DNA from: Nitrososphaeria archaeon
GTDB taxonomy: Archaea > Thermoproteota > Nitrososphaeria > JACIWG01
Assembly (NCBI GenBank): GCA_963752255.1
Contig: CAVVXT010000012.1
Span: forward strand, 228,326 to 292,325
DNA length: 64,000 bases
Direction of reading: 5' to 3'
Positions 1 to 64,000 of this stretch are shown here, one piece after another. Within the stretch, counting starts at the first letter, position 1, and each line of letters opens with the position of its first letter. A program made the translations under genes and the position numbers. The notes under the pieces are model-generated. The model was not told the DNA's origin and made no database searches. It saw nothing but the letters and a program-made list of their open reading frames with translations.

Positions 1-1765
1 GTGGAAAAGCTTCAGTGCCAAATACACCGTAGCTGGCATTCAATATAACCTTCAAAACCTGTGAGATAGTGTTAAAGAGAGCTGCTTGATCCGAATTTGG
101 GGGATACTTCTTTGATAGAGGTTTATAGAGTTTAACTCGTAGATCTCTTAAAGAACCAATCAATAAAGAAGTAATGCCATATCTCTTTGTGCAAACCCAA
201 TGGGGCGTATCTGGAATAATGTTGGACCTATCTTCCGGATGATTACACAGGATTGTCTCATATGAAAGATTATAGACCTTTATTATACTCGGATAGAGAC
301 TTGCAAAGTCTAAAACAGACACGCCAAAGTGAACCCCTGCTTCAGGTTCTAGAACGTAGGCGCCACGGTATTTTTTCCCCTTGGTTATGGCCGTTGAAGA
401 TATAGCGCCACGCTGGGACACTTCTTCGCTCCTGGGTATTAAGGCGTTAATTCGTCTATGTTCGAAGTACATTAAGCTGCGTATCCAATTTGATACACCT
501 AACCTACCAAGGTCCTCGAACGGCATCTTTGCAACTCTCGCTATAACAGTAAGGAGGCGCATAACCAGATCATCGCTATAGCTTGTCAACATGAAAGTTA
601 TTTTTGCGTCTTTGAAACAGTACCTGCCCAACTCTAGTAGAGGTAGGTCGCTGATTGAGCCCTCAAATTCCATCTTTGATTCATTAATTATTGCCTCGCA
701 GACTGAGTTTAGAGTGTTTTCAACATACTTAGAGTCAAACACGTAAACCTTCAAAGCATGATTTGAGAAGAACTTGTAAAGGTCGACGTGCACACCATGC
801 TTTATCCAAGCTTGATCCCTTCCCAAGTTTATTGGAATAGATTCGTCTGGAAAGCCAAGGTTCTTGGCCCTATGATAGAGGTAGTTAAGATCAAAATCGT
901 CGCCGTTGTACGTGATGATAAATGGATAATCCAACATATTCAAAAAGACCGCTTCGAGAAGTAGACTCTCTTCTTTGTAGAAGAGGACATCTGCTTCCTC
1001 AATCTTCATATCACCCTTGGGCACGTTGTCCCGTTCGAGAAGGAAAAGCTTCTTCTTGCCATCGCTGCCGAACATTGCGACGGCTATAACCGCGTGTTCG
1101 GCTTCAGTTGGAGATGGAATATGGTATTCGTCGGGCGATGCGACTTCTATGTCTAGAGAAGACCTTTTGATATTTGGAAGAGGTTGGGTCAGGAGGCTAG
1201 ACCAGATTTTTACGTAAGGGACAAACTCTGCCTTAGACGAACTTTCTAAACCTTCAAGATTCTTTAACACATTTTGATCAACTTCAAGAATAATCGGAAC
1301 GGGTTTGTCTTTGTCTATCCTGAAAAATGTTCCAGGCGTGTATTGGAAATCATATATATAATTCTCATAATATTTTATGTCTGCTTCATAGCATGGTAGA
1401 AGATTTCTTATGCTCTGATCCCCTTTGCCTCCGCCAATTGATAAGGGGTTTGTAACGACGATCTTCTTAACAAAGATCTGGTTCCCTGTAAACATGTCAA
1501 TTTTATTGACGTCTTTTACACTGATAACATCAGACCGTTTCTTGATCTGTTCCAGTATGCCGTCTTCAGCTTTGGTGTAACAGTAAGGTTTGTGGCCCGT
1601 GTTATCTTTCCATACAAAACTTCTTTCCAATTTTGGAGAATAGAACATCAGATAAGCCTTCTTTTCGTCACCGTCATATCCCGCCGATACAAGCATACCA
1701 TCGTCCATTGAAGTTGTATGCATAGTAAGTGATGCTATCTTCTGTTTTAGTTTCTCGAATGACAA
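1..1765 (-). CDS. polB: Family B DNA polymerase (PolB1-type), runs off the window's left edge
   Basis: Not in the ORF track; translated by hand. N-terminal WKDNTGHKPYCYT, region II YRGAYVLEP...LDFASLYPSIIKVYNLSYET, region III LKVILNASYGVFG. Start is TTG 1765 or ATG 1723. Confidence 0.95.
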   Translation of the reverse strand, partial: MSFEKLKQKIASLTMHTTSMDDGMLVSAGYDGDEKKAYLMFYSPKLERSFVWKDNTGHKPYCYTKAEDGILEQIKKRSDVISVKDVNKIDMFTGNQIFVKKIVVTNPLSIGGGKGDQSIRNLLPCYEADIKYYENYIYDFQYTPGTFFRIDKDKPVPIILEVDQNVLKNLEGLESSSKAEFVPYVKIWSSLLTQPLPNIKRSSLDIEVASPDEYHIPSPTEAEHAVIAVAMFGSDGKKKLFLLERDNVPKGDMKIEEADVLFYKEESLLLEAVFLNMLDYPFIITYNGDDFDLNYLYHRAKNLGFPDESIPINLGRDQAWIKHGVHVDLYKFFSNHALKVYVFDSKYVENTLNSVCEAIINESKMEFEGSISDLPLLELGRYCFKDAKITFMLTSYSDDLVMRLLTVIARVAKMPFEDLGRLGVSNWIRSLMYFEHRRINALIPRSEEVSQRGAISSTAITKGKKYRGAYVLEPEAGVHFGVSVLDFASLYPSIIKVYNLSYETILCNHPEDRSNIIPDTPHWVCTKRYGITSLLIGSLRDLRVKLYKPLSKKYPPNSDQAALFNTISQVLKVILNASYGVFGTEAFP

Positions 1766-1829
1766 CGCCTTCCACTATATGCTCAAGTAACATTTTGATA
1801 AATGTTTGCGAAAAGACTTAAATTAGATT

Positions 1830-2198
1830 GTGAAGGAATGCTTTAAGATGAGCGTTAAAAAAAATAATCTCTCGCCGCTTCAGATAACCCTCCTTATTTC
1901 GGGGATATTATTTGTGGTATTACCTATTCTAGGGTTGTCCCCTATAGAAATGGTTTTCGTTGGCTTAATCAACATATTAGCTTTTCTAGTGGTTTACTTT
2001 GAAAAGTTCAAGCTGTTCTCCCCATTTATTAAGATAAGCGTCTCGATTTTTAACATAATAGTGCTTGCATACCTAATATATGGGGCGCTCACCTTTTCAA
2101 ATACAGGTTATTCCTTAAACGTGATCCTTACAATGCTTCTTAGCATACTGTTTCTTATAGCGTATGTTATTTCGATTTTATACTATTCAAAGATTTAA
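1830..2198 (+). CDS. Hypothetical membrane protein (~4 TM)
   Basis: Four hydrophobic stretches; start may be ATG 1848. Confidence 0.6.
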   Translation: MKECFKMSVKKNNLSPLQITLLISGILFVVLPILGLSPIEMVFVGLINILAFLVVYFEKFKLFSPFIKISVSIFNIIVLAYLIYGALTFSNTGYSLNVILTMLLSILFLIAYVISILYYSKI

Positions 2199-2369
2199 AA
2201 TTTTTCCAAAGTAAAATTTTTTATCTCAACTAGTGGACACTTTATCTGTGCAAGACGAAAAGATAGATTTGGCTTTAGAAGCTATTGAGGTATTAAAAGG
2301 TCTAGAATTAGGTGAATTGATTGAGACAGAAAGAGGAACAGGTTATGAGCTTCCCATGATGGTGATTCC

Positions 2370-3467
2370 ATGATCCCTATAAATAAACCGATAATTGAAA
2401 AAGAAGAAAAAGAGGCTGTGCAAAGGGTGCTAGATAGCCTTTATCTAACGGACTCAAGTTTTGAGGGGGGAAAATTTGTCAGAGAATTTGAAGATCTATT
2501 TGCAAAATATGTCGGAGTAAAACATACGATTGCAGTTAACTCTGGTACATCGGCGCTTCTGGCCGTAGTTTTAGCTCTTGAGTTAGGTGGAAAAGATGTA
2601 ACTTTAACTTCAGGGTTTACATTTTCCTCTACTGCAACGACCAGCCTGTTTGCTGGAGCAAAAGTAGAGTTTGCTGACATCCAAACCAGAACGTATTGTA
2701 TTCTATTAGACGACATTAGGAAGAAGATTTCTAAAAAGACTAAGATGATAATACCGGTGCATCTCTATGGGCACCCAGCGCAGATGGATGAAATCAATGA
2801 GATAGCAGAGGAGTATGGTTCCTACGTAGTTGAGGATGCAGCACAATCTCTGGGGTCACGGTATAAAGGAAAAATGACGGGAAGCATTGGAGCTGTCGGA
2901 TGTTTCAGTCTCTACGCAACGAAGATAGTGACTTGCGGGGAGGGAGGAGTTGTTACAACAGACAACGATAACTTAGCCGAAAAAATTAGGATGATTAGAT
3001 CTCATGGCCAAATAAAAGGCTACGATTCGAAGATCCTTGGGCTTAACTTACGCCTACCTCAGATACTGGCAGCTATGGGAACGGAACAGCTTAAAAAAAT
3101 TGACAGGTTCATCAGCTCGAGAAGAAAAAATGCGGAGTTCTTAAACGAGCAGCTTTCAAATATTCAAGGCGTTAAAACACCGGTTGAAGAGGAATATGCT
3201 AAAACGAACTGGAGCATTTACACGGTATCTGTTAATAAGAGAAGAGATGATATAATATCATACCTGAGGGAAAACGGTGTTGGGGCAACAGTCTATTATC
3301 CTATTCCTCTAAACAAACTTCCGGTATTTCATGATTCAAGCAAGCTGCCAAACTGTGAGGAGGCCGCAGGTCACGTTCTATCGCTGCCCGTACATCCTTT
3401 GCTGACTGAAGAGGAGAAAAACAGAGTTGTGGACATATTTAAGCAGGCGATAAAGAAATTCTTATAA
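2370..3467 (+). CDS. DegT/DnrJ/EryC1/StrS PLP-dependent aminotransferase
   Basis: AVNSGTSAL, IPVHLYG, VEDAAQS, FSLYATK(PLP Lys)...GEGG, LSLPVHP. Confidence 0.93.
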   Translation: MIPINKPIIEKEEKEAVQRVLDSLYLTDSSFEGGKFVREFEDLFAKYVGVKHTIAVNSGTSALLAVVLALELGGKDVTLTSGFTFSSTATTSLFAGAKVEFADIQTRTYCILLDDIRKKISKKTKMIIPVHLYGHPAQMDEINEIAEEYGSYVVEDAAQSLGSRYKGKMTGSIGAVGCFSLYATKIVTCGEGGVVTTDNDNLAEKIRMIRSHGQIKGYDSKILGLNLRLPQILAAMGTEQLKKIDRFISSRRKNAEFLNEQLSNIQGVKTPVEEEYAKTNWSIYTVSVNKRRDDIISYLRENGVGATVYYPIPLNKLPVFHDSSKLPNCEEAAGHVLSLPVHPLLTEEEKNRVVDIFKQAIKKFL

Positions 3468-3493
3468 ATAGATGCTTGGGGGTTAATGTTTAT

Positions 3494-3658
3494 ATGAGCG
3501 AGAAATCTTCTGGAGAAGTCTATTATGAATGTATTAGATGTGGTACAACAATTTCATCTACTGAACTCACAAAACTTCTCGAAATCAAATGCATATGCGG
3601 TTATAGGATCTTAAAAAAGAAAAGACCTCAAGTCGTCAAAATAGTGAAAGCGCTTTAG
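3494..3658 (+). CDS. rpoP: RNA polymerase subunit Rpo12 (RpoP)
   Basis: YECIRCG...IKCICGYRILKKKRP zinc ribbon; ATG 3494 preferred. Confidence 0.9.
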   Translation: MSEKSSGEVYYECIRCGTTISSTELTKLLEIKCICGYRILKKKRPQVVKIVKAL

Positions 3659-3699
3659 AAATCCCGACAATTCTTATTAAAAAGGATTGAAAAGGTATT

Positions 3700-5394
3700 G
3701 TGCGAGAAAACTTGGAAAGGAGTCTTACAGATAAAGTCATCGCCTTAGCAAAGAGAAGAGGGTTTTTTTGGCAGGCCTATGAAGCCTACGGTGGTACCGG
3801 AGGATTCTATGTCCTCGGAGACCTTGGTACGAGACTTAAAGAAAATATCGTTAAGCTATGGAAAGAAATATTCCTCGAGCCCTACGGGTTTATTGAAATA
3901 GAATCTCCTACGATAGCGCCTTATGCGGTGTTCGAAGCTTCAGGACATGTTGGGTCATTTAAGGATGCAATGGCCGAGTGCTTGAAGTGTACCAACAAGT
4001 ATCGTGCAGACCACCTTCTTGCCGAACAGGGAGTAAATGTCCCAGAATCAACCGAACTTAATACACTCGAGAAACTCCTAAACGAGAACAAGATAAAATG
4101 CCCTGAATGCGGAGGCATCAAATGGAAAGTAAGCGCCTTTCTGACGATGTTTCAAACAAACATCGGGCCTTATGGCGAAAACATAGGATTCCTAAGGCCA
4201 GAAACAGCGCAAGGCATGTTTGTCGAATTTAAGCAGCTATATGAAAGTAACAGAGCGAGAATACCGATAGGTGTAGCCCAGGTGGGTAAAGCATACAGAA
4301 ACGAAATTTCTCCGAGGCAAGGCCTCATTCGACTGAGAGAATTTTCTCAGATTGAATTAGAGTTCTTTTTTAACCCTTCATATAACAAGTGCGAGCACTT
4401 AGATAAAGTTGAAGGTATAAAGATGAACCTGTTAGATGAATCGAAGGTTGGTCAAGGTGATGGGACACCGTACAAAGTTTCGGCAAAGGAAGCAGTTGAA
4501 AAAGGCTTTGTTAAACAGGAATGGCTCGCTTTCTTTATGGCACTGTCCCAGAAGTTCATACACGAACTTGGTATAAACTCTGATGACATAAGATTTAAGG
4601 CGAAACTGGTAGGGGAGAGAGCGCACTATTCAGCGCAAACTTTTGACCAAGAAGTCCTGACCGAAAAATACGGTTGGGTTGAAGTAGCTGGCCACGCGTA
4701 CAGACAGGATTACGATCTCAAATCCCATACCTTAAAGGGGAACGTTGACATGCACATAGTCGAAGAACTTAAGGAACCTATCAAAGTAAAGAAGACGCTC
4801 GCATACCCTAATTCGGTTAAAGTCAGGGAAGAATTTAAAGAGAAGGCTTCAGAAGTTTTTAAGAACATTTCTAAGTTTGATTCCAAAACACTGGCGCAGG
4901 AATTGGAGGAAAAAGGTAAAATTGAAATCGGAGGAAAAGACATGGGAAAAGAATATTTTATATTCAAAGAGTTAGAGGAAACCGTTGCTACGAGAAAGTA
5001 TATTCCTCACGTCATAGAACCAAGTTTTGGAATAGAGCGAATAATCAACGCGGTACTAGAACACGCTTACAGGGAGAAGGAGGACAGAACTATACTTTCT
5101 TTAAATGATAGGATAGCACCATACAGGTATGCTGTTTTTCCTCTGGTTAAGAAAGACGGTTTAGATGTTAAAGCAAAAGAAGTCTATATCATGATTAAGA
5201 CAATAGATGTGAGGACGTTATATGACGATGACGGTTCTATAGGGAGAAGATATGCTAGAGTTGATGAGATAGGAGTGTCTAAAGCTATTACGATAGATTA
5301 CCAGACCTTAGAGGATGAAACAGTAACCGTAAGGAGTAGAGATAGCTGGGACCAGGTAAGGGTTGACATAAACCATCTTTTGACAGCTCTTTAG
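3700..5394 (+). CDS. glyS: Glycine--tRNA ligase (archaeal/eukaryotic type)
   Basis: LRPETAQG, GKAYRNEISPRQGLIRLREF, PHVIEPSFG, GSIGRRYARVDEIG. Confidence 0.97.
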   Translation: MRENLERSLTDKVIALAKRRGFFWQAYEAYGGTGGFYVLGDLGTRLKENIVKLWKEIFLEPYGFIEIESPTIAPYAVFEASGHVGSFKDAMAECLKCTNKYRADHLLAEQGVNVPESTELNTLEKLLNENKIKCPECGGIKWKVSAFLTMFQTNIGPYGENIGFLRPETAQGMFVEFKQLYESNRARIPIGVAQVGKAYRNEISPRQGLIRLREFSQIELEFFFNPSYNKCEHLDKVEGIKMNLLDESKVGQGDGTPYKVSAKEAVEKGFVKQEWLAFFMALSQKFIHELGINSDDIRFKAKLVGERAHYSAQTFDQEVLTEKYGWVEVAGHAYRQDYDLKSHTLKGNVDMHIVEELKEPIKVKKTLAYPNSVKVREEFKEKASEVFKNISKFDSKTLAQELEEKGKIEIGGKDMGKEYFIFKELEETVATRKYIPHVIEPSFGIERIINAVLEHAYREKEDRTILSLNDRIAPYRYAVFPLVKKDGLDVKAKEVYIMIKTIDVRTLYDDDGSIGRRYARVDEIGVSKAITIDYQTLEDETVTVRSRDSWDQVRVDINHLLTAL

Positions 5395-6113
5395 ATATTC
5401 GATACTAAAGGTTTTACCTTCTGCAATTTGGACAAACTGGCTATGATATCGTTTTCACTTGGTAAAAGGGTTACACCGAGAACTATGCAATCTTTCTTTG
5501 ATATTTCTATGGCAAGAGGATCTACTTCTTTGGGCCCATGCAATATTACCATCCTTGGCTTTATCTGAGAAACCCTTACTGCTACAATCGGTGAGCGTCC
5601 CAGACCCACCTTGGTAAAGACAAGAACACGTTCTGAATTGTAGCCGAAGATCTTTATGAAATCCAAGCCAGACATTGTAAGAATAGTCTTGATGCTATCT
5701 AAAACCGTGTAACCATAAATTTGTTTATTAATGCAGTCCTCTCCAGCCAAGACATCGGCTTTAAGGGCGTCAATTACCTGTTTTACAGAAACAGGATGTT
5801 CATATTCTCCAATGGAAAGAATAGCTGATTCACTTATAGGAACATCCAGCTTCCCAAGTATTCTATTAGACTTTTGGTCTATTTCTACAAGACCCTTAAC
5901 ATATTTCTTTACGAAGATTGTGCCAGGGGAACTCCTCTTTCCACTTTCGTAATCGCTTAATACAGCAGGCGAAATACCAAGCTGTCTTGCTAAATCCACC
6001 TGTTTGATGTTCAGCTTCTCCCTCCAAATCTTCAGTGAAATTCCTACGTTTTCACTTAGTACAATGTCACCGACAATCTTCCTCATAATCTCATCGTATT
6101 GTAGAGACATCAT
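5391..6113 (-). CDS. XRE-family HTH transcriptional regulator (conserved archaeal type with C-terminal domain)
   Basis: N-terminal WREKLNIKQVDLARQLGISPAVLSDYESGKR HTH; C-terminal GYTVLDS...GRSPIVAVRV. Confidence 0.85.
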   Translation of the reverse strand: MMSLQYDEIMRKIVGDIVLSENVGISLKIWREKLNIKQVDLARQLGISPAVLSDYESGKRSSPGTIFVKKYVKGLVEIDQKSNRILGKLDVPISESAILSIGEYEHPVSVKQVIDALKADVLAGEDCINKQIYGYTVLDSIKTILTMSGLDFIKIFGYNSERVLVFTKVGLGRSPIVAVRVSQIKPRMVILHGPKEVDPLAIEISKKDCIVLGVTLLPSENDIIASLSKLQKVKPLVSNI

Positions 6114-6184
6114 TATAATCTAAAATTCACTATTTAAAAAGGTTTAAGTGACCAAAACTCAGAGGGAAAGATCTGAAGGCTCGC

Positions 6185-7654
6185 CTATCTGGCTACTATC
6201 TGCAAATCGTTCTTGAAGAATCTTTTTGTTTCTCCTAATGCCTGGAAATCTGTTGGAGCCACTTGAATGAGCGATGGCATATTCGCTGCAACCCTGCCGA
6301 TTACAAGACAATGACGTTGTGGTAAAGTCCGAACAAGAGATTCTATAGTGTCGACGTCGACGGTTGAAGCTCTAGAAACCATTCCAAGATCGTTACTGTT
6401 TACAAAATTAAATAAGAAGATGTTGTCGGCTTGTCGATAGATTCCCTGAGGTATTGCATCAGGCTGGTTTGTAATAAAGGTTGTAAAGATTCCGTAATGG
6501 CGCATTCTTGTTATCATATCATCCCAATAAGTGTCTCTAAGGTAAAGATGAGCTTCTTCAGCAAACAGAAAAGTTGGTGGGATCCTATTGCTTTCTAGAA
6601 GATCGCATATTTTGTTCAAAATCGCCTCCACAACGATCTTTCTTGTCAGAGAAGAGGTTTTACCCAGCTGTATTATGAACGCCACCCCATCACCATGTTG
6701 ACGGAAGAGCTTTTCAAGTTCAAAGGTTTTTTCGATTTCGTCTGAAAAAAGTCTTGAAGACAGAATAGAATAGTATCTTGTAAAGAGCGCATCTCTCACA
6801 AACTCATTACACTTCCAACTCTGTATTGTTTCACCAAGATTCTTGATCGTTAAACACCCCTTCGACTCCAGACTGTCTATGATACGAATAAACTCCCTTA
6901 ATGAGACACCAGGAGTATCCAATACATTCTGCAGCACATTAACAAGGGTTCGCTTACCAATATAGCTTAAGGAAAATAAAAGATTTTCCCCGGGCTTAAG
7001 ACACATAACCTTCTTAGTGATGCCGTTATCTGAACCATCACTTCTTTTTGAGATACCTCTATATTCGTTGTTTATATCAAAGACTATTACGTAAGCGCCA
7101 TTCTCGACGAGTTTTGATACGAGCATCTTTGATAAATGCGACTTTCCAGACTCCTTCTTTCCCGTTATTATGTTTAGCTGTCCGTCCAGATTATTTAAAC
7201 TGATATGGTAAGGTTCACCGTCTGAAGTAATTCCTATCGTAATGTTCATGTCAGTTTTGCCTAATATTCTTGAATAGAGATCTTTTATTCTAACGCGTTT
7301 AATCTTGGAAGCTGTTCTAGAAGGAAGCCACGCCGATATCGGTATGAACTTACCTTCTTCAAATGAACCCCTTATCTTGCATTTAAGAAAACGCATGTCC
7401 ATGAGCATATATGATAACGCCCCTATCTGCAATGGATCGTTTTCCGTCGAAGGGGCTGAAGATTTAATAACTTCGTCTCTTACAATATCGTCTAGGAAAT
7501 TTGATGAATCGAGGTACGTTTCTTCATAGATTTGGACAACCATTTCTTTATTAACGGTGTTATCCTCGATTATCAGATACTCTCCCTTCTGTATTTCTTC
7601 GCTCGGTAACGCGAGAACTACGATTTCATCACCTTTTTTCGATACAATTCTCAT
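6185..7654 (-). CDS. HerA/FtsK-like ATPase (DUF87 family)
   Basis: N-terminal beta-barrel (HAS-like), Walker A ITGKKESGKS, VFDINNEY, Walker B FAEEAHLY, RMRHYG, ITNQP. Confidence 0.88.
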   Translation of the reverse strand: MRIVSKKGDEIVVLALPSEEIQKGEYLIIEDNTVNKEMVVQIYEETYLDSSNFLDDIVRDEVIKSSAPSTENDPLQIGALSYMLMDMRFLKCKIRGSFEEGKFIPISAWLPSRTASKIKRVRIKDLYSRILGKTDMNITIGITSDGEPYHISLNNLDGQLNIITGKKESGKSHLSKMLVSKLVENGAYVIVFDINNEYRGISKRSDGSDNGITKKVMCLKPGENLLFSLSYIGKRTLVNVLQNVLDTPGVSLREFIRIIDSLESKGCLTIKNLGETIQSWKCNEFVRDALFTRYYSILSSRLFSDEIEKTFELEKLFRQHGDGVAFIIQLGKTSSLTRKIVVEAILNKICDLLESNRIPPTFLFAEEAHLYLRDTYWDDMITRMRHYGIFTTFITNQPDAIPQGIYRQADNIFLFNFVNSNDLGMVSRASTVDVDTIESLVRTLPQRHCLVIGRVAANMPSLIQVAPTDFQALGETKRFFKNDLQIVAR

Positions 7655-8703
7655 ATGCTTGTTGAACCTCCTTCAAACTTTAATCCGCCTAGGAGCGATT
7701 TTCTCAGCCTAGTTGCGGGAACTTGTATTATGTTAAGAGAGCGAGCTAAGGCACTCTTAATAGAGACCTGCTCAACATTGCTGAATATTGAAATACTGTG
7801 CGACATCATTAACGATTCGGGGTAACCGAGTCTGAAGCCGTCATTGTTTAAAATCTTTCCAAGCACGGTGTCAACATCGAAGTAAGAATGATATGGTATA
7901 TCCGTCCTAAATGCGTAACCATGCTTCTTGAACTTTACAACAAAAATGTGGCCTTCAACCTTAGACAGCATACTGTCTATGATATGGTGCACATCAACTT
8001 TGACTGGAGCGTAGTTTAAAATTTCTAGATAGTTCACCACCCTTTTAATGAACTTCAGTTTACTACTTTTTGAAATACCCACTATCGTGTTAGAGTTTCC
8101 TTGTGCACATTTTATTATTTCTTTGAGACTGAATCCTTCGACTTCAAAAATTGAAGACCTCAGCGATCCATCGCATAGGATCAAGCTACCATTTAATATT
8201 GTGGACATATACTTTAAGACCTCTCTTTCTATTACAACCCTCACCAGATTCTTGGCGTACTCATGCTCGGAGATTACAAGCTTTACAAGCTTCTCCCTAA
8301 GAGGGTTGTCGTGATAGACCTGTCTCATCGCCTGCTCGTCAATATAAACAACATACGGCCCATAGATATAGTACGCTTTAGGTTTTCCGTTATAGTATAT
8401 TGAAACTCCTGATTTAACGGCATAGAGAGCACCCTGTTCTGTTTCACCAATTGATATACATGAAGAATCTATGCCTGCAACGTCACAAGGTTCTTCTACC
8501 TGTTCAAAAGGTTCAACATTTAATGGTATAGGTGAAGTAAACAATGAGACTATCGGCTTAAGTTCGTCACAGTCTCTTTCATGGAACATTATCTTCATGC
8601 CAAAAGCTTTGTTAACATCAAAAAGGTGTGTGAAGGTTTGATCGAAGACTTTAACTTTATTATCTTGAATATTTTCTAGAGGAACATTTATTTTGTTGTT
8701 CAT
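7651..8703 (-). CDS. NurA-family nuclease
   Basis: AGIDSS, LCDGSL, VGISKSSK, GYPESLMMSH motifs. ATG 8703 preferred over the track start, which overlaps the opposite-strand gene. 4-bp overlap with the HerA gene. Confidence 0.82.
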   Translation of the reverse strand: MNNKINVPLENIQDNKVKVFDQTFTHLFDVNKAFGMKIMFHERDCDELKPIVSLFTSPIPLNVEPFEQVEEPCDVAGIDSSCISIGETEQGALYAVKSGVSIYYNGKPKAYYIYGPYVVYIDEQAMRQVYHDNPLREKLVKLVISEHEYAKNLVRVVIEREVLKYMSTILNGSLILCDGSLRSSIFEVEGFSLKEIIKCAQGNSNTIVGISKSSKLKFIKRVVNYLEILNYAPVKVDVHHIIDSMLSKVEGHIFVVKFKKHGYAFRTDIPYHSYFDVDTVLGKILNNDGFRLGYPESLMMSHSISIFSNVEQVSIKSALARSLNIIQVPATRLRKSLLGGLKFEGGSTSI

Positions 8704-8770
8704 GTTGAACAATATAGGTGGGCAGTGATAGGATATAAATGTTGTGCAAGTTGAACAACAACAATATAAT

Positions 8771-9160
8771 ATGGTGTTAGATTTGAACAACCTTGTTAGA
8801 ATCAAGATAAAGAGAGGAAGCTGGGAGATAGAAGTTGAATGTGACGAAGAAAAGGTCGCTGATGTAGTCTCTAAAGTTCTAGCTGGATTTGACAGTGGTA
8901 TATCAAGCGTTCAAACAGGGGACGTAAAGGACACCGGTGGAGTTACATGCCGGGGTTTACTTGATAACATGTGGAGAGAAGGCTGGTTTATGGTTTCTAA
9001 GAGGCTTTCTGAAGTTGACGAAGAACTTGCTAGAAGAGGCTACCACTACGATAGGTCAGCGATTTCTCACGCCTTAACAGACCTTGTTAGAGAGGGTATA
9101 TTGACGAGGGAAGGTGAGTCCAGAAATTATCATTACGTACAGAAGAAGCCGCCGTTATAA
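8771..9160 (+). CDS. Small hypothetical protein: N-terminal beta-hairpin/helix + C-terminal winged helix
   Basis: VRIKIKRGSWEIEVE; WF...KRLSEVDEEL...AISHALTDLVREGILTREG..YHY. Confidence 0.75.
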   Translation: MVLDLNNLVRIKIKRGSWEIEVECDEEKVADVVSKVLAGFDSGISSVQTGDVKDTGGVTCRGLLDNMWREGWFMVSKRLSEVDEELARRGYHYDRSAISHALTDLVREGILTREGESRNYHYVQKKPPL

Positions 9161-9162
9161 AT

Positions 9163-9663
9163 CTACGTTTTTGATCTCTTTTGAAGTTGTTGTCTTAACC
9201 ATTCTATTCCTAATGTAGTCATCTTATAGGTGACACCCTTCTCTGAAGACTCCCTTTCGATATGGTTGGCCTTCACTAGTTCACTGATCCTTGAACTAAT
9301 GCTCTTTGAATTAAGTCCAGTACTTGACTGAATCTCCGGTAGAGATAAATTTGGTGAAGCCTTCTTGCCCAGAAGATATTCGATCTTTGCTGCGACTAAC
9401 TGCAAAGAAATGATCTCTTTATCGCTAAGGTCAGTTGACCAGATTCTTGCACCTTCAGGGGTGATTCTGATGAAGTTAGAGAATGAAATCATTAGATCGT
9501 TCAAACTAAAATTTGAGGAAATCTTTTGTGCAAGATCGTACTGAGGAAGTTGCTGCTGAACGAATTGATTAAACTGTCGCACCACTTCTTCGGGCGAACC
9601 TGAAAACTCTATTCTTAAAAGGCCGAATGTTATCGTCACATTTACCTTATTTGTTTCTGACAT
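9163..9663 (-). CDS. Small hypothetical protein with C-terminal winged helix
   Basis: VTITFGLLRIEFSGSPEEV; LSLPEIQSSTGLNSKSISSRISELVKANHIER...YKMTTLG. Confidence 0.78.
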   Translation of the reverse strand: MSETNKVNVTITFGLLRIEFSGSPEEVVRQFNQFVQQQLPQYDLAQKISSNFSLNDLMISFSNFIRITPEGARIWSTDLSDKEIISLQLVAAKIEYLLGKKASPNLSLPEIQSSTGLNSKSISSRISELVKANHIERESSEKGVTYKMTTLGIEWLRQQLQKRSKT

Positions 9664-10196
9664 TATACATCACCATGTGCTTCCGCAGGATTTATTGGTT
9701 TCGTTGTATCTAACTCTTGTGGAGCCTGCTCAGCTACCGCAGAAATTAACTGCAGGTAAAGGTATTCGCCTGATTCATTTTTGAATCTTCGAACCTTACC
9801 TCCTTTTGTAAGTCTAAGAAGGGTCACCGCTGCAGTTGATCTCGTCAAAGGGAAACCCAGTGTTTCGAGCACTTTCCTTATCTCATCCAACTTTCTCGGC
9901 TTTTTACCCCAACTTGAATTAACAATTTTAACTATGATATCTCCTATCGAATCTTCTTTGAAGATCTGTATCGGCGGCAATTGTAGATCAGATTCTTGTG
10001 GCAACGTCTTTACTTTATCTTGTCCCGTTTGAATGCCCTCATTTACGATTACAGAACTTTGGTTGTGAACAGCTACTTGTTTAGCTTCCTTTGTGGAGTC
10101 GACGATCCTCGGAATTAGGTCGATAGAAGAAACTATTTCATCTATTGTACCTTCAAATTCTACTTCCGAATAGCCTACCTTCACCCTTAAGCGCAT
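9663..10196 (-). CDS. Small hypothetical protein with C-terminal winged helix
   Basis: MRLRVKVGYSEVEFEGTIDEI; PRKLDEIRKVLETLG...AAVTLLRLTKGGKVRRFK...YLY. Confidence 0.75.
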   Translation of the reverse strand: MRLRVKVGYSEVEFEGTIDEIVSSIDLIPRIVDSTKEAKQVAVHNQSSVIVNEGIQTGQDKVKTLPQESDLQLPPIQIFKEDSIGDIIVKIVNSSWGKKPRKLDEIRKVLETLGFPLTRSTAAVTLLRLTKGGKVRRFKNESGEYLYLQLISAVAEQAPQELDTTKPINPAEAHGDV

Positions 10197-10287
10197 ATCT
10201 ATCTTGCAAACTTTCCTGTAAACACGATATAAAGATTTTCAAAAAAATGAAGTAGAACTGTCCCTACAAAGCTTGATAAAGTTTACT

Positions 10288-12181
10288 TTATTGTTTACTC
10301 TCCACAACTTTTCTTATTTCTTCCTTAAGAATAGCCGAAACAACTCTACCGTCAACCTTTCCTCTGACTCTATGCATAACTTCACCCATTAGAGCACCAA
10401 AGCTTCGATCTTTTTGCTCCTCTATAAAATTCAAATTGGAGTTTACAGTCTCGGCGATGATGCTTCTCAATTCATTATCAGATATCGCTCTCAAACCAAT
10501 TTTTTCAGCCGACGCCTTTGCATCGACTTTATTCTTGCACATGTAACGCATAATATCAAGGGAACTTTCTTTCGAAACTGCTCCCGAATCTATGAGATCG
10601 AACAGCTCGGCACACCGTTGCTCATCTAGAAATGAAGTGTCAAAACCTTCTCTGCTCAGGCTAACAATAGACTCTGTTAGCGTGACAGCAACGTAAGTTG
10701 TGGATAACTTCGTTCTAGCACAAGTTTTTTCAAAAAGAGAAAGATAATTCGAATCAAGAAGTTGGACCGCAAGTTTTTCGTTAATGCCATATCTGTTTAT
10801 GTAATCTTTTATAATTTCATTCCAAGGTTTAGGGACTCCCCTACTACACTCTTTGAGAAGCTGTTCTGTCACTTGGATAAGCGGAATATCGGTTTCAGGA
10901 TACATTCTTGCAGCACCAGGCCTCGGCCTTGAATACTTGGTTCTTCCTTCAGGCAATGGACCTCTGGTTTCAGGTGGAGGGCCCTCAAAGAATATTAGAG
11001 CTCTCTGACGCACAGCCAACAGAGCGGCTTCATCTTTTTTGGAAGCAAAGATAAGAAAGAAACCGTCCTGGACGTCGGTACCGAGCATCTTCTTTACTTG
11101 CTCAATTTCTTCCAAAGTTATGCCGTAAGAAGGTAATTCATCAGAATGCAGGATGCCACCTAAGCCATTAGCTCTAGCCATTTCTGCAAGCTCTAACCCC
11201 AATCTAACGTTAGGAGATGGCTCAGCACCAAGAAGCCCCTTAAATCCAACGAGCTTAATTCCGTAAACATTTTTACCACTGTCAAGCGACTTCTTCACGA
11301 TTTGGGAATAGGTGTTTTGGAATGCTTTTGATACATCAACATAGAGCCCAATAGACGAACTAGATGTTAACCCTCTTTCTTTAAGAGATTGTGCTATCTG
11401 GTAGAGGTAGTCCTGCCTAAACGCCTCATACTCTACAATCTTGGGTATGAGATCAAGTTTCTGCACCCCCTTAACTTCCGAAGGAAGAAGATTATGAACT
11501 GAAACGTTAAGATCTTGCCTTATAGATCCAATTCCCCTAGCCACCAATTTCGTGAGACGTAAGAGCCTTCCTAGTTCGAGTGCAACTCTCTCAACCACCT
11601 TAGGTTCTACAGACATCGGCGTCAGTGCGATCTCAACAAGAGGTATTCCAAGGCGATCTAAAGAGTAAATTTCTAGAATCATCGCTGTCTTCGATTATTC
11701 TCGCAGCATCTTCTTCTAGAGACACTGTCTGAACGGGAACTATAAGTTCATCGACCTTTAATGACCCACCTAGAGCTACAAGAACCGTTCGCTGGAAGCC
11801 GGTCGTGTTTGAGCCATCAATAACGATCTTTCTCATAACATGCATTTCCTGTACAATATTGGAGTCTAAAGCTAAAGCTATTGTAATTGCTGCCTTTGCA
11901 GCGTCAAAGTTTATCGGATGGGGAGGCTCTTCATCACATTCGACCAGACACGCTCCATCCTTGTTGTAGAGATATACATTCGTCTTGCCCTTCCTGAATT
12001 CGTAGAGGACCGCAGGATCCATCTGGCCTAGCTCGCTCTGGGTGGGTCTAAGTCTTCTCGTTATCTTTGAGTGGACTATATCAGTTTCCAAAGGGGGACA
12101 ATCACAGAACAGTTTTTTCCCTACATCAAGCTGTTGATGGATTTCCAGTCCCGCTTTGAAACCAACTTGCTTATAGTCCAA
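10288..12181 (-). CDS. gatE: Glutamyl-tRNA(Gln) amidotransferase subunit E (one frameshift near 11670, probably a sequencing error)
   Basis: GLEIHQQL, KLFC, MRKIVIDGSNTTGFQRT, LEEDAAR | YSLDRLGIPLVEI, RPRPGAARMYPETD across two ORFs. Confidence 0.95.
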
Positions 12182-12183
12182 TC

Positions 12184-13506
12184 TTATTCACTTCCCTCGA
12201 CGATTAACCTTGAACAATATTCACCTGCAATATTTTCTTTCATAACTTTTACCACGTCTTCGGCTTTAAAATTGCCGAGGCACCATGACAACTTGATAAA
12301 GGCGGTCTCGGGCAACATATCCTCAAGAGGAATGACTCCTGCTTCAAGCAGATCACGTCCTGTATCGTAGACGGTTAACCTAACACGACCGTATATGCAC
12401 TGCGAAACCATGCACGCAATTAAACCATCCCTTATCAGCTTCTTCAAAGTCTTTACGGCGGGGCTGTTGACGTGGCCTAGACCTGATCCTTCAATGACGA
12501 CGCCCTTAAACCCGTTATCGTAAAGACTTTCCAATATTATAGGATCAAAGTTTGGATAGAACTTGACAAGCGAAACTTTTCCATCAAATTTTGTGAGGGT
12601 CTCGAATTCTGAGGGGGGCTTCCTCTTGGGTAGGTCATTTCTTGAAATGTTCAACCTGCTATTTTCATAGACTGCAACAGGATCTGTGTTAACGGATTTG
12701 AATGCATCTCTCCTGCTTGTATGCAACTTTCTGACCTTTGTCCCCAGATGTATCGCTATCTTGTCATCAGAAATCCACTTGTGCATTGAAACGTACACGC
12801 CCGCAAATGGGGCTTTCAAAGACGCATTCATGGCGGCGATAAGGTTTGTTGCAGCATCAGAGGAAGGCCTGTCGGATGACCTCTGTGATCCAACTATCAT
12901 TATCGGTATGGGAGTTTTGGAGAGGGCAAAACTTAGGGCCGCTGCAGTATATGCCAGAGTATCTGTTCCATGTGTGACGACAATCCCTTCGTACCCCTTC
13001 TTGATATAGTCGTGGACATATTCAGAAAGCTTACTCCAATGTAGTGGAGTCATGTTTTCGCTATATATGCTGGACAATACTTTAGCGTCTATTTGAGCTA
13101 CCCCAGCCAGTTCAGGAACTACTGAGAGAAGATCGGAAGCGGAGAGAGCAGGTCTAACACCTCCCGTCCTATAGTCGACTCTGCTCGCTATTGTGCCACC
13201 AGTGCTTATTATTACGGCATATGGTAAATTTTTTGATGAAACAATTTCTTGTTGTGGCACAAAACCAGGAGGGGAGTGTTTCTCAATCAAAAGAATCGAT
13301 TTTATTGCATCAGATTTTAAGCCTATGTTATACCCGTTAGGAAGCTTTAAGGTTAGAAAACCCTTTGACGCATATTCATATCTGGGAATTATAGTGCCCT
13401 TATATTCACCTTCAGAAGTGATAACCCTCACAAAGTCCCCTGCACCAATTTTGTTTTCTTCCAACAATTTTTTCAGAGCACCGCTATATCCCGAAAGGTC
13501 CTTCAA
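12184..13506 (-). CDS. gatD: Glutamyl-tRNA(Gln) amidotransferase subunit D
   Basis: STGGTIASRVDYRTG, THGTDT, GSQRSSDRPSSD, HTSRRDAF; adjacent to gatE. Confidence 0.97.
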   Translation of the reverse strand: MKDLSGYSGALKKLLEENKIGAGDFVRVITSEGEYKGTIIPRYEYASKGFLTLKLPNGYNIGLKSDAIKSILLIEKHSPPGFVPQQEIVSSKNLPYAVIISTGGTIASRVDYRTGGVRPALSASDLLSVVPELAGVAQIDAKVLSSIYSENMTPLHWSKLSEYVHDYIKKGYEGIVVTHGTDTLAYTAAALSFALSKTPIPIMIVGSQRSSDRPSSDAATNLIAAMNASLKAPFAGVYVSMHKWISDDKIAIHLGTKVRKLHTSRRDAFKSVNTDPVAVYENSRLNISRNDLPKRKPPSEFETLTKFDGKVSLVKFYPNFDPIILESLYDNGFKGVVIEGSGLGHVNSPAVKTLKKLIRDGLIACMVSQCIYGRVRLTVYDTGRDLLEAGVIPLEDMLPETAFIKLSWCLGNFKAEDVVKVMKENIAGEYCSRLIVEGSE

Positions 13507-13682
13507 TATTCTCGTAACTGCTTACAATCTGAGTTGATTTAACCTTTTTGCGAATTATAACCCCTTTTATAGAAAAGGTTCTCCAAGAAATTTTCTTCAA
13601 ACCCAGTTAAATATAGTTTACATTGGAGTTCCAATTGAAGTGTTTGCAACATTTAAATTACAATAGGGAGTAAGCTTCTAAT

Positions 13683-14426
13683 GTGATTTGGTTGGTAGAA
13701 GACTATGGAACTAAGACCTGGTCAGAAGTAGCGACAGTGTTGAACGATGGATTGAATACTGTAATAATCCCAATTGGCACAGTTGAGGCACATGGCAAAC
13801 ATCTTCCGATAACGACAGATGCCATATTGCCACAAGAAATCTGTAAGAGGTTAAGTGACAAAGTGAAGGCACTTGTGGCACCTCCAATATACTATGGTGT
13901 GACAACTTCTCTGAGTAATTATCCGGGCTCGATACCCGTCAGCAGGCAGGCTTTTACATCTTATCTAACAGACATCTTTGTAGGTTTTGCTAAATCAGGT
14001 TTCTTGAACATAATAGTGGTCAATGGACATGCAGGGAATGTTGAGAGCATTAAGGAGGCCGCTGAAAAGGCATATGATAGGGCTAGAATCCGAACTTTGG
14101 ATATTGACTGGTATATCGCTTGTGACGATGTTGTGAAGAAACATTACGGTACCCTTTCAGGACATGGCACAATAGAAGAAACAGCTGCAATCCTAGCAGT
14201 GGACAAAAAACTTGTCAAAAACGCCTTATACGACAAGAAACAAGCAATCAGACGGGTAGAAGGAACATGGATGTATCCGATGGTTGGTTCCATGATAAAA
14301 AGGGATGAGCTTGACACGCCGAATTTTGATCTAGATAAAGGGAAAAAATTCTTTGCCGAGGTCTGTCAGACAATAGAAGACATCATTACCGACTATATGG
14401 AGAGGGCTTTAGAAAATCCACTTTAA
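13683..14426 (+). CDS. Creatininase-family amidohydrolase
   Basis: PIGTVEAHGKHLPITTD, VNGHAGN, GHGTIEET. Confidence 0.9.
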   Translation: MIWLVEDYGTKTWSEVATVLNDGLNTVIIPIGTVEAHGKHLPITTDAILPQEICKRLSDKVKALVAPPIYYGVTTSLSNYPGSIPVSRQAFTSYLTDIFVGFAKSGFLNIIVVNGHAGNVESIKEAAEKAYDRARIRTLDIDWYIACDDVVKKHYGTLSGHGTIEETAAILAVDKKLVKNALYDKKQAIRRVEGTWMYPMVGSMIKRDELDTPNFDLDKGKKFFAEVCQTIEDIITDYMERALENPL

Positions 14427-14434
14427 AAGATGAA

Positions 14435-16036
14435 CTAACTCAGTTTCTTGCCCATGTATGGTCCAGTAGGAGAGTAACCCAATTTTTCATAATATCTTCT
14501 TGTTCCAACAGCACTTGTTACGAGAATCTTTTCACTATCAAATTCATTTTTTGAAATGAACTCGGCTTCTTCGAGCAGTTTTCTTCCAAATCCCTTATGC
14601 TGCCATCCATCATTTGATTTGGAACCTATTGGGACAACTGAACCGTAAACGTGGAGTTCCCTGATTAAAGCCGCACCTTTAACCTCCACCCTATGAGCTG
14701 ATATTGAAGGTTTCCTAAGCCTCAAAAAACCCACGAGAATTGAACGATCGTATGTTTCAAAAGATATAAAAACCTCTTTTCCATTCGATGCATTGTAGTA
14801 AATTTTGTGAATTTTAAGCTCTTCTTTCGTAAGCTTATCCTTGTGGGCTAGCAGACCAACTTCCCTACATCTTATACACCTACACGTCCTTCCACTTTTC
14901 TTAAGACGCTCTTGTGAGAGCTCCCTAAGATTTCCTTTCTTAACACCGGCTACTATAAGGTTAGCGGGGATATCTCTCTGAACCCGCATTATTCTTACCC
15001 AATAGGGGACAAACGACATTACTTCAGAAACAATATCAACTACCTTATCTTCCGGATAAGGAGTGTATTCACCCTTTAAATAGTGCTGGTAAAGTTGAGA
15101 GTTTTCAACGACAAGCGTAGGATATATCTTTACCATGTCTGGTCTAAAGTCTGGATCTTCAAACAGCTTTCTAAAGGACAATATATCTTCTTCAGGTGTA
15201 GAACCTGGAAGACCAGGCATCATGTGAGCAACGATCTTTAGACCAGAATCTTTCGCTATTCTAAATGCTTCTATAACATCTTGAACACTGTGGCCTCTTC
15301 CGACAATCTGATATATTCTGTCTGACGGATGTTGAACCCCTATTTCTACTCTTGTTACCCCATATTTTAACATGTTATCCACGTGCGTCTGTTTGCAGAA
15401 GTCAGGTCTCGTCTCCAGAGTTAGACCTACGTTTCTGATACACGCATTTTGATTAAAGCGCAAGGATTCTTCCAAAGATTTTGAGACGAAACCATTTAAA
15501 CCATCAAAGCATCCTTTTACAAAATATCTCTGATATTCTTCAGGCTGATTTAGAAAAGTCCCACCCATGACGATGAGTTCAGCCTTCTGAACTTCATGCC
15601 CGATCGCTTTTAGCTGCCTTATTCTGCTTGTTACCTGCGAATAGGGATCGTAATTGTGTTCTCTTCCTCTTGCGGCTGTAGGCTCATAGCCGGTGTAACT
15701 TTGAGGGGAACCATACTGTACTCCTCCAGGGCAGTAGAGGCATGGTATCTTCTGAGGACAAGGATACGGTCTTGACATTACCGCAATGACAACAACTCCT
15801 GAAGCGGAACGTATGGGTTTTAACCTCAGTATTGAGCGTAGTAACTCTTGCTTTTTAGATGGAACTATCGATAGGATGTCGGAATTTTTTGGAACAGTCT
15901 CCAATCCAAATTCCTTTGAAACTTTTACTTTCAGGGAATATAAGACACGTTGATTTCTAGGAGGATTCTCTGCCATCAAAACTGAAATCTTCTTGCACGC
16001 CTTTGCATAAGCCTCCTTACTTTTTTCTATTAACAT
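14435..16036 (-). CDS. elp3: Elp3 radical SAM/GNAT tRNA U34 modification enzyme
   Basis: CPQKIPCLYCPGG, MGGTF, ETRPD, KIYPTLV, CRCIRCREVG, IRELHVYG, WQHKGFG. Confidence 0.96.
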   Translation of the reverse strand: MLIEKSKEAYAKACKKISVLMAENPPRNQRVLYSLKVKVSKEFGLETVPKNSDILSIVPSKKQELLRSILRLKPIRSASGVVVIAVMSRPYPCPQKIPCLYCPGGVQYGSPQSYTGYEPTAARGREHNYDPYSQVTSRIRQLKAIGHEVQKAELIVMGGTFLNQPEEYQRYFVKGCFDGLNGFVSKSLEESLRFNQNACIRNVGLTLETRPDFCKQTHVDNMLKYGVTRVEIGVQHPSDRIYQIVGRGHSVQDVIEAFRIAKDSGLKIVAHMMPGLPGSTPEEDILSFRKLFEDPDFRPDMVKIYPTLVVENSQLYQHYLKGEYTPYPEDKVVDIVSEVMSFVPYWVRIMRVQRDIPANLIVAGVKKGNLRELSQERLKKSGRTCRCIRCREVGLLAHKDKLTKEELKIHKIYYNASNGKEVFISFETYDRSILVGFLRLRKPSISAHRVEVKGAALIRELHVYGSVVPIGSKSNDGWQHKGFGRKLLEEAEFISKNEFDSEKILVTSAVGTRRYYEKLGYSPTGPYMGKKLS

Positions 16037-16081
16037 CGTAACCTAGAGGATAAAACATAAAATTATGCGTAATTTAAGTTT

Positions 16082-16249
16082 TTATCTAAGAACCCAGTTC
16101 TGCCCACTCTTCCTCTTGAGGATAAACCTTTTAACATAATTTCCCCTATTCCTTACTTTCGGAATCGGTGAAGGCTTATGCTCCTTCTTCTGAGGAGGCG
16201 TCTTGGATCTTACTTTTCCAGCTTTGGTTAAGCTTCCATGTGTTGGCAT
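16082..16249 (-). CDS. rps30e: Ribosomal protein S30e
   Basis: MPTHGSLTKAGKVRSKTP; true start ATG 16249. Confidence 0.93.
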   Translation of the reverse strand: MPTHGSLTKAGKVRSKTPPQKKEHKPSPIPKVRNRGNYVKRFILKRKSGQNWVLR

Positions 16250-16323
16250 AGCTAACGTCAGAACAATCTGCCATTGGCGTAAATAAGTGTTACCTTTTAT
16301 CTGCTGCAATAGACCTGCTTATT

Positions 16324-17160
16324 CTAAATAGAAAACTTTTTTCCTGAAGCACTTCTGGTATATTTCCCAAAATCGGATGATTTCAAAAGATCGTCTCCAC
16401 TGAAAACCGGACCGTCCCTGCAGACGAGGAAACCTGAGCCATCTAGTGCGCACTGACCACATATGCCAATAGCGCACTTCATATAACGTTCAAGGGAGAG
16501 TTGCATTCTGATACTGTTTTTAAGAGCGATATCGAACAGGTCGTAAAGCATTTTTTCAGGACCGCACCCATAAATCTGGTCAAAGAACGCTTCGTTAACC
16601 AACTGACGTATCATCATGCTCGCAAAACACTTCTGACCTATTGTACCATCATCTGAAGTAGGAAAATACGAGAGTAAGCCCTTCTTACCTAATTCCACAA
16701 ATTCTTTGTGAAAAGAGTTCTCGGAACCCGTTCTTGTTCCTACTACAACTGTCGGAAACATCTTCTTCTGGAGCATCTTGTCGACAAGTAAGCGGATTCC
16801 AGAAACACCAATTCCTCCGGCTGCCAGAAGTGGCTTTTTTCCAAGAATCTTGAATCCTTCACCATAGGGTCCTCTGATACCCAAACTCTGACTCTTAGAG
16901 ATAGAGCAGAGACGTTTGGTCGTATCGCCGACGGCTTTTACCGTTATACCGCATATTCCATCATCAACATGGGAAATCGACATGGGGACTTCATCACAAC
17001 CGACAAACCAGATCATCAAATATTGTCCTGGAATTGCCTCAGATACAAATTCGTCTTCAAAGAAAAGTGTTGAACAGTTTTCGCCGTAACTGGTCACTTT
17101 TATAACATTTCTTATTCTCAGTGAATTAGCTTGGGGATTGAATATTTTTTTAGAGGTCAT
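16324..17160 (-). CDS. pyrK: Dihydroorotate dehydrogenase electron transfer subunit
   Basis: PGQYLM, IRGPYG, AGGIG, CGPEKML, LERYMKCAIGICGQC...CRDGPVF. Confidence 0.93.
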   Translation of the reverse strand: MTSKKIFNPQANSLRIRNVIKVTSYGENCSTLFFEDEFVSEAIPGQYLMIWFVGCDEVPMSISHVDDGICGITVKAVGDTTKRLCSISKSQSLGIRGPYGEGFKILGKKPLLAAGGIGVSGIRLLVDKMLQKKMFPTVVVGTRTGSENSFHKEFVELGKKGLLSYFPTSDDGTIGQKCFASMMIRQLVNEAFFDQIYGCGPEKMLYDLFDIALKNSIRMQLSLERYMKCAIGICGQCALDGSGFLVCRDGPVFSGDDLLKSSDFGKYTRSASGKKFSI

Positions 17161-18068
17161 TTGTGTCCCCTACCAACAATCTCATCCAAACATGAGAAAT
17201 TTTTTTCAATCATGTACTTTCTAAGACCCACTAATATCTCTTCGAACACTTCTAAACCCTTCCAAACTATAGCTGAGCCTATCTGCACAGCCGAAGCACC
17301 AGCTAGTAAATACTCAACCGCGTCCTTCCAAGACAGAATGCCCCCTACTCCAACTATTGGAACATCTACGCTCTCAAAAAGATCGTAAACCATTTTTATA
17401 GAAACTGGTTTTATTGCTGGACCAGAAAGTCCGCCGGATTTATTCGCTAAAATAGGTGTCATAGCATCAATATCAATTGCCATAGCCTTCAAAGTATTGA
17501 TAGCGACAATAGCGTCAGCTCCAGCCTTTACCGCTGAAAACGCTATAGAAGTAACGTCGGAAACGTTTGGTGTTATTTTGGCGAAAACAGGTACGTTTAC
17601 AGAGTTCTTAACTTTGTTTACAACTTTATAGACCATTTCAGGATCCTGTCCAATAAGAGAACCGACTTCCTTTACATGAGGACATGAGAGGTTGATTTCG
17701 AATGCCGAAGGCTTAAGGGCTAGCAACTTTTTCGCTACGTTAGAGTATTCATCAGGGGATGAGCCAAATATACTGTAGATGACTGGAAAATTAAAGTTTT
17801 GGCCTTCAAATTCTTTAACGAATTCGTCGATACCTGGATTTGGTAAACCCATAGCGTTTATTAGGCCATAGGAATCAATAACGTAAACCGATGGATTAGC
17901 ATATCCATCTCTTGCTTTAATACCTACAGACTTTGTGACAGCCGCTCCCGCACCCGCCTTGGCGACTCTTCTAATTGTGGAGGAAGTCATACCGAGTATA
18001 CCTGAAGCAAGAATTAGAGGATTGTCTATTACTAATCCTGCCACCTTTGTTTGAAAGTTAGGATGCAT
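17157..18068 (-). CDS. pyrD: Dihydroorotate dehydrogenase family 1B
   Basis: NPLILASG, INAMGLPNPG, EINLSCPH, AINTL, GGLSGPAIKP; ATG 18068 preferred. Confidence 0.95.
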   Translation of the reverse strand: MHPNFQTKVAGLVIDNPLILASGILGMTSSTIRRVAKAGAGAAVTKSVGIKARDGYANPSVYVIDSYGLINAMGLPNPGIDEFVKEFEGQNFNFPVIYSIFGSSPDEYSNVAKKLLALKPSAFEINLSCPHVKEVGSLIGQDPEMVYKVVNKVKNSVNVPVFAKITPNVSDVTSIAFSAVKAGADAIVAINTLKAMAIDIDAMTPILANKSGGLSGPAIKPVSIKMVYDLFESVDVPIVGVGGILSWKDAVEYLLAGASAVQIGSAIVWKGLEVFEEILVGLRKYMIEKNFSCLDEIVGRGHK

Positions 18069-18177
18069 ATCTGCAATGTTAACCCGAGAACATGTAAGCA
18101 AAAAAGGTTTTGTTTTCTTTTTACGTCTATAATTTATAAGTAGGCCCATTAAGTGCTAGCGTTAAAGAGTTGAGAGC

Positions 18178-19363
18178 TTGATAATAGTCTTCGCGCACGA
18201 AGCTGGTGTAAGCGTACTAGACGAGAATCTTAAGGTAATAGGTACAGTAGGTTACTCCAAGAACCCTGCTGTAGAATATAAAAGGTTTCTAGAGGGAGAG
18301 GAATACGATTTAATTAAAGCAACTCTCGAAAAGGTCAAAGCTTTACCAGGCGAGCTAGTTCTAGTGCAGACACAGCAGCTTAGAAGGGTGTTCTTAGAAG
18401 AGCTTCCAAAAGTCGATCTTATACAAGACGATAAAGTTTCAAAAATCGTATCCGAGAAGATGAGGATAATATTAGAATCTGGGTTTGCTGAAAATGAGCA
18501 GAAGGCGTATGAAGTATTAAGAGAGTTTAGCTTGAGACAGTCAGAAGCGAAGATTACTGAAGAATCAACTCGATTAGACCTGCAGGCGATAGAGGCTGTG
18601 TTAGCCCTAGACGAGCTCGATAAAATGATTAACATTATCGGAACAAGGGTAAAGGAATGGTACCAAATACACTTCCCAGAAATACTGCAGTTCTATGAAG
18701 AGCCAATTGAATTATGTAAGTTTGTTTCTGAGGTAGGAGACCGAAGGAACCTTGACGAAGATAAAGCTGCAACACTCAATTTTTCAGAGAACAAGAAAAG
18801 AGCCTTACTTAGTGCTGCGCAAAAGTCAAGAGGCGGAACATTTAGAGAAGAAGACATAGAAAGAATTGTTGTACTCGCGAATCTTGTCAAAGACACAAAT
18901 GAAGTTAAAAAGAGAATGTCAAACTTTATCGAAGGCGTTATGAAAAAAATAGCTCCGAATGTTACAGCGATTTGTGGAGCAACAATTGGAGCAAGACTTA
19001 TCTCAAAAGCTGGAGGCTTGGAGAAACTAGGCAATGCTACCGTCGAGCACAATCCAGATCTTAGGGGCGGAAAAGGCACTCTTTAGGGCAATAAAAACTG
19101 GTGCTAAACCACCAAAACATGGAGTGATCTTTCAGCATGTGCTGGTACATGAGTCTCCTAAATGGCAGAGGGGTAGAATCGCTAGGGCATTAGCTTCAAA
19201 GATTGCTATAGCTGCTAGAATCGACTTCTACAGAAAGGAGCTTGACCCTTCTGTGGAGGAGGATCTCATGGTCAGGATTAAAGAAATAAGGAGGTCTAAG
19301 GAAAAAGTGAAAATGGAAGAACCATCAAGGAGGGCTTCCAAATTCAGGGGGAGGAAAAGGTAA
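18178..19363 (+). CDS. nop5: Nop5 (Nop56/58) C/D-box RNP protein (frameshift near 19030)
   Basis: [26 protein letters not shown] | [16 protein letters not shown]...[10 protein letters not shown]; next to fibrillarin. Confidence 0.93.
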
Positions 19364-19366
19364 GAC

Positions 19367-20056
19367 TTGGTGAGGGTTGACACAGATGAACGTTCAGATA
19401 GAGTATTCTGGATAAAAGATGGGAACGAAAAAAGAATTGCAACAATAAATCTTACACCGGGGAAGACTGTTTATGGAGAGAAGACATTACATATAGATAA
19501 AAACGAATATCGATATTGGGATCCTTTCAGAAGCAAGCTTGCGGCAGCCCTAATCAATGGATTAAAATATTTTCCGTTCCCGGAAAATTTAAAAGTTCTG
19601 TACCTTGGTGCATCGACAGGTACAACCGTTAGCCATATATCAGATATCATAGGAGAAAAGGGAATAATCTTTGCAGTGGAATTTGCTCCTCGAGTTGCAA
19701 ACGAATTCATTGACAGATGCGCAAAATTTAGAAGAAATCTTATAACTATTGTAGAAGACGCTCGGAGACCTGAAAAATATTTTGGAATCTTCGGCAAGGT
19801 TGATGTTGTCTACTGTGACATAGCTCAACCAAATCAGACAGAGATCGCGATCCAGAATTGCAGGTTTTATCTTAAGGAAGGAGGTTATCTGTTTTTAGTC
19901 GTTAAATCAAGGAGCATAAACGCTTCAAAGGCGCCTTCAAGAATCTTTAAGGAAGAAGAAGATAAACTGAGGATAGCAGGATTTGATCTCCTCCAGACCA
20001 TAACCTTATCTCCGTTTGACAAAGATCACGCTCTCATTGTAGCTAAGATGATCTGA
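19367..20056 (+). CDS. flpA: Fibrillarin-like rRNA/tRNA 2'-O-methyltransferase
   Basis: WDPFRSKLAA, VLYLGASTGTTVSHISDI, DIAQPNQ, PFDKDH. Confidence 0.96.
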   Translation: MVRVDTDERSDRVFWIKDGNEKRIATINLTPGKTVYGEKTLHIDKNEYRYWDPFRSKLAAALINGLKYFPFPENLKVLYLGASTGTTVSHISDIIGEKGIIFAVEFAPRVANEFIDRCAKFRRNLITIVEDARRPEKYFGIFGKVDVVYCDIAQPNQTEIAIQNCRFYLKEGGYLFLVVKSRSINASKAPSRIFKEEEDKLRIAGFDLLQTITLSPFDKDHALIVAKMI

Positions 20057-20093
20057 CACTGAGAACAAGGTCTAAGTAAAAGGTTTCTGTCCT

Positions 20094-20753
20094 TCAATAT
20101 TCGTCAAGAGTTTTCGAGCGAATCTTCCTAAGCGATTTCCAAGATTGTCTTACGAAGTCGGGTATGTTTCCCTTATTCTCTATCCAATTCCTAACAAATT
20201 CAACTGTTCTTAGGTCAGAAGGATATCCGCTGCCAAAGAATCCATGTTCCTTGGCTAATTCATCAATTCTCCTATCCCTTGTTACTTTAGCAATAATGCT
20301 GGCTGCAGATACGACAACATAATTTCTATCTGCATGATGTTCCGCTATAATCCTTGGTTCCCCACTCGATAATGAAAGTATATCTGAAGCATATCTCGCA
20401 GGTTTAACATCTGGACAGTCCACATACACAGTCCTTACATCTAGGGCTTCAATGATCTTCGCCATCGTTATTACCTCAAGGTAATTCAGCTTATGCAATT
20501 TTTTGCCGAACTTAACGTACTTATCTATCTCTTTAGGAGAAACCTCTGTCACGGTAATCATTTCAGCGTTCTCTGCAATTATATCATAAAGTCTTCTCCT
20601 AGTCTTGGGAAGGAGCAGCTTAGAGTCCTTAACTTTAGATTCTTGCAGAAACATTAATTTTGATGATCTAACTGAGACACCCGCGACCACCATTGGTCCT
20701 ATGAGAGAACCTCTGCCGGCTTCGTCTACTCCTCCCACTATTTCTTCTGACAA
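20094..20753 (-). CDS. rnhB: Ribonuclease HII
   Basis: GVDEAGRG, KDSK, VSAASIIAKVTRD, GSGYPSD. Confidence 0.96.
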   Translation of the reverse strand: MSEEIVGGVDEAGRGSLIGPMVVAGVSVRSSKLMFLQESKVKDSKLLLPKTRRRLYDIIAENAEMITVTEVSPKEIDKYVKFGKKLHKLNYLEVITMAKIIEALDVRTVYVDCPDVKPARYASDILSLSSGEPRIIAEHHADRNYVVVSAASIIAKVTRDRRIDELAKEHGFFGSGYPSDLRTVEFVRNWIENKGNIPDFVRQSWKSLRKIRSKTLDEY

Positions 20754-20765
20754 TAAGATTTCACC

Positions 20766-21314
20766 TCATTTTATAAAGGGCATTATTTCCTCGACTATAG
20801 TTTTATGAAGTAACTCCCTATTCTCAAAAGTTATCTCATAGACCTTTATGTCATCTGAACCCGTTATCCTATCAATTATGGGGTCCTTCAACCTTTTGTG
20901 AACTGATCCAATAACAGGCTTGTCGGAATCTAAAAGGGCTACTATAGCCCTTCTGACATCTGGAGAAATAAGTTCCATGGGACCGACCTCATCGCATACA
21001 ATTATGTCGGAATAATCTATTGAGTATAAGATAGACGCAGCAAAGATATTCTTAAGATCGTTAAGGTTCACTCTATATTTTCCAACCTTTGGGCCAGTTT
21101 TTACTTTAACCGAGGATAGAGTACCTATGACACCATCTGAAAGACTGACGATCTGAAATCCTATTCTTTCACCTTTTTCCCTCATGTCGCGAGTAAGAAC
21201 ACCACCTATGTTGAGACCTCTGGACTTTAATTCGTAAACGATCTTTCCAATCAGAGTCGTCTTCCCAATTCCAGGTTCCCCTGTGACAAAAATCTTCTTC
21301 ACCAAGTCTAACAC
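20766..21314 (-). CDS. NTPase (THEP1/NTPase_1 family)
   Basis: VTGEPGIGKTT, VGKYRV, DEVGPMEL. Confidence 0.92.
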   Translation of the reverse strand: MLDLVKKIFVTGEPGIGKTTLIGKIVYELKSRGLNIGGVLTRDMREKGERIGFQIVSLSDGVIGTLSSVKVKTGPKVGKYRVNLNDLKNIFAASILYSIDYSDIIVCDEVGPMELISPDVRRAIVALLDSDKPVIGSVHKRLKDPIIDRITGSDDIKVYEITFENRELLHKTIVEEIMPFIK

Positions 21315-21366
21315 TAGGGTAATAGGACAATATGTTTATGTAGTTTTATAATTCACTTTCTTTGCA

Positions 21367-22041
21367 ATGAAAAAAAGCGAGGGCGAACGTAAGAAAAGAG
21401 TTCTGAAGATAATAATAGAGAAGGTTAATGGCGAATGGAAGGGGTGGTCTTCAAACCCTCTCGAAACCCTTGTTGGAACAATAATTTCTCAGAACACAAA
21501 TGACAGGAACACGGAGAGGGCGATGGAGCTTCTAAGAAAAGAGATCGGAATTAATTTAGATGCCATCCTCTCAGCTCCTAAAGAGAAGGTTATGGAATGT
21601 TTAAAACCTGCTGGATTATATAATACCAAAGCCCCAAGAATAATAGAGTTAGCTAAGATTCTAAAAGAAAAAATCGGTGATCCGAAAAAACTTGAAGAGA
21701 TGAGCTCAGAAGACGTTCGTCAATTTCTCTCAAAAATCAAGGGAATAGGACCTAAGACTGTGGACGTGTTCCTAGCGTTTTCAAGAAAAGAAGATGTAAT
21801 ACCGGTTGACACCCATATTAAAAGGGTTGCTAAAAGACTTGGATTTGCAGCAGAAAAAGACAACTACTTTAAGATAAGGGAAAATCTCGAAAAATCTGTT
21901 CCTAAAGGAGAGAGGGTTAAAGCCCACTTTGCACTTATAACCTTCGGAAGAGAAATCTGCAATGCAAGACAACCTAAATGCCAAACATGTCCTGTCATGC
22001 AATATTGTCCTTCCAAGAAAATCTTTTATCCAGATATCTAA
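21367..22041 (+). CDS. nth: Endonuclease III (HhH-GPD, Fe-S)
   Basis: ISQNTND, GIGPKT, PVDTH, CNARQPKCQTCPVMQYC. Confidence 0.92.
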   Translation: MKKSEGERKKRVLKIIIEKVNGEWKGWSSNPLETLVGTIISQNTNDRNTERAMELLRKEIGINLDAILSAPKEKVMECLKPAGLYNTKAPRIIELAKILKEKIGDPKKLEEMSSEDVRQFLSKIKGIGPKTVDVFLAFSRKEDVIPVDTHIKRVAKRLGFAAEKDNYFKIRENLEKSVPKGERVKAHFALITFGREICNARQPKCQTCPVMQYCPSKKIFYPDI

Positions 22042-22053
22042 GGCTGATGTGTA

Positions 22054-23211
22054 TTGCAAGAAGAATTGACAAAATACATCGAAGGAAAAACTGAACTCTT
22101 TGTTCCAAGGGGAAGCTTGGTATTGAATGTTCCTCCTAAAGAACCAGCCTTCTTTAATCCAAGAGGGGTTGAAAGTAGAGATATTTCTATAATAGCTTAT
22201 GAAACCTTTTCACAGCTGGCACAAAAGCCGATAACTTTCACAGATGTCCTGTGTGGAATTGGAGCAAGAGGGGTAAGAGTAGCAAAAGAAACAGGAGTCT
22301 CCAAGGTTTACCTGAATGACATGAACCCAAGTGCAATAGACTTAGTCAGGAAAAATATAGAAAATAATGACGTAAAAGAAAAATGTATAGTTTCAAATGA
22401 CGATGCAAATCACTTCTTCACAACAAACAGAAAAGAAGGAAACCTCTTTGACATCATAGACATCGACCCTTTCGGTACACCCTCGCCATATCTAGAAGAT
22501 GCCACCAAGACGATAAAGAAAGAGGGACTCATATCGATGACAGCAACAGACACAGCAGTACTATGTGGCTTGCATCCGCATGTCGCACTAAGAAAATATT
22601 ATGGATTATCAGTCCATACAGAGTACTGTCATGAAGTAGGACTCAGACTCCTTTTTGGAGCATTGGCATTTTCTGCAGCAAGATATGACAAAGGGATAAA
22701 ACCACTATTCTGCCATTCTACAAGACATTACCTTAGAGTATATGCGAAAGTTACATACGGTGCAGAAGAAGGAGACAGCTCATTAGAGAAGATAGGATAC
22801 ATTAACCACTGCACAAAATGTAATGAAAGAAGCATCAGCAAAATCCCCCTTGAAAAATGCCCAGAATGCGGGTCAACCATAATTTATGGCGGACCACTCT
22901 GGACAGGAAAGATATTTGATAGGAACTTCATAGAAGAAATGATAAAGACGGTCAAGAACTCGAATACGAAAAAGTATTCAAAGATGATGACCACAGCAGT
23001 CGAAGAGACCGAAGGACCACCCATGTACTTTCTCATAAGTATGATATGTGACAGACTCCAAGTCAACACTCCAGCAATAGAAAAGATAATCGAAAGATTA
23101 AGAAAAAAAGGATTCTATGCATCAAGAACCAGCATAAACAACAAGGCTGTTAAAACAAATGCCCCTTCTAAAACAGTTAACGAAATCCTTACAGAGTTAT
23201 CTAAGATATGA
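22054..23211 (+). CDS. trm1: tRNA (guanine26-N2)-dimethyltransferase
   Basis: FFNP..SRD, GARGVR, DIDPFGTP, TATDTAVLCG, HEVGLR, GPLWTG. Confidence 0.95.
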   Translation: MQEELTKYIEGKTELFVPRGSLVLNVPPKEPAFFNPRGVESRDISIIAYETFSQLAQKPITFTDVLCGIGARGVRVAKETGVSKVYLNDMNPSAIDLVRKNIENNDVKEKCIVSNDDANHFFTTNRKEGNLFDIIDIDPFGTPSPYLEDATKTIKKEGLISMTATDTAVLCGLHPHVALRKYYGLSVHTEYCHEVGLRLLFGALAFSAARYDKGIKPLFCHSTRHYLRVYAKVTYGAEEGDSSLEKIGYINHCTKCNERSISKIPLEKCPECGSTIIYGGPLWTGKIFDRNFIEEMIKTVKNSNTKKYSKMMTTAVEETEGPPMYFLISMICDRLQVNTPAIEKIIERLRKKGFYASRTSINNKAVKTNAPSKTVNEILTELSKI

Positions 23212-23793
23212 CAGACATACAAAATATATTTCACTACTTTCTTTTCTACTCGCAGACGGTTTCGTAATAAGTACTTTCTTAAACATACCTTTTAATTTAT
23301 CACGGACATCTTGGAAATAGTCCCCTTGGAAGATCTTGAAGACACAGTTGCCTTCAGGCTTTAGAAGATGAGGAATCATGTCTATGACCTTCATAGTTAA
23401 ATCTATCTGTCTAGTATGATCGACTTCCCAAACACCAGTAATATTTTGAGACAAATCTGAAAGGATAACATCAACCTCGTAAATAATCGATTTTCTTACG
23501 AAATCCAGAGCTTGGGGAGAAAAAATATCCAATGTATAGGTAAAGACATTGTTAAGCTGAATATCTACCTTCTTCAAATCAAAGCCAAAGACTTTACCAT
23601 CGGGACCAACCCTCTCACTAGCAACTTGGAGCCAGCCTCCTGGAGCACAGCCGAAGTCAACTACATAGTCGTCCTCAATTATTAGATGGTACCTGTTGAC
23701 TAATTCAGCAAGTTTATATGCAGCCCTGCTGCGATAACCTTCTTTCTTTGCTCGCTTTCTATAAAAATCTCTCTTAGCCTGACTTAGCTTCAA
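23197..23793 (-). CDS. rlmE: RlmE/FtsJ rRNA 2'-O-methyltransferase
   Basis: GYRSRAAYKL, DFGCAPGGW, KPSASRKESSEIY. Confidence 0.93.
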   Translation of the reverse strand: MKLSQAKRDFYRKRAKKEGYRSRAAYKLAELVNRYHLIIEDDYVVDFGCAPGGWLQVASERVGPDGKVFGFDLKKVDIQLNNVFTYTLDIFSPQALDFVRKSIIYEVDVILSDLSQNITGVWEVDHTRQIDLTMKVIDMIPHLLKPEGNCVFKIFQGDYFQDVRDKLKGMFKKVLITKPSASRKESSEIYFVCLSYLR

Positions 23794-24259
23794 CCTTCAT
23801 TACTACCTTATAAGCCGCAAACTCCTTTCTAACCCAATCCTCTAGCGTACTACAGGTTTTCGGTGAAATCTTACTATCGTTAGAGCACTGCTCTACAACC
23901 TTACAAGTCAGACACGGCGTGTCCCTTATCGAAGTCGTCTTTATAGGCATACGAATTGGGAAGAGCCTGTAAGTCCATCTACCGTTTTCAAGAACGCGTT
24001 CACGTCTTATCATTCCACGCTTCTCAAGCCTTATAGCTAGGCGGCTACCGTCTCGGCTTGTCAGGCTGAGTTCTTTCCAAAGTTGGCTCTGAAGTATTCC
24101 TTCCATTCCATGTTCTACTATAGCTTTGTACGTTCGTGAAGTAAGGTCAAGCTCTTCTTCATCAAGTTTTTCAGGAACCTCATTCGATGCACTCTCGTCT
24201 ACACGCTCCTCAGAAATTTTTTCCTCTTCCTCACGATTGGCTTGCTTCGGCATAAACAC
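23774..24259 (-). CDS. TFE-beta / RPC34-like protein (wHTH + C-terminal Fe-S Cys cluster)
   Basis: GILQSQLWKELSLTSRDGSRLAIRLEKRGMI wHTH; PCLTC...C...ISPKTC..LEDW; lies next to tfb and gar1. Confidence 0.82.
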   Translation of the reverse strand: MFMPKQANREEEEKISEERVDESASNEVPEKLDEEELDLTSRTYKAIVEHGMEGILQSQLWKELSLTSRDGSRLAIRLEKRGMIRRERVLENGRWTYRLFPIRMPIKTTSIRDTPCLTCKVVEQCSNDSKISPKTCSTLEDWVRKEFAAYKVVMKVEAKSG

Positions 24260-24316
24260 ACCACCTAATTTTGGGAACTAAATATATTTATCGTAAGAAT
24301 ACCCTTATAACTTTTT

Positions 24317-25240
24317 TCATTTTAATGTGCTAATATACACAGCAACATCGAAAGATTGCAAAATCTCTTTAGTTCTATTTCTGACAGTCAGAGGTGTAAC
24401 ACCAAGCTCTGAAGCAATATCCTCCGATGATATAGACTCGTCAAAGAGTGCAGAGGCTATGTGGATGCAGGAGGCAGCAAGACCTGCGGGATTTTTTCCT
24501 AAGGAGATGTTTGAAGCTTCTACCTTCGAAGCCAAATCCAGAGCCAGGCGCTCAACCTTTATTGAGAGATTTAGCATGTTAGACAGTTTAGTTACATAAT
24601 TAGATATGTGAGGTCGACTGACAGAAGTAGAGAAGGTCTGTGCCAACGCGCGATAGTATTTGGCAACATCTTTTTCTTTAATATCCGCAAAATCGGCTAC
24701 TTCCTTGAGGGTCCTGTTTACATCGCACATGCGACACGCTAGGTAGACCATCGCAGCAGCGATCTCCTTTTGACCCTTGTTTTTGGCGAAAGCCTTTATT
24801 TTTGAGGAACGGATAAAATATGCTGCGGTTTCGGCTACGTTGTTTGGTAGAGAAAGTTTTGTCGCCAGATCTTCAATCTTCTCCAGCAGTTTCATCAGTG
24901 AACGTTCTTCAGCGCTGACTCTTATCATAGAGTATGTTGTCCTAATTTTTTTTGCATCATTATTTTGCTTGAAATTAGAGAAGGAACCATATGGCTTGTC
25001 CCCTACAAGTGTACTCAGTCCTTCATCATGTAGGAGGAAAGTTCGAGGAGCACCGACGCGGACACGCTTCTGCTTATCCTCCATATCAATAGCCTTCCAT
25101 TCAGGGTGGTCGTCAACAGCTCGATCCCTAACAACTAAACCACATTTTGGGCAGATAAGCTCCCCCGAGGCCGAGTCGATTATAAGCCCGCGATCGCAGA
25201 AAGGACATCGCTGGGATGCTTCATCACGTACTCCGGACAA
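24317..25240 (-). CDS. tfb: Transcription initiation factor IIB paralogue
   Basis: CPFC...ELICPKCG zinc ribbon, PEWKA, LHDEGLST, two cyclin repeats (YLACR; GKNPAGLAA; GVTPLTVRNR). Confidence 0.9.
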   Translation of the reverse strand: MSGVRDEASQRCPFCDRGLIIDSASGELICPKCGLVVRDRAVDDHPEWKAIDMEDKQKRVRVGAPRTFLLHDEGLSTLVGDKPYGSFSNFKQNNDAKKIRTTYSMIRVSAEERSLMKLLEKIEDLATKLSLPNNVAETAAYFIRSSKIKAFAKNKGQKEIAAAMVYLACRMCDVNRTLKEVADFADIKEKDVAKYYRALAQTFSTSVSRPHISNYVTKLSNMLNLSIKVERLALDLASKVEASNISLGKNPAGLAASCIHIASALFDESISSEDIASELGVTPLTVRNRTKEILQSFDVAVYISTLK

Positions 25241-25241
25241 T

Positions 25242-25481
25242 TTAACCCGACTCCATTCGAACGTACAATTGTTCGCCTATTAGTTTTCTAACCCTGTCTG
25301 TTGTAGGCTTTACAGAAACATATGGTGAGGAAATAGGTCCAAAGGTTTCTACGACGAAGCCAATCTTCTTTCCTGAGGCATCAAATACGGGAATAGAAGG
25401 CTTAAGGAAAACTTCTGCCTTAACAATGAGATTTCCACTTTTGGCCTGATGTAGGACCTGGCCTAATTTCTTCACAACCAA
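25242..25481 (-). CDS. gar1: Gar1/Naf1 H/ACA RNP protein
   Basis: IGFVVETFGPISSPYVSVKP. Confidence 0.88.
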   Translation of the reverse strand: MVVKKLGQVLHQAKSGNLIVKAEVFLKPSIPVFDASGKKIGFVVETFGPISSPYVSVKPTTDRVRKLIGEQLYVRMESG

Positions 25482-25500
25482 TTTATAAAGAGAACATAAT

Positions 25501-25800
25501 TTAAACCTTTTGATGTCTCATGCCACGCACTGTGCCCAATGTCCTAGAGACATCTTTAAGTACATCATTCTTTCGCCCACCCTTATTTATAGACACGTAA
25601 CCGCTTTCAATAAAAGATCTCTTAGGATACATCGCCTTAACTGGTTCTGATATGAGTCCAAGCTTTGTCACCGATTCGACGAGTTCGTCCATTGTTGGAG
25701 AACCGACAGCGAGATATAGAGGCACCTTTCTACCGTCCTCCCTTGAAAGTTTGGAGTTAAAGTAATCAAGCCACAAGATTATCCTTTTGTAATCCTTCAA
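25501..25800 (-). CDS. srp19: Signal recognition particle 19 kDa protein
   Basis: ILWLDYFNSKLSREDGRKVP, YPKR. Confidence 0.9.
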   Translation of the reverse strand: MKDYKRIILWLDYFNSKLSREDGRKVPLYLAVGSPTMDELVESVTKLGLISEPVKAMYPKRSFIESGYVSINKGGRKNDVLKDVSRTLGTVRGMRHQKV

Positions 25801-25806
25801 CTTAGA

Positions 25807-26193
25807 TTACCGTTTAATTAATATGGCATTAACTATACCGGCTTGCCCAGGTCTTGAAGTAACCTTTGCTTCTCCGAGCTCAGTGTCTACAAGTGCACCC
25901 TTTGTAATAACACCCTTCCTTGTGAGATCTTTGCTTGCAGGGTTTGTTACCAGTTTATTAATCTTAACCTTCTTAGTCTGCTTTGACACCGGGTCGAGAA
26001 CGTTCGCATACTGAGTGGAAAGACACTTGACCTTTAAACCACCTCCCCGTGTATTTTTGACGACCCTTTCATCCTCGTTAATCTTTGTTTCAATAGGATA
26101 TCCATGTCGCTCGTAAGCTCTTCTCCCCCTATTCGGGTTCTTAACGCCACCCGTGAGCTTGCGTTTGTGAAGATTTTCTATATTCTGTGGCAT
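25807..26193 (-). CDS. rps8e: Ribosomal protein S8e
   Basis: KRKLTGG, RGG, ITKGALVDTELG.AKVTSRPGQ.G.VNA. Confidence 0.96.
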   Translation of the reverse strand: MPQNIENLHKRKLTGGVKNPNRGRRAYERHGYPIETKINEDERVVKNTRGGGLKVKCLSTQYANVLDPVSKQTKKVKINKLVTNPASKDLTRKGVITKGALVDTELGEAKVTSRPGQAGIVNAILIKR

Positions 26194-26269
26194 TTTCTAA
26201 CAAAACACCCCTGATGTGAAGAAGGTTATAAGATTATGGGATAATATACTTTTCGACCCAGTTAAAATA

Positions 26270-26821
26270 CTATCCAGAAATCTCCTTCGGTATCTGTAAT
26301 CCCTTAGGAGACCTTGCTTTTAGTTGCTCTTTTAGGTCATTGATGTCAGCACTTAATCCGAAATATTCGGAAAAATTACTTGTTGTGACATAGGTTTTTG
26401 GTTTTATGCTAGATTGAACTGACACGAAGTCGAGAACCTCTAGTGTTGAGAGATGGCGGTAAGCTTTCGAACCGATATGTCTTAGAATATCTTTTATTGT
26501 AACAGGTTGATAGAATGCCACATAAGACAGCGTTTTGAGGACGGCTTCGGGGACAAGGGGTTTAGTGGCGAACTTTCTAACAATGTTGTTGTAATCTGAC
26601 TTCAGCTGCATGGCAAACAGGTTTCCCGGCAGTTCAACTATTTCCAGCGCGTTCGAAAAAGAGTTGTAAGTAGAAAGTACTTCTCTTGCCAGTAAAAGGT
26701 TCTTTCTCTTGGAAATGACTCCAGTGGCACGTGAAATGTCTTCCATGGAAAGAGGGTGACCGGTGACGTAAAGAGCCGCTTCTATCCTTCCCTTTAGAAC
26801 GCTTATTTCTTCTTTGTTCAC
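26270..26821 (-). CDS. scpB: Segregation and condensation protein B
   Basis: IEAALY...PL, LKTLSYVAFYQPVT, YVTT..FSEYFGL; downstream of smc/scpA. Confidence 0.92.
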   Translation of the reverse strand: MNKEEISVLKGRIEAALYVTGHPLSMEDISRATGVISKRKNLLLAREVLSTYNSFSNALEIVELPGNLFAMQLKSDYNNIVRKFATKPLVPEAVLKTLSYVAFYQPVTIKDILRHIGSKAYRHLSTLEVLDFVSVQSSIKPKTYVTTSNFSEYFGLSADINDLKEQLKARSPKGLQIPKEISG

Positions 26822-27466
26822 TGTACAAGCACCGTAATAACAATATCATCGCTAACCTGCTTCAAATCAGCGAACTCTTCTTGTGCTACACAAAGTGACA
26901 GGATAAAATGCCTTACCATCTCTATCAAAGTAAGCCCGTGAACCATCCTCCTAAAGCTGACCTGATGTGAATCATCCATCAGCATCATAAGCTTCTTCTT
27001 AAACTCCTTCAACGTCTCGTTTATGTTCATAATGAAAGGGTCGACTGGCAGCTCTAAGCCTAGGAACGGGGATTAGCGTCTCTTCTTTCCTCAGTTGTAT
27101 AGTTGAAGCTGAAGCTATGATCCTTTCAAGAGCTGTTAGAAGATCTTCAACCGATGTAGAATACGATTCATGTCTATAAGGAACCTCTATAATAGAAGGC
27201 AACGTGAGATCTTCTCTCTCCATCTGAGCTGAAGACTGCCTTTCAAAAAGGAAAAAAGATTCGACCTGCAATCTGAATATTATAGACGAAGACAATGCGA
27301 CAGTTCCGTAAAGCCTTAAATCCTTAGATTCCTCTATAGTATAGATAGATAGAAATTCCTTTAAGAGATCTTTAACATTTATGTTCCACGCCTTCTTCTT
27401 TGACAGATCCTCAGAATCCAGGAGGAACTTCAGAGGAATCTTTGTAAGAGGGCCCTTTGTGCTCAT
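26818..27466 (-). CDS. scpA: Segregation and condensation protein A (kleisin; frameshift near 27060)
   Basis: AWNINVKDLL, DLRLYGTVALSSSIIF, SVEDLLTALE | VRHFILSL..AQE; lies between smc and scpB. Confidence 0.8.
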
Positions 27467-30400
27467 GATCGAGCCTCTTTAACCATCATTTCCGGTGAAT
27501 ATTCGACGACGTTAGCGTGCCCGCTACGCTGATAGACACCAAAGATTTTGTCAGCCTTCGAGAGGGTAACATCCTTTAAAGTGATGAGTATAATCTGCGA
27601 TTCCGCAGCGCGTTCATGTAGTATTTTGATCAAACGCTCTAGGTTAAACGGATCAAGGTGTGCGTCTATTTCATCTAATAGGTAGAATGGCGATTTAAAT
27701 GCAACCTGCATTGCTAAAATAAATGCGACAGTCGCAATCGTCTTTTCTCCACCGCTTATCATCAGCGATTCTTTATACCGCTTATTTGGAAAGCGGACCA
27801 TCAAGTAGACTCCACCGGAAAAGATATCGTCGGGTTTTTCTATTTCAAGCCAAGCGTCTCCATCTGTGAGTTCCTTGAACAACGACCTAAGGTTTCTATC
27901 AATCTTTTCGAAAGCCTCCATAAAAACAGTCTTCTTCTTTTCTTCAATCTGTTCAATCAGGTCAATAATGCTGCTTTTCTCTTCTTCAAGCTGGTTGCTT
28001 CTAAGAGAAAGGTTCTTATAGCTTTCAAACACATTTTCGTAATCTTTTTCAGCTAAATAGTTTAAAACAAGTTTCACTTCTGAACTTTCCTGCTCCATGA
28101 ATGAGAGAACAGTTTCACAGCCGTCTACATATTCAATTGGTGATTCATATCCAAACATCCTTAAAGTGTTGTATTCAGTCTGCATCTTTTCCTTGAGATT
28201 ATCTATTTTCGAAGAAATCTGGTTTATACGGACCGTCGACTTATTGATGAGATCATTTAATGAGTTGAGCTGAACCGTTTTCTCATTTACCTTTAGATCG
28301 TATTCTGAAATTGTCTTTTGCATATTAGCTGAAGCTTGACGGAATTCCTCTTCTCTTGCCTTTAGAGAATTATATTTTGTATTGAACTCACTTAGTAAAT
28401 TTTTGTTTTCCTCAATCTTTTTCTTGTTTGATTCAAACTCAGATGCAAGCTTTTCAATGCTTCTTTTAATATTGTTATAGGATACAAGAAGGTCGTTATC
28501 AAGCCTGTTCTTGGTCTGGGCTAATTGCAGGTTTATTTCATTCAATTGACTTATTATCGACTGATAATCACCATTAAGATTAGTCATTTCACCATTGAAT
28601 GAGAGAAGTTTCTGTGCGGCAGCGTTATCTTCATCACTTTGAACAATTTTCACGAAGATTTCACGTTTTCTGCTCAGCGTGTCAGACCTTTCTTGAAATC
28701 TTTTAAGGTATTCTTCAACCTTATTCACTCTAGCTCTAAGAGAATTTAGTTTCTTTGTGTTTTCATCATATGTCTCCGAATATTTTTTTACAAATTTGAT
28801 TAAAGTGTTGATTTCACCGTGAACTTGGCCCAAGTTCTTTGAAATATCAACCTTTTTCTCCAACATGTCTTTCCCTTTTAGCTCCAAATTTTCAATATCC
28901 TGCCTTCTTTTGTCAACTACCTTCTTAAGGTTTGAAATAGCACTCTCTAATTCACTATAGTACCTTCTTTCCCCGTATGGTAGAACGGCCTCTCCAAAGA
29001 TGTTGGGAAAACTAGAGAGATATGCGGAGTAGTATGGCTCATATATGGCTCCGTTGACTGTCACACATCTAAAACCATTCTTGGACACCTCTGACGCAAT
29101 TCCATCATCTTCGACTAGAACCGTATTCTGGAAAAGAAAATCTTTCAGAGCTGCGTACTCGTCAGATATTTTCACCAAGTCATAAAGATAGCCTAAAACG
29201 TTTTTGTCGTCAGAAAGCTTTGTCAGCTTAACGGGCTTAACCTCCGAAAGAATAATCATGTTGAACTGTTTTGCGGAAACTCGACCAGCAAGTTCAATAA
29301 GCTTGTTCGCAGATTCGATATCCTTAACAACAATAGCATTCATCCAAAATCCACAGGCCGAAGATATAGCTTTAGAATAGTGTTCATCGTAGTCTATCAA
29401 ATCTTTTACAAAACCGACGCATCCTTCAACTACTCCTGTCTTAGCAAGAGTAATGAGCCTTTCAAGTCCTTCAGAATCGAAAACCTCTTCAGCGATTTTC
29501 CTCGCTATCTCAGTCTTGGCAACGATCACCTGAACCTTTTCCAACGTAGTTAAGGAGACCCTGATCGCCTCGAACATCGTTCTCCTACGGCTTTCGATAC
29601 CGTCGTAAGAATTGGACACCGAGAGTATTTGGGAAGATTCGCTCTGAAGCAGATTATCCAAATTGGTTAAAGTTTGTCTAAGCTCGTTTAAGATGACTGA
29701 AAAAGATTTCTGTTTACTATCTAGTACGTTAAGTCTGTAGCTTAGTTTAGTTTGGATGGAGGTAAACTTGTTCCTGCGTATATTTATCTTCTCCAGAATA
29801 GAGTCAATCTTCTTGATCTTCTGGTCAGCTTTGATCTTTCTCATCTTTATGTCAGAAATACTCTTATTTGAATCACTAATCTGTAAAGTTAGATCCTTTA
29901 TCTTTTCCGAAATTTGAGCTCTCCCACCTTCCCTAAGCTCCTTATCATTCTTTATCTTGTTTAAAGATTCCTTAACAAAGTTTACGTCTATGTCAAGCTT
30001 TGTCAGCATCCCATTAAGAGTCGGTAGATCTTGTTCAATCTCTATGTTTCTCTGTTCAAGGGTTTTTGTTATTGAATTCATCGATGAGATTCTAGACTGA
30101 AGTGAAGCTAATTCCATTTCATAATTAACAAAGGTTCTAGAAGGATCAGAAACAGACGAGAGAAAATTGTCCCTATCGTTCTGTATAGATTCGATATCAG
30201 AATAAATGGCTTCCCTGTCATGCTGTTTTTTCTTGAGCAGCGAGCGCTCTTCTTCCAAGTTTCCATTTAGGGAATTTGAAGCCTGCAAGAGCGTAAAAAT
30301 GGATCTGGATGTCTTCATAGCGTTCAGACGTCTAATTTCTTCTTCAAGGTGACGATACCTTAGAAGATTGTTGCGACCTTCCTCATTTTTTCTGAGAACG

Positions 30401-31002
30401 CTCCTTATTTCGCCGATTCGGGCGAAGGCTATTTCCAGCTTATGTGTTGCATCCTCTAAGTTCTTCATTGATTCAACTTTCTTCTCATCAAACTGGGAAA
30501 CACCAACTAAACTTTCTAATAGGCGACGACGTTCATCAGGTCTGAGTTCAGCAACTCTGTTGATCATTCCCTGCAGAATGACATTAAATGCTTCGGGAGA
30601 AATCAAGCACAACTGGGTCAGGTTCAAAACCGTCTGTTTTGAAACATGTTTACCGTTTATCTTGAATATCGATTCACCATCGCCTCTAAGCTCCCTCGTA
30701 AAAGTGACGGTATCCGAATCATATGGAATCTCTCTACCAGAGTTATCAAACTGAACAGAAACCAGCGCTTTAGAAGACCTTTGACCGCTTACAGCCCCGT
30801 CAAAGATAAGACCTTTCATGTTCGTCGCCCTAAGGGTCTTGAGGCTACTCTCCCCTAAGGCAAAAAGAATTGCGTCAAAGATATTCGACTTTCCTGAACC
30901 ATTCAGTCCCGTTATCGTAAGGTAACCAGGCTGCAAGTCCAATACCGTCTTCTTACTAAAGGTCTTGAATCCTTCTACCTCCAGCCTTTTTATATACAGC
31001 AT
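27463..31002 (-). CDS. smc: Chromosome segregation protein SMC
   Basis: GFKTF, Walker A GLNGSGKSN, Q-loop ILQG, long coiled coils with central hinge, ISGGEK, FYLLDEIDAHLD. Confidence 0.96.
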   Translation of the reverse strand: MLYIKRLEVEGFKTFSKKTVLDLQPGYLTITGLNGSGKSNIFDAILFALGESSLKTLRATNMKGLIFDGAVSGQRSSKALVSVQFDNSGREIPYDSDTVTFTRELRGDGESIFKINGKHVSKQTVLNLTQLCLISPEAFNVILQGMINRVAELRPDERRRLLESLVGVSQFDEKKVESMKNLEDATHKLEIAFARIGEIRSVLRKNEEGRNNLLRYRHLEEEIRRLNAMKTSRSIFTLLQASNSLNGNLEEERSLLKKKQHDREAIYSDIESIQNDRDNFLSSVSDPSRTFVNYEMELASLQSRISSMNSITKTLEQRNIEIEQDLPTLNGMLTKLDIDVNFVKESLNKIKNDKELREGGRAQISEKIKDLTLQISDSNKSISDIKMRKIKADQKIKKIDSILEKINIRRNKFTSIQTKLSYRLNVLDSKQKSFSVILNELRQTLTNLDNLLQSESSQILSVSNSYDGIESRRRTMFEAIRVSLTTLEKVQVIVAKTEIARKIAEEVFDSEGLERLITLAKTGVVEGCVGFVKDLIDYDEHYSKAISSACGFWMNAIVVKDIESANKLIELAGRVSAKQFNMIILSEVKPVKLTKLSDDKNVLGYLYDLVKISDEYAALKDFLFQNTVLVEDDGIASEVSKNGFRCVTVNGAIYEPYYSAYLSSFPNIFGEAVLPYGERRYYSELESAISNLKKVVDKRRQDIENLELKGKDMLEKKVDISKNLGQVHGEINTLIKFVKKYSETYDENTKKLNSLRARVNKVEEYLKRFQERSDTLSRKREIFVKIVQSDEDNAAAQKLLSFNGEMTNLNGDYQSIISQLNEINLQLAQTKNRLDNDLLVSYNNIKRSIEKLASEFESNKKKIEENKNLLSEFNTKYNSLKAREEEFRQASANMQKTISEYDLKVNEKTVQLNSLNDLINKSTVRINQISSKIDNLKEKMQTEYNTLRMFGYESPIEYVDGCETVLSFMEQESSEVKLVLNYLAEKDYENVFESYKNLSLRSNQLEEEKSSIIDLIEQIEEKKKTVFMEAFEKIDRNLRSLFKELTDGDAWLEIEKPDDIFSGGVYLMVRFPNKRYKESLMISGGEKTIATVAFILAMQVAFKSPFYLLDEIDAHLDPFNLERLIKILHERAAESQIILITLKDVTLSKADKIFGVYQRSGHANVVEYSPEMMVKEARS

Positions 31003-31108
31003 TCTTTCTCTTTACAGCATATATAGTAGACAGCATAATATTAATATCTTTTAAGAAAAAAAGTAGACAAATTTAAATCACCCTACCTGCAAAATATGTT
31101 GATAGAAA

Positions 31109-32180
31109 ATGAAGGATTATATAACTGGAAGAAGAAAGCGAATTTTATCAAAGGCTGAGAAAGCGGGAGCAAATTTCGTTCTAGCGTCATCCCCCGAGAA
31201 CATGTTTTACTTCACAAATTTCTGGGGTGGATCATACGTCCTTATTTCAGAGGAAGGGTGTCTACTATTTACAGGTGCGCTTGAAGCCTTCAGAGCCCTG
31301 AACATGGCTGTTGAGGCAAAGGTCATAAGTGTGCCTGTAGGCTCAAGCATATTGTCTAGGCATAAAGAATCATATTCAGAAAGACTCTAAAATCCTCTCT
31401 GAAGATGTAATGTTCACTCAAAAGGAGACATTTGAAAAAAAGCTCGAAGTTAAATTGGAGCCTTCATCTAAACCCTTCTATGAACTTAGACGATCGAAGG
31501 ATGAACGCGAAATTGCATCGATCGAGGAAACCTCGAAACTCATGGATCAACTTTACGAAGAGACATTAGAAATCGTAAGGGAAGGGATCACTGAAAGGGA
31601 AATCGCGTCAAAGGTCATCGGGAAAGGGGTTGAAGTCGGCTTGGACATGAGCTCTGGCCTGGAGCCCGTAATAGTTGCTACAGGTCCGAACTCAGCTTAT
31701 CCTCACGCTCAGATAACAGATCGCAAGTTAAAGAAAGGTGATGTAATTGTAGCAGACTATTTCTTCAGGTATAAAGCATATGTATCGGATGAGACGAGAA
31801 CATTCGTCTTCGGTAAAGCTACAAAAGAAATCAAAGAAGCTTATGAAATAGTACATTTAGCTCAACTTCAAGGTATTAAAGCCCTTAAACCAGGTTCCAT
31901 AACCGGAAAAGTAGATGCAGCATGCAGAGGGATCATAAACGACAGCAGATTTTCAGAGTGTTATACACATGGAACAGGCCATGGTGTGGGATTAGAGGTT
32001 CATGAGCCGCCAACGTTGAGCATTAACCAGAAGGACAAACTTGTTAGAGGAGACGTTGTAACTATTGAACCAGGCATCTACGTCCAAGATAAGTTCGGGA
32101 TAAGAATAGAGGATACGGTTTACGTCGGTGAAGAAGTTAAGGTCTTAACCAGATTCGCGAAAGATCTAATTGAGATATAG
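31109..32180 (+). CDS. Xaa-Pro aminopeptidase / M24 family (frameshift between 31341 and 31388)
   Basis: ENMFYFTNF | SAYPH, YVSDETRT, HGTGHGVGLEVHE, TIEPGIY, GIRIEDT. Confidence 0.92.
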
Positions 32181-32228
32181 AAAAAAGATTTGCGATAATT
32201 ATTTATACGGTTCAGTAGAGTAGATAAT

Positions 32229-33843
32229 ATGCCCAAGTACATTTTTGTTACTGGCGGAGTCATAAGCGGAATAGGAAAAGGTGTTGTCACAGGATCTCTT
32301 GGAAAAATTTTGCAGTCTTCCGGCATGAAAGTTTCTGCAATCAAAATAGACCCATATCTGAATATTGACGCTGGAACAATGAACCCGATTGTACACGGAG
32401 AAGTATTTGTATGCGACGACGGTGCTGAAACAGACATGGACCTCGGCACATATGAACGTTTTCTAGACAAGAACCTTTCCCGATGCAACAATATCACCAC
32501 AGGTTAAGTGTATATGAACGTCCTACAACGTGAGAGAAAAGGAAAGTATTTGGGCAAATGCGTCCAGATAATACCACACATTACTGACGAAATAAAGGCA
32601 TTGATAAGGAATACAGCGAAGAAGGACGATGCAGAAATAATGATAGTCGAGTCAGGTGGAACTGTTGGGGATATAGAAGCGCTCCCCTTTTTAGAAGCGC
32701 TTAGGGAAATGAGAATAAATGAAGGACCCAATAATACAATCTTTGTGCATGTCACTTTAGCCCCCATAATAGAAGAAGTTGGAGAACTAAAGACTAAGCC
32801 GACCCAGCATAGTGTTCAAGAACTTCGTAGAATAGGAATCCAACCGGACATAATTGTCGTTAGGGCTAAAAGACCACTTAAAGAAGGACACCGTGAGAAG
32901 ATATCTTTGTTCACGAACGTACCCAAGAATCATGTTCTATCGAGTCAAGACGTTAAATCACCCTATCTTGTGCCACAGATATTAGAAGAACAGGGTGCAT
33001 CTGAGATAATATTCGACCTTCTGAAGATACCATTCAAGAAGACCGAATTAATAAATTGGAATGATACGATAAGGGACATCACCGATTCAAAGGAAGAAGT
33101 TTGTCTAGCTATGATCGGTAAGTACACAGAGCTCTCAGACAGCTACGTATCAATAAACCATGCGTTATGTCACGCTGGCGGAGTGTTAAAATCGAAAGTA
33201 AAGATAGCGTGGACGGAATCAGAGGAATTGGAAGAGTCTGATAAAAAAGTTGAAGCGTTGAACCAATACGACGGTATAATTGTTCCAGGCGGTTTCGGAA
33301 GTAGAGGAGTGGAAGGCAAGATTCTGGCAGCAAATTATGCTAGAGTCGGAAAGATACCGTACTTGGGGCTGTGCTTTGGTTTACAGCTAGGAATCGTTTC
33401 CTTTGCCAGAAATGTGCTTAAATTCGAGGGAGCGAATTCAACTGAAATAGATACTGTGACACCATATCCCGTCATAGACCTGCTTCCAGAGCAGAAGGGA
33501 ATTGACGAATTAGGTGGAACGATGCGGCTTGGCGGACATAACATAGTAGTTAAAGAGGGGACGGAAGCGTATAAGCTCTATAACAATACAACCATTAGAG
33601 AGAGACATAGACACAGATATGAAGTCAATCCCAAATACTGGGAAGCACTCCAGAAAAGGTGGACTCATATTTTCAGGATACAGTGATGATATGAGGAGAA
33701 TCGAAATAATAGAGTTATCCGAACATCCATTCTACATGGCTTCGCAATACCATCCTGAATTCGTAAGTAGACCAGGAAAACCGGACCCTATCTTTAAAGG
33801 CTTTATTGGAGCTTGTATTGAAAGGAAAAATAGTTCAAAATAG
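32229..33843 (+). CDS. pyrG: CTP synthase (in-frame TAA at 32505 and frameshift near 33655, probably errors)
   Basis: [54 protein letters not shown] | SQYHPEF. Confidence 0.95.
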
Positions 33844-33918
33844 AAGTAGCTGACAAAGGTCAGTGAGAAGAAAAAACTTTATCACACCACCCCCTTCTAA
33901 TAGGGGATGCGTTAGAGT

Positions 33919-34806
33919 ATGTCAACAGCCGAAATTGCTGCCAACTTTCTTAAATCTCTGGAAGACAGAGATTTCAAGATACTCTACGCTCTTGAAAATA
34001 TGCTTGATTCACATCAGCAGGCAAAAGTGGACGTCTTAGTAAAGAATACCGGACTACATGGGGAGGAAGTAAAATATAGACTTTCGAGACTACAAAAAAT
34101 GGAGATGATAACAAAAGGTGAATCAGGATACAAGTTGATTTCAACTGGACTAGATGCCATAGCCCTAAAAGCTTTCGTGAAAAAGGGACTAATATCTGCT
34201 TTAGGTGGCAACGTAGGTGTAGGAAAGGAAGCAGACGTATTCGAGACAACAGACGATAGGGGAAAAGAGTATGTGATAAAGTTCTATCGAATTGGAAGGA
34301 CAAGTTTTAGGGAAGTTAAAAAGAAAAGACAGTTCATAGCAGACCGAGAAAGCGCCTCATGGCTAAAAGCGTGCATAAACGCCGCGGCAAAAGAAACGTG
34401 GGCTCTAAGAAAAGTACTTTCGGTCGGAGGCATGGTACCTGAGGCAATTGCAAGAGAGAGACACGCAATATTAATGCAGAGGATCAATGGCACATTACTG
34501 ACTAAACTAAAGAACATAGACAAACCCCTAGAAGCACTGAAGAGTATCCTGTACACCATTAAACTTGCATACGTTAATGCAGGAATCGTTAATGGAGACT
34601 TAAGTGAATACAATATACTCTACGACGGAATAGCTTTCTATTTAATAGACTGGCCTCAGGCACTAGAAGCTTCAAGCCCCGGCAGCGAAAGACTTCTGAC
34701 ACGAGATATTAAAAATATTTTAGTGTTTTTTAATAGAAAATATAATGTAAAATACCCATTTGAAACAGCCTATAAATACATCATCAAAACCGAGGCGAGT
34801 GTCTAG
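33919..34806 (+). CDS. rio2: RIO2-type serine/threonine kinase
   Basis: N-terminal wHTH, GVGKEADVF, KFYRIGRTSF, NGDLSEYNI, IDWPQ. Confidence 0.92.
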   Translation: MSTAEIAANFLKSLEDRDFKILYALENMLDSHQQAKVDVLVKNTGLHGEEVKYRLSRLQKMEMITKGESGYKLISTGLDAIALKAFVKKGLISALGGNVGVGKEADVFETTDDRGKEYVIKFYRIGRTSFREVKKKRQFIADRESASWLKACINAAAKETWALRKVLSVGGMVPEAIARERHAILMQRINGTLLTKLKNIDKPLEALKSILYTIKLAYVNAGIVNGDLSEYNILYDGIAFYLIDWPQALEASSPGSERLLTRDIKNILVFFNRKYNVKYPFETAYKYIIKTEASV

Positions 34807-36008
34807 AACAGTTGAACCTTCCTTTCGCGTATTATTTTCGTTATTCCACGGACATCAGAGAGTTCGGCGGACAGTATGCTTTCAACTTCATCTTTAACAT
34901 CACAGAAGTGGGAACCTTCTTCCATCCTCAACCCTACACTTGCAACTATCGGTTCAGAAATAGGATTACCTATCCTACTAAGTAATCTTACATAGACTTC
35001 ACGTACGCCCTTAACTTCTTTAACTATCTTTTCTGCCGTAATTTGAGCCAATGCGTTATATATCTTACCTGTATGTATAGTGGGATTTTTGCCTGCTGTA
35101 GCTTCCATAGAATACATTCTCATAGGGGAGATTAACCCAGTCACACGATTACCTCTACCGGTGTTGCCATCATCCCCTGACTCCGCAGAGGTCCCGGTGA
35201 CAGTAAGATAGAAGCTGTTGTTCTTATAGTTGTCTGCATTATTTATCTTAATCGAAATGTTCAGAGGAGAGGTTGAAAACTTGTCAAGAAGCTTCTCCCG
35301 GACATCTGAAACTACGCTTATGTAATGATCCTTGTCCGGAATGTACCTGTCAACCATAGCCATGGCAACGGTGACATCAAGATTTTTCTCTCTTCTCATC
35401 GACATTACTTTAATATCCTCACCGACTTCGGGGAACTGTTTTTTGGTAGAGTCCAAGTTCAGATATTTTTCTATACCTAAAGTTATATTCTCCGTCTCAG
35501 AAAAGGGCGCGAAGCCAACTCCTATGGACGTATCGTTCGCAATACCCTTCTCTGAAAGAAAAGTAAGATCTTTAGAAGGGTTCCTTATTTTAAAGCTTAT
35601 ATTAACATCTTTGTCAACGTTCAAGTTCCGTATCGTACATTTGATGAAATCCACGATAGCTTTTCTAGCGATGTCTCCGACGGGAATCGAACTTTCTTTA
35701 CCATTGAAAACATATCTGCTCACCGCCCTGCCAGCAACTATGATACAGATCGGGCTGATAATTTTACCACCGCCAAACTTTGGTTGAGATTCACCACCGA
35801 CCAGCAAGCCCTTATCCACGTTGTGATGAAGAATCTTCCCAAAATTTTTTTCATAATAATCACAAAGGGCCAAAGATACAGACTCGCAACTGCCGTCAAT
35901 CAAAGTATCGGGATGGCCTAAACCTTTCCGTTCGACGATTTCGACTTCTTGTTCGGAAACAGGTGTTCCCTTTAACTCTTCAGCATGTATGAACCGTTTA
36001 AGGGACAT
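34803..36008 (-). CDS. mat: Archaeal S-adenosylmethionine synthetase
   Basis: EIVERKGLGHPD, HHNVDK, ANDTS, GEDIKVM, SAESGDDG..GRGNR, EATAGKNP. Confidence 0.96.
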   Translation of the reverse strand: MSLKRFIHAEELKGTPVSEQEVEIVERKGLGHPDTLIDGSCESVSLALCDYYEKNFGKILHHNVDKGLLVGGESQPKFGGGKIISPICIIVAGRAVSRYVFNGKESSIPVGDIARKAIVDFIKCTIRNLNVDKDVNISFKIRNPSKDLTFLSEKGIANDTSIGVGFAPFSETENITLGIEKYLNLDSTKKQFPEVGEDIKVMSMRREKNLDVTVAMAMVDRYIPDKDHYISVVSDVREKLLDKFSTSPLNISIKINNADNYKNNSFYLTVTGTSAESGDDGNTGRGNRVTGLISPMRMYSMEATAGKNPTIHTGKIYNALAQITAEKIVKEVKGVREVYVRLLSRIGNPISEPIVASVGLRMEEGSHFCDVKDEVESILSAELSDVRGITKIIRERKVQLF

Positions 36009-36020
36009 ATCATACTCGCC

Positions 36021-36272
36021 CTAAATATTTGAACTATTCTTAATACCTACAAAAAGGACGTTATTTCCCCGTATAATAACAGTGCCATAATTCGCAACCT
36101 GCTGTCCTTCACTGAATTCTTTAGTTCCATCGAGTATCATATTCATATAGATGTCTACGTTAACCATTTTTCCGTGATATTCGATGTTGCTCTTCAAGCG
36201 GACAACGACATCCTTATCAAGCATCTTTTGAAGTATATTTAATGGTTTTTTAGGCTGGATAGACATACTCAT
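36021..36272 (-). CDS. Sm/Lsm-like RNA-binding protein
   Basis: VVVRLKS..EYHGKM..VD.YMNMIL...YG..IIRGNNV. Confidence 0.93.
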   Translation of the reverse strand: MSMSIQPKKPLNILQKMLDKDVVVRLKSNIEYHGKMVNVDIYMNMILDGTKEFSEGQQVANYGTVIIRGNNVLFVGIKNSSNI

Positions 36273-36388
36273 ACATCGTTATGATAGCTACCTTTTAAAC
36301 ATTCAAATAAAAACCTTATCATCATTCATCGCATAATGGACATGTGACAATTGTAAAAGGAAGATCATCCGCGGACACATGTATATAA

Positions 36389-37153
36389 TTAACGCGCGGC
36401 ATTCAAATGCTCATCTAATGTTTCAACATAAGGTTTTAAGATAATGAGACGAGACAGCGCCTTCAAATCGAGCCTCTTAAACACATAACCTTTTTTGTTT
36501 AAAAGGGAAGTTGCAGACCTTGTTATTGAAGGGGCACAAAGTATACCCCTAAATTTCCCAGGTTGATTTTTAATATATCTGTCAAGCTGCTTAACAGCAT
36601 CGATGCCAGCAAGCCGCCTTTTCACCTCGATCAAAACGTAGTTTCCACTTAAGTCTACTCCAGTGAAATCTGGAATGCCTGACCATATAGCCTTTTGCTT
36701 AGATATCAGCTTCAACCCCTTTTCAATAAAGTCGGGATTAGAATAGAGAATGTCGTAGAAAGTTTTCTCAGTCGGACCCATCAAAAATTTAACATCATCA
36801 ACGGGTAAAGACGACATCAAAACATACACTTTTTCAAAGACCATCTTTAAAAACTCCTTTGGCTTCCTACGTTCTGATAGAACCATTATCGTATTATTTA
36901 CCAAACTACACTTTATCACACAGCCACGAGGCTGCCAATTTACAGGTTCATGTCCATTACGCCTATGAACAATGACCGAGCCGTCTTCTTTGACTATGAG
37001 TAGACGTTCCCCAAATCCCAGATACGAAGAACTCCTGCCAATATATTCGACGCTAAAAAGGCCTAAGCAGACAATAAATTTTTTTGCTCTCAGCGACTCT
37101 TCCATAAAGCTTACCGCCTTTTCTAATAAGGGATAAAAAACAATATTAACCAT
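36389..37153 (-). CDS. nucS: Endonuclease NucS/EndoMS
   Basis: Y.GRSSS, LLIVKEDGSVIVH, PVNWQP, D..G.D..G..VLIEVKR, AVKQLDRY. Confidence 0.93.
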   Translation of the reverse strand: MVNIVFYPLLEKAVSFMEESLRAKKFIVCLGLFSVEYIGRSSSYLGFGERLLIVKEDGSVIVHRRNGHEPVNWQPRGCVIKCSLVNNTIMVLSERRKPKEFLKMVFEKVYVLMSSLPVDDVKFLMGPTEKTFYDILYSNPDFIEKGLKLISKQKAIWSGIPDFTGVDLSGNYVLIEVKRRLAGIDAVKQLDRYIKNQPGKFRGILCAPSITRSATSLLNKKGYVFKRLDLKALSRLIILKPYVETLDEHLNAAR

Positions 37154-37197
37154 GTGACAAGGCTTATCCTATAATAGAAAATAAACATTAAGAAAGA

Positions 37198-37273
37198 GGG
37201 CTCGTGGCCAAGCACGGATCAAGGCATCAGCCTCCGAAGCTGGGGATCGTGGGTTCAAATCCCACCGGGCCCG
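37198..37273 (+). tRNA. tRNA-Arg(CCG), intron-less, CCA not encoded
   Basis: Acceptor GGGCTCG/CGGGCCC, anticodon arm TCAGC-CTCCGAA-GCTGG, T arm GTGGG-TTCAAAT-CCCAC. Confidence 0.95.
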
Positions 37274-37317
37274 CACCCAATTCTTCTCTGTTCATTATTT
37301 ACAAGTAAATTAATGCA

Positions 37318-37336
37318 CGAATCCCACCCCCCGCAC
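37318..37336 (+). mobile_element. tRNA 3'-end fragment (att-like relic, resembles archaeal tRNA-Leu 3' end)
   Basis: CGAATCCCACCCCCCGCAC = T-loop end + CCCAC + CCCCCGC + A, in AT-rich sequence 45 bp after tRNA-Arg. Confidence 0.55.
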
Positions 37337-37399
37337 TATAATTTATTTTAATCATCATACTCTATGTTCAACTCTTTCCTGACTAAAACTCGATAATAT

Positions 37400-37980
37400 C
37401 TTTCCATCCCATATCTGAACTTTTTTAACTAAAGCACTATCGAATTCTCATCTTCTGTAAATCCAAAGCAATCTGCAAATATTTCATCAATCTGATCGAT
37501 GATACTCTTTGATTTAGATGGAATTATCTCCTTTATCTTTATAGCATCTTTACCAGATCGCACATTAATCTTAATGTTAGAAGTTTTATCATAACTTTAC
37601 ATCAGATCGTTTACCAATAATTTGAGTCGCATCTTACTGTCTTTTGAGAAATTTGTAATATCGATTCGTTCAGTCCACTTACAAATTAACTAAGAAAGAC
37701 TTTCTACCTACAACGGGACAAAAACAATAGATCAGATAATAGAATCATAAAACGTGTTCAGATCTGCTCGAACACTCCATGTAAAAATTCGAGAAACAAG
37801 AATACTCTGCTACCTTCTGAATTTGCCCGCATCCACCTAATATAAAATAACCTTTACCGAATTTGTTAAGGAAAAAACTGCTGACCAGCGTTGATAAATT
37901 CTGTTCAGACAGATATTTTTTTGCATAATTAGCGCTAATAGTCCGCTGATCTGCTCGGACAGATGCCCCTGTGTTCAATT
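37400..37980 (-). pseudogene. Remnant of the C-terminus of a type IIG/Eco57I-like restriction-modification enzyme
   Basis: Hand translation ...RLKLLVNDLM*SYDKTS...IKEIIPSKSKSIIDQIDEIFADCFGFTEDE resembles the SK.IID.ID...A..YGFT.EE tail of these enzymes; internal stop. Boundaries approximate. Confidence 0.5.
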
Positions 37981-38155
37981 GATTATCATCTTGCTCTCAT
38001 GCAGAGCGCATTTAAGTTGAACAGAAAAAAAGAGTTAGCGCTAAATATTTTGTCTAAAAATCGGTTGAACAGAACATAATTGCACACAGATGACCTGTTG
38101 TAAAACCTTAACAGATTCGGTAAAGGCTCTTTAAAAGTGAACCTAAAACAAAGCT

Positions 38156-38776
38156 GTGTACTATGCAATTGGAATGCTCGGGGTAAGGCAGGATAGAGTT
38201 GAGCATACGATCGATATGAAATACATTGGCGAACAGGATACCATGACGATGGGTTGGAGTACGGTCCTCCTGGAGTCTAAGGAAGGAACCCGGATTTCTA
38301 TAAACTGCATGACTTTACACCTGAGAGAAATACAGCTCCAGCCTGGCGAGCTTTTCGATGTCCTTGTAGACAAAATGGATCACGCGGTGTGGATGCTGGA
38401 AAGAATGAAAAAAGAACGATATGTGGATGTAGCTCCAGGGGAAAATGTAAGTGACAAGATAGAAAGGTTGCACAAATCATGGAACCAAATGCCCTTCCAT
38501 GAAGATAATTTACCCAAAGAGGAGACTAAAGAGGCTGAACCGCCGAGCGCTCCGCCTGAAACTGTGCAACCTGTAAACAACCTCACTCTTGTTGCGAAGC
38601 TTCCCGATGTTAAGGAAGAAAAAAGTGAAACTACTGCGGTCATAGAAAGAGCAAAGAACAAATTACCAGAGGAACAAGAAATAGAAAAATCAGTTAAGGA
38701 AGGAAAGGAAGGGGAAAAGGGAAAGGCTACTGAAGGAAAAAAGCAGAAATTTGATAACGTAGATGAAAGAAGATGA
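38156..38776 (+). CDS. Hypothetical protein (beta-rich N-terminus, charged low-complexity C-terminus)
   Basis: 206-aa ORF with purine-rich coding bias; no family recognised. Confidence 0.55.
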   Translation: MYYAIGMLGVRQDRVEHTIDMKYIGEQDTMTMGWSTVLLESKEGTRISINCMTLHLREIQLQPGELFDVLVDKMDHAVWMLERMKKERYVDVAPGENVSDKIERLHKSWNQMPFHEDNLPKEETKEAEPPSAPPETVQPVNNLTLVAKLPDVKEEKSETTAVIERAKNKLPEEQEIEKSVKEGKEGEKGKATEGKKQKFDNVDERR

Positions 38777-38799
38777 GCGACAAAAAAATAATGAAACGT

Positions 38800-38820
38800 C
38801 TGTTGACGGCCCGTCAACAG
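38800..38820. repeat. Perfect 21-bp inverted repeat
   Basis: CTGTTGACGG-C-CCGTCAACAG, followed by an A-run. Confidence 0.9.
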
Positions 38821-39191
38821 AAAAAAAAGATGAAAAATTGATAGAAAAGCAGAAGAAACATAAAAATTTTAGCTAGACGATTACAGATCTTCAAAGGCTA
38901 CGGGATTTCACAGTTGAAAATTTACGTTATAGAGAATTTTGAGTATAGAAATTGAATCCCGAATATTGGAGGAATGAAGTCGGACCACAACTTGTAGCAG
39001 CGTTCTCCGACTGGCATCATGTGAAGTGCGAAAGATAAAGGAAGAACTTCTAGTATACTTAATTTTCTTTACCGAATTAAATATAGCGGAATCCAAATTA
39101 CGGTCCAAAAAAAGTTGAACTGCCAGACCCCTTTATTGATTGGATCAAGAGGTTCTCCAACGAAAAGGGTTTAAAGGAGTTCTCAGCTAAA

Positions 39192-39530
39192 ATGTTGAAC
39201 CTTGGAATAATGGATGATGCGACATGCGATATCGTCATGCGGAGGATCGAATCCAAGATCGGACCGAAGATAGAAATTCCGAGTATAGATGTAAAGGATA
39301 CGGAGAGGCTCAAAATAATTTATCAGGTCAAAATTATGCCGTCTTTTGGCCAATGGGTCAAGGTTATCGAAAAATATGGCAAAAAGTCAAAGGGCATCGT
39401 TTTCAAATCCACTCAGGGGTTTACGGACTTCCTAAAGAGGATGGAGGCAGGAGACTACCTTAAAGTCTACAGGGAACCATCCGGGATAAGGATAGAATTA
39501 ACTGAAAAGGGATTAAGGGCTATAGAGTAA
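39192..39530 (+). CDS. Hypothetical protein with wHTH-like C-terminus, possibly 5'-truncated
   Basis: FTDFLKRMEAGDYLKV...IELTEKG wing motif; the frame stays open for about 35 codons upstream of the ATG, back to a TAG. Confidence 0.5.
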   Translation: MLNLGIMDDATCDIVMRRIESKIGPKIEIPSIDVKDTERLKIIYQVKIMPSFGQWVKVIEKYGKKSKGIVFKSTQGFTDFLKRMEAGDYLKVYREPSGIRIELTEKGLRAIE

Positions 39531-39610
39531 AGCCCCAGACAAATACCAGATGGAAGTCTTAGGGTATAGTATAGGGCACTGTGCAAAAACTAACTTGCCA
39601 GATGGAAGAA

Positions 39611-39692
39611 AATCTGACACTTTTTCTGACACGTTATCTGACATAAATCTGATAAAAATCTGACGTTAATCTGACACAAACCTATCCTGACA
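39611..39692 (+). repeat. Phased direct-repeat array (TCTGAC core), iteron/centromere-like
   Basis: TCTGA starts at 39613, 39625, 39637, 39648, 39659, 39670 (spacing 12,12,11,11,11), plus CCTGACA at 39686. CCAGATGGAAG occurs twice just upstream (39546, 39598). Confidence 0.85.
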
Positions 39693-39908
39693 AACAATAT
39701 CCCTTCAAGGATAATCGGATGCAACTTATTAATTTATTAAAAAAGTCTCTGCAAGCCAATTTATTAGCTCTTGGAAAGCTCTGTTCAGCCAGCGTCAATA
39801 GTTAGGTAGAACGATTTCTTTAAGGATTTTTTTCTTATGTCATAGACTTCAAAGATACCTGACTATTATTCTACCTCTTCCAGTAATCTGTGATTTAGGT
39901 GGTTTATT

Positions 39909-40298
39909 TTAAAACATCCAGTCCTGGATTTTCAGCAGGCCAGGCCTCGCAACATCAGCCTTTCCATCTTCGTTAACTATTATAAGCCCGACAGGAAGCT
40001 TTATGGCACTTATTACTGGCTTGAGCTTGCTTAAGAAGGGGTAGTCGTGTGGAGCTGCAATATAAGTTGGAACTTTGTTCCAGACACAGTTCTCCAGGCA
40101 GTGGCCTAGCTTCGTATAATATTCCTCCGAGTCTTCATCGCATAAAACCTGAATATGGCAAGATTGCTTATAGTTAAAACTATAGCTGTCTTCAATATCG
40201 TAGACCCCTATTTCTCCTCGATCAGCCCTGACAACTTTGTTGGGGAATAAATTGTTGAACAGTTTTGAAACTGCCTGTGAAATCTCTTCTTCACGCAT
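39909..40298 (-). CDS. Hypothetical protein, possible degenerate PD-(D/E)XK nuclease fold
   Basis: 129-aa ORF with N-terminal REEEI helix and C-terminal TYIAAP...LPVGLIIVNEDG. Confidence 0.55.
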   Translation of the reverse strand: MREEEISQAVSKLFNNLFPNKVVRADRGEIGVYDIEDSYSFNYKQSCHIQVLCDEDSEEYYTKLGHCLENCVWNKVPTYIAAPHDYPFLSKLKPVISAIKLPVGLIIVNEDGKADVARPGLLKIQDWMF

Positions 40299-40460
40299 GT
40301 TAAGTCACCCTAACAACACCGTAATACAGGAGGGAACAAGATAAAGCCATTGCCCGTTAACAGTTTAGCAGGTATTTAATCTTTTATCAGCCTTTAGGGT
40401 GAAAAAAATTGGATTAACGTAAAAAAATGTAATAATAAGAAAAAAAGTGGTTGGAAATCG

Positions 40461-41915
40461 CTATCTCTGCAACGTCTTAACAAGTTCCTTCTTGTGGTCG
40501 TATATCTTCACGCTTAGAGGCATCTGCCCGATTGCGAAGTGTGTCGCACACCCGAAGCAGGGGTCGTAAGCCCTAAAAGCCATCTCCACTTTATTTAAAA
40601 TCCCCTGATCCGCCACGCCTCCGTGAATCAAACCCTTAGCAGCATCCCTTATAGACATGCATATCGCTGGATAATTGTTCGTTGTGGCCACTATCATGTT
40701 AACATCCTTGATCAGCGCATCCTTGTCCAGAACGTAGTGATGGAACAGTGTTCCTCTTGCCGCTTCAACGACACCCACGCCTTCGCCTGGTTCCCCCGGT
40801 TTGTTCCTTACGCTCTTGCTTGTAATCTCCGGGTCTCTGCTCAGCTCCAGCGCTCTCTCGGTTGCGTATAAAAGCTCGATCAATCTCGCCCAATGGAAAA
40901 CTAATGTTCCGTGCACGGGCTTGCATCCAAGGGTCTTGTACATCTCCCCATACTCGGCCTGAGCTAAAGGTGTTGCCATACCATTTGACGCATTAAGTCG
41001 ACCGAGCGGTCCAACGCGGTAGATTCCACTGCCTTCTCCGCAGGTCAAGCCCTTCCAGCCCACCTTCTTAAGGTACGGGAATTTCGCGTAGGTCCATTTA
41101 TCGACGTGTTCGCCGACATTCGTCAAGTAATCCTCAGGCTCAAACTTTAAGAATTCATTACCTTTCGGGTCGACGACTCTGATCCTTCCATCATAGAAGT
41201 TGACTTTGTTGTTCTCGTCAACTGTCCCCATGTAGTATGTCCTCATTGTGTAGGCGTCGCTCTTGATCATGTCTACATACTCGCTGTTCCCAAGGACAAC
41301 ATCGTGGAACAGCTTCAGCGTGAACTTTGCAAACTCCAAGGATGAAGCAGCCATCTTTTCGATCTCAGCCCTCTTTTCTTCACTTAAGGGCTTGGATATT
41401 CCGCCAGGTAAACCGCAGACAGGGTGAGTTGCCTTCCCGCCTAAAATCTCGGTTATCTTCTGCCCATATGCCCTGTGCTTAATAACCTCTTTTGCAACGT
41501 CCATGCCGACCTTCTCGATCACCCCCAGTATGTTCCTCTTGCCCGGTGGCGCGTCAGGGCCAACAATAAAGTCTGGGCCTCCGAGGTAGTAGAAATGCAG
41601 GATGTGATCGTAAATAATGTAACCGGAATACATGAGTTCTCTGAGCTTCTTGGCTGCAGGAGGAGGCTCAACGTTGAACGCAGCATCCAAAGCTTTGGTC
41701 GCTGCTATGTGATGGGCTGTTGGGCAGACTCCGCATATTCTAGAAGTCAGAATCGGCATGAGCTCAGCTCTTCTTCCAACACAGAACTGCTCAAATCCCC
41801 TGAGCTCTGGAACCTTCAAGTAGGCGTCCTCCACTTCGCCTGCATCGTTGAGGAATATCGAAATGTTTCCGTGACCTTCAAGCCTTGTTATAGGGTCTAT
41901 AACCATTTCCTTCAT
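40461..41915 (-). CDS. mvhA: [NiFe]-hydrogenase large subunit, group 3c (MvhA)
   Basis: IDPITRLEGH, RICGVC (L1), EAARGTLFHHY, RAYDPCFGCATH (L2) plus C-terminal extension. Confidence 0.95.
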   Translation of the reverse strand: MKEMVIDPITRLEGHGNISIFLNDAGEVEDAYLKVPELRGFEQFCVGRRAELMPILTSRICGVCPTAHHIAATKALDAAFNVEPPPAAKKLRELMYSGYIIYDHILHFYYLGGPDFIVGPDAPPGKRNILGVIEKVGMDVAKEVIKHRAYGQKITEILGGKATHPVCGLPGGISKPLSEEKRAEIEKMAASSLEFAKFTLKLFHDVVLGNSEYVDMIKSDAYTMRTYYMGTVDENNKVNFYDGRIRVVDPKGNEFLKFEPEDYLTNVGEHVDKWTYAKFPYLKKVGWKGLTCGEGSGIYRVGPLGRLNASNGMATPLAQAEYGEMYKTLGCKPVHGTLVFHWARLIELLYATERALELSRDPEITSKSVRNKPGEPGEGVGVVEAARGTLFHHYVLDKDALIKDVNMIVATTNNYPAICMSIRDAAKGLIHGGVADQGILNKVEMAFRAYDPCFGCATHFAIGQMPLSVKIYDHKKELVKTLQR

Positions 41916-42898
41916 TCCTTAACCACCTTTCTCCTCAATATCGATGCCGGCAGAGAGTACATGTAAAATGTGCCAACAGGGTCCTTGATCTGGCTCATGA
42001 GCTTATCAACGTCTTCCTGAGTCAGGTGCTCCCTTTCATCTTCTAAGCCAAGTATGGACGCTACAGCACTGATCATAGCCGAACCCTGCTCCGGTGAATT
42101 TGGAGGTGGGCCACCGCATCCCGTACACGGCATGTCAACGGATAGGCATTGAGCCCCACATCCGTTGCGGGTTCCAGGTCCCATGCAGATGATCCCCTGC
42201 TCGAGCAGACACTTCTCCGGTTCAGGAACTTTTTCGTGAACACGGTAGATCCTTGAAATCTTCTTGTTCTCCTTCTTCCTTGGGCACTCGTCGCATACGG
42301 ACTTAAGAGGTGCGAGAACCGAACCCTTAGGTGGCAACTGCCCTTTCGCTATAGCATCGAGAGCGTTTGCTATTAGCTTGACTGGAGGTGGGCAGCCGGG
42401 CAAGTAATAGTCCACTTCAACGGTCTGGCCCAGGGTCCTGACAGTGTTATATAACTTTGGAAGACTGAGCACTCCTTCTTTCACTACAGTCTGAGTTTGT
42501 GGGACAACTCCGTCAAGATTAAGAGTAGATTTATTCTCCAAATAGACTTTATTTAAGATATCTTTGCATTCATATAGATTCGCCAGTCCAGGTACGCATC
42601 CTTCATGGGCGCAGGAGCCGAAAGCCACGAGCGTCTTAGACTTCTTCCTCAAGAGCTCGGCCATGTGTTTTTGCTCTTCGGTTCTCACTGAACCGTTGAA
42701 GAAGCAGATGTCAACATATTTGTCTGACATCGCTTCAACATCACTGTACTTGACGTCTATTGCGACAGGCCAGAAGACTATATCTGCCATCTGCACTAAA
42801 TCAAGTATCTTCTCGTTTAAGTCGAGCACCGCAATTTCGCATCCACCGCAGCTGGCAGCCCAGTAGAAGGCCACCTTCAGTTTCTCGTCGGCCATCAC
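41912..42898 (-). CDS. mvhG: [NiFe]-hydrogenase small subunit (MvhG)
   Basis: ASCGGCE, AFGSCA, YLPGCPP, CDEC, CLLEQGIICMGP.T..GCGAQC, PCTGCGG. Confidence 0.94.
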   Translation of the reverse strand: MMADEKLKVAFYWAASCGGCEIAVLDLNEKILDLVQMADIVFWPVAIDVKYSDVEAMSDKYVDICFFNGSVRTEEQKHMAELLRKKSKTLVAFGSCAHEGCVPGLANLYECKDILNKVYLENKSTLNLDGVVPQTQTVVKEGVLSLPKLYNTVRTLGQTVEVDYYLPGCPPPVKLIANALDAIAKGQLPPKGSVLAPLKSVCDECPRKKENKKISRIYRVHEKVPEPEKCLLEQGIICMGPGTRNGCGAQCLSVDMPCTGCGGPPPNSPEQGSAMISAVASILGLEDEREHLTQEDVDKLMSQIKDPVGTFYMYSLPASILRRKVVKE

Positions 42899-43785
42899 TT
42901 ATCAGCTTGACCTATATCGCTGAGTATTTTAGACGCGTTAACCCTCAAATCGTTTAAAGCGAGCTCTTCAGGTGTCAAGCCCATCGCTAAACCAAGTAGC
43001 TGGGGATAGTGCAGCACCGGAATACCGTAAACTTCGCTGAACATTTTCTCTATACGCACTTCGTTCGTGTCGTACATTATGTGACAGAAGGGGCAGACGG
43101 TTATCAGGGCCTGAGCACCCACGGCTTTTATGTGGCTCAACTTATCCCTTGCGAGCTGTAATGCGATTTTGTCGTTCACACCCACGCTCGGCGCGCCACA
43201 GCATTCTGTTTCGTCCATGTAGTCCAAGCATGTTGCTCCCGTTGCTTCAATCAAAGTCTTGAGCACCATCGGATTCTCCGGATCATCAAACCCAACATAC
43301 TCCTTGGGTCTAACGATGTGGCAGCCGTTGTGCTCTGCAACCTTTAACATCGTAAGCGGCTTAACTACCGAATTCTTTATCTTCTCCAAGCCTACGTCTT
43401 CGATCAAGACCTGCATAAGATGTTTCGCTTCTACTGTTCCATTAAATTCAAGCCCAGCCTCCTTCAAGTGTTTATTAATTTCCTCTCGCAACCCTCCGTC
43501 TTCCTTCAGCATCTTGCCAACTTTCTTGAGCGTTCCAGCGCAGCCTGGGCATAAAGTTATTATGTTTAGACCCTTCTGCTCAGCTAACGCCAGGTTCCTC
43601 GCAGCCAGTATAAGCATCATTTCGTGGCTAACAGGGTCCAGTGGTAGACCGCAACAGTTGAACTCGGGCATTTCAACCAGTTCAACACCTAACTTTGTAA
43701 GGGTCTTCCTAGCTGAGATTTCGAAAGCTGCAACCCTATACGGAATCGCGCATCCTAGGAACATAAGGTACTTGTTCTCTGCCAT
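42895..43785 (-). CDS. hdrB: Heterodisulfide reductase subunit B
   Basis: FLGC.IP and two CCG domains (NCCG/LCPGC; HNGCH/ECCG/VCPFCH..YD), HYPQLLGLAMG. Confidence 0.94.
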   Translation of the reverse strand: MAENKYLMFLGCAIPYRVAAFEISARKTLTKLGVELVEMPEFNCCGLPLDPVSHEMMLILAARNLALAEQKGLNIITLCPGCAGTLKKVGKMLKEDGGLREEINKHLKEAGLEFNGTVEAKHLMQVLIEDVGLEKIKNSVVKPLTMLKVAEHNGCHIVRPKEYVGFDDPENPMVLKTLIEATGATCLDYMDETECCGAPSVGVNDKIALQLARDKLSHIKAVGAQALITVCPFCHIMYDTNEVRIEKMFSEVYGIPVLHYPQLLGLAMGLTPEELALNDLRVNASKILSDIGQADK

Positions 43786-43788
43786 ATC

Positions 43789-44313
43789 CTAAACCACTTT
43801 CTTCTCCATATGTTTGAGAAAACCTACACCGTTCAGCGACTTGCGAATGCTCTCAGGGTTGCCTTTTGGCAACGGGGGCAGCCCTAAAGACTCCCGCTTT
43901 TTCAACCGCAGTTCTGGGATCTTGTAAGCGTAACCTGACTCTAGCACGCTGGCACACTGTTCCTTGAACACTTGGGGTACAACCCCCTCCTCTACAGCCA
44001 AGTTTCTCAGTACACGTATAACGCTTGCGACTTCGACGTCCTGTGGGCAGCGGTCTGTGCACGTAAAGCATGAAGCACACAACCATAGTGTATCGCTCTT
44101 TAACACCCTGTCCTTCAATCCAAGTTGCGCCATGCGTATTATCTGTCCAGGCCTGTAGGTGTCACTAAATCTTGCGACCGGACAGTCTGAAGTGCATGTT
44201 CCACACTGGAAACAGCGCATCAGCTTTTCTCCTCCGTGCATCTTGGAGATTTCATACTTGAACTTGGGATCGATCTCAGATGCCTTAACAACCTTCTTTT
44301 CTGTTTCGCTCAT
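43789..44313 (-). CDS. hdrC: Heterodisulfide reductase subunit C
   Basis: CFQCGTCTSDCP and WLCASCFTCTDRCP. Confidence 0.94.
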   Translation of the reverse strand: MSETEKKVVKASEIDPKFKYEISKMHGGEKLMRCFQCGTCTSDCPVARFSDTYRPGQIIRMAQLGLKDRVLKSDTLWLCASCFTCTDRCPQDVEVASVIRVLRNLAVEEGVVPQVFKEQCASVLESGYAYKIPELRLKKRESLGLPPLPKGNPESIRKSLNGVGFLKHMEKKVV

Positions 44314-44750
44314 TATTCATTAACCTCTTTAACCATAATTTGGTTTGGCCCCATCTCTTTGATCTTTTCCACCATGTCTTTGACCACAACTGCAAACTTA
44401 TCCCCTTCACTGGCCGAAATCCATTCCAGCCTCAGCCTTTCAGGCTCAATTCCTAATTCTTTGAGAACCCTCTTTAGGAGCATGATTCGTCTTAACGCCT
44501 TAAAGTTTCCACTAATGTAGTGGCAGTCAGATGGTAAGTGGCAACCGGCAACAAGCACTCCGTCCGCACCATCCCTGAAGGCTTCGAGAATGAATGACGG
44601 CTCTATTCTCCCACTGCACATAACACGCACGATCCTAATGTTAGGAGGATACTGAATCCTACTAACACCAGCAAGGTCAGCGCCAGCATAACTACACCAG
44701 TTACAAAGGAAACCAATAATTTTAGGCTCGAAGCTACCTTTTTCAGTCAT
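44313..44750 (-). CDS. mvhD: Hydrogenase iron-sulfur subunit MvhD
   Basis: [39 protein letters not shown]. Confidence 0.95.
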
Positions 44751-47700
44751 GCTTCCACCTCCAATAATGCCGCTTTAACCTGCGCCATAATCTCTTCAGT
44801 TGTAAAGTGCCCCATGGTGATGGCTTTCGTTGGACACGCTGCACCACATGCACCACAGCCCTTGCACAGGGCTTCAACCACGTGCGCGACAGCCTTACCT
44901 TCTTTATATTCCATTTCAATTGCCTTATACGGGCAAAGGTCTTCACATATCCTGCATCCACCGCAGAGATCTTCATCCACGTTCGCCACGATTCCTTCCA
45001 TCTCAAGCGACTCTTTCGAAAGTATGGTTGTCGCCCTTGCCGCAGCAGCGCAGGCTTGAGAGATACTTTCATCAACGTACTTGGGAGAATGCGCCATTCC
45101 GCAGAGGAATACACCTTCGGTTGCAAAGTCCACCGGCCTTAGTTTCATGTGGGCCTCCAAGAAGAAGCCATCCTTCGTCAACGGCACCTTTAGCATTTCT
45201 GCCAGCTTTCTATTGCCTGAATCAGCAATGGTAGCCGCGCTCAATACTACGATGTCGGGTTCGACTTCAACTTCTTCTCCTAGTGTTGGTTCCAAAAACG
45301 TAACACCTAGTTTTCCACCGTCATTTCCAACTTTAGGCTTTCTTGCGTCACTGTAGTTTACAAATAGCACTCCCTTCATAGCTGCTTCTCGGTAATAGTC
45401 TTCCTTGAAACCGTAGGTTCTCATATCTTTGTAAAGGATGTAAACTTCAGTTTCTGGGCTTACTTCTTTGATCTTTATGGCATTCTTTACTGCCTGGCCA
45501 CAGCAGATCCTTGAGCAGTTGGGGTTCTCTTCATTTCTGGCTCCGACGCACTGAATCATAACGAGCACATCTTGCATTGAAAGCTCCTCCAGCTAGCCTA
45601 TCTTCAAGTTCGTGCTGTGTTAGGACCCTAGGGTCCGTCCCGTAGAGGTATTCCGTCGGCTTGTATTCGACGGCTCCTGTAGCAACTATTACAACACCGT
45701 GCAAGATTTCCACTTCTTTCCCGTTTTCCTGCTTCACCTTTGATCTATAATTGCCTACGAACCCATATACGTCAACGACTTCTGCACCGGTGTAGACGTG
45801 TATCTTCCTATTTTCGGTGACGCCCCTGATCAGTTCTCCGAGTTTTTCTTTAGGATCGACCTTTTCTCCCAGCATGTAATGGATCTTCCTAAGGTGACCG
45901 CCCAGTTCCTTCTCCTTCTCTACAAGGTTCACTTCAAATCCCTGCTCTGCGAGTTTCAACGCAGCAGTCATGCCTGAGACCCCGCCCCCTATAACTCGGC
46001 CGACAGGTGTAACGCTTACACGCGGTTTCTGTAAAGGCTTCAGCAGTACTGCTTTTGCAGCGATCGACCGCACAAGATCCTTGGCCTTCTCGGTTGCCTC
46101 CCTAGGCTGGTGCATGTGCACCCAGCTACACTGGTCACGTATGTTGGTCATTTCAAAGAGGTAGGGGTTCAGTCCAGCTTCCTGCACCGTTTCCCTGAAC
46201 AACGGCTCGTGAGTCCTAGGCGTACACGAAGCCACAATAACACGGTTCAAATTGTTGGCTTTGATCTTCTCTGCAATAAGTTTCTGTGTGTCCTGAAACA
46301 TGTGTAAAGGTTAGCTTCCGCGTAGACCACGTTAGGAAGCCCTTTAGCGTATTCAACTACTTCAGGAACGTTGACCACTCCACCGATATTTATTCCGCAG
46401 TGGCACACGAACACGCCTACACGCGGTTCTTCCCCACTTACATCCCTCTCCGGTGGGTACTCTTTTTTGGCTACCAGAGTTCCCCTCTCGCCTGCGATTT
46501 CCTCCATCGCCATTGCGGCTGCGCCGCTTGCCTGTGCGACGCTTTCGGGAATATCCTTCGGACCGCTGAATGCACCACAGACGAATATGCCTTTCTTAGA
46601 CGTTTCCATCGGCAAGAAGGTTTCTGTTTCACAGAAGTTGTACCTGTTAAGCTTTATTCCGAAGACCCCAGCAAGCCCCGCAAAATTCTTCGGAGGCTGC
46701 ATCCCTGTCACCAGAACGATTAAGTCAAAATCTTCTGTTCTCGGATTATTATCTTCAACATAGTTTATGGAGATGTTGTTTGTATTCGGGTCCTCCGTTA
46801 CGCTAGCAACCCTGGACCTAACAAATCTTACCCCATATTCCTCTTCTGCACGATTCCTGTAGGCATCAAATTCCTTACCGTATGAGCGCATGTCCATGTA
46901 AAAAATAGATGCATCAAGCTTTGTCGGGGTGTGCTCTTTAGCTATCACCGCCTCCTTTATGCCGTACATACAGCACGCTGCGGAGCAGTAGTTGTTACCT
47001 AGCTGGTAGTCCCGCGAACCAACGCACTGAATGAAAGCGATCTTCTTAGGAATTTCGCCGTCCGAAGGCCTGAGCACAAGCCCACCATACGGTCCTGATG
47101 CGCTCAGGATTCGCTCGAATTCTATGCTTGTCACGACATTCGGGTACCGGCCAAACCCGTATTCACTCTTCAGTTTAGCGTCGAAGGTTTCAAATCCTGG
47201 TGCAAGAATTACCGAACCAACCTCTAACGTGGTCTCGCTGTCTTCTTGTTCGTAATCGATAGCCTGAGCTTTACAGATTTCAGAGCAGGTTCCGCAGCCG
47301 ATGCACTTTTCACGGTCAATAGTGTACTTTAAGGGAACAGCCTGAGGGTATTCGATATAGATCGCACTTCTCGTTCCAAGGCCTTCGTTGAAAGCGTCAA
47401 CCACTTCAACTGGACACTTCTGTGCACAGAGTCCACAGCCGTTGCATTTCTCTTCGATCACGCGCCTGCTCTTCCTTCGAATTCCCACTTTGAAGTTTCC
47501 TGACTCTCCGCTAAGGCCTGTTATTTCTGCATTTGTCAGAATTATGATGTTCGAGTGCCTTCCCGTTGCAACAAGCTTTGGTGAGAGGATGCACATCGAA
47601 CAGTCGTTCGTTGGGAAGGTCTTGTCAAGCTGGGCCATCACTCCGCCTATGCTTGGGCCCTGATCAACTAGGTAAACTCTAAAACTCGAATCCGCTAGAT

Positions 47701-47770
47701 CGAGGCTTGCCTGGATTCCAGCCACCCCTCCTCCTACTACGAGAACCGCACCAACCTTCTTGTCTGTCAT
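44747..47770 (-). CDS. hdrA: Large (~1000 aa) two-FAD-domain HdrA-family protein (frameshifts near 46295 and 45570)
   Basis: GGGVAG...DKTFPTNDC, inserted ferredoxin, IQCVGSRD, then [15 protein letters not shown], second [18 protein letters not shown]-terminal 2x[4Fe-4S]; spread over three ORFs. Confidence 0.9.
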
Positions 47771-48541
47771 CTACTCAACCTCCAACGCTTTATAGAGTGG
47801 TGTCTGGTCTTCAATTGAATCCACGGCTATCATGTTCTTCCTGCGCATGTTAACGACCTCCGTAAGAACCTCAGCAGGTTTCATATGGACGGCTGCTGCC
47901 AGATCTTTAACCGATTTAGGCTTATTCCGTGTGAGAATGTGAATCTTTTGACGAACATATTCGGATAAAACCATATCGTTGAGTAAGGAATCGAATTCCT
48001 CCTGCGGAATCTTTTCTTCGTAAACGTTATTCTTCTCAGTTAGCTCCCTTTCTCTTCCAACGATAACCCTTAACCTGAAATTAGCGGCAGCATTCTTCGC
48101 TGCCTTAAGGTTCAACAGAATGTCCTGGCTCTTGGCTGACACGGGTGAAGGACCCAATTTCCTGATACGTTCTGTGAATTCGGTCACCAGCATGGCGAAC
48201 CGCTGTCCTTCCGACGCTGAAACCCATTCCAGTTCCAGGCGTTCAGGCTCCAGCCCCGTCAGCGCCAAGAGCTTTTTAGCCAAGATGATCTTCCTCTCTT
48301 CGTACAGGTTTCCCTCAACATAGTGGCAGTCTCCGGGGTGGCATCCCAGAACCAGTACACCGTCAGCTCCCCTGATCAGAACCTCTAGGGGAATTGTCGG
48401 ATCTATCCTCCCACTGCACATAACACGCACGATCCTAATGTTAGGAGGATACTGAATCCTACTAACACCAGCAAGGTCAGCGCCAGCATAACTACACCAG
48501 TTACAAAGGAAACCAATGATCTTAGGCTCGAAGCTGCTCAT
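47771..48541 (-). CDS. mvhD: MvhD fused to a C-terminal putative winged-helix domain
   Basis: MvhD motifs (CNWCSY, MCSGR, GCHPGDCHY, WVSASEG) plus ~120 extra aa ending KPKSVKDLAAAVHMKPAEVLTEVVNMRRKNMI...PLY. Confidence 0.85.
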   Translation of the reverse strand: MSSFEPKIIGFLCNWCSYAGADLAGVSRIQYPPNIRIVRVMCSGRIDPTIPLEVLIRGADGVLVLGCHPGDCHYVEGNLYEERKIILAKKLLALTGLEPERLELEWVSASEGQRFAMLVTEFTERIRKLGPSPVSAKSQDILLNLKAAKNAAANFRLRVIVGRERELTEKNNVYEEKIPQEEFDSLLNDMVLSEYVRQKIHILTRNKPKSVKDLAAAVHMKPAEVLTEVVNMRRKNMIAVDSIEDQTPLYKALEVE

Positions 48542-48543
48542 CC

Positions 48544-50244
48544 CTATGACACCCCCAGAGTGGCTGTGGCCTCAGCCAACACCTGCGCGTCACTGAAGTG
48601 CCGCATGGTTATTGCTTTTTCGGGGCAGCTGGCGGCGCAAACGCCGCAACCCTTGCAGAGCACATCATTAACCCAAGCAACCCCCTTCTCATCCTTCTGT
48701 ATGGCACTGTAGGGGCACAGTTTGATACACGTTCCGCAACCCGTGCAAGCCTCCCCCTTCACCGAGGCCGTTATGGCTTCGGTTGTTACACGCTTAAGAG
48801 CCATGGGGATACCTGCCCTCGAAGCTGCCGCGTACGCTTGGGCGACGCTTTCTGGAATAGTCTTAGGGCTGTGTGCTGTTCCACAGACAAATATTCCGTC
48901 GGTGGCAAAGTCCACCGGCCTAAGCTTAACATGGGCTTCAAAGAAGAATCCGTCTGCTCCAAGTGGAACCTTAAGAATTTTGGAGAGCTCCCTGCTTCCC
49001 TCGGACTGGATCAGCGGAGTCGATAAAACGATGAGGTCGGGTTGGAGTTCAAGGGTTTCGTTGAGGGAGATATCGTGAACCCTTACGATGATCATTCCGT
49101 CTGCTTCCGAGAAGACTTCCGGAGGTTCTTCTTTTTCGAATCTTATAAATTGGACGAAGCTCTCTCTCGCCTGCTTATACTGTCCCTCAAATTCACGGCC
49201 GTAGGCCTGCATGTCCCTGTAGAGTACGGTGACTTCGGCCTCTGGGTACGTTTCTTTGATCTTTAAAGCGTTCTTAAGTGCGACTGCGCAACAGATTCTT
49301 GAACAATAGTTTATTCCACCCTCTTTTTCTTCCCTCGCGCCCACACACTGGATCATTACAACGTTCTTCGGCTCAGGCAGCGCCCCTTCTTTCAGAAGAC
49401 GCTCCAACTCCAATTGTGTGATAACTTCCTTGTTTTCTCCGTACAGATACATTCCCTTAGGCTTGAGGACATCCGCTCCCGTCGCGACTACAATGGTTCC
49501 TGCGTCAAGAATTTCTTCTTTACCATTGTTATCTATTGTTACCTTAAAGTTGCCTATGAAGCCCTCATTACGTTTTACTGTTGATGATGTGTAGGTCTTT
49601 ATGTTAGGATTTGAGCGGACGGCCTGTAGGTAAACTTCTAAAATTTCACCCGCGTCTTTTTCGCTCGGATATAGGCTGTAAAGCTCCCGAAGTTTTCCAC
49701 CCAGCTCAGGTTCCTTTTCTATCAAGTGAACCTTGAAGCACTGGTTTGCCAGGCTTAACGATGCTGTCATTCCCGCAACTCCACCACCTATCACAAGCGC
49801 CAAAGGCTGAACGTCAATTTCAGGCTCACTTTGAGGCTCAAGCAAGGCTGCTTTGGCCACGCACATCTTGACGACCTCTTTGGCTTTTTCTGTTGCTTTC
49901 TGAGGCTCCTTCGCGTGTACCCAACTGCATTGCTCCCTTATGTTCGCCATTTGAAATAGGTACTTGTTCAGCCCAGCTTCTTCGCACGCGCTTCTAAAGA
50001 GCGGTTCGTGAGTTCTCGGCGTGCATGAAGCAACAACTACACGGTTAAGTTCGTGTTTCTTGATAGCTTCTTTTAGTTTCCCCAGCCCCTCAGATGAGCA
50101 CGTGTAAAGGTTTCCCTCCGCGTGTACGACGTCTGTTAAGGTCTTTGCGTATTCGACGACGTCAGGAACGTTCACTACTGCTCCGATGTTGACTCCACAG
50201 TAGCATACGAAAACTCCTATTCGGCACTTCGTCTTCTCGCTCAC
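48544..50244 (-). CDS. hdrA: HdrA-family flavoprotein (566 aa)
   Basis: [46 protein letters not shown]-terminal ferredoxin. Confidence 0.92.
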   Translation of the reverse strand: MSEKTKCRIGVFVCYCGVNIGAVVNVPDVVEYAKTLTDVVHAEGNLYTCSSEGLGKLKEAIKKHELNRVVVASCTPRTHEPLFRSACEEAGLNKYLFQMANIREQCSWVHAKEPQKATEKAKEVVKMCVAKAALLEPQSEPEIDVQPLALVIGGGVAGMTASLSLANQCFKVHLIEKEPELGGKLRELYSLYPSEKDAGEILEVYLQAVRSNPNIKTYTSSTVKRNEGFIGNFKVTIDNNGKEEILDAGTIVVATGADVLKPKGMYLYGENKEVITQLELERLLKEGALPEPKNVVMIQCVGAREEKEGGINYCSRICCAVALKNALKIKETYPEAEVTVLYRDMQAYGREFEGQYKQARESFVQFIRFEKEEPPEVFSEADGMIIVRVHDISLNETLELQPDLIVLSTPLIQSEGSRELSKILKVPLGADGFFFEAHVKLRPVDFATDGIFVCGTAHSPKTIPESVAQAYAAASRAGIPMALKRVTTEAITASVKGEACTGCGTCIKLCPYSAIQKDEKGVAWVNDVLCKGCGVCAASCPEKAITMRHFSDAQVLAEATATLGVS

Positions 50245-51557
50245 GATATCGCCTCCTTAATCGTTTGTGCTATCGTTTCCGATGCACGAGCCGCTGCGCC
50301 GCTTGCCTGTGCGACGCTTTCGGGAATATCCTTCGGGGATTGGCAGTACCCACATACGTATATGCCAGGGACGTTTGTGTCAACTGGTGCAGTAAGCTGT
50401 TCCCATGACTTAAAGAACCCGTATTCGTCAAGGTCCAGCCCCATCGTTTTGGCAATAATCTTGTTGTCTTTCTTAGGCACCAGCGCAGGACACAGCACGA
50501 CCAGATCGGTCTCCAAAACCTTCATCTTACTTGATGCAAGCTCTTCATAGTGAATCTGCAGATTTTTTGTTAAGGGGTCTTCGTTTATTCCACCAGGATG
50601 AGCTTTGACGTATTTGATTCCATATTCCCTTCTGGCTCTATCGACAAATTCCTGAAAACCCTTTCCAACAGCTCTCATATCAATAAACATGATGTAAACA
50701 TCCGTTTCTGGAGCGTGATCCTTTATCAGTATGGATTCCTTTGTCGCGTAGACGCAGCATACGCTCGAACAGAACGGAAACTCTCCATGCTGGCTTCTTG
50801 AGCCAACACACTGGACGAAAACAACGCTTCTAGGCTCCTTCCCATCGGACGGCCTAACGAGGTGGCCACTCGTTGGTCCTGAAGCGCATATTATTCTTTC
50901 AAATTCCATGGAATGTACGACGTTCTTAAACCTTCCGTAACCGTATTCATTCATGGCAGATGGGTTGAATATGTCGAAACCGGTTGCGAGTATTATGGAT
51001 GACACGTTTATCGTTTTTTCTTTAGGCTGCTGTTCATAGTTGATAGCCTTCGAGGGACAGAATTTCTGGCAGACCTTGCAAACGCCCTTAGTGAAGTACA
51101 GACAGTGTTCCGGGTCGATAGTCGCAACCAAGGGTACAGCCTGCTTGAACAGCATGTACACCGCCTTCCTGTTCCCAAGTCCCATGTCAAATTCGTTTGG
51201 AACCTTCACAGGACACTTCTCCATGCAGGTGCCGCATCCTGTGCATTTTTCAGATTCCACATAGCTGGCTTTCCTTAGAATTTTGACATTGAAGTCTCCT
51301 GCTTTACCCCCAACTTCTTTAACCTCAGAGTAGGTTAACAGCTCGATGTTTGGGTGCCTGTAGCATTCGATCATCTTTGGCGCAAGTATACAGATCGAGC
51401 AGTCCAGTGTTGGGAAGGTTTTGTCAAGCTGAGCCATGCGTCCGCCTATGCTGGGCAGTTTTTCGACTAGGTAGACTTTGGTTCCGCGGTTAGCAAGGTC
51501 CAAGGAAGCCTGGATGCCCGCTATGCCGCCTCCGACTACCAGAACCGAATTCGACAT
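50241..51557 (-). CDS. hdrA: HdrA-family flavoprotein (438 aa, lacking the N-terminal Cys domain)
   Basis: GGGIAG, DKTFPTLDCS.CIL, inserted 2x[4Fe-4S], [25 protein letters not shown]. Confidence 0.92.
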   Translation of the reverse strand: MSNSVLVVGGGIAGIQASLDLANRGTKVYLVEKLPSIGGRMAQLDKTFPTLDCSICILAPKMIECYRHPNIELLTYSEVKEVGGKAGDFNVKILRKASYVESEKCTGCGTCMEKCPVKVPNEFDMGLGNRKAVYMLFKQAVPLVATIDPEHCLYFTKGVCKVCQKFCPSKAINYEQQPKEKTINVSSIILATGFDIFNPSAMNEYGYGRFKNVVHSMEFERIICASGPTSGHLVRPSDGKEPRSVVFVQCVGSRSQHGEFPFCSSVCCVYATKESILIKDHAPETDVYIMFIDMRAVGKGFQEFVDRARREYGIKYVKAHPGGINEDPLTKNLQIHYEELASSKMKVLETDLVVLCPALVPKKDNKIIAKTMGLDLDEYGFFKSWEQLTAPVDTNVPGIYVCGYCQSPKDIPESVAQASGAAARASETIAQTIKEAIS

Positions 51558-51733
51558 AAGTTTGAACGCCCTTTTTCCGTTTGTTTGAGTGATTGTTTAG
51601 GGGTAAATAATCTTTGTGTTTGTAAGACATTATTAATGCATTTAAGACCTTCTTCATCTAATGCTACGTGAACGTTAAACGTTTCCGTCATTAAGATGTA
51701 GCCTTCTTTTCTTTTAAATAAGGACAAAGACAG

Positions 51734-53075
51734 CTACATTCTTCTCATGGCAATCTCTGCAGCCAAAACCATGGGTTCCCAGGTCTCACATACTGAAGGA
51801 GCGTAGCAGGTATCAGCTTTCATCAGCTCCTGGACCGTCATATTATTCTGGATGGCCAGCGAAAGAGCGTTGACACGTTGGGTTACTTCTTCGCCGCCGA
51901 CAATTTCTCCGCCGACAATCATTTTGGTTTCTTTTTCAACTATGAGCTTCACTTTCAATGGAAATGCTCCGGGGTAATAAAGTGCCTTTGTGTGGCCGCT
52001 AATTTTGCCGACGACAACTTCGAACCCTAATTTAGAGGCCCAAAATTCTGTTAGGCCAGTCGCCCCCACCTCGAAGTCGAAGATTTTGGAGACCCATGAG
52101 AAAAGTGTTCCCGGAAAGATTGAATATCCTCCCGCAGCGTTTATGCCAGCTACCTTACCCTCTCTGACAGCTGTTGACCCAAGCAGAGGAAGAGCCGGTC
52201 TGTGAGTAACCATATGGGTTGTTTCAGCACAGTCTCCGACAGCGTAAACGTCTTCCGCGTCTAGTCTGCATTCGAATATTCGTCTTTACGCCACCCGTTT
52301 CACCGATGACCAATCCCGCTTTTTTGGCTAGCTCAACGTTGGGCCTGACCCCTGCGGCGTTTATGACAATATCGGCAGCGACCTCTTCACCCCCGACCGA
52401 TACAGCCCGCACCCTGTCTGCTCCAAGAATCGCTCCCGCCGGCTTTCCTAAAATAATTCCGATACCGTTCCCTTCAAGGCTTTTTTGGATCTCCTCTGAC
52501 ATGTCCCGGTCAAGAAGCCTTGGAAGAATCGAGGGAAGCATTTCGACGATCGTGGACTTTATTCCCTTTTGCTTGAAAGCGTCAGCAGCTTCTAGGCCGA
52601 CGAGGCCAGATCCTATTACAGCAGCCGATTTAGCGGTCTTCATAGCATTTGCTAACTTCTCGCCGTCACTCAGAGTATGAAGGTTAAAGACGCCTTCTTT
52701 GTTCATCCCCTCTATCGGAAGACTGAAGGGTGCTGCGCCTGTGGCTAGAATTAGGCTATCGTACTGGAGCGTTTCCTGTTTTCCGTCTTTCGTTTCAATT
52801 TCGACTTTCTTGGCCTTCGTATCGAGGTTTGTGGCCGTCACTTCCAAGCGCAGGTTAAACTTCATCATCTTGTAGAATGTAGGAGGGTAAACGACCAAGT
52901 TCTCGAATGCAGGTATATGGCCGCTGAGCACGAAGGGAAGACCGCACCTCGAGTATGCTCCAACATTCTCTCTGGTTACAAGAGTTATCTCAGCTTCCCT
53001 GTCGGTTTTTCGAGCCGCCACAGCCGAATCAACGCCTGAAGCGTTGGCGCCTATGATGACTATTTTCTTAGGCAT
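51734..53075 (-). CDS. FAD-dependent pyridine nucleotide-disulfide oxidoreductase (NADH oxidase / CoA-disulfide reductase-like; frameshift at ~52260)
   Basis: IVIIGA..SG, YSRCGLP single redox Cys, LATGA, IGSGLVGLE, MQTS..DVYAVGDCAE after correction, C-terminal dimerisation domain (CYAP). Confidence 0.9.
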
Positions 53076-53081
53076 TCCTGA

Positions 53082-53498
53082 TTATCCTTCCCTAGCAATT
53101 TCCTTATGCCATTCCAGAGACTTTTCGAAGTCCATCAGTGTTCCAAGATCTTTAACGAGTTCGCTTGGGGACACGAGCAGGATCCATCCTTCGCCGTAGG
53201 GATCTTCGTTAAGCTTTTCTGGGCTTGTACCCACTTCTTTGTTTACTTCCTCAATCTTTCCACTGACTGGTGCTACAAGTTCTGATACGGTCTTCACCGA
53301 TTCGACCGTGCCGAAGGACTCGCCCTTTTTTATTTCGGCCCCTACGCTAGGAAGCTCAGCGAACACTATTTCCCGTAACTGTTTTTGTGCATAATCTGTA
53401 ACACCGATTCTGACCTTACCGTCTTCAACCTTGACCCACATCCAATCCTTTGAATAATAGATGTCTTTGATTACTTCATAATCACCGACTTTAACCAA
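53082..53498 (-). CDS. gcvH: Glycine cleavage H-like lipoyl carrier protein
   Basis: IGVTDYAQ, VESVKTVSE (lipoyl Lys retained), APVSG, NEDPYGEGW. Confidence 0.93.
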   Translation of the reverse strand: MVKVGDYEVIKDIYYSKDWMWVKVEDGKVRIGVTDYAQKQLREIVFAELPSVGAEIKKGESFGTVESVKTVSELVAPVSGKIEEVNKEVGTSPEKLNEDPYGEGWILLVSPSELVKDLGTLMDFEKSLEWHKEIAREG

Positions 53499-53652
53499 GC
53501 TTTTACACCAAACATGGTATCTTTTCGGACACGTTTAAGATTTACGCAACATTGTAATAGAATCTAAGATATTATGAGAAGGAAATAATGTTCAACAAGG
53601 AACCCCATAGCATAGAAAGGTTAATATTCCCACTTCGGGTATGTGAACAAAA

Positions 53653-53904
53653 ATGCCTCTTACTTTTGTATTGATAAACGCAGATCTAGGAACTGAAGAA
53701 GAAATAGTAAAGGAACTTAGGAAGATCGAGGAAGTTAAGGAAGCATATTTTGTCTACGGTCCGTACGATATATTGGTCAAGGTTAAGGCAGACAAACTAG
53801 ATAGGGTGAAGGAGGTAATTTCTTCAACTATCAGACGATTAGACCATGTGCGCTCCACTCTAACAATGATCGCTGTCGAAGGAACTAGTGGTAGTCTTCA
53901 ATAG
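53653..53904 (+). CDS. Lrp/AsnC ligand-binding (RAM) domain protein without HTH
   Basis: FVLIN...VKEAYFVYGPYDILVKV...IRRLDHVRSTLTMI; 83 aa. Confidence 0.9.
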   Translation: MPLTFVLINADLGTEEEIVKELRKIEEVKEAYFVYGPYDILVKVKADKLDRVKEVISSTIRRLDHVRSTLTMIAVEGTSGSLQ

Positions 53905-54226
53905 ATAGCTTGACGTGAAAGCTCCACTTTCTTACTCATAGACATAATTGTCTAAAACACTTTTTTAATTCGGATCGCTGGAACGCACGTCTTCTAATCA
54001 ACTTATTTCTTGTAGGCAACCTAGTACGCAGTGCAAATGATGATAGCAAAGATAGAGGGGAACTCGCGAAATAAGTTCATTAGCAGGTTTATAAAATCTT
54101 TCCAGACCCAATGTGCGACTACATTTTGGAATATACGCAACTTGGTTTTTTAAATATTAATATAGAAAGCTAACGTTAATAGTTGTTTAGTAAACCTTTT
54201 AAGAGGTATTAAAACAGGTTTTTGTT

Positions 54227-55336
54227 ATGTCAGCAAATAGTAGAACGATTTCTATAATAGTCATCGTTGTTGCTATTTTAATCGCAAGTAGCATCATCTC
54301 TTTAGGATTATTATTTGAAGGAAGAACTACAACCGTCACTAAAACTATAACATCTAATCTAGCGCAGACCTATACTGCGACGACAACAACCACAATAGCA
54401 GCCCTTACAGAAACCATCACACAAACAAATACCTCGAACCCGGTCAGTGCGTCCAAGATATTTGCTGACGCAGACCCGAGTGTTGTCCAGGTCAACGTCT
54501 ACGACAGCAACCTAAATCTTTTGGATTTAGGATCCGGTTTTCTGTATGACAACCAAGGTGATTTTATAACCAACGATCACGTTGTTTCGGGTGGAACATA
54601 CTTTGTAATCCAAACCTACGATGACCAATGGATAAATGCCACCTTAAAGGGCACAGATACATACGTAGATTTAGCTGTCCTTCAAGCGAACGTACCTGTA
54701 TCACTTAAACCGCTAAAGTTCGCCTCGACAGTTACAGTCGGCAAGCAAGCTTTCGCAATAGGAAGCCCCTTCGGACTTCAGGGAAGTATTACAGCCGGAA
54801 TAGTAAGCCAGGTTAACCGCACCGGAATAACTGTAGTACCGATGCTGCAGACGGATGCAGCGATAAACCCAGGCAACTCAGGTGGGCCTCTGCTAAATTC
54901 AGCAGGAGAAGTCTTGGGTATAAATACCGCTGGTATTGCATCAAACATTTCCCAGTCAATTGGATTCGCTATTCCATACAGCTTGATAGAAATGGAGGTT
55001 CCAACGCTGATCAAATCAGGCATTTACAGCCATCCATTCATAGGAATCGGAGGAGACTACCTTGACCCAATATCGGCCAAATATTATAATCTACCGAGCA
55101 GTCTTACATATGGTTACATTATAACTCAGATCGTTTCGGGTTCTTCGGCGTCAAAAAGCGACCTAAGGGTAGGAGACGTGATTATAAAAATCGACAACTA
55201 CGTCATACGCAAAGACCCTGATATCAACTATTTAATGACGTTCGTATACTCACCGAACCAGAGCGTGACATTCACTGTCGTCAGGAACGGCAATCAGGTC
55301 CAAGTTCAATTGACACTGGGTGTAAGGAACGATTAG
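54227..55336 (+). CDS. HtrA/DegP-type serine protease with PDZ domain, membrane-anchored
   Basis: N-terminal TM, Thr-rich linker, GSGF, TNDHVV, DLAVL, DAAINPGNSGGPL, PDZ. Confidence 0.95.
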   Translation: MSANSRTISIIVIVVAILIASSIISLGLLFEGRTTTVTKTITSNLAQTYTATTTTTIAALTETITQTNTSNPVSASKIFADADPSVVQVNVYDSNLNLLDLGSGFLYDNQGDFITNDHVVSGGTYFVIQTYDDQWINATLKGTDTYVDLAVLQANVPVSLKPLKFASTVTVGKQAFAIGSPFGLQGSITAGIVSQVNRTGITVVPMLQTDAAINPGNSGGPLLNSAGEVLGINTAGIASNISQSIGFAIPYSLIEMEVPTLIKSGIYSHPFIGIGGDYLDPISAKYYNLPSSLTYGYIITQIVSGSSASKSDLRVGDVIIKIDNYVIRKDPDINYLMTFVYSPNQSVTFTVVRNGNQVQVQLTLGVRND

Positions 55337-55652
55337 AAAAAAATTATTCTAACCGATAAAGCGCTAAAAGATTCAGATATATAATTACAGAGATAAAGAT
55401 CCGCCATTACCTTTATTCAATCTACTTTGCTGCACAGAAATAAATTATCTGTCTCAAACTGTGACGAGGGGAGACACGCTTTACCTCTTCTCTAAAGTTG
55501 ACAAGGAGACTGAAATTATCCGATCTTATTCTATTACATTTTTCCTGATCGCAGCTATATTGATCTCCACTCCACACGAGCAGAAGGAAGAAAATGATAT
55601 TTGAGATTTTATTGGCTATTCCAAGATGATTCATTTCATTTAAATTTAATAG

Positions 55653-56861
55653 TTAAGTAAGCGGCATAGTACTTAAAGTCAAAGGGATATTCATCACTTG
55701 GCCATTACGGAGTATGGTAATGTCGATCGTTTGACCAGGAAGAATATATCGCTCAAGATATGATGATAGATCATCGCCATTTACTATACGATTACCATTT
55801 ATGGCTGTAATCAAATCTCCTCCGATAACAACATTACTTCCCATGATTTGTACTACTCGATTTCCACCATGCAAACCCGCCTGTTCTGCTGGGCCTCCAC
55901 TTGTAATGCTTTGAATTAAACACCCATAAGTTACATTAACACCCATCGATTGAGCTATATAATAACTCATGTCAGTACTATTAACCCCCATCCATGGGTG
56001 ATCGGTGTAACTTCCAGTGTTTGTAAGGGAGCTCACCTCTTTAAGAATAGTAGAGGAGGGGATAGCAAGCCCAAGCCCCTGTGATCCACTGACCGTAGCG
56101 GTGGTAATACCGATCACCTGCCCCAAATAGTTAAGAAGCGGACCCCCAGAATTGCCGGGATTAATCGATGCACTTATCTGGATCACATCTGCAATAGAAT
56201 AGCCTCCGGTTGTATCCTCAGTTATCGTCCGACCTAGCTGACTTATAATCCCTGTCGTGACCGAACCGGTAAGACCAAACGGGTTCCCTATGGCTATGAC
56301 AGGATCTCCAACCTTCAAATCAATCGAGCTGACAACTGGAATAGGTCTTAATTCAGAATTAGAAGCCGCTGCTGAAAGAACAGCGAGGTCAGCATAAGGA
56401 TCAGAGCCCAATAGGGTGGCGGCATACGTATTGCCATCGGTGAAGGTTACAGTAATGTTAAGCGCACCGTCTACTACATGGAAGTTGGTGATTATTACCA
56501 TCCTCCCCGTTAGGTTATACACGAAACCTGAACCCTCCACTTCCCCATATAAGGTTCCAAAAAAAGATTTTTCTGTTACAATGCCACTAATTATTACTAC
56601 AGAATTCTTTACAGACTGATAAAGTTGTGAGATAGAAATGTTCCCCCCTGTCTCATAGGTAGCATAAGTCGTATTCGTATTAAGCTGTGAAGTTTGGACC
56701 TCGCTTTGAAGAGATTGAACTTCCTGTTGTAACTGGTTAACTTGATTTGATAACGTCAAGTTACCAAACTCCTCACCGATAGCAATGCCGAAAATTAACA
56801 CAACAATCAGTAGGGTTACCATATATCGGCGGTGCCAAATTGGAGATTCGCTATTAGCCAA
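55653..56861 (-). CDS. HtrA/DegP-type serine protease with PDZ domain, membrane-anchored
   Basis: TM + short coiled coil, GSGF, TNFHVV, DLAVL, INPGNSGGPL, PDZ. Confidence 0.95.
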   Translation of the reverse strand: MANSESPIWHRRYMVTLLIVVLIFGIAIGEEFGNLTLSNQVNQLQQEVQSLQSEVQTSQLNTNTTYATYETGGNISISQLYQSVKNSVVIISGIVTEKSFFGTLYGEVEGSGFVYNLTGRMVIITNFHVVDGALNITVTFTDGNTYAATLLGSDPYADLAVLSAAASNSELRPIPVVSSIDLKVGDPVIAIGNPFGLTGSVTTGIISQLGRTITEDTTGGYSIADVIQISASINPGNSGGPLLNYLGQVIGITTATVSGSQGLGLAIPSSTILKEVSSLTNTGSYTDHPWMGVNSTDMSYYIAQSMGVNVTYGCLIQSITSGGPAEQAGLHGGNRVVQIMGSNVVIGGDLITAINGNRIVNGDDLSSYLERYILPGQTIDITILRNGQVMNIPLTLSTMPLT

Positions 56862-57101
56862 TCAGTTTCACTATTTTTCGATTTTCCATGCATTATAAAA
56901 CAGTTTTTCAGAATTAGGCCCGAATTTAAACCCAATCTAGCAGTGATAGACGTCTGTCAAAAAAATGCTTTAACTTAATAGGCCTTCTTCATGGTCGTGA
57001 ACCATTTAGTGGCTTTAGCAATTATAGACGGAAGCACTTTCCTTACTAGCGTAATCCAAATAAACAAGGTTAGATGTGGAGTAATCGTCGTATCGATACA
57101 G

Positions 57102-57425
57102 ATGTCCACAAATGTGAATCCTTTAAGGTACCTGCTTGGATGGTTGATTACGGGTACTAGGGGCGGTATGTCCCGTGCCAAAATAATTAAAGCCTTAAGG
57201 GAGAAGCCGCAGAATGCAAACCAATTGGCTAATCTGCTTAAAGTGGACTACAGGACAGTAAGGCATCACCTTGAAGTTCTCCATAAGAATCGGCTAATCA
57301 TTTCCGTAGGCGACAGATATGGTGCAACATATTTCTTGTCTCCAGCATTGGAAGCGAACTACGCTTTGTTTGAAGAAATTATGAACAAATTCTGGGAAAA
57401 GGAAAAAAGGGAGGAAAATCGATAG
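57102..57425 (+). CDS. ArsR-like winged-helix transcriptional regulator
   Basis: WLITGTRGG.SRAKII...PQNANQLA..L.VDYRTVRHHL.VL; ATG 57102 preferred. Confidence 0.88.
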   Translation: MSTNVNPLRYLLGWLITGTRGGMSRAKIIKALREKPQNANQLANLLKVDYRTVRHHLEVLHKNRLIISVGDRYGATYFLSPALEANYALFEEIMNKFWEKEKREENR

Positions 57426-57435
57426 GTGGAATGAT

Positions 57436-57861
57436 ATGAACAGGAACGCAAAAATCCAAGTAATATTTATAACCTTGATAGCGGTGGCACTGCTTGCAAC
57501 TTTTTGGGCCACTATTAATTTACCTCTACCGCCTTTTGGTGAACGGGAACCCTTTGAGCCCATTCCCGGTGATATAGAATTATATTACACCATCACAACA
57601 GTTGTTTCCACGATTAACGTTGTTTTATTATTGATTTTATTGATCACGTACTCTGACATGTACGTAAAGACGAAGTCTGAATTTTTGATAGGATTGATGA
57701 TATTCTCATTAGTGCTACTTCTCAACGCACTTACTTCTAATCCATTGATAACCCAAATTTTCGGTTTCCGCGCGGCCGGCCTTGGCCCTTTTGCACTTTT
57801 GCCGGATTTGTTCGTATTCGTTGCTTTAGTAATCCTACTTTATCTTACATTCAAATATTAA
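57436..57861 (+). CDS. Hypothetical membrane protein (3-4 TM)
   Basis: Hydrophobic segments; directly downstream of the ArsR-like gene. Confidence 0.75.
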   Translation: MNRNAKIQVIFITLIAVALLATFWATINLPLPPFGEREPFEPIPGDIELYYTITTVVSTINVVLLLILLITYSDMYVKTKSEFLIGLMIFSLVLLLNALTSNPLITQIFGFRAAGLGPFALLPDLFVFVALVILLYLTFKY

Positions 57862-58026
57862 GAAACCCATCGATATCTTCTTTCACTATTATAAAAAGCA
57901 GACACTTCAGATGAAACTTAGAGTTACAGGTATTTATGTAAAAGGTTCCCTACTCTTAACTAAATCTTTTACTACCGTCATCGGGAACACTTAAAAGTCT
58001 AAGTATAGTTCTTTGAAGGGAACAGA

Positions 58027-58383
58027 TTGATAATAATAGAAGGCAAGAAAGCTAAAACCGAAAAAGTTTCTACAACAATCTTCACAGGCATTGTAGAAAA
58101 GACACCGCTTATCAACCAAACCATGGGTTCAAAAGAATATCGAATATCTATAGTAACATTCCCACCTGGAGTTAGGAATAAGTTTCACGTTCATGACCAG
58201 GAACAGGTACTGTATGTCTTACGTGGAAAGGGTATGGTGGCAGATGGAAAGAATGAGAAGATTGTAACCGAAGGCGATGTTATCTTCATACCAGCCGGAG
58301 AGAACCACTGGCACGGTGCTACAGAGGATTCTTGGTACTCACACATCCTTATCTACTCCGCTGAAACAAAAACAACCTTTTAG
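58027..58383 (+). CDS. Cupin-domain protein
   Basis: F.PG.RNKFHVHD.EQVLYVL.GKG...GDVIFIPAGENHWHGA. Confidence 0.92.
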   Translation: MIIIEGKKAKTEKVSTTIFTGIVEKTPLINQTMGSKEYRISIVTFPPGVRNKFHVHDQEQVLYVLRGKGMVADGKNEKIVTEGDVIFIPAGENHWHGATEDSWYSHILIYSAETKTTF

Positions 58384-58390
58384 CGTTTTA

Positions 58391-59134
58391 TCAGATTTTC
58401 ATTTTTTGGAAGGCGTATGTGCCTATTGCGATAAAGATACCGTCTAAAACTGCGAGCACTACTGCGTCAAGGTAAATTGGAAAGTAGTTTACACCTATTA
58501 TTACACCACGCAAGCCGTCAACCGCATACGTCATAGGGTCTATGTAGGCGAAGGGGACAAGATAAGATGGCAGCTTATCGAATGGGAAAAGAGTTAGCAG
58601 GAACATAGGAAACACTACGAAACTTGTTATCAGCTGGAAACCTTCCGGAGACTCCATCCTCGAACCCATAATCAAACCTATACTCACCAATATCGTGGTA
58701 GTCAAGAACATGAACCCGAACGTCAGAGGAATTGACAGTAGAGTGTAATTGACCCCTATGAAAACCCCTAAAATCAGGACTAGAGTTGCCTGAATAATTG
58801 AGTCGGTGGAGCCTCCTACTATCTTTCCGATGAACATCGAAAACCTAGAGATCGGTGCGACGAGGACTTCCTTGAGGAAGTCTACCTTTCTATCCCATAC
58901 GATGTAGAGGCCAAAAAAGATTGAAGTAAAGAGGAGGACCATCCCGACGATCGCGGGAAAGATAAAGACCTCGCCTCCCACAGTACCGAATCCGCCTATA
59001 TCTCCCAGGCCGCCGCCGAAGATCAGAAGGAAGAACAGGGGGTTGATGATCGACGCTACGATCCTCGACTTCTCCCTTAAGAATACCCTGATCTCCCTGT
59101 ACCACATCGCGTAGATTGCCTTTAGAGCGCCCAT
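58391..59134 (-). CDS. ABC-2 type exporter permease
   Basis: WDRKVDFLKEVLVAPISR, DPMTYAVDGLR, multiple TM; ATG 59134 preferred. Confidence 0.92.
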   Translation of the reverse strand: MGALKAIYAMWYREIRVFLREKSRIVASIINPLFFLLIFGGGLGDIGGFGTVGGEVFIFPAIVGMVLLFTSIFFGLYIVWDRKVDFLKEVLVAPISRFSMFIGKIVGGSTDSIIQATLVLILGVFIGVNYTLLSIPLTFGFMFLTTTILVSIGLIMGSRMESPEGFQLITSFVVFPMFLLTLFPFDKLPSYLVPFAYIDPMTYAVDGLRGVIIGVNYFPIYLDAVVLAVLDGIFIAIGTYAFQKMKI

Positions 59135-59136
59135 TT

Positions 59137-60117
59137 CTATCTCCCCCTCGTCTGGGCGCTCATCATCCTCTCGGCCCAACCGCCTTCAGCTCCAGAATTT
59201 TCCATCTCACCACCAGTATAATGCAGGAAGACATCGTTCAGCGTAGGCTCGCGAACGTAGACGGAATCTACCTTTCCGATAGCTTCGAGAATCGTTGTCA
59301 GATGCCTTCTTGCGCCTTCAACGGTTATCGAAACCGTTCCGTCAACCATTTCGACCTTCTTCACAAAATCCAGCTTCCTTATCGCTTCGATGTTCGGTTC
59401 AGGCGACTTTATCCTTATGATGTCGCCTCCGATTATCTTCTTCAAGTTCCCAGGTGTGTCGAGGGCTACGATCTTTCCCTTATCTATGATCGCTACCCTG
59501 TTACAGAGGAGGTCAGCTTCCTCCATGTAGTGGGTTGTTAAAACTATCGTAACATTTTTTTCGTTAGCAAGCTTTCTAATGTACTGCCAGATATGCTCGC
59601 GGGCCTGCGGGTCAAGCCCCAGAGTGGGCTCATCCAAAAAGAGTACAGCGGGCTGATGCATAAGCCCCCTAGCGATTTCCAGCCTCCTCCTCATACCGCC
59701 CGAATAGTTTTTCACTAGCTCCATCTTCCTATCCTCCAGATCAACCAGCTTCAAAACTTCACTTATTTTTGACTCCACGACCTCGTCTGGCACGTCGTAG
59801 AGCATGGCGTGAAGCTTAAGATTTTCGTATCCGGTCAGAATATCGTCCGAAGAAGGATCCTGGAAGACTATGCCGATCGATTTTCTCACTTTGTCCTGTT
59901 CTTTTCTAATGTCGTATCCGTTTACTAGCGCAGTTCCAGCGGTCGGCTGAATCAGAGTAGTCAACATCATAAGTGTGGTCGTCTTTCCCGCGCCGTTCGG
60001 CCCCAGTAAACCGAAGACTTCGCCATGCTCTATCTTCAGGCTAAGATCGTCTACGGCTTTGACGTCATTAAATTTCTTGGTCAAATTTATAGTCTCAATC
60101 GCGGATTTTGAGCTCAA
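59137..60117 (-). CDS. ABC exporter ATP-binding protein (DrrA-like)
   Basis: GPNGAGKTT, YSGGMRRRLE, LDEPTLGLD, TTHYMEEAD. Confidence 0.95.
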   Translation of the reverse strand: MSSKSAIETINLTKKFNDVKAVDDLSLKIEHGEVFGLLGPNGAGKTTTLMMLTTLIQPTAGTALVNGYDIRKEQDKVRKSIGIVFQDPSSDDILTGYENLKLHAMLYDVPDEVVESKISEVLKLVDLEDRKMELVKNYSGGMRRRLEIARGLMHQPAVLFLDEPTLGLDPQAREHIWQYIRKLANEKNVTIVLTTHYMEEADLLCNRVAIIDKGKIVALDTPGNLKKIIGGDIIRIKSPEPNIEAIRKLDFVKKVEMVDGTVSITVEGARRHLTTILEAIGKVDSVYVREPTLNDVFLHYTGGEMENSGAEGGWAERMMSAQTRGR

Positions 60118-60379
60118 AAGGCTTTCACTTAAGTTTCCCCAATATTTGGAGGAATATAAAACTGTATGTTTTTTTCTACAAGTTATAAACTAGACGATGT
60201 CAATGATTCCAAGTACGCGTAATCGATGGAACTTACATCATGGACCCCTTTCCCGAGATTTTAGGATAGAGATCAGAGAAACACGTCGCAGATTACGAAC
60301 TTGGTCAACTACGTCAACATATATCACTTTTCAATCCAATATCAAACTAATTAATAATAAAAAAAGATATTATTTACCG

Positions 60380-60949
60380 TCACTTGATATCGTTGCCTAT
60401 TGAGAAGGCTTGTCCGATACAAGAGCCGACCCCATAGTAGGATCTGTTTCCCGTATCAAATAACAGTTGCTTGATCTTCTCCATGTCAGGAAGCCCTTTA
60501 CTGTTCAGCACGGATGATTCAGCCTTGACATCTAGGATTTCGCATATAAACTCTGTGTGCTCGCCGATTTCAATTGTGTGAATAACCTTGCATTCCAGAA
60601 CCATCTGGCATTCTTCAACGTACGGTGCATCGACGATGTCGCTTTTTACCGGAGTTAGTTTAAGAGAGGAGAATTTGTCGACATCTCTCCCCGAAGCGAT
60701 GCCGGCGTAGTCCGATTCTCTGATATAGGCCTCTGAAGGAATGTTTGCAGTCAAAGCCTTCCTTTCAACGATGTTTCCATAAGTATATCTAGCCTTCCTT
60801 ATAGAAACCGCTACACACGGAGGTTTAGAGCAGCAGATGCCGACCCAAGCGGCCGCCATAAGGTTAGGCTTCCCTTCCTTGTCATAGGTCCCGATCAACC
60901 AGACAGGTGTAAGAGATGCTAGGGTTCTTGCGCCCAAAGACTTTTTCAT
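60380..60949 (-). CDS. Flavin reductase-like FMN-binding protein
   Basis: PVWLIGTYD.EGKPNLM.AAW, SGRDVDKF, APYVEEC...LECKV, GEHT; ATG 60949 preferred. Confidence 0.9.
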   Translation of the reverse strand: MKKSLGARTLASLTPVWLIGTYDKEGKPNLMAAAWVGICCSKPPCVAVSIRKARYTYGNIVERKALTANIPSEAYIRESDYAGIASGRDVDKFSSLKLTPVKSDIVDAPYVEECQMVLECKVIHTIEIGEHTEFICEILDVKAESSVLNSKGLPDMEKIKQLLFDTGNRSYYGVGSCIGQAFSIGNDIK

Positions 60950-61127
60950 GGAAAACACCACTTCGGTGTATGGATTAAAGTTTTTCCCATAGTGGCAAAG
61001 AGAGCTAAAGGGATGCTCTATTTCTGTAAACATATGAAAATAAAGTGTTAACAAATCAATAAGATTATCGATCTTGTCAATATATGAGCTGTCTTGTTTT
61101 TTCTTAAATTCACAGATTGTAAACGAA

Positions 61128-61592
61128 TCAACTTTGGGCTGCTGTGAGCGCGGCTGCATTAATACAGTATCTCTTGTATGTAGGCGGTGGACCGTCTTCG
61201 AACACGTGCCCCAAGTGCGCATTACACCTTGCACAGGATACTTCTATCCTGTTCATCCCATAGCTTGTGTCCTTTCTTGTGACGATGTTCATTTCCGATA
61301 CTGGTTTGTAGAAACTGGGCCAACCTGTTCCTGATTCGAATTTGGTATCCAAGCTAAAGAGATCTGTGCCGCAGCAGACGCAACGGTATAATCCCTCCCC
61401 TTTGGGTATTTCGCATTTGGCGCTGAAGGGGCTTTCCGTGTCGTGTAACCTCGTGATCTTATACTGTTGTAGGGTGAGCTGCCTTTTCCATTCCTCATCT
61501 GTCTTCTCTATTATATCGACTTCCTCGATTTCATTCCTTGTTTTGTTAAAGATCTTAACCTTTTTAGTATTTGTTGAAACCCGATCCGACAT
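61128..61592 (-). CDS. msrB: Peptide-methionine (R)-S-oxide reductase
   Basis: EEWKRQLT..QY, KFESGTGWPSF, HLGHVFEDGP, RYCINAAAL. Confidence 0.95.
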   Translation of the reverse strand: MSDRVSTNTKKVKIFNKTRNEIEEVDIIEKTDEEWKRQLTLQQYKITRLHDTESPFSAKCEIPKGEGLYRCVCCGTDLFSLDTKFESGTGWPSFYKPVSEMNIVTRKDTSYGMNRIEVSCARCNAHLGHVFEDGPPPTYKRYCINAAALTAAQS

Positions 61593-61870
61593 ATCCCTTC
61601 ATATTCCGTTTATTACTGGAATTATATATATACATTTCCCGAACATTTCTTGGTTATTGCAATTGTAGGACTTTTTATAAACGATCAATTGCAGCGTCCT
61701 AAAGGGTTGGGATTTACCTTTCGGAAAACAAAGAGCTTGCGATGGGAGATAAAAGATATCATATTCTATAATAAGACTTACCATCAAATCAAGATTAATT
61801 ACTGGCTGGTTTGAGAAAATATTTATATAGACTAGAATTTGTCGTCCTTAAAAGAGAAAGTGATATAGAC

Positions 61871-62900
61871 ATGTCCGCAACACAAATTGAAACCCAAACG
61901 TCTCCGACAATCGTAAAGGTCGAGAACCTATCAAAAGTATTTGGCGAATTGAAAGCAGTTGACAACGTTAGCTTCGAAATCAAAGAGGGGGAAATTTTCG
62001 GTTTTCTCGGACCTAACGGAGCAGGGAAAACAACCACTATAAACATATTGACCACCCTTTTAAAACCTTCTTCAGGAAAAGCGGAAGTCTGCGGGTACGA
62101 TATATTCAAGAAAGCGAACGAAGTTCGAAGAAACGTCGGAGTCGTACCTCAAGAATACACAGCTGACGAAGATATGACGGGAATTAATAACATCCTTCTT
62201 TGCTCAGACCTCTACGGCATACCCAGAAGTGACTCAAAACGACATGCAGAAGAGCTGCTTAAGCTTGTGGAACTTCAAGACGCCGCAAAGAGGAAGGTAA
62301 GCACTTACTCAGGAGGAATGCGAAGGAGGCTAGAACTCGCCTGCGGCTTGATCAATTACCCAAAACTACTATTCCTAGATGAACCTACTCTCGGTCTGGA
62401 CGTTCAAACACGCACCGCAGTCTGGAAATACATCAAAACATTGAAAGAGGAATACCACATGACCCTTTTCATGACAACCCACTATCTCGAAGAAGCTGAC
62501 CACCTATGTGACAGAATAGCCATAATCGATCACGGCCACATAATAAAAGTTGGCTCACCAGAAGAACTGAAGGAAAGCATCGGCGGAGACGTAATCGTAG
62601 TAAACGTTAAGGAGTCGGAACCTGATATTTCACCGGATATCGCCAAGATAAAATTAGTCAAAGACGTAAAAAAGAACGACGGAAATCTACCGAATAAAGG
62701 TGGAACTTGGAGAGGAAGCCTCGCCACAGATCACGGACCTAATAAGATCTAAAGGGCTGCATGTAACAAAAGTTTCGTTAACAAAACCAACCTTGGATGA
62801 GGCGTATCTAGAATTTACTGGACGAACCTTGAGGGAAGAAGAAGTCGACAAACTCCAGATGTTTCGTCAACGCGCAACAATGAGACGAGCAAGATCCTGA
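61871..62900 (+). CDS. ABC exporter ATP-binding protein (DrrA-like; frameshift near 62685)
   Basis: GPNGAGKTT, YSGGMRRRLE, LDEPTLGLD | KPTLDEAYLEFTG. Confidence 0.92.
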
Positions 62901-62912
62901 GGGTGAAGAAAC

Positions 62913-63850
62913 ATGGAAAAAACAGAACTAAATGAAGAAACATCCTCAGAAAATCCTCAGTCCAACAAAAACAACATGAAGAGAACCTCCAGAGAAGGAG
63001 CGAAAATTCAGAACTGCCGCGAAATAAATACAAGTCCTCTGCATGGATTATGGGCTTTAACAAACAGAGACTTAAGAAAATGGTACACTAACCCAACGCA
63101 GCTCTTTGTGTCTCTAATTCAACCAATTAGTCTGGCTTGGCTTGTTCGGGAAAGCCTTGAATTTTGGAACGTTCATTTCCGGGTCAGGAGCCACCCAAGC
63201 ACAACAGAACCTAATTTTGAAGAGCTTTTTCGGAACAACAAGCTACTTCTCATTCTTGGCATGCGGAATGCTTGCTTTCATCGTCCTCTTCACTTCCGCG
63301 TTCAGCGGAATGTCAGTAGTCTTCGACCGTAGGTTCGGTTTCCTAAACAAAGCTTTGAGCACACCAGTTGCACGAGGAGCAATTGTGATGGGCAAAATCC
63401 TGCAAAGTGTCGGCAGATCTCTGGTACAATCAGCCATAATTCTAGTGATTGCAGTAGTTCTCGGGATGGATACAGCACATTTCACCCCTCTAGGAATCGC
63501 TGGCACATTCGTAGCCATTTTCCTCATGGGCACGGGGTTATCTGCGCTGTTCACGATGCTCGCTTTGAGATCGGCTGATTGGCAAACACAGATGGCAATC
63601 ATAAACCTGATCAACCTTCCATTGCTATTCGCAAGTAATGCGTTGTTTCCAGCAAAAATAATGCCAACTTGGCTTCAAGACGTCGTAAAGGTTAACCCAG
63701 TCAGCTACGCGAATGATGCAACAAGGCAACTGTTGATAGGCGCTACAGGGATGACCAGTCTATTAGTTGACTTTTCGGTTTTGATCGCGATTCGCGGCAA
63801 TATTATCCGCAATCGGAATCGTGCTTTCCTGGAGATTGCTTTCCAAGTAA
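62913..63850 (+). CDS. ABC-2 type exporter permease (frameshifts near 63128 and 63790)
   Basis: LTNRDLRKW | VFDRRFGFLNKALSTPV, NPVSYANDATR; the corrected frame ends VLSWRLLSK* at 63850. Confidence 0.88.
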
Positions 63851-63900
63851 TGTCGCGCACGGTTTATTTAAAGCAGTCTTGAAATGGGAGAAGGTTTGAA

Positions 63901-64000
63901 ATGAGTTATATTTTAAAGATTGTTAAGGAAAGGCAGTCCGATAGGGTTCCTTTCGATCCGAATCGCCAAGTAGAAAAAGAAAACCTGAAGCAGATTCTAG
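63901..64000 (+). CDS. Probable nitroreductase-family protein, N-terminus only (runs off the window)
   Basis: MSYILKIVKERQSDRVPFDPNRQVEKENLKQIL matches the R.S.R..F....V..E.L..IL nitroreductase start. Confidence 0.65.
   Translation, partial: MSYILKIVKERQSDRVPFDPNRQVEKENLKQIL

Follow-up and report, generated by a model that had tools for sequence, protein, structure and literature searches.

Organization of the gene array

The window analyzed here, a stretch of 64,000 nucleotides from a soil archaeon of the Nitrososphaeria, carries between positions 40461 and 53498 an array of 11 co-oriented minus-strand genes that runs from gcvH to mvhA (Table 1). The first-pass annotation, made from the DNA letters, had described eleven such genes, and both their coordinates and their identities were borne out by open reading frame (ORF) translations, Pfam and NCBIfam models, and PDB searches. 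Most neighbors abut or overlap as it had described (overlaps of 1 to 4 nt, direct contact, or a spacing of at most 6 nt), and the sole sizeable interval, put at about 175 bp between nox and the first hdrA, measures 176 nt. This AT-rich gap contains a TATA-like TTATTTA some 47 nt upstream of the ATG of hdrA438; it possibly holds a promoter of its own, and gcvH-nox and the hdr genes could thus be transcribed separately.

The GC content of all 11 genes lies between 44.7 and 50.1%, versus a genome mean of 40.6% (SD 2.5), and that of the cluster falls in the top 0.1% among the 13-kb windows of the genome. The 13-kb array is compositionally foreign, with Bathyarchaeia as its probable source. A repeat with 96 to 97% identity (blastn) is shared by the 5' ends of both mvhD paralogs; the stretches right beside the repeats (44632-44706 and 48432-48506) were spanned by none of the short-read contig pieces listed.

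Table 1. Features of the array in the window, and arrangements of Hdr/Mvh genes around gcvH and nox in Bathyarchaeia
Feature	Position in window, or locus	Strand	Description
gcvH	53082-53498	-	138 aa; Pfam GCV_H, 5.8e-37
nox	51734-53075	-	Pyr_redox_2, 4.4e-51; Pyr_redox_dim, 5.6e-18; 446 aa when intact
nox-hdrA438 intergenic gap	51558-51733	-	176 nt; 33.5% GC
hdrA438	50241-51557	-	Pyr_redox_2 and Fer4 domains; HdrA by PDB search
hdrA566	48544-50244	-	Pyr_redox_2 and Fer4 domains; HdrA by PDB search
~127-nt near-identical repeat	44592-44720; other copy, 48391-48517		5' ends of two mvhD paralogs
mvhD with C-terminal extension (~120 aa)	47771-48541	-	FlpD, 3.6e-52, residues 8-130
Large fused hdrA	44747-47770	-	~1005 aa when intact
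mvhD	44313-44750	-	145 aa; FlpD, 2.7e-56
hdrC	43789-44313	-	174 aa; Pfam Fer4_8
hdrB	42895-43785	-	296 aa; two Pfam CCG stretches, 3.9e-29
mvhG	41912-42898	-	[NiFe]-hydrogenase small subunit; Oxidored_q6, 6e-24
mvhA	40461-41915	-	[NiFe]-hydrogenase large subunit; NiFeSe_Hases, 4.6e-37
Arrangement	L012, L021, L022		Divergent hdrB-hdrC-hdrA/mvhD-mvhA-mvhG <> gcvH-nox
Arrangement	13 loci		gcvH-nox-mvhGA(-hdrA/D-hdrCB)-gapdh-pgk
Arrangement	G513, G476		Expanded hdrA block <> nox-gcvH' >< hdrCB
Arrangement	G424		hdrA-mvhD-gcvH-nox
Arrangement	G462		hdrA-mvhD-gcvH-(nox remnant)-hdrC-hdrB
Arrangement	G447		hdrCB <> nox
Arrangement	G544		hdrC-hdrB-gcvH
Arrangement	G452		nox <> hdrA

The Hdr-Mvh subunits

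The product of hdrA438 aligns to residues ~144 to 567 of solved HdrA chains (E of ~1e-141 to 1e-144) and corresponds to the HdrA FAD domain with its inserted ferredoxin domain, keeping the Cys197-type motif (DKTFPTLDCSICIL) and lacking the N-terminal and C-terminal ferredoxin domains. That of hdrA566 aligns to HdrA residues 12 to 244 and 319 to 653 (E of 6.5e-145), without the inserted ferredoxin domain or the Cys197-type motif. The large hdrA combines both types, its N-terminal half resembling hdrA438 and its C-terminal half resembling hdrA566 (tblastn paralogy of 47 to 51%). The first mvhD had been labeled an mvhD-wHTH fusion; its extension is indeed kept in Bathyarchaeia, with full-length alignment in L109, L123, L124, L128, and L129, but for the winged-helix label only sub-threshold Pfam HTH-type hits were obtained (E of 0.003 to 0.03), and the extension is possibly HTH-like.

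HdrC has eight invariant cysteines (C34, C37, C40, C44, C79, C82, C85, and C89) for two [4Fe-4S] clusters, and HdrB has two complete CCG motifs whose ten cysteines (C12, C44, C45, C79, and C82, and C155, C195, C196, C231, and C234) are invariant in 19 of 19 sequences. The best NCBIfam matches of the hydrogenase subunits were VhuG for mvhG, under its cut-off, and VhuA for mvhA, at 434 with a cut-off of 800. The mvhA translation contains RICGVCPTAHH near its N terminus and DPCFGCATH near its C terminus.

GcvH and Nox, a probable pair apart from glycine cleavage

Whole-genome searches of the assembly, which is 94.7% complete, found no McrA, ComA, DsrC, MTHFR (MetF), or GcvT; the first two absences agree with the earlier description of the organism as apparently non-methanogenic. 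Present are gcvPA, gcvPB, and an LplA-type ligase. A canonical dihydrolipoyl dehydrogenase is encoded elsewhere (NF004947, 750 bits, cut-off 592), and Nox is therefore dispensable for mere lipoamide reoxidation. Three GcvH copies account for the only lipoyl/biotinyl domains found. The copy on contig C14 is of the canonical type in our phylogeny, and the third shares an operon with ArsR and with OsmC-like and DGC-domain proteins, which shows that GcvH-like carriers serve other redox contexts in this genome.

The lipoyl lysine previously noted in the window GcvH (VESVK) is present as K69 in the motif TVESVK, and all 26 nox-linked GcvH sequences in the alignment have ESVK. In a quick tree of 52 rows, which used 32 of the 61 nox-linked sequences, these formed one group (SH-aLRT of 97) apart from the GcvH proteins encoded beside GcvT. 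The window copy falls inside this group, and thus outside the canonical H proteins. GcvH and Nox are likely to be dedicated redox partners that work independently of glycine cleavage.

The nox product is, judged from its sequence, a class-I flavoprotein disulfide reductase of the Nox/CoADR/Npsr type. Its best PDB matches were the Archaeoglobus fulgidus Npsr (6pfz, 2e-89) and the CoADR 4fx9 (1e-73), and it fell below every NCBIfam equivalog cut-off (346 for CoADR, cut-off 579). It had been called a single-Cys enzyme, which is correct for the active site (C44, motif SRCGLPF) but not for the protein as a whole, in which C282 is invariant and C423 nearly so.

Neighborhoods of the pair in Bathyarchaeia

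In Bathyarchaeia, gcvH and nox make up a conserved module. Of 75 assessable loci, 59 have a same-strand gcvH within 1 kb upstream of nox, 49 of them with a gap of at most 60 nt, and gcvH adjoins nox in 20 of 40 further loci from an even sample. GcvT was not found in 34 of the 67 Bathyarchaeia genomes with a strong Nox ortholog, 23 of which have exactly one GcvH match; where GcvT is present, a different, higher-scoring GcvH adjoins it. Linkage to Hdr, which the first-pass annotation had proposed surveying together with that of gcvH and nox, is an exception among Bathyarchaeia and occurs in a minority of genomes. Hdr or Mvh genes stand beside the pair in 18 of the 80 nearest loci and, in the even sample, adjoin the best nox copy in 9 of the 48 strong-Nox genomes examined (of 67), or in 11 when second copies and remnants are counted. 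Both nox and mvhA occur in 36 genomes and are adjacent in only 5. Downstream of nox, GAPDH and PGK are more frequent, with ORF clusters in 39 and 37 of 80 loci, respectively.

The linkage of the window type also occurs in a congener (G001) and in a member of a sister genus (G003). Hdr/Mvh genes adjoin gcvH and/or nox in no fewer than six distinct arrangements (Table 1); several of these have no hydrogenase, so that the pair is tied to Hdr itself. The window HdrB is 40 to 49% identical to the nox-adjacent HdrB proteins of other arrangement types versus 55 to 84% to HdrB proteins encoded elsewhere; by such sequence comparison, the Hdr sets are not orthologous between arrangement types. Proteins of the HdrB family were detected in 66 of the 67 strong-Nox genomes and in 62 of 84 others, counts taken over genomes that are not phylogenetically independent. 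The Hdr-Mvh genes also occur by themselves: one genome (G453, locus L109) has the same expanded block but lacks nox within the 620 nt upstream of it, hdrCB-mvhGA blocks of 70 to 85% identity occur without gcvH-nox, and MvhA orthologs are present in 30 of the 84 genomes that lack a strong Nox and in 3 that have no GcvH match.

Lipoyl-GcvH as a candidate disulfide partner of HdrB

The reading that we tentatively favor, as plausible rather than probable, connects NAD(P)H, Nox, lipoyl-GcvH, and HdrB in one reversible chain coupled to ferredoxin and H2; that lipoyl-GcvH is the dithiol/disulfide on the Hdr side is proposed with the same reserve. Two modules would lie side by side, a GcvH-Nox redox couple and an electron-bifurcating Hdr complex. 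In the first, a lipoylated GcvH from a distinct subfamily that is independent of glycine cleavage would be paired with a homodimeric FAD/single-Cys flavoenzyme of the Nox/CoADR/Npsr type. The second would be a flavin-based bifurcating Hdr whose two HdrA units, a split one (438 + 566 aa) and a fused one (~1005 aa), are asymmetric and have their own MvhD apiece, together with one HdrCB and one group-3c-type [NiFe] hydrogenase, MvhGA. Nox would exchange hydride between NAD(P)H and the GcvH lipoamide disulfide via a mixed disulfide at Cys44, and the swinging lipoyl arm would deliver its dithiol/disulfide to HdrB, at the two noncubane clusters, in place of CoM-S-S-CoB. HdrA would then couple the lipoyl couple (~-0.29 V; E0' of lipoamide, -0.29 V [PMC6067878]) with ferredoxin and, via MvhD and MvhGA, with H2. 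The net reaction, near equilibrium and reversible, would be 2 H2 + Fd(ox) + NAD(P)+ <-> Fd(red) + NAD(P)H.

The idea is not new in kind. GcvH has been proposed in print as a disulfide carrier for HdrB in Culexarchaeia (PMC9723716), and the scheme parallels the sHdr-LbpA-Lpd model; LbpA is essential for sHdr, and in that model its lipoamide is reduced and then reoxidized by dihydrolipoyl dehydrogenase (PMC6067878). In Bathyarchaeia, the disulfide substrate of Hdr is described as unclear in a passage of PMC7886697. Because the neighborhood recurs in several forms in related archaea, the carrier can be put forward, as a testable candidate, for the role of disulfide partner in such Hdr complexes, a partner that has long been unknown.

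Structure prediction, which the first-pass annotation had suggested for HdrB and GcvH, points weakly in the same direction. A complex of HdrB, HdrC, and GcvH reached an ipSAE of 0.47 (runs of 0.52, 0.43, and 0.47) versus 0.00 for the best of three controls, with at least 89% contact agreement between runs and a partner pLDDT of at least 86. Of 80 solved complexes, 58 attained the pass mark, as did 2 of 110 mismatched pairs. The present score, which came with no interface, lies in a weak band, at or below 0.60, that held only 7 of those 80 solved complexes plus both mismatches; the predicted association thus lends weak support. The earlier suggestion that HdrB reduces the GcvH lipoamide gains from the apparently non-methanogenic genome, the separate GcvH clade, the linkage in G001 and G003, the varied arrangements, and this prediction, and loses from the minority adjacency, the block that stands alone in G453, the AT-rich gap, and the dihydrolipoyl dehydrogenase encoded elsewhere.

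The minority adjacency and the solitary block in G453 also fit a reading in which the modules are independent, GcvH-Nox acting as a general NAD(P)H-driven relay to protein lipoamide and Hdr reducing another disulfide. The relay might feed OsmC/Ohr- or peroxiredoxin-type enzymes or balance NAD(P)H at GAPDH, and its proximity to Hdr-Mvh would reflect only rearrangement and joint horizontal transfer. The commonest downstream neighbors of nox, GAPDH-PGK, agree with this, as do the third GcvH copy in its OsmC-like/DGC-domain/ArsR operon and the gap that permits separate transcription. However, independence would have to account for repeated juxtaposition with non-orthologous Hdr sets, some without hydrogenase, for gcvH embedded within hdr operons (G462, G424, and G544), for the near-universal HdrB of strong-Nox genomes, for the other known Hdr substrate systems not found in this genome, and for the predicted complex. 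We regard it as unlikely but as deserving serious consideration.

A role in sulfur handling is less probable still. Nox would then be an NAD(P)H-dependent persulfide/polysulfide or CoA-persulfide reductase and the GcvH dithiol arm would carry sulfane sulfur, as has been discussed for LbpA, while Hdr-Mvh would supply or withdraw electrons, either in the reduction of sulfur with H2 or in its oxidation. The closest solved relatives of Nox are Npsr and then CoADR enzymes; Npsr has a preference for persulfides and polysulfides and works with a carrier domain and a swinging CoA, a swinging thiol arm and carrier domain being in use among its relatives (PMC7969121), and sHdr-LbpA is itself a sulfur-oxidizing system (PMC6067878). 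However, Nox aligns only to residues 3 to 451 of the 551-aa 6pfz chain and lacks the rhodanese domain, and the window GcvH contains no cysteine at all, whereas LbpA has two typical ones. Furthermore, the Hdr is of the HdrABC/MvhD type with a hydrogenase and not of the hdrC1B1A-hyp-hdrC2B2 type, and Pfam detected no DsrE, TusA, or rhodanese genes in the cluster, DsrC being likewise among the proteins not found in the genome.

Ordinary glycine cleavage, with GcvH as the H protein, Nox as an unusual L protein, and the position of Hdr irrelevant, could draw on a GcvH score above the NCBIfam equivalog cut-off (TIGR00527, 131.1 bits, cut-off 115.85) and on gcvPA and gcvPB on contig C7, but it is very unlikely and largely refuted by searches that found no GcvT here or in about half of the Nox-bearing Bathyarchaeia, by the separate GcvH clade and distinct GcvT-side copies, and by the bona fide dihydrolipoyl dehydrogenase.

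Integrity of the genes

In the window assembly, nox is split into two reading frames (52224-53075 and 51734-52213) and the large hdrA into three (46247-47770, 45531-46301, and 44747-45577). Comparison with the congener G001 traces the breaks to single-base indels, at 52260 in nox, where one base is extra, and at 46298 and 45563 in hdrA; the first-pass annotation had missed all three. Every contig covering these sites, in four of four public runs from three studies, has the frame-restoring form, including some almost identical to the window (1,329 nt with 4 differences). The frameshifts are therefore assembly errors, and all genes are almost certainly genuine and unbroken in nature. An array of pseudogenes in decay after horizontal acquisition, suggested by three frameshifts within 13 kb and by several cluster genes that are broken in G003 too, is scarcely credible given these contigs and the whole ORFs of G001 (nox, 446 aa; hdrA, a single ORF of 1043 aa). 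The same assembly has other broken-looking genes, the hydrogenase large subunit on contig C10 and gcvPA, which points to consensus errors.

Gene content of the cluster and integrity of the assembly

Searches against Pfam, NCBIfam, and PDB identified all eleven genes of the co-oriented cluster, and the gene list proposed in the first-pass annotation was correct, as judged from these family and structure matches together with the retained lipoyl lysine, the CCG motifs of HdrB, the cysteines of HdrC, and the motifs of MvhA. GcvH passes the NCBIfam gcvH cutoff (131.1 versus 115.85), also matches Pfam GCV_H, and retains the lipoyl lysine K69 (ESVK), a residue that all 26 of the 26 relatives in the alignment share. 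HdrB contains two CCG motifs (two stretches matching Pfam CCG), its ten cysteines being invariant in 19 of 19 aligned HdrB sequences, and HdrC retains all eight cysteines for two [4Fe-4S] clusters. The hydrogenase and MvhD subunits matched Pfam FlpD, Oxidored_q6, and NiFeSe_Hases, and the translation of MvhA contains RICGVCPTAHH and DPCFGCATH, which we take to be the Ni-binding cysteine motifs of a [NiFe] hydrogenase. One of the two mvhD genes (mvhD-ext) carries a C-terminal extension of about 120 amino acids, and a profile search of this extension did not confirm the winged-helix identity first assigned to it. Neighboring genes abut or overlap with the sole exception of nox and the 438-amino-acid hdrA, which are separated by 176 nt at 33.5% GC; this AT-rich gap, in which a TATA-like element can be read by eye, may hold a separate promoter.

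In this assembly nox spans two frames and the large hdrA spans three, a point absent from the first-pass annotation. The breaks are single-base indels relative to G001, a congener with about 97% DNA identity in which both open reading frames are intact (nox, 446 amino acids; large hdrA, 1043 amino acids). A reading of the array as a set of pseudogenes was rejected: at all three sites the frame-restoring form was present in every covering contig (four public runs from three studies), including near-identical ones such as a contig of 1329 nt with 4 differences from the window. Because every covering contig restores the frame, the three frameshifts are assembly errors or, if real at all, belong to a rare allele. 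Elsewhere in the same genome, the large subunit of a second [NiFe] hydrogenase is spread over two frames, and gcvPA is cut into open reading frames of 369 and 80 amino acids with in-frame stops; these breaks look like further consensus errors of the same kind.

Locations of the features discussed. G, C, and L labels denote genomes, contigs, and loci, respectively; G000 is the window genome.
Feature	Location	Description
Gene cluster	window 40461-53498	minus strand; gcvH - nox - hdrA (438 aa) - hdrA (566 aa) - mvhD-ext - large hdrA - mvhD - hdrC - hdrB - mvhG - mvhA
Indels breaking nox and large hdrA	window 52260, 46298, 45563	single-base
Repeats at 5' ends of the mvhD paralogs	window 44592-44720 and 48391-48517	~127 nt
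Stretches beside the mvhD repeats	window 44632-44706 and 48432-48506	
Joint in a short-read contig	window 46517 to 50293	large hdrA to hdrA (438 aa)
Second [NiFe] hydrogenase large subunit	G000:C10:100772-102732	
gcvPA	G000:C7:17806-19192	
Array with the divergent GcvH copy	G000:C2:40321-42980	L092; GcvH of 163 aa
GcvH-like genes downstream of nox	L123:14598-15005 and L124:14293-14700	in G513 and G476
Long-branch GcvH-like genes	L012:367-966 and L022:628-993	199 aa
Expanded hdr blocks near gapdh-pgk	G475:C237 and G479:C54	L128 and L129
HdrCB locus of a closed Bathyarchaeum genome	G401:C1:920000-927100	L096
Canonical-order hdr-mvh locus	G036:C6:961000-980500	L009

Origin of the cluster

The GC content of the cluster is 48.8%, compared with a genome mean of 40.6% (standard deviation, 2.5; 13-kb windows), which places it in the top 0.1%, and the shift is common to all eleven genes. 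HdrB was detected at E <= 1e-30 in 12 of 401 sampled genomes of the class to which the window genome belongs, a class dominated by one family without HdrB, and the best match in that class outside its own family is 45% identical. The cluster proteins are 70 to 85% identical to proteins of Bathyarchaeia (with maxima of 84% for HdrB and 85% for MvhA) and at most 45% identical to those of the other families of their own class, and homologs of Nox at 60 to 97% identity belong to Bathyarchaeia wherever they are named. The simplest reading of this composition and these identities is that the whole array was acquired horizontally from Bathyarchaeia by the family of the window genome.

A GcvH-Nox module probably outside glycine cleavage

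The gene just downstream of gcvH encodes a flavoenzyme (here, Nox) with FAD and NAD(P) Rossmann domains and a dimerization domain in Pfam. Its closest solved relatives are the Archaeoglobus fulgidus Npsr (6pfz) and then CoADR enzymes. With the CoADR/Npsr/NADH oxidase enzymes (6pfz, 4fx9, 3kd9, 6ruz) it shares the fold family and a single active-site cysteine beside the FAD; this residue, C44, lies near the N terminus and is invariant in 22 of 22 sequences, and the protein aligns with 6pfz. Unlike them, it falls under every NCBIfam equivalog cutoff (CoADR, 346 versus 579; H2O-forming Nox, 240 versus 600), has no rhodanese domain and no C-terminal domain past residue 446, and is genetically paired with GcvH. 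Relatives in the Npsr family combine a swinging thiol arm with a carrier domain (PMC7969121), and by analogy a lipoyl arm on GcvH would suit the mixed-disulfide or swinging-arm chemistry of the Nox family.

The pair is conserved. Among the best 80 of 484 relatives of Nox, surveyed with one genome per species, 75 loci offer 600 nt or more of upstream sequence. In 59 of these, gcvH lies within 1 kb upstream of nox in the same orientation, and the gap is 60 nt or less in 49 of those 59. A further 40 nox loci, drawn in the order of their labels from an even Bathyarchaeia sample, had gcvH beside nox in 20 cases. This even sample comprised 151 Bathyarchaeia genomes at least 80% complete and was centered on the closed genome G401; orthologs of Nox at 49% identity or more (strong Nox) were present in 67 of the 151. 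GcvT was not found in 34 of these 67 genomes, 23 of which had exactly one GcvH match. The spread of the module, often in genomes in which no T protein was found, makes it of interest in itself. In a quick tree of 52 GcvH sequences (32 of 61 nox-linked sequences subsampled; 10 of 12 comparison rows truly GcvT adjacent), the nox-linked proteins formed one group (SH-aLRT, 97) apart from the GcvT-side proteins. Because the nox-linked GcvH clade stands apart and many strong-Nox genomes yielded no GcvT, the gcvH-nox pair probably works outside glycine cleavage.

For the window protein itself, a role as the H protein of glycine cleavage would find a P partner (gcvPA, broken in this assembly, and gcvPB) and an L-type dihydrolipoyl dehydrogenase in the genome. 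This reading was rejected: no T partner was found, the window GcvH lies outside the group of GcvT-linked H proteins (SH-aLRT, 97; quick tree), and GcvT likewise went undetected in 34 of the 67 strong-Nox genomes.

Recurrent linkage of the module to Hdr and Mvh genes

The association of gcvH and nox with hdr genes, pointed out in the first-pass annotation, recurs in other genomes: it is kept in the congener G001 and in the sister genus (G003; GcvH identity, 74%), and it is found in differing layouts in Bathyarchaeia. Mvh or Hdr genes occur at 18 of the nearest 80 Nox loci (the best 80 of 484), with one of them, L041, being a weak case. Three loci have the divergent layout in which hdrB-hdrC-hdrA/mvhD-mvhA-mvhG faces away from gcvH-nox, and thirteen loci of a single clade have the order gcvH-nox-mvhG-mvhA(-hdrA/mvhD-hdrC-hdrB)-gapdh-pgk. 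Mapped on a quick Nox tree, the presence of Mvh or Hdr genes needs five changes, at least four of which are forced by supported branches. The even sample added further arrangements: an expanded hdrA block divergent from nox, with a second GcvH-like gene after nox and convergent with hdrCB (G513 and G476); hdrA-mvhD-gcvH-nox (G424); hdrA-mvhD-gcvH-(nox remnant)-hdrC-hdrB (G462); hdrCB divergent from nox (G447); hdrC-hdrB-gcvH (G544); and nox divergent from hdrA (G452). Several of these layouts are without hydrogenase. From one layout type to another the Hdr sets are nonorthologous, and the HdrB of the window is 40 to 49% identical to the nox-adjacent HdrB of other types, compared with 55 to 84% to HdrB sited elsewhere.

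Counts across the even sample all ignore phylogeny. A protein of the HdrB family is present in 66 of 67 strong-Nox genomes versus 62 of 84 others. Other results speak against the link. Hdr or Mvh genes adjoin the best nox copy in only 9 of the 48 strong-Nox genomes examined (of 67; 11 with second copies and remnants included), and of the 36 genomes holding both nox and mvhA, 5 have the two side by side. Orthologs of MvhA also occur in 30 of the 84 genomes without strong Nox and in 3 genomes without a GcvH match. In G453 an identical expanded Hdr-Mvh block has no nox upstream, on a contig that ends 620 nt upstream. By rough estimate rather than computation, nox would fall within 3 kb of an Hdr locus by chance in a few percent of cases, given one to three such loci and a genome size of ~1.7 Mb.

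Two further points against the link are the possible separate promoter in the AT-rich gap and the finding that the commonest genes downstream of nox encode GAPDH and PGK (open reading frame clusters in 39 and 37 of the 80 loci, respectively). At two further loci (L128 and L129) an expanded hdr block lies ~3 kb from gapdh-pgk though nox and gcvH are absent from the locus, and the gapdh-pgk region seems to be a recurrent neighborhood for Hdr genes.

Three other arrangements were observed. Within the closed Bathyarchaeum genome G401, the HdrCB closest to that of the window (HdrB identity, 69%; L096) is accompanied by a GltD/NfnB-like NAD(P)H flavoprotein, a DHODB-type Fe-S protein, and a fusion of the form MvhD-ferredoxin-MvhD, with HycI downstream; judged from its genes, this is another NAD(P)H-linked HdrCB design. 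In another family of the window genome's class, a locus in canonical order (hdrC-hdrB-hdrA-mvhD-mvhG-mvhA; L009) is preceded at 7 kb by one GcvH and at 4 kb by a tandem of two GcvH-like genes, both very divergent. Two divergent-layout loci (L012 and L022) contain a second, long-branch GcvH-like gene with an N-terminal extension ~2 kb beyond hdrB, with a PhoU/MazE-domain gene in between.

Candidate Hdr substrates in the window genome

The hdrA, hdrB, and hdrC genes of the cluster are the only ones in the window genome (2.1 Mb in 19 contigs). Searches of this 94.7%-complete genome found no known alternative substrate system for them: neither McrA (PF02249) nor ComA (PF02679) was detected, nor were DsrC or MTHFR. 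GcvT and LipA also went undetected. DsrC as the Hdr substrate is therefore unsupported, and a MetF/MTHFR-linked Hdr complex of the acetogen kind was rejected here, since the search for MTHFR gave no match. Of the lipoate-related functions, an LplA-type catalytic subunit (C3:51645-52406) and a bona fide dihydrolipoyl dehydrogenase (on C19; NF004947, 750 bits versus a cutoff of 592) are present. The radical-SAM gene beside gcvPB was considered as a lipoyl synthase and rejected, since its family match is MiaB-like. Three GcvH proteins are the sole lipoyl/biotinyl-domain proteins detected: that of the cluster, a canonical copy among housekeeping genes on C14, and a divergent copy on C2. The last is co-oriented with genes for a DGC-domain protein, an OsmC-like protein, ArsR, and a low-molecular-weight phosphatase, an array that may be a lipoyl-dependent peroxidase or arsenic-stress module.

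Proposed electron flow

We hypothesize a chain in which NAD(P)H would exchange electrons with Nox (FAD and Cys44) and Nox with lipoyl/dihydrolipoyl-GcvH; the lipoyl couple would in turn exchange electrons with the noncubane clusters of HdrB and, through HdrC, with the HdrA flavin, from which one branch would lead to ferredoxin and the other via MvhD and MvhGA to H2. The GcvH-HdrB step was modeled by predicting a complex of HdrB, HdrC, and GcvH, each protein being supplied as an alignment made for this analysis. The prediction gave an ipSAE of 0.47 (runs of 0.52, 0.43, and 0.47), compared with 0.00 for the best of three controls, with contact agreement between runs of at least 89% and partner pLDDT of at least 86; no interface was returned. 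Of 80 solved complexes, 58 reached the pass mark, as did 2 of 110 mismatched pairs, and scores of 0.60 or less comprise just 7 of the 80 solved complexes yet both of the passing mismatches. The model hints at an HdrB-HdrC-GcvH contact and moves our odds only slightly. What the analysis establishes is the gene content, the conservation of the pair, its repeated placement beside Hdr genes, and the failure to find known alternative substrates in this genome, whereas each of the electron-transfer steps is an inference.

The potentials of the other couples are about −0.41 V for H2, about −0.5 V for ferredoxin, and about −0.32 V for NAD. Published values are −0.29 V for lipoamide (PMC6067878) and −0.325 V for lipoic acid (PMC8760232). 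At these cited and general values, bifurcation of H2 electrons to ferredoxin and lipoamide would be slightly exergonic and, because of this small difference, nearly reversible. A lipoamide couple near −0.29 V would in this way give fermenting or H2-scavenging archaea an NAD(P)H/ferredoxin/H2 route, and the frequent GAPDH-PGK neighborhood is consistent with a function at the pool of NAD(P)H. Our overall proposal, which we offer tentatively and hold to be possible rather than probable, is that in Bathyarchaeia and the recipients of their genes GcvH-bound lipoamide serves as the physiological "heterodisulfide" of HdrABC-type complexes, that Nox is the NAD(P)H port, and that Hdr, with or without Mvh, forms a reversible NAD(P)H/ferredoxin/H2 bifurcating-confurcating hub linking GAPDH-level NAD(P)H to hydrogen metabolism.

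Among bacteria and non-methanogenic archaea, complexes of the HdrABC type are widespread. Their thiol/disulfide substrate is stated outright to be unknown in Bathyarchaeia (PMC7886697) and in Culexarchaeia (PMC9723716). If the proposal is true, that substrate would be named for a major group of non-methanogenic archaea. The locus makes the question directly testable, and with its relatives it supplies a three-protein candidate for the bench, namely, GcvH, its Nox partner, and the LplA ligase.

Comparison with known Hdr systems

The array resembles the methanogen MvhADG-HdrABC complex (5odc, 8rvu) in combining a two-CCG HdrB, a two-[4Fe-4S] HdrC, the FAD domains of HdrA, MvhD, and MvhGA in one array, and by analogy its logic is likely the same, that is, flavin-based bifurcation between H2, ferredoxin, and a disulfide. 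It differs in that McrA and ComA were not found in the host, in that lipoamide bound to a protein (about −0.29 V) is proposed to take the place of CoM-S-S-CoB, and in that all subunits score below the NCBIfam equivalog cutoffs (HdrB, 284 versus 345; HdrC, 128 versus 160; HdrA pieces, 533 to 573 versus 1100; the closest models for the hydrogenase subunits, VhuA and VhuG, are likewise under cutoff).

In the sulfur-oxidizing sHdr-LbpA system, an Hdr-type complex has a genetic link to a lipoate-binding protein resembling GcvH and, in Sulfolobaceae, to Lpd as well, and electrons pass between Hdr, lipoamide, and NAD+ in the published model (PMC6067878). The window cluster shares with it an Hdr complex, a lipoate carrier with the conserved lysine, and, as in the archaeal representatives, a pyridine-nucleotide disulfide oxidoreductase. 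LbpA is described as having two conserved cysteines, one N terminal and one C terminal, that are absent from GcvH proteins (PMC6067878). The window carrier, unlike LbpA, has neither of these (it contains zero cysteines, and the mean among nox-linked GcvH proteins is 0.25), and its flavoenzyme is of the single-cysteine Nox/CoADR type rather than Lpd. In contrast to the sHdr core, hdrC1B1A-hyp-hdrC2B2, there is a single hdrCB of the HdrABC/MvhD type together with a hydrogenase. The cluster also differs in containing no sulfurtransferase genes (no DsrE, TusA, or rhodanese in a Pfam search of its genes) and no dedicated ligase or LipS lipoylation genes, and its host is an anaerobe-type H2 metabolizer. 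In G513 and G476, the GcvH-like protein encoded downstream of nox retains ESVK and has two cysteines, unlike the cysteine-free nox-linked GcvH, and is reminiscent of LbpA.

For Culexarchaeia, GcvH has been suggested as the disulfide holder for HdrB (PMC9723716). As in their Ehe-HdrA2B2C2-GcvH cluster, the window gcvH sits amid Hdr and hydrogenase genes in a non-methanogenic TACK archaeon. The Culexarchaeia cluster contains a membrane-bound group-4 hydrogenase, SdhA, and CdhA, and the accessible text mentions no Nox partner (PMC9723716), whereas the window has a soluble Mvh-type hydrogenase, an expanded HdrA set, and a conserved Nox partner. In Wood-Ljungdahl clusters of acetogens, lpdA and gcvH stand beside MetVF or MetFV-HdrCBA-MvhD, and a GcvH/LpdA electron relay was discussed there, the authors judging it unlikely for MTHFR (PMC8760232). 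The likeness is that a lipoamide dehydrogenase-type flavoenzyme and GcvH neighbor Hdr/MvhD-type bifurcation modules; the difference is that MetF was not found in the window genome. The trio of Hdr, lipoate carrier, and oxidoreductase (sHdr-LbpA) and the GcvH-HdrB idea (Culexarchaeia) are already known. The GcvH-Nox pair and its recurrent Hdr linkage in Bathyarchaeia appear to be new, as we found no description of them in the literature listings and text passages covered.

HdrA architecture

None of the three HdrA proteins of the window is a single four-domain protein of ~650 amino acids of the kind that forms a symmetric dimer. Unlike that homodimer-forming methanogen HdrA, the cluster encodes a split pair and a fused pair with complementary domain loss, along with two MvhD proteins. 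The 438-amino-acid HdrA aligns to residues of about 144 to 567 of the solved HdrA, which include the FAD domain and the inserted ferredoxin domain, and keeps the Cys197-type motif; the 566-amino-acid HdrA aligns to residues 12 to 244 and 319 to 653 and has neither the inserted ferredoxin domain nor the Cys197-type motif. In the large HdrA, a 438-like half is fused to a 566-like half, each 47 to 51% identical to its split counterpart; the Cys197-bearing half is N terminal and the second half starts like the N-terminal-domain type.

Complementary domain loss in the tandem or fused HdrA of ANME archaea has been read as an enforced heterodimer (PMC9012536), and the same pattern, an N-terminal Fe-S domain in one partner and a Cys197-type ligand in the other, is present across both the split pair and the fused halves here. 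As in the tandem or fused HdrA of ANME and Moorella (PMC9012536) and in HdrA2 of Methanosarcina, one partner has the motif and is without the N-terminal domain, and the fused forms of ANME and Moorella, like that of the window, exceed 1000 amino acids. The order in the window fusion is reversed relative to those fusions, with the Cys197-bearing half first, and the cluster differs from them in that a split and a fused HdrA follow one another within a single operon and each has a separate MvhD. Because the expanded block hdrA438-hdrA566-mvhD-ext-hdrA-large-mvhD also occurs in Bathyarchaeia loci L109, L123, L124, L128, and L129, it is not peculiar to the window genome.

The 5' ends of the two mvhD paralogs share a repeat of 96 to 97% identity, and the stretches beside these repeats are spanned by none of the listed short-read contig pieces. 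Relative to the window, G001 shows gaps of 36 and 41 nt at the two hdrA/mvhD junctions, one of which yields an 810-amino-acid hdrA566-mvhD fusion open reading frame; the differences reflect either real variation or misassembly. One contig from run X1 (depth, 5.8) joins the large hdrA to hdrA438 across 44 shared letters, skipping 3775 nt, and represents either a chimera assembled from the paralogs or a variant in the population that has one HdrA unit only.
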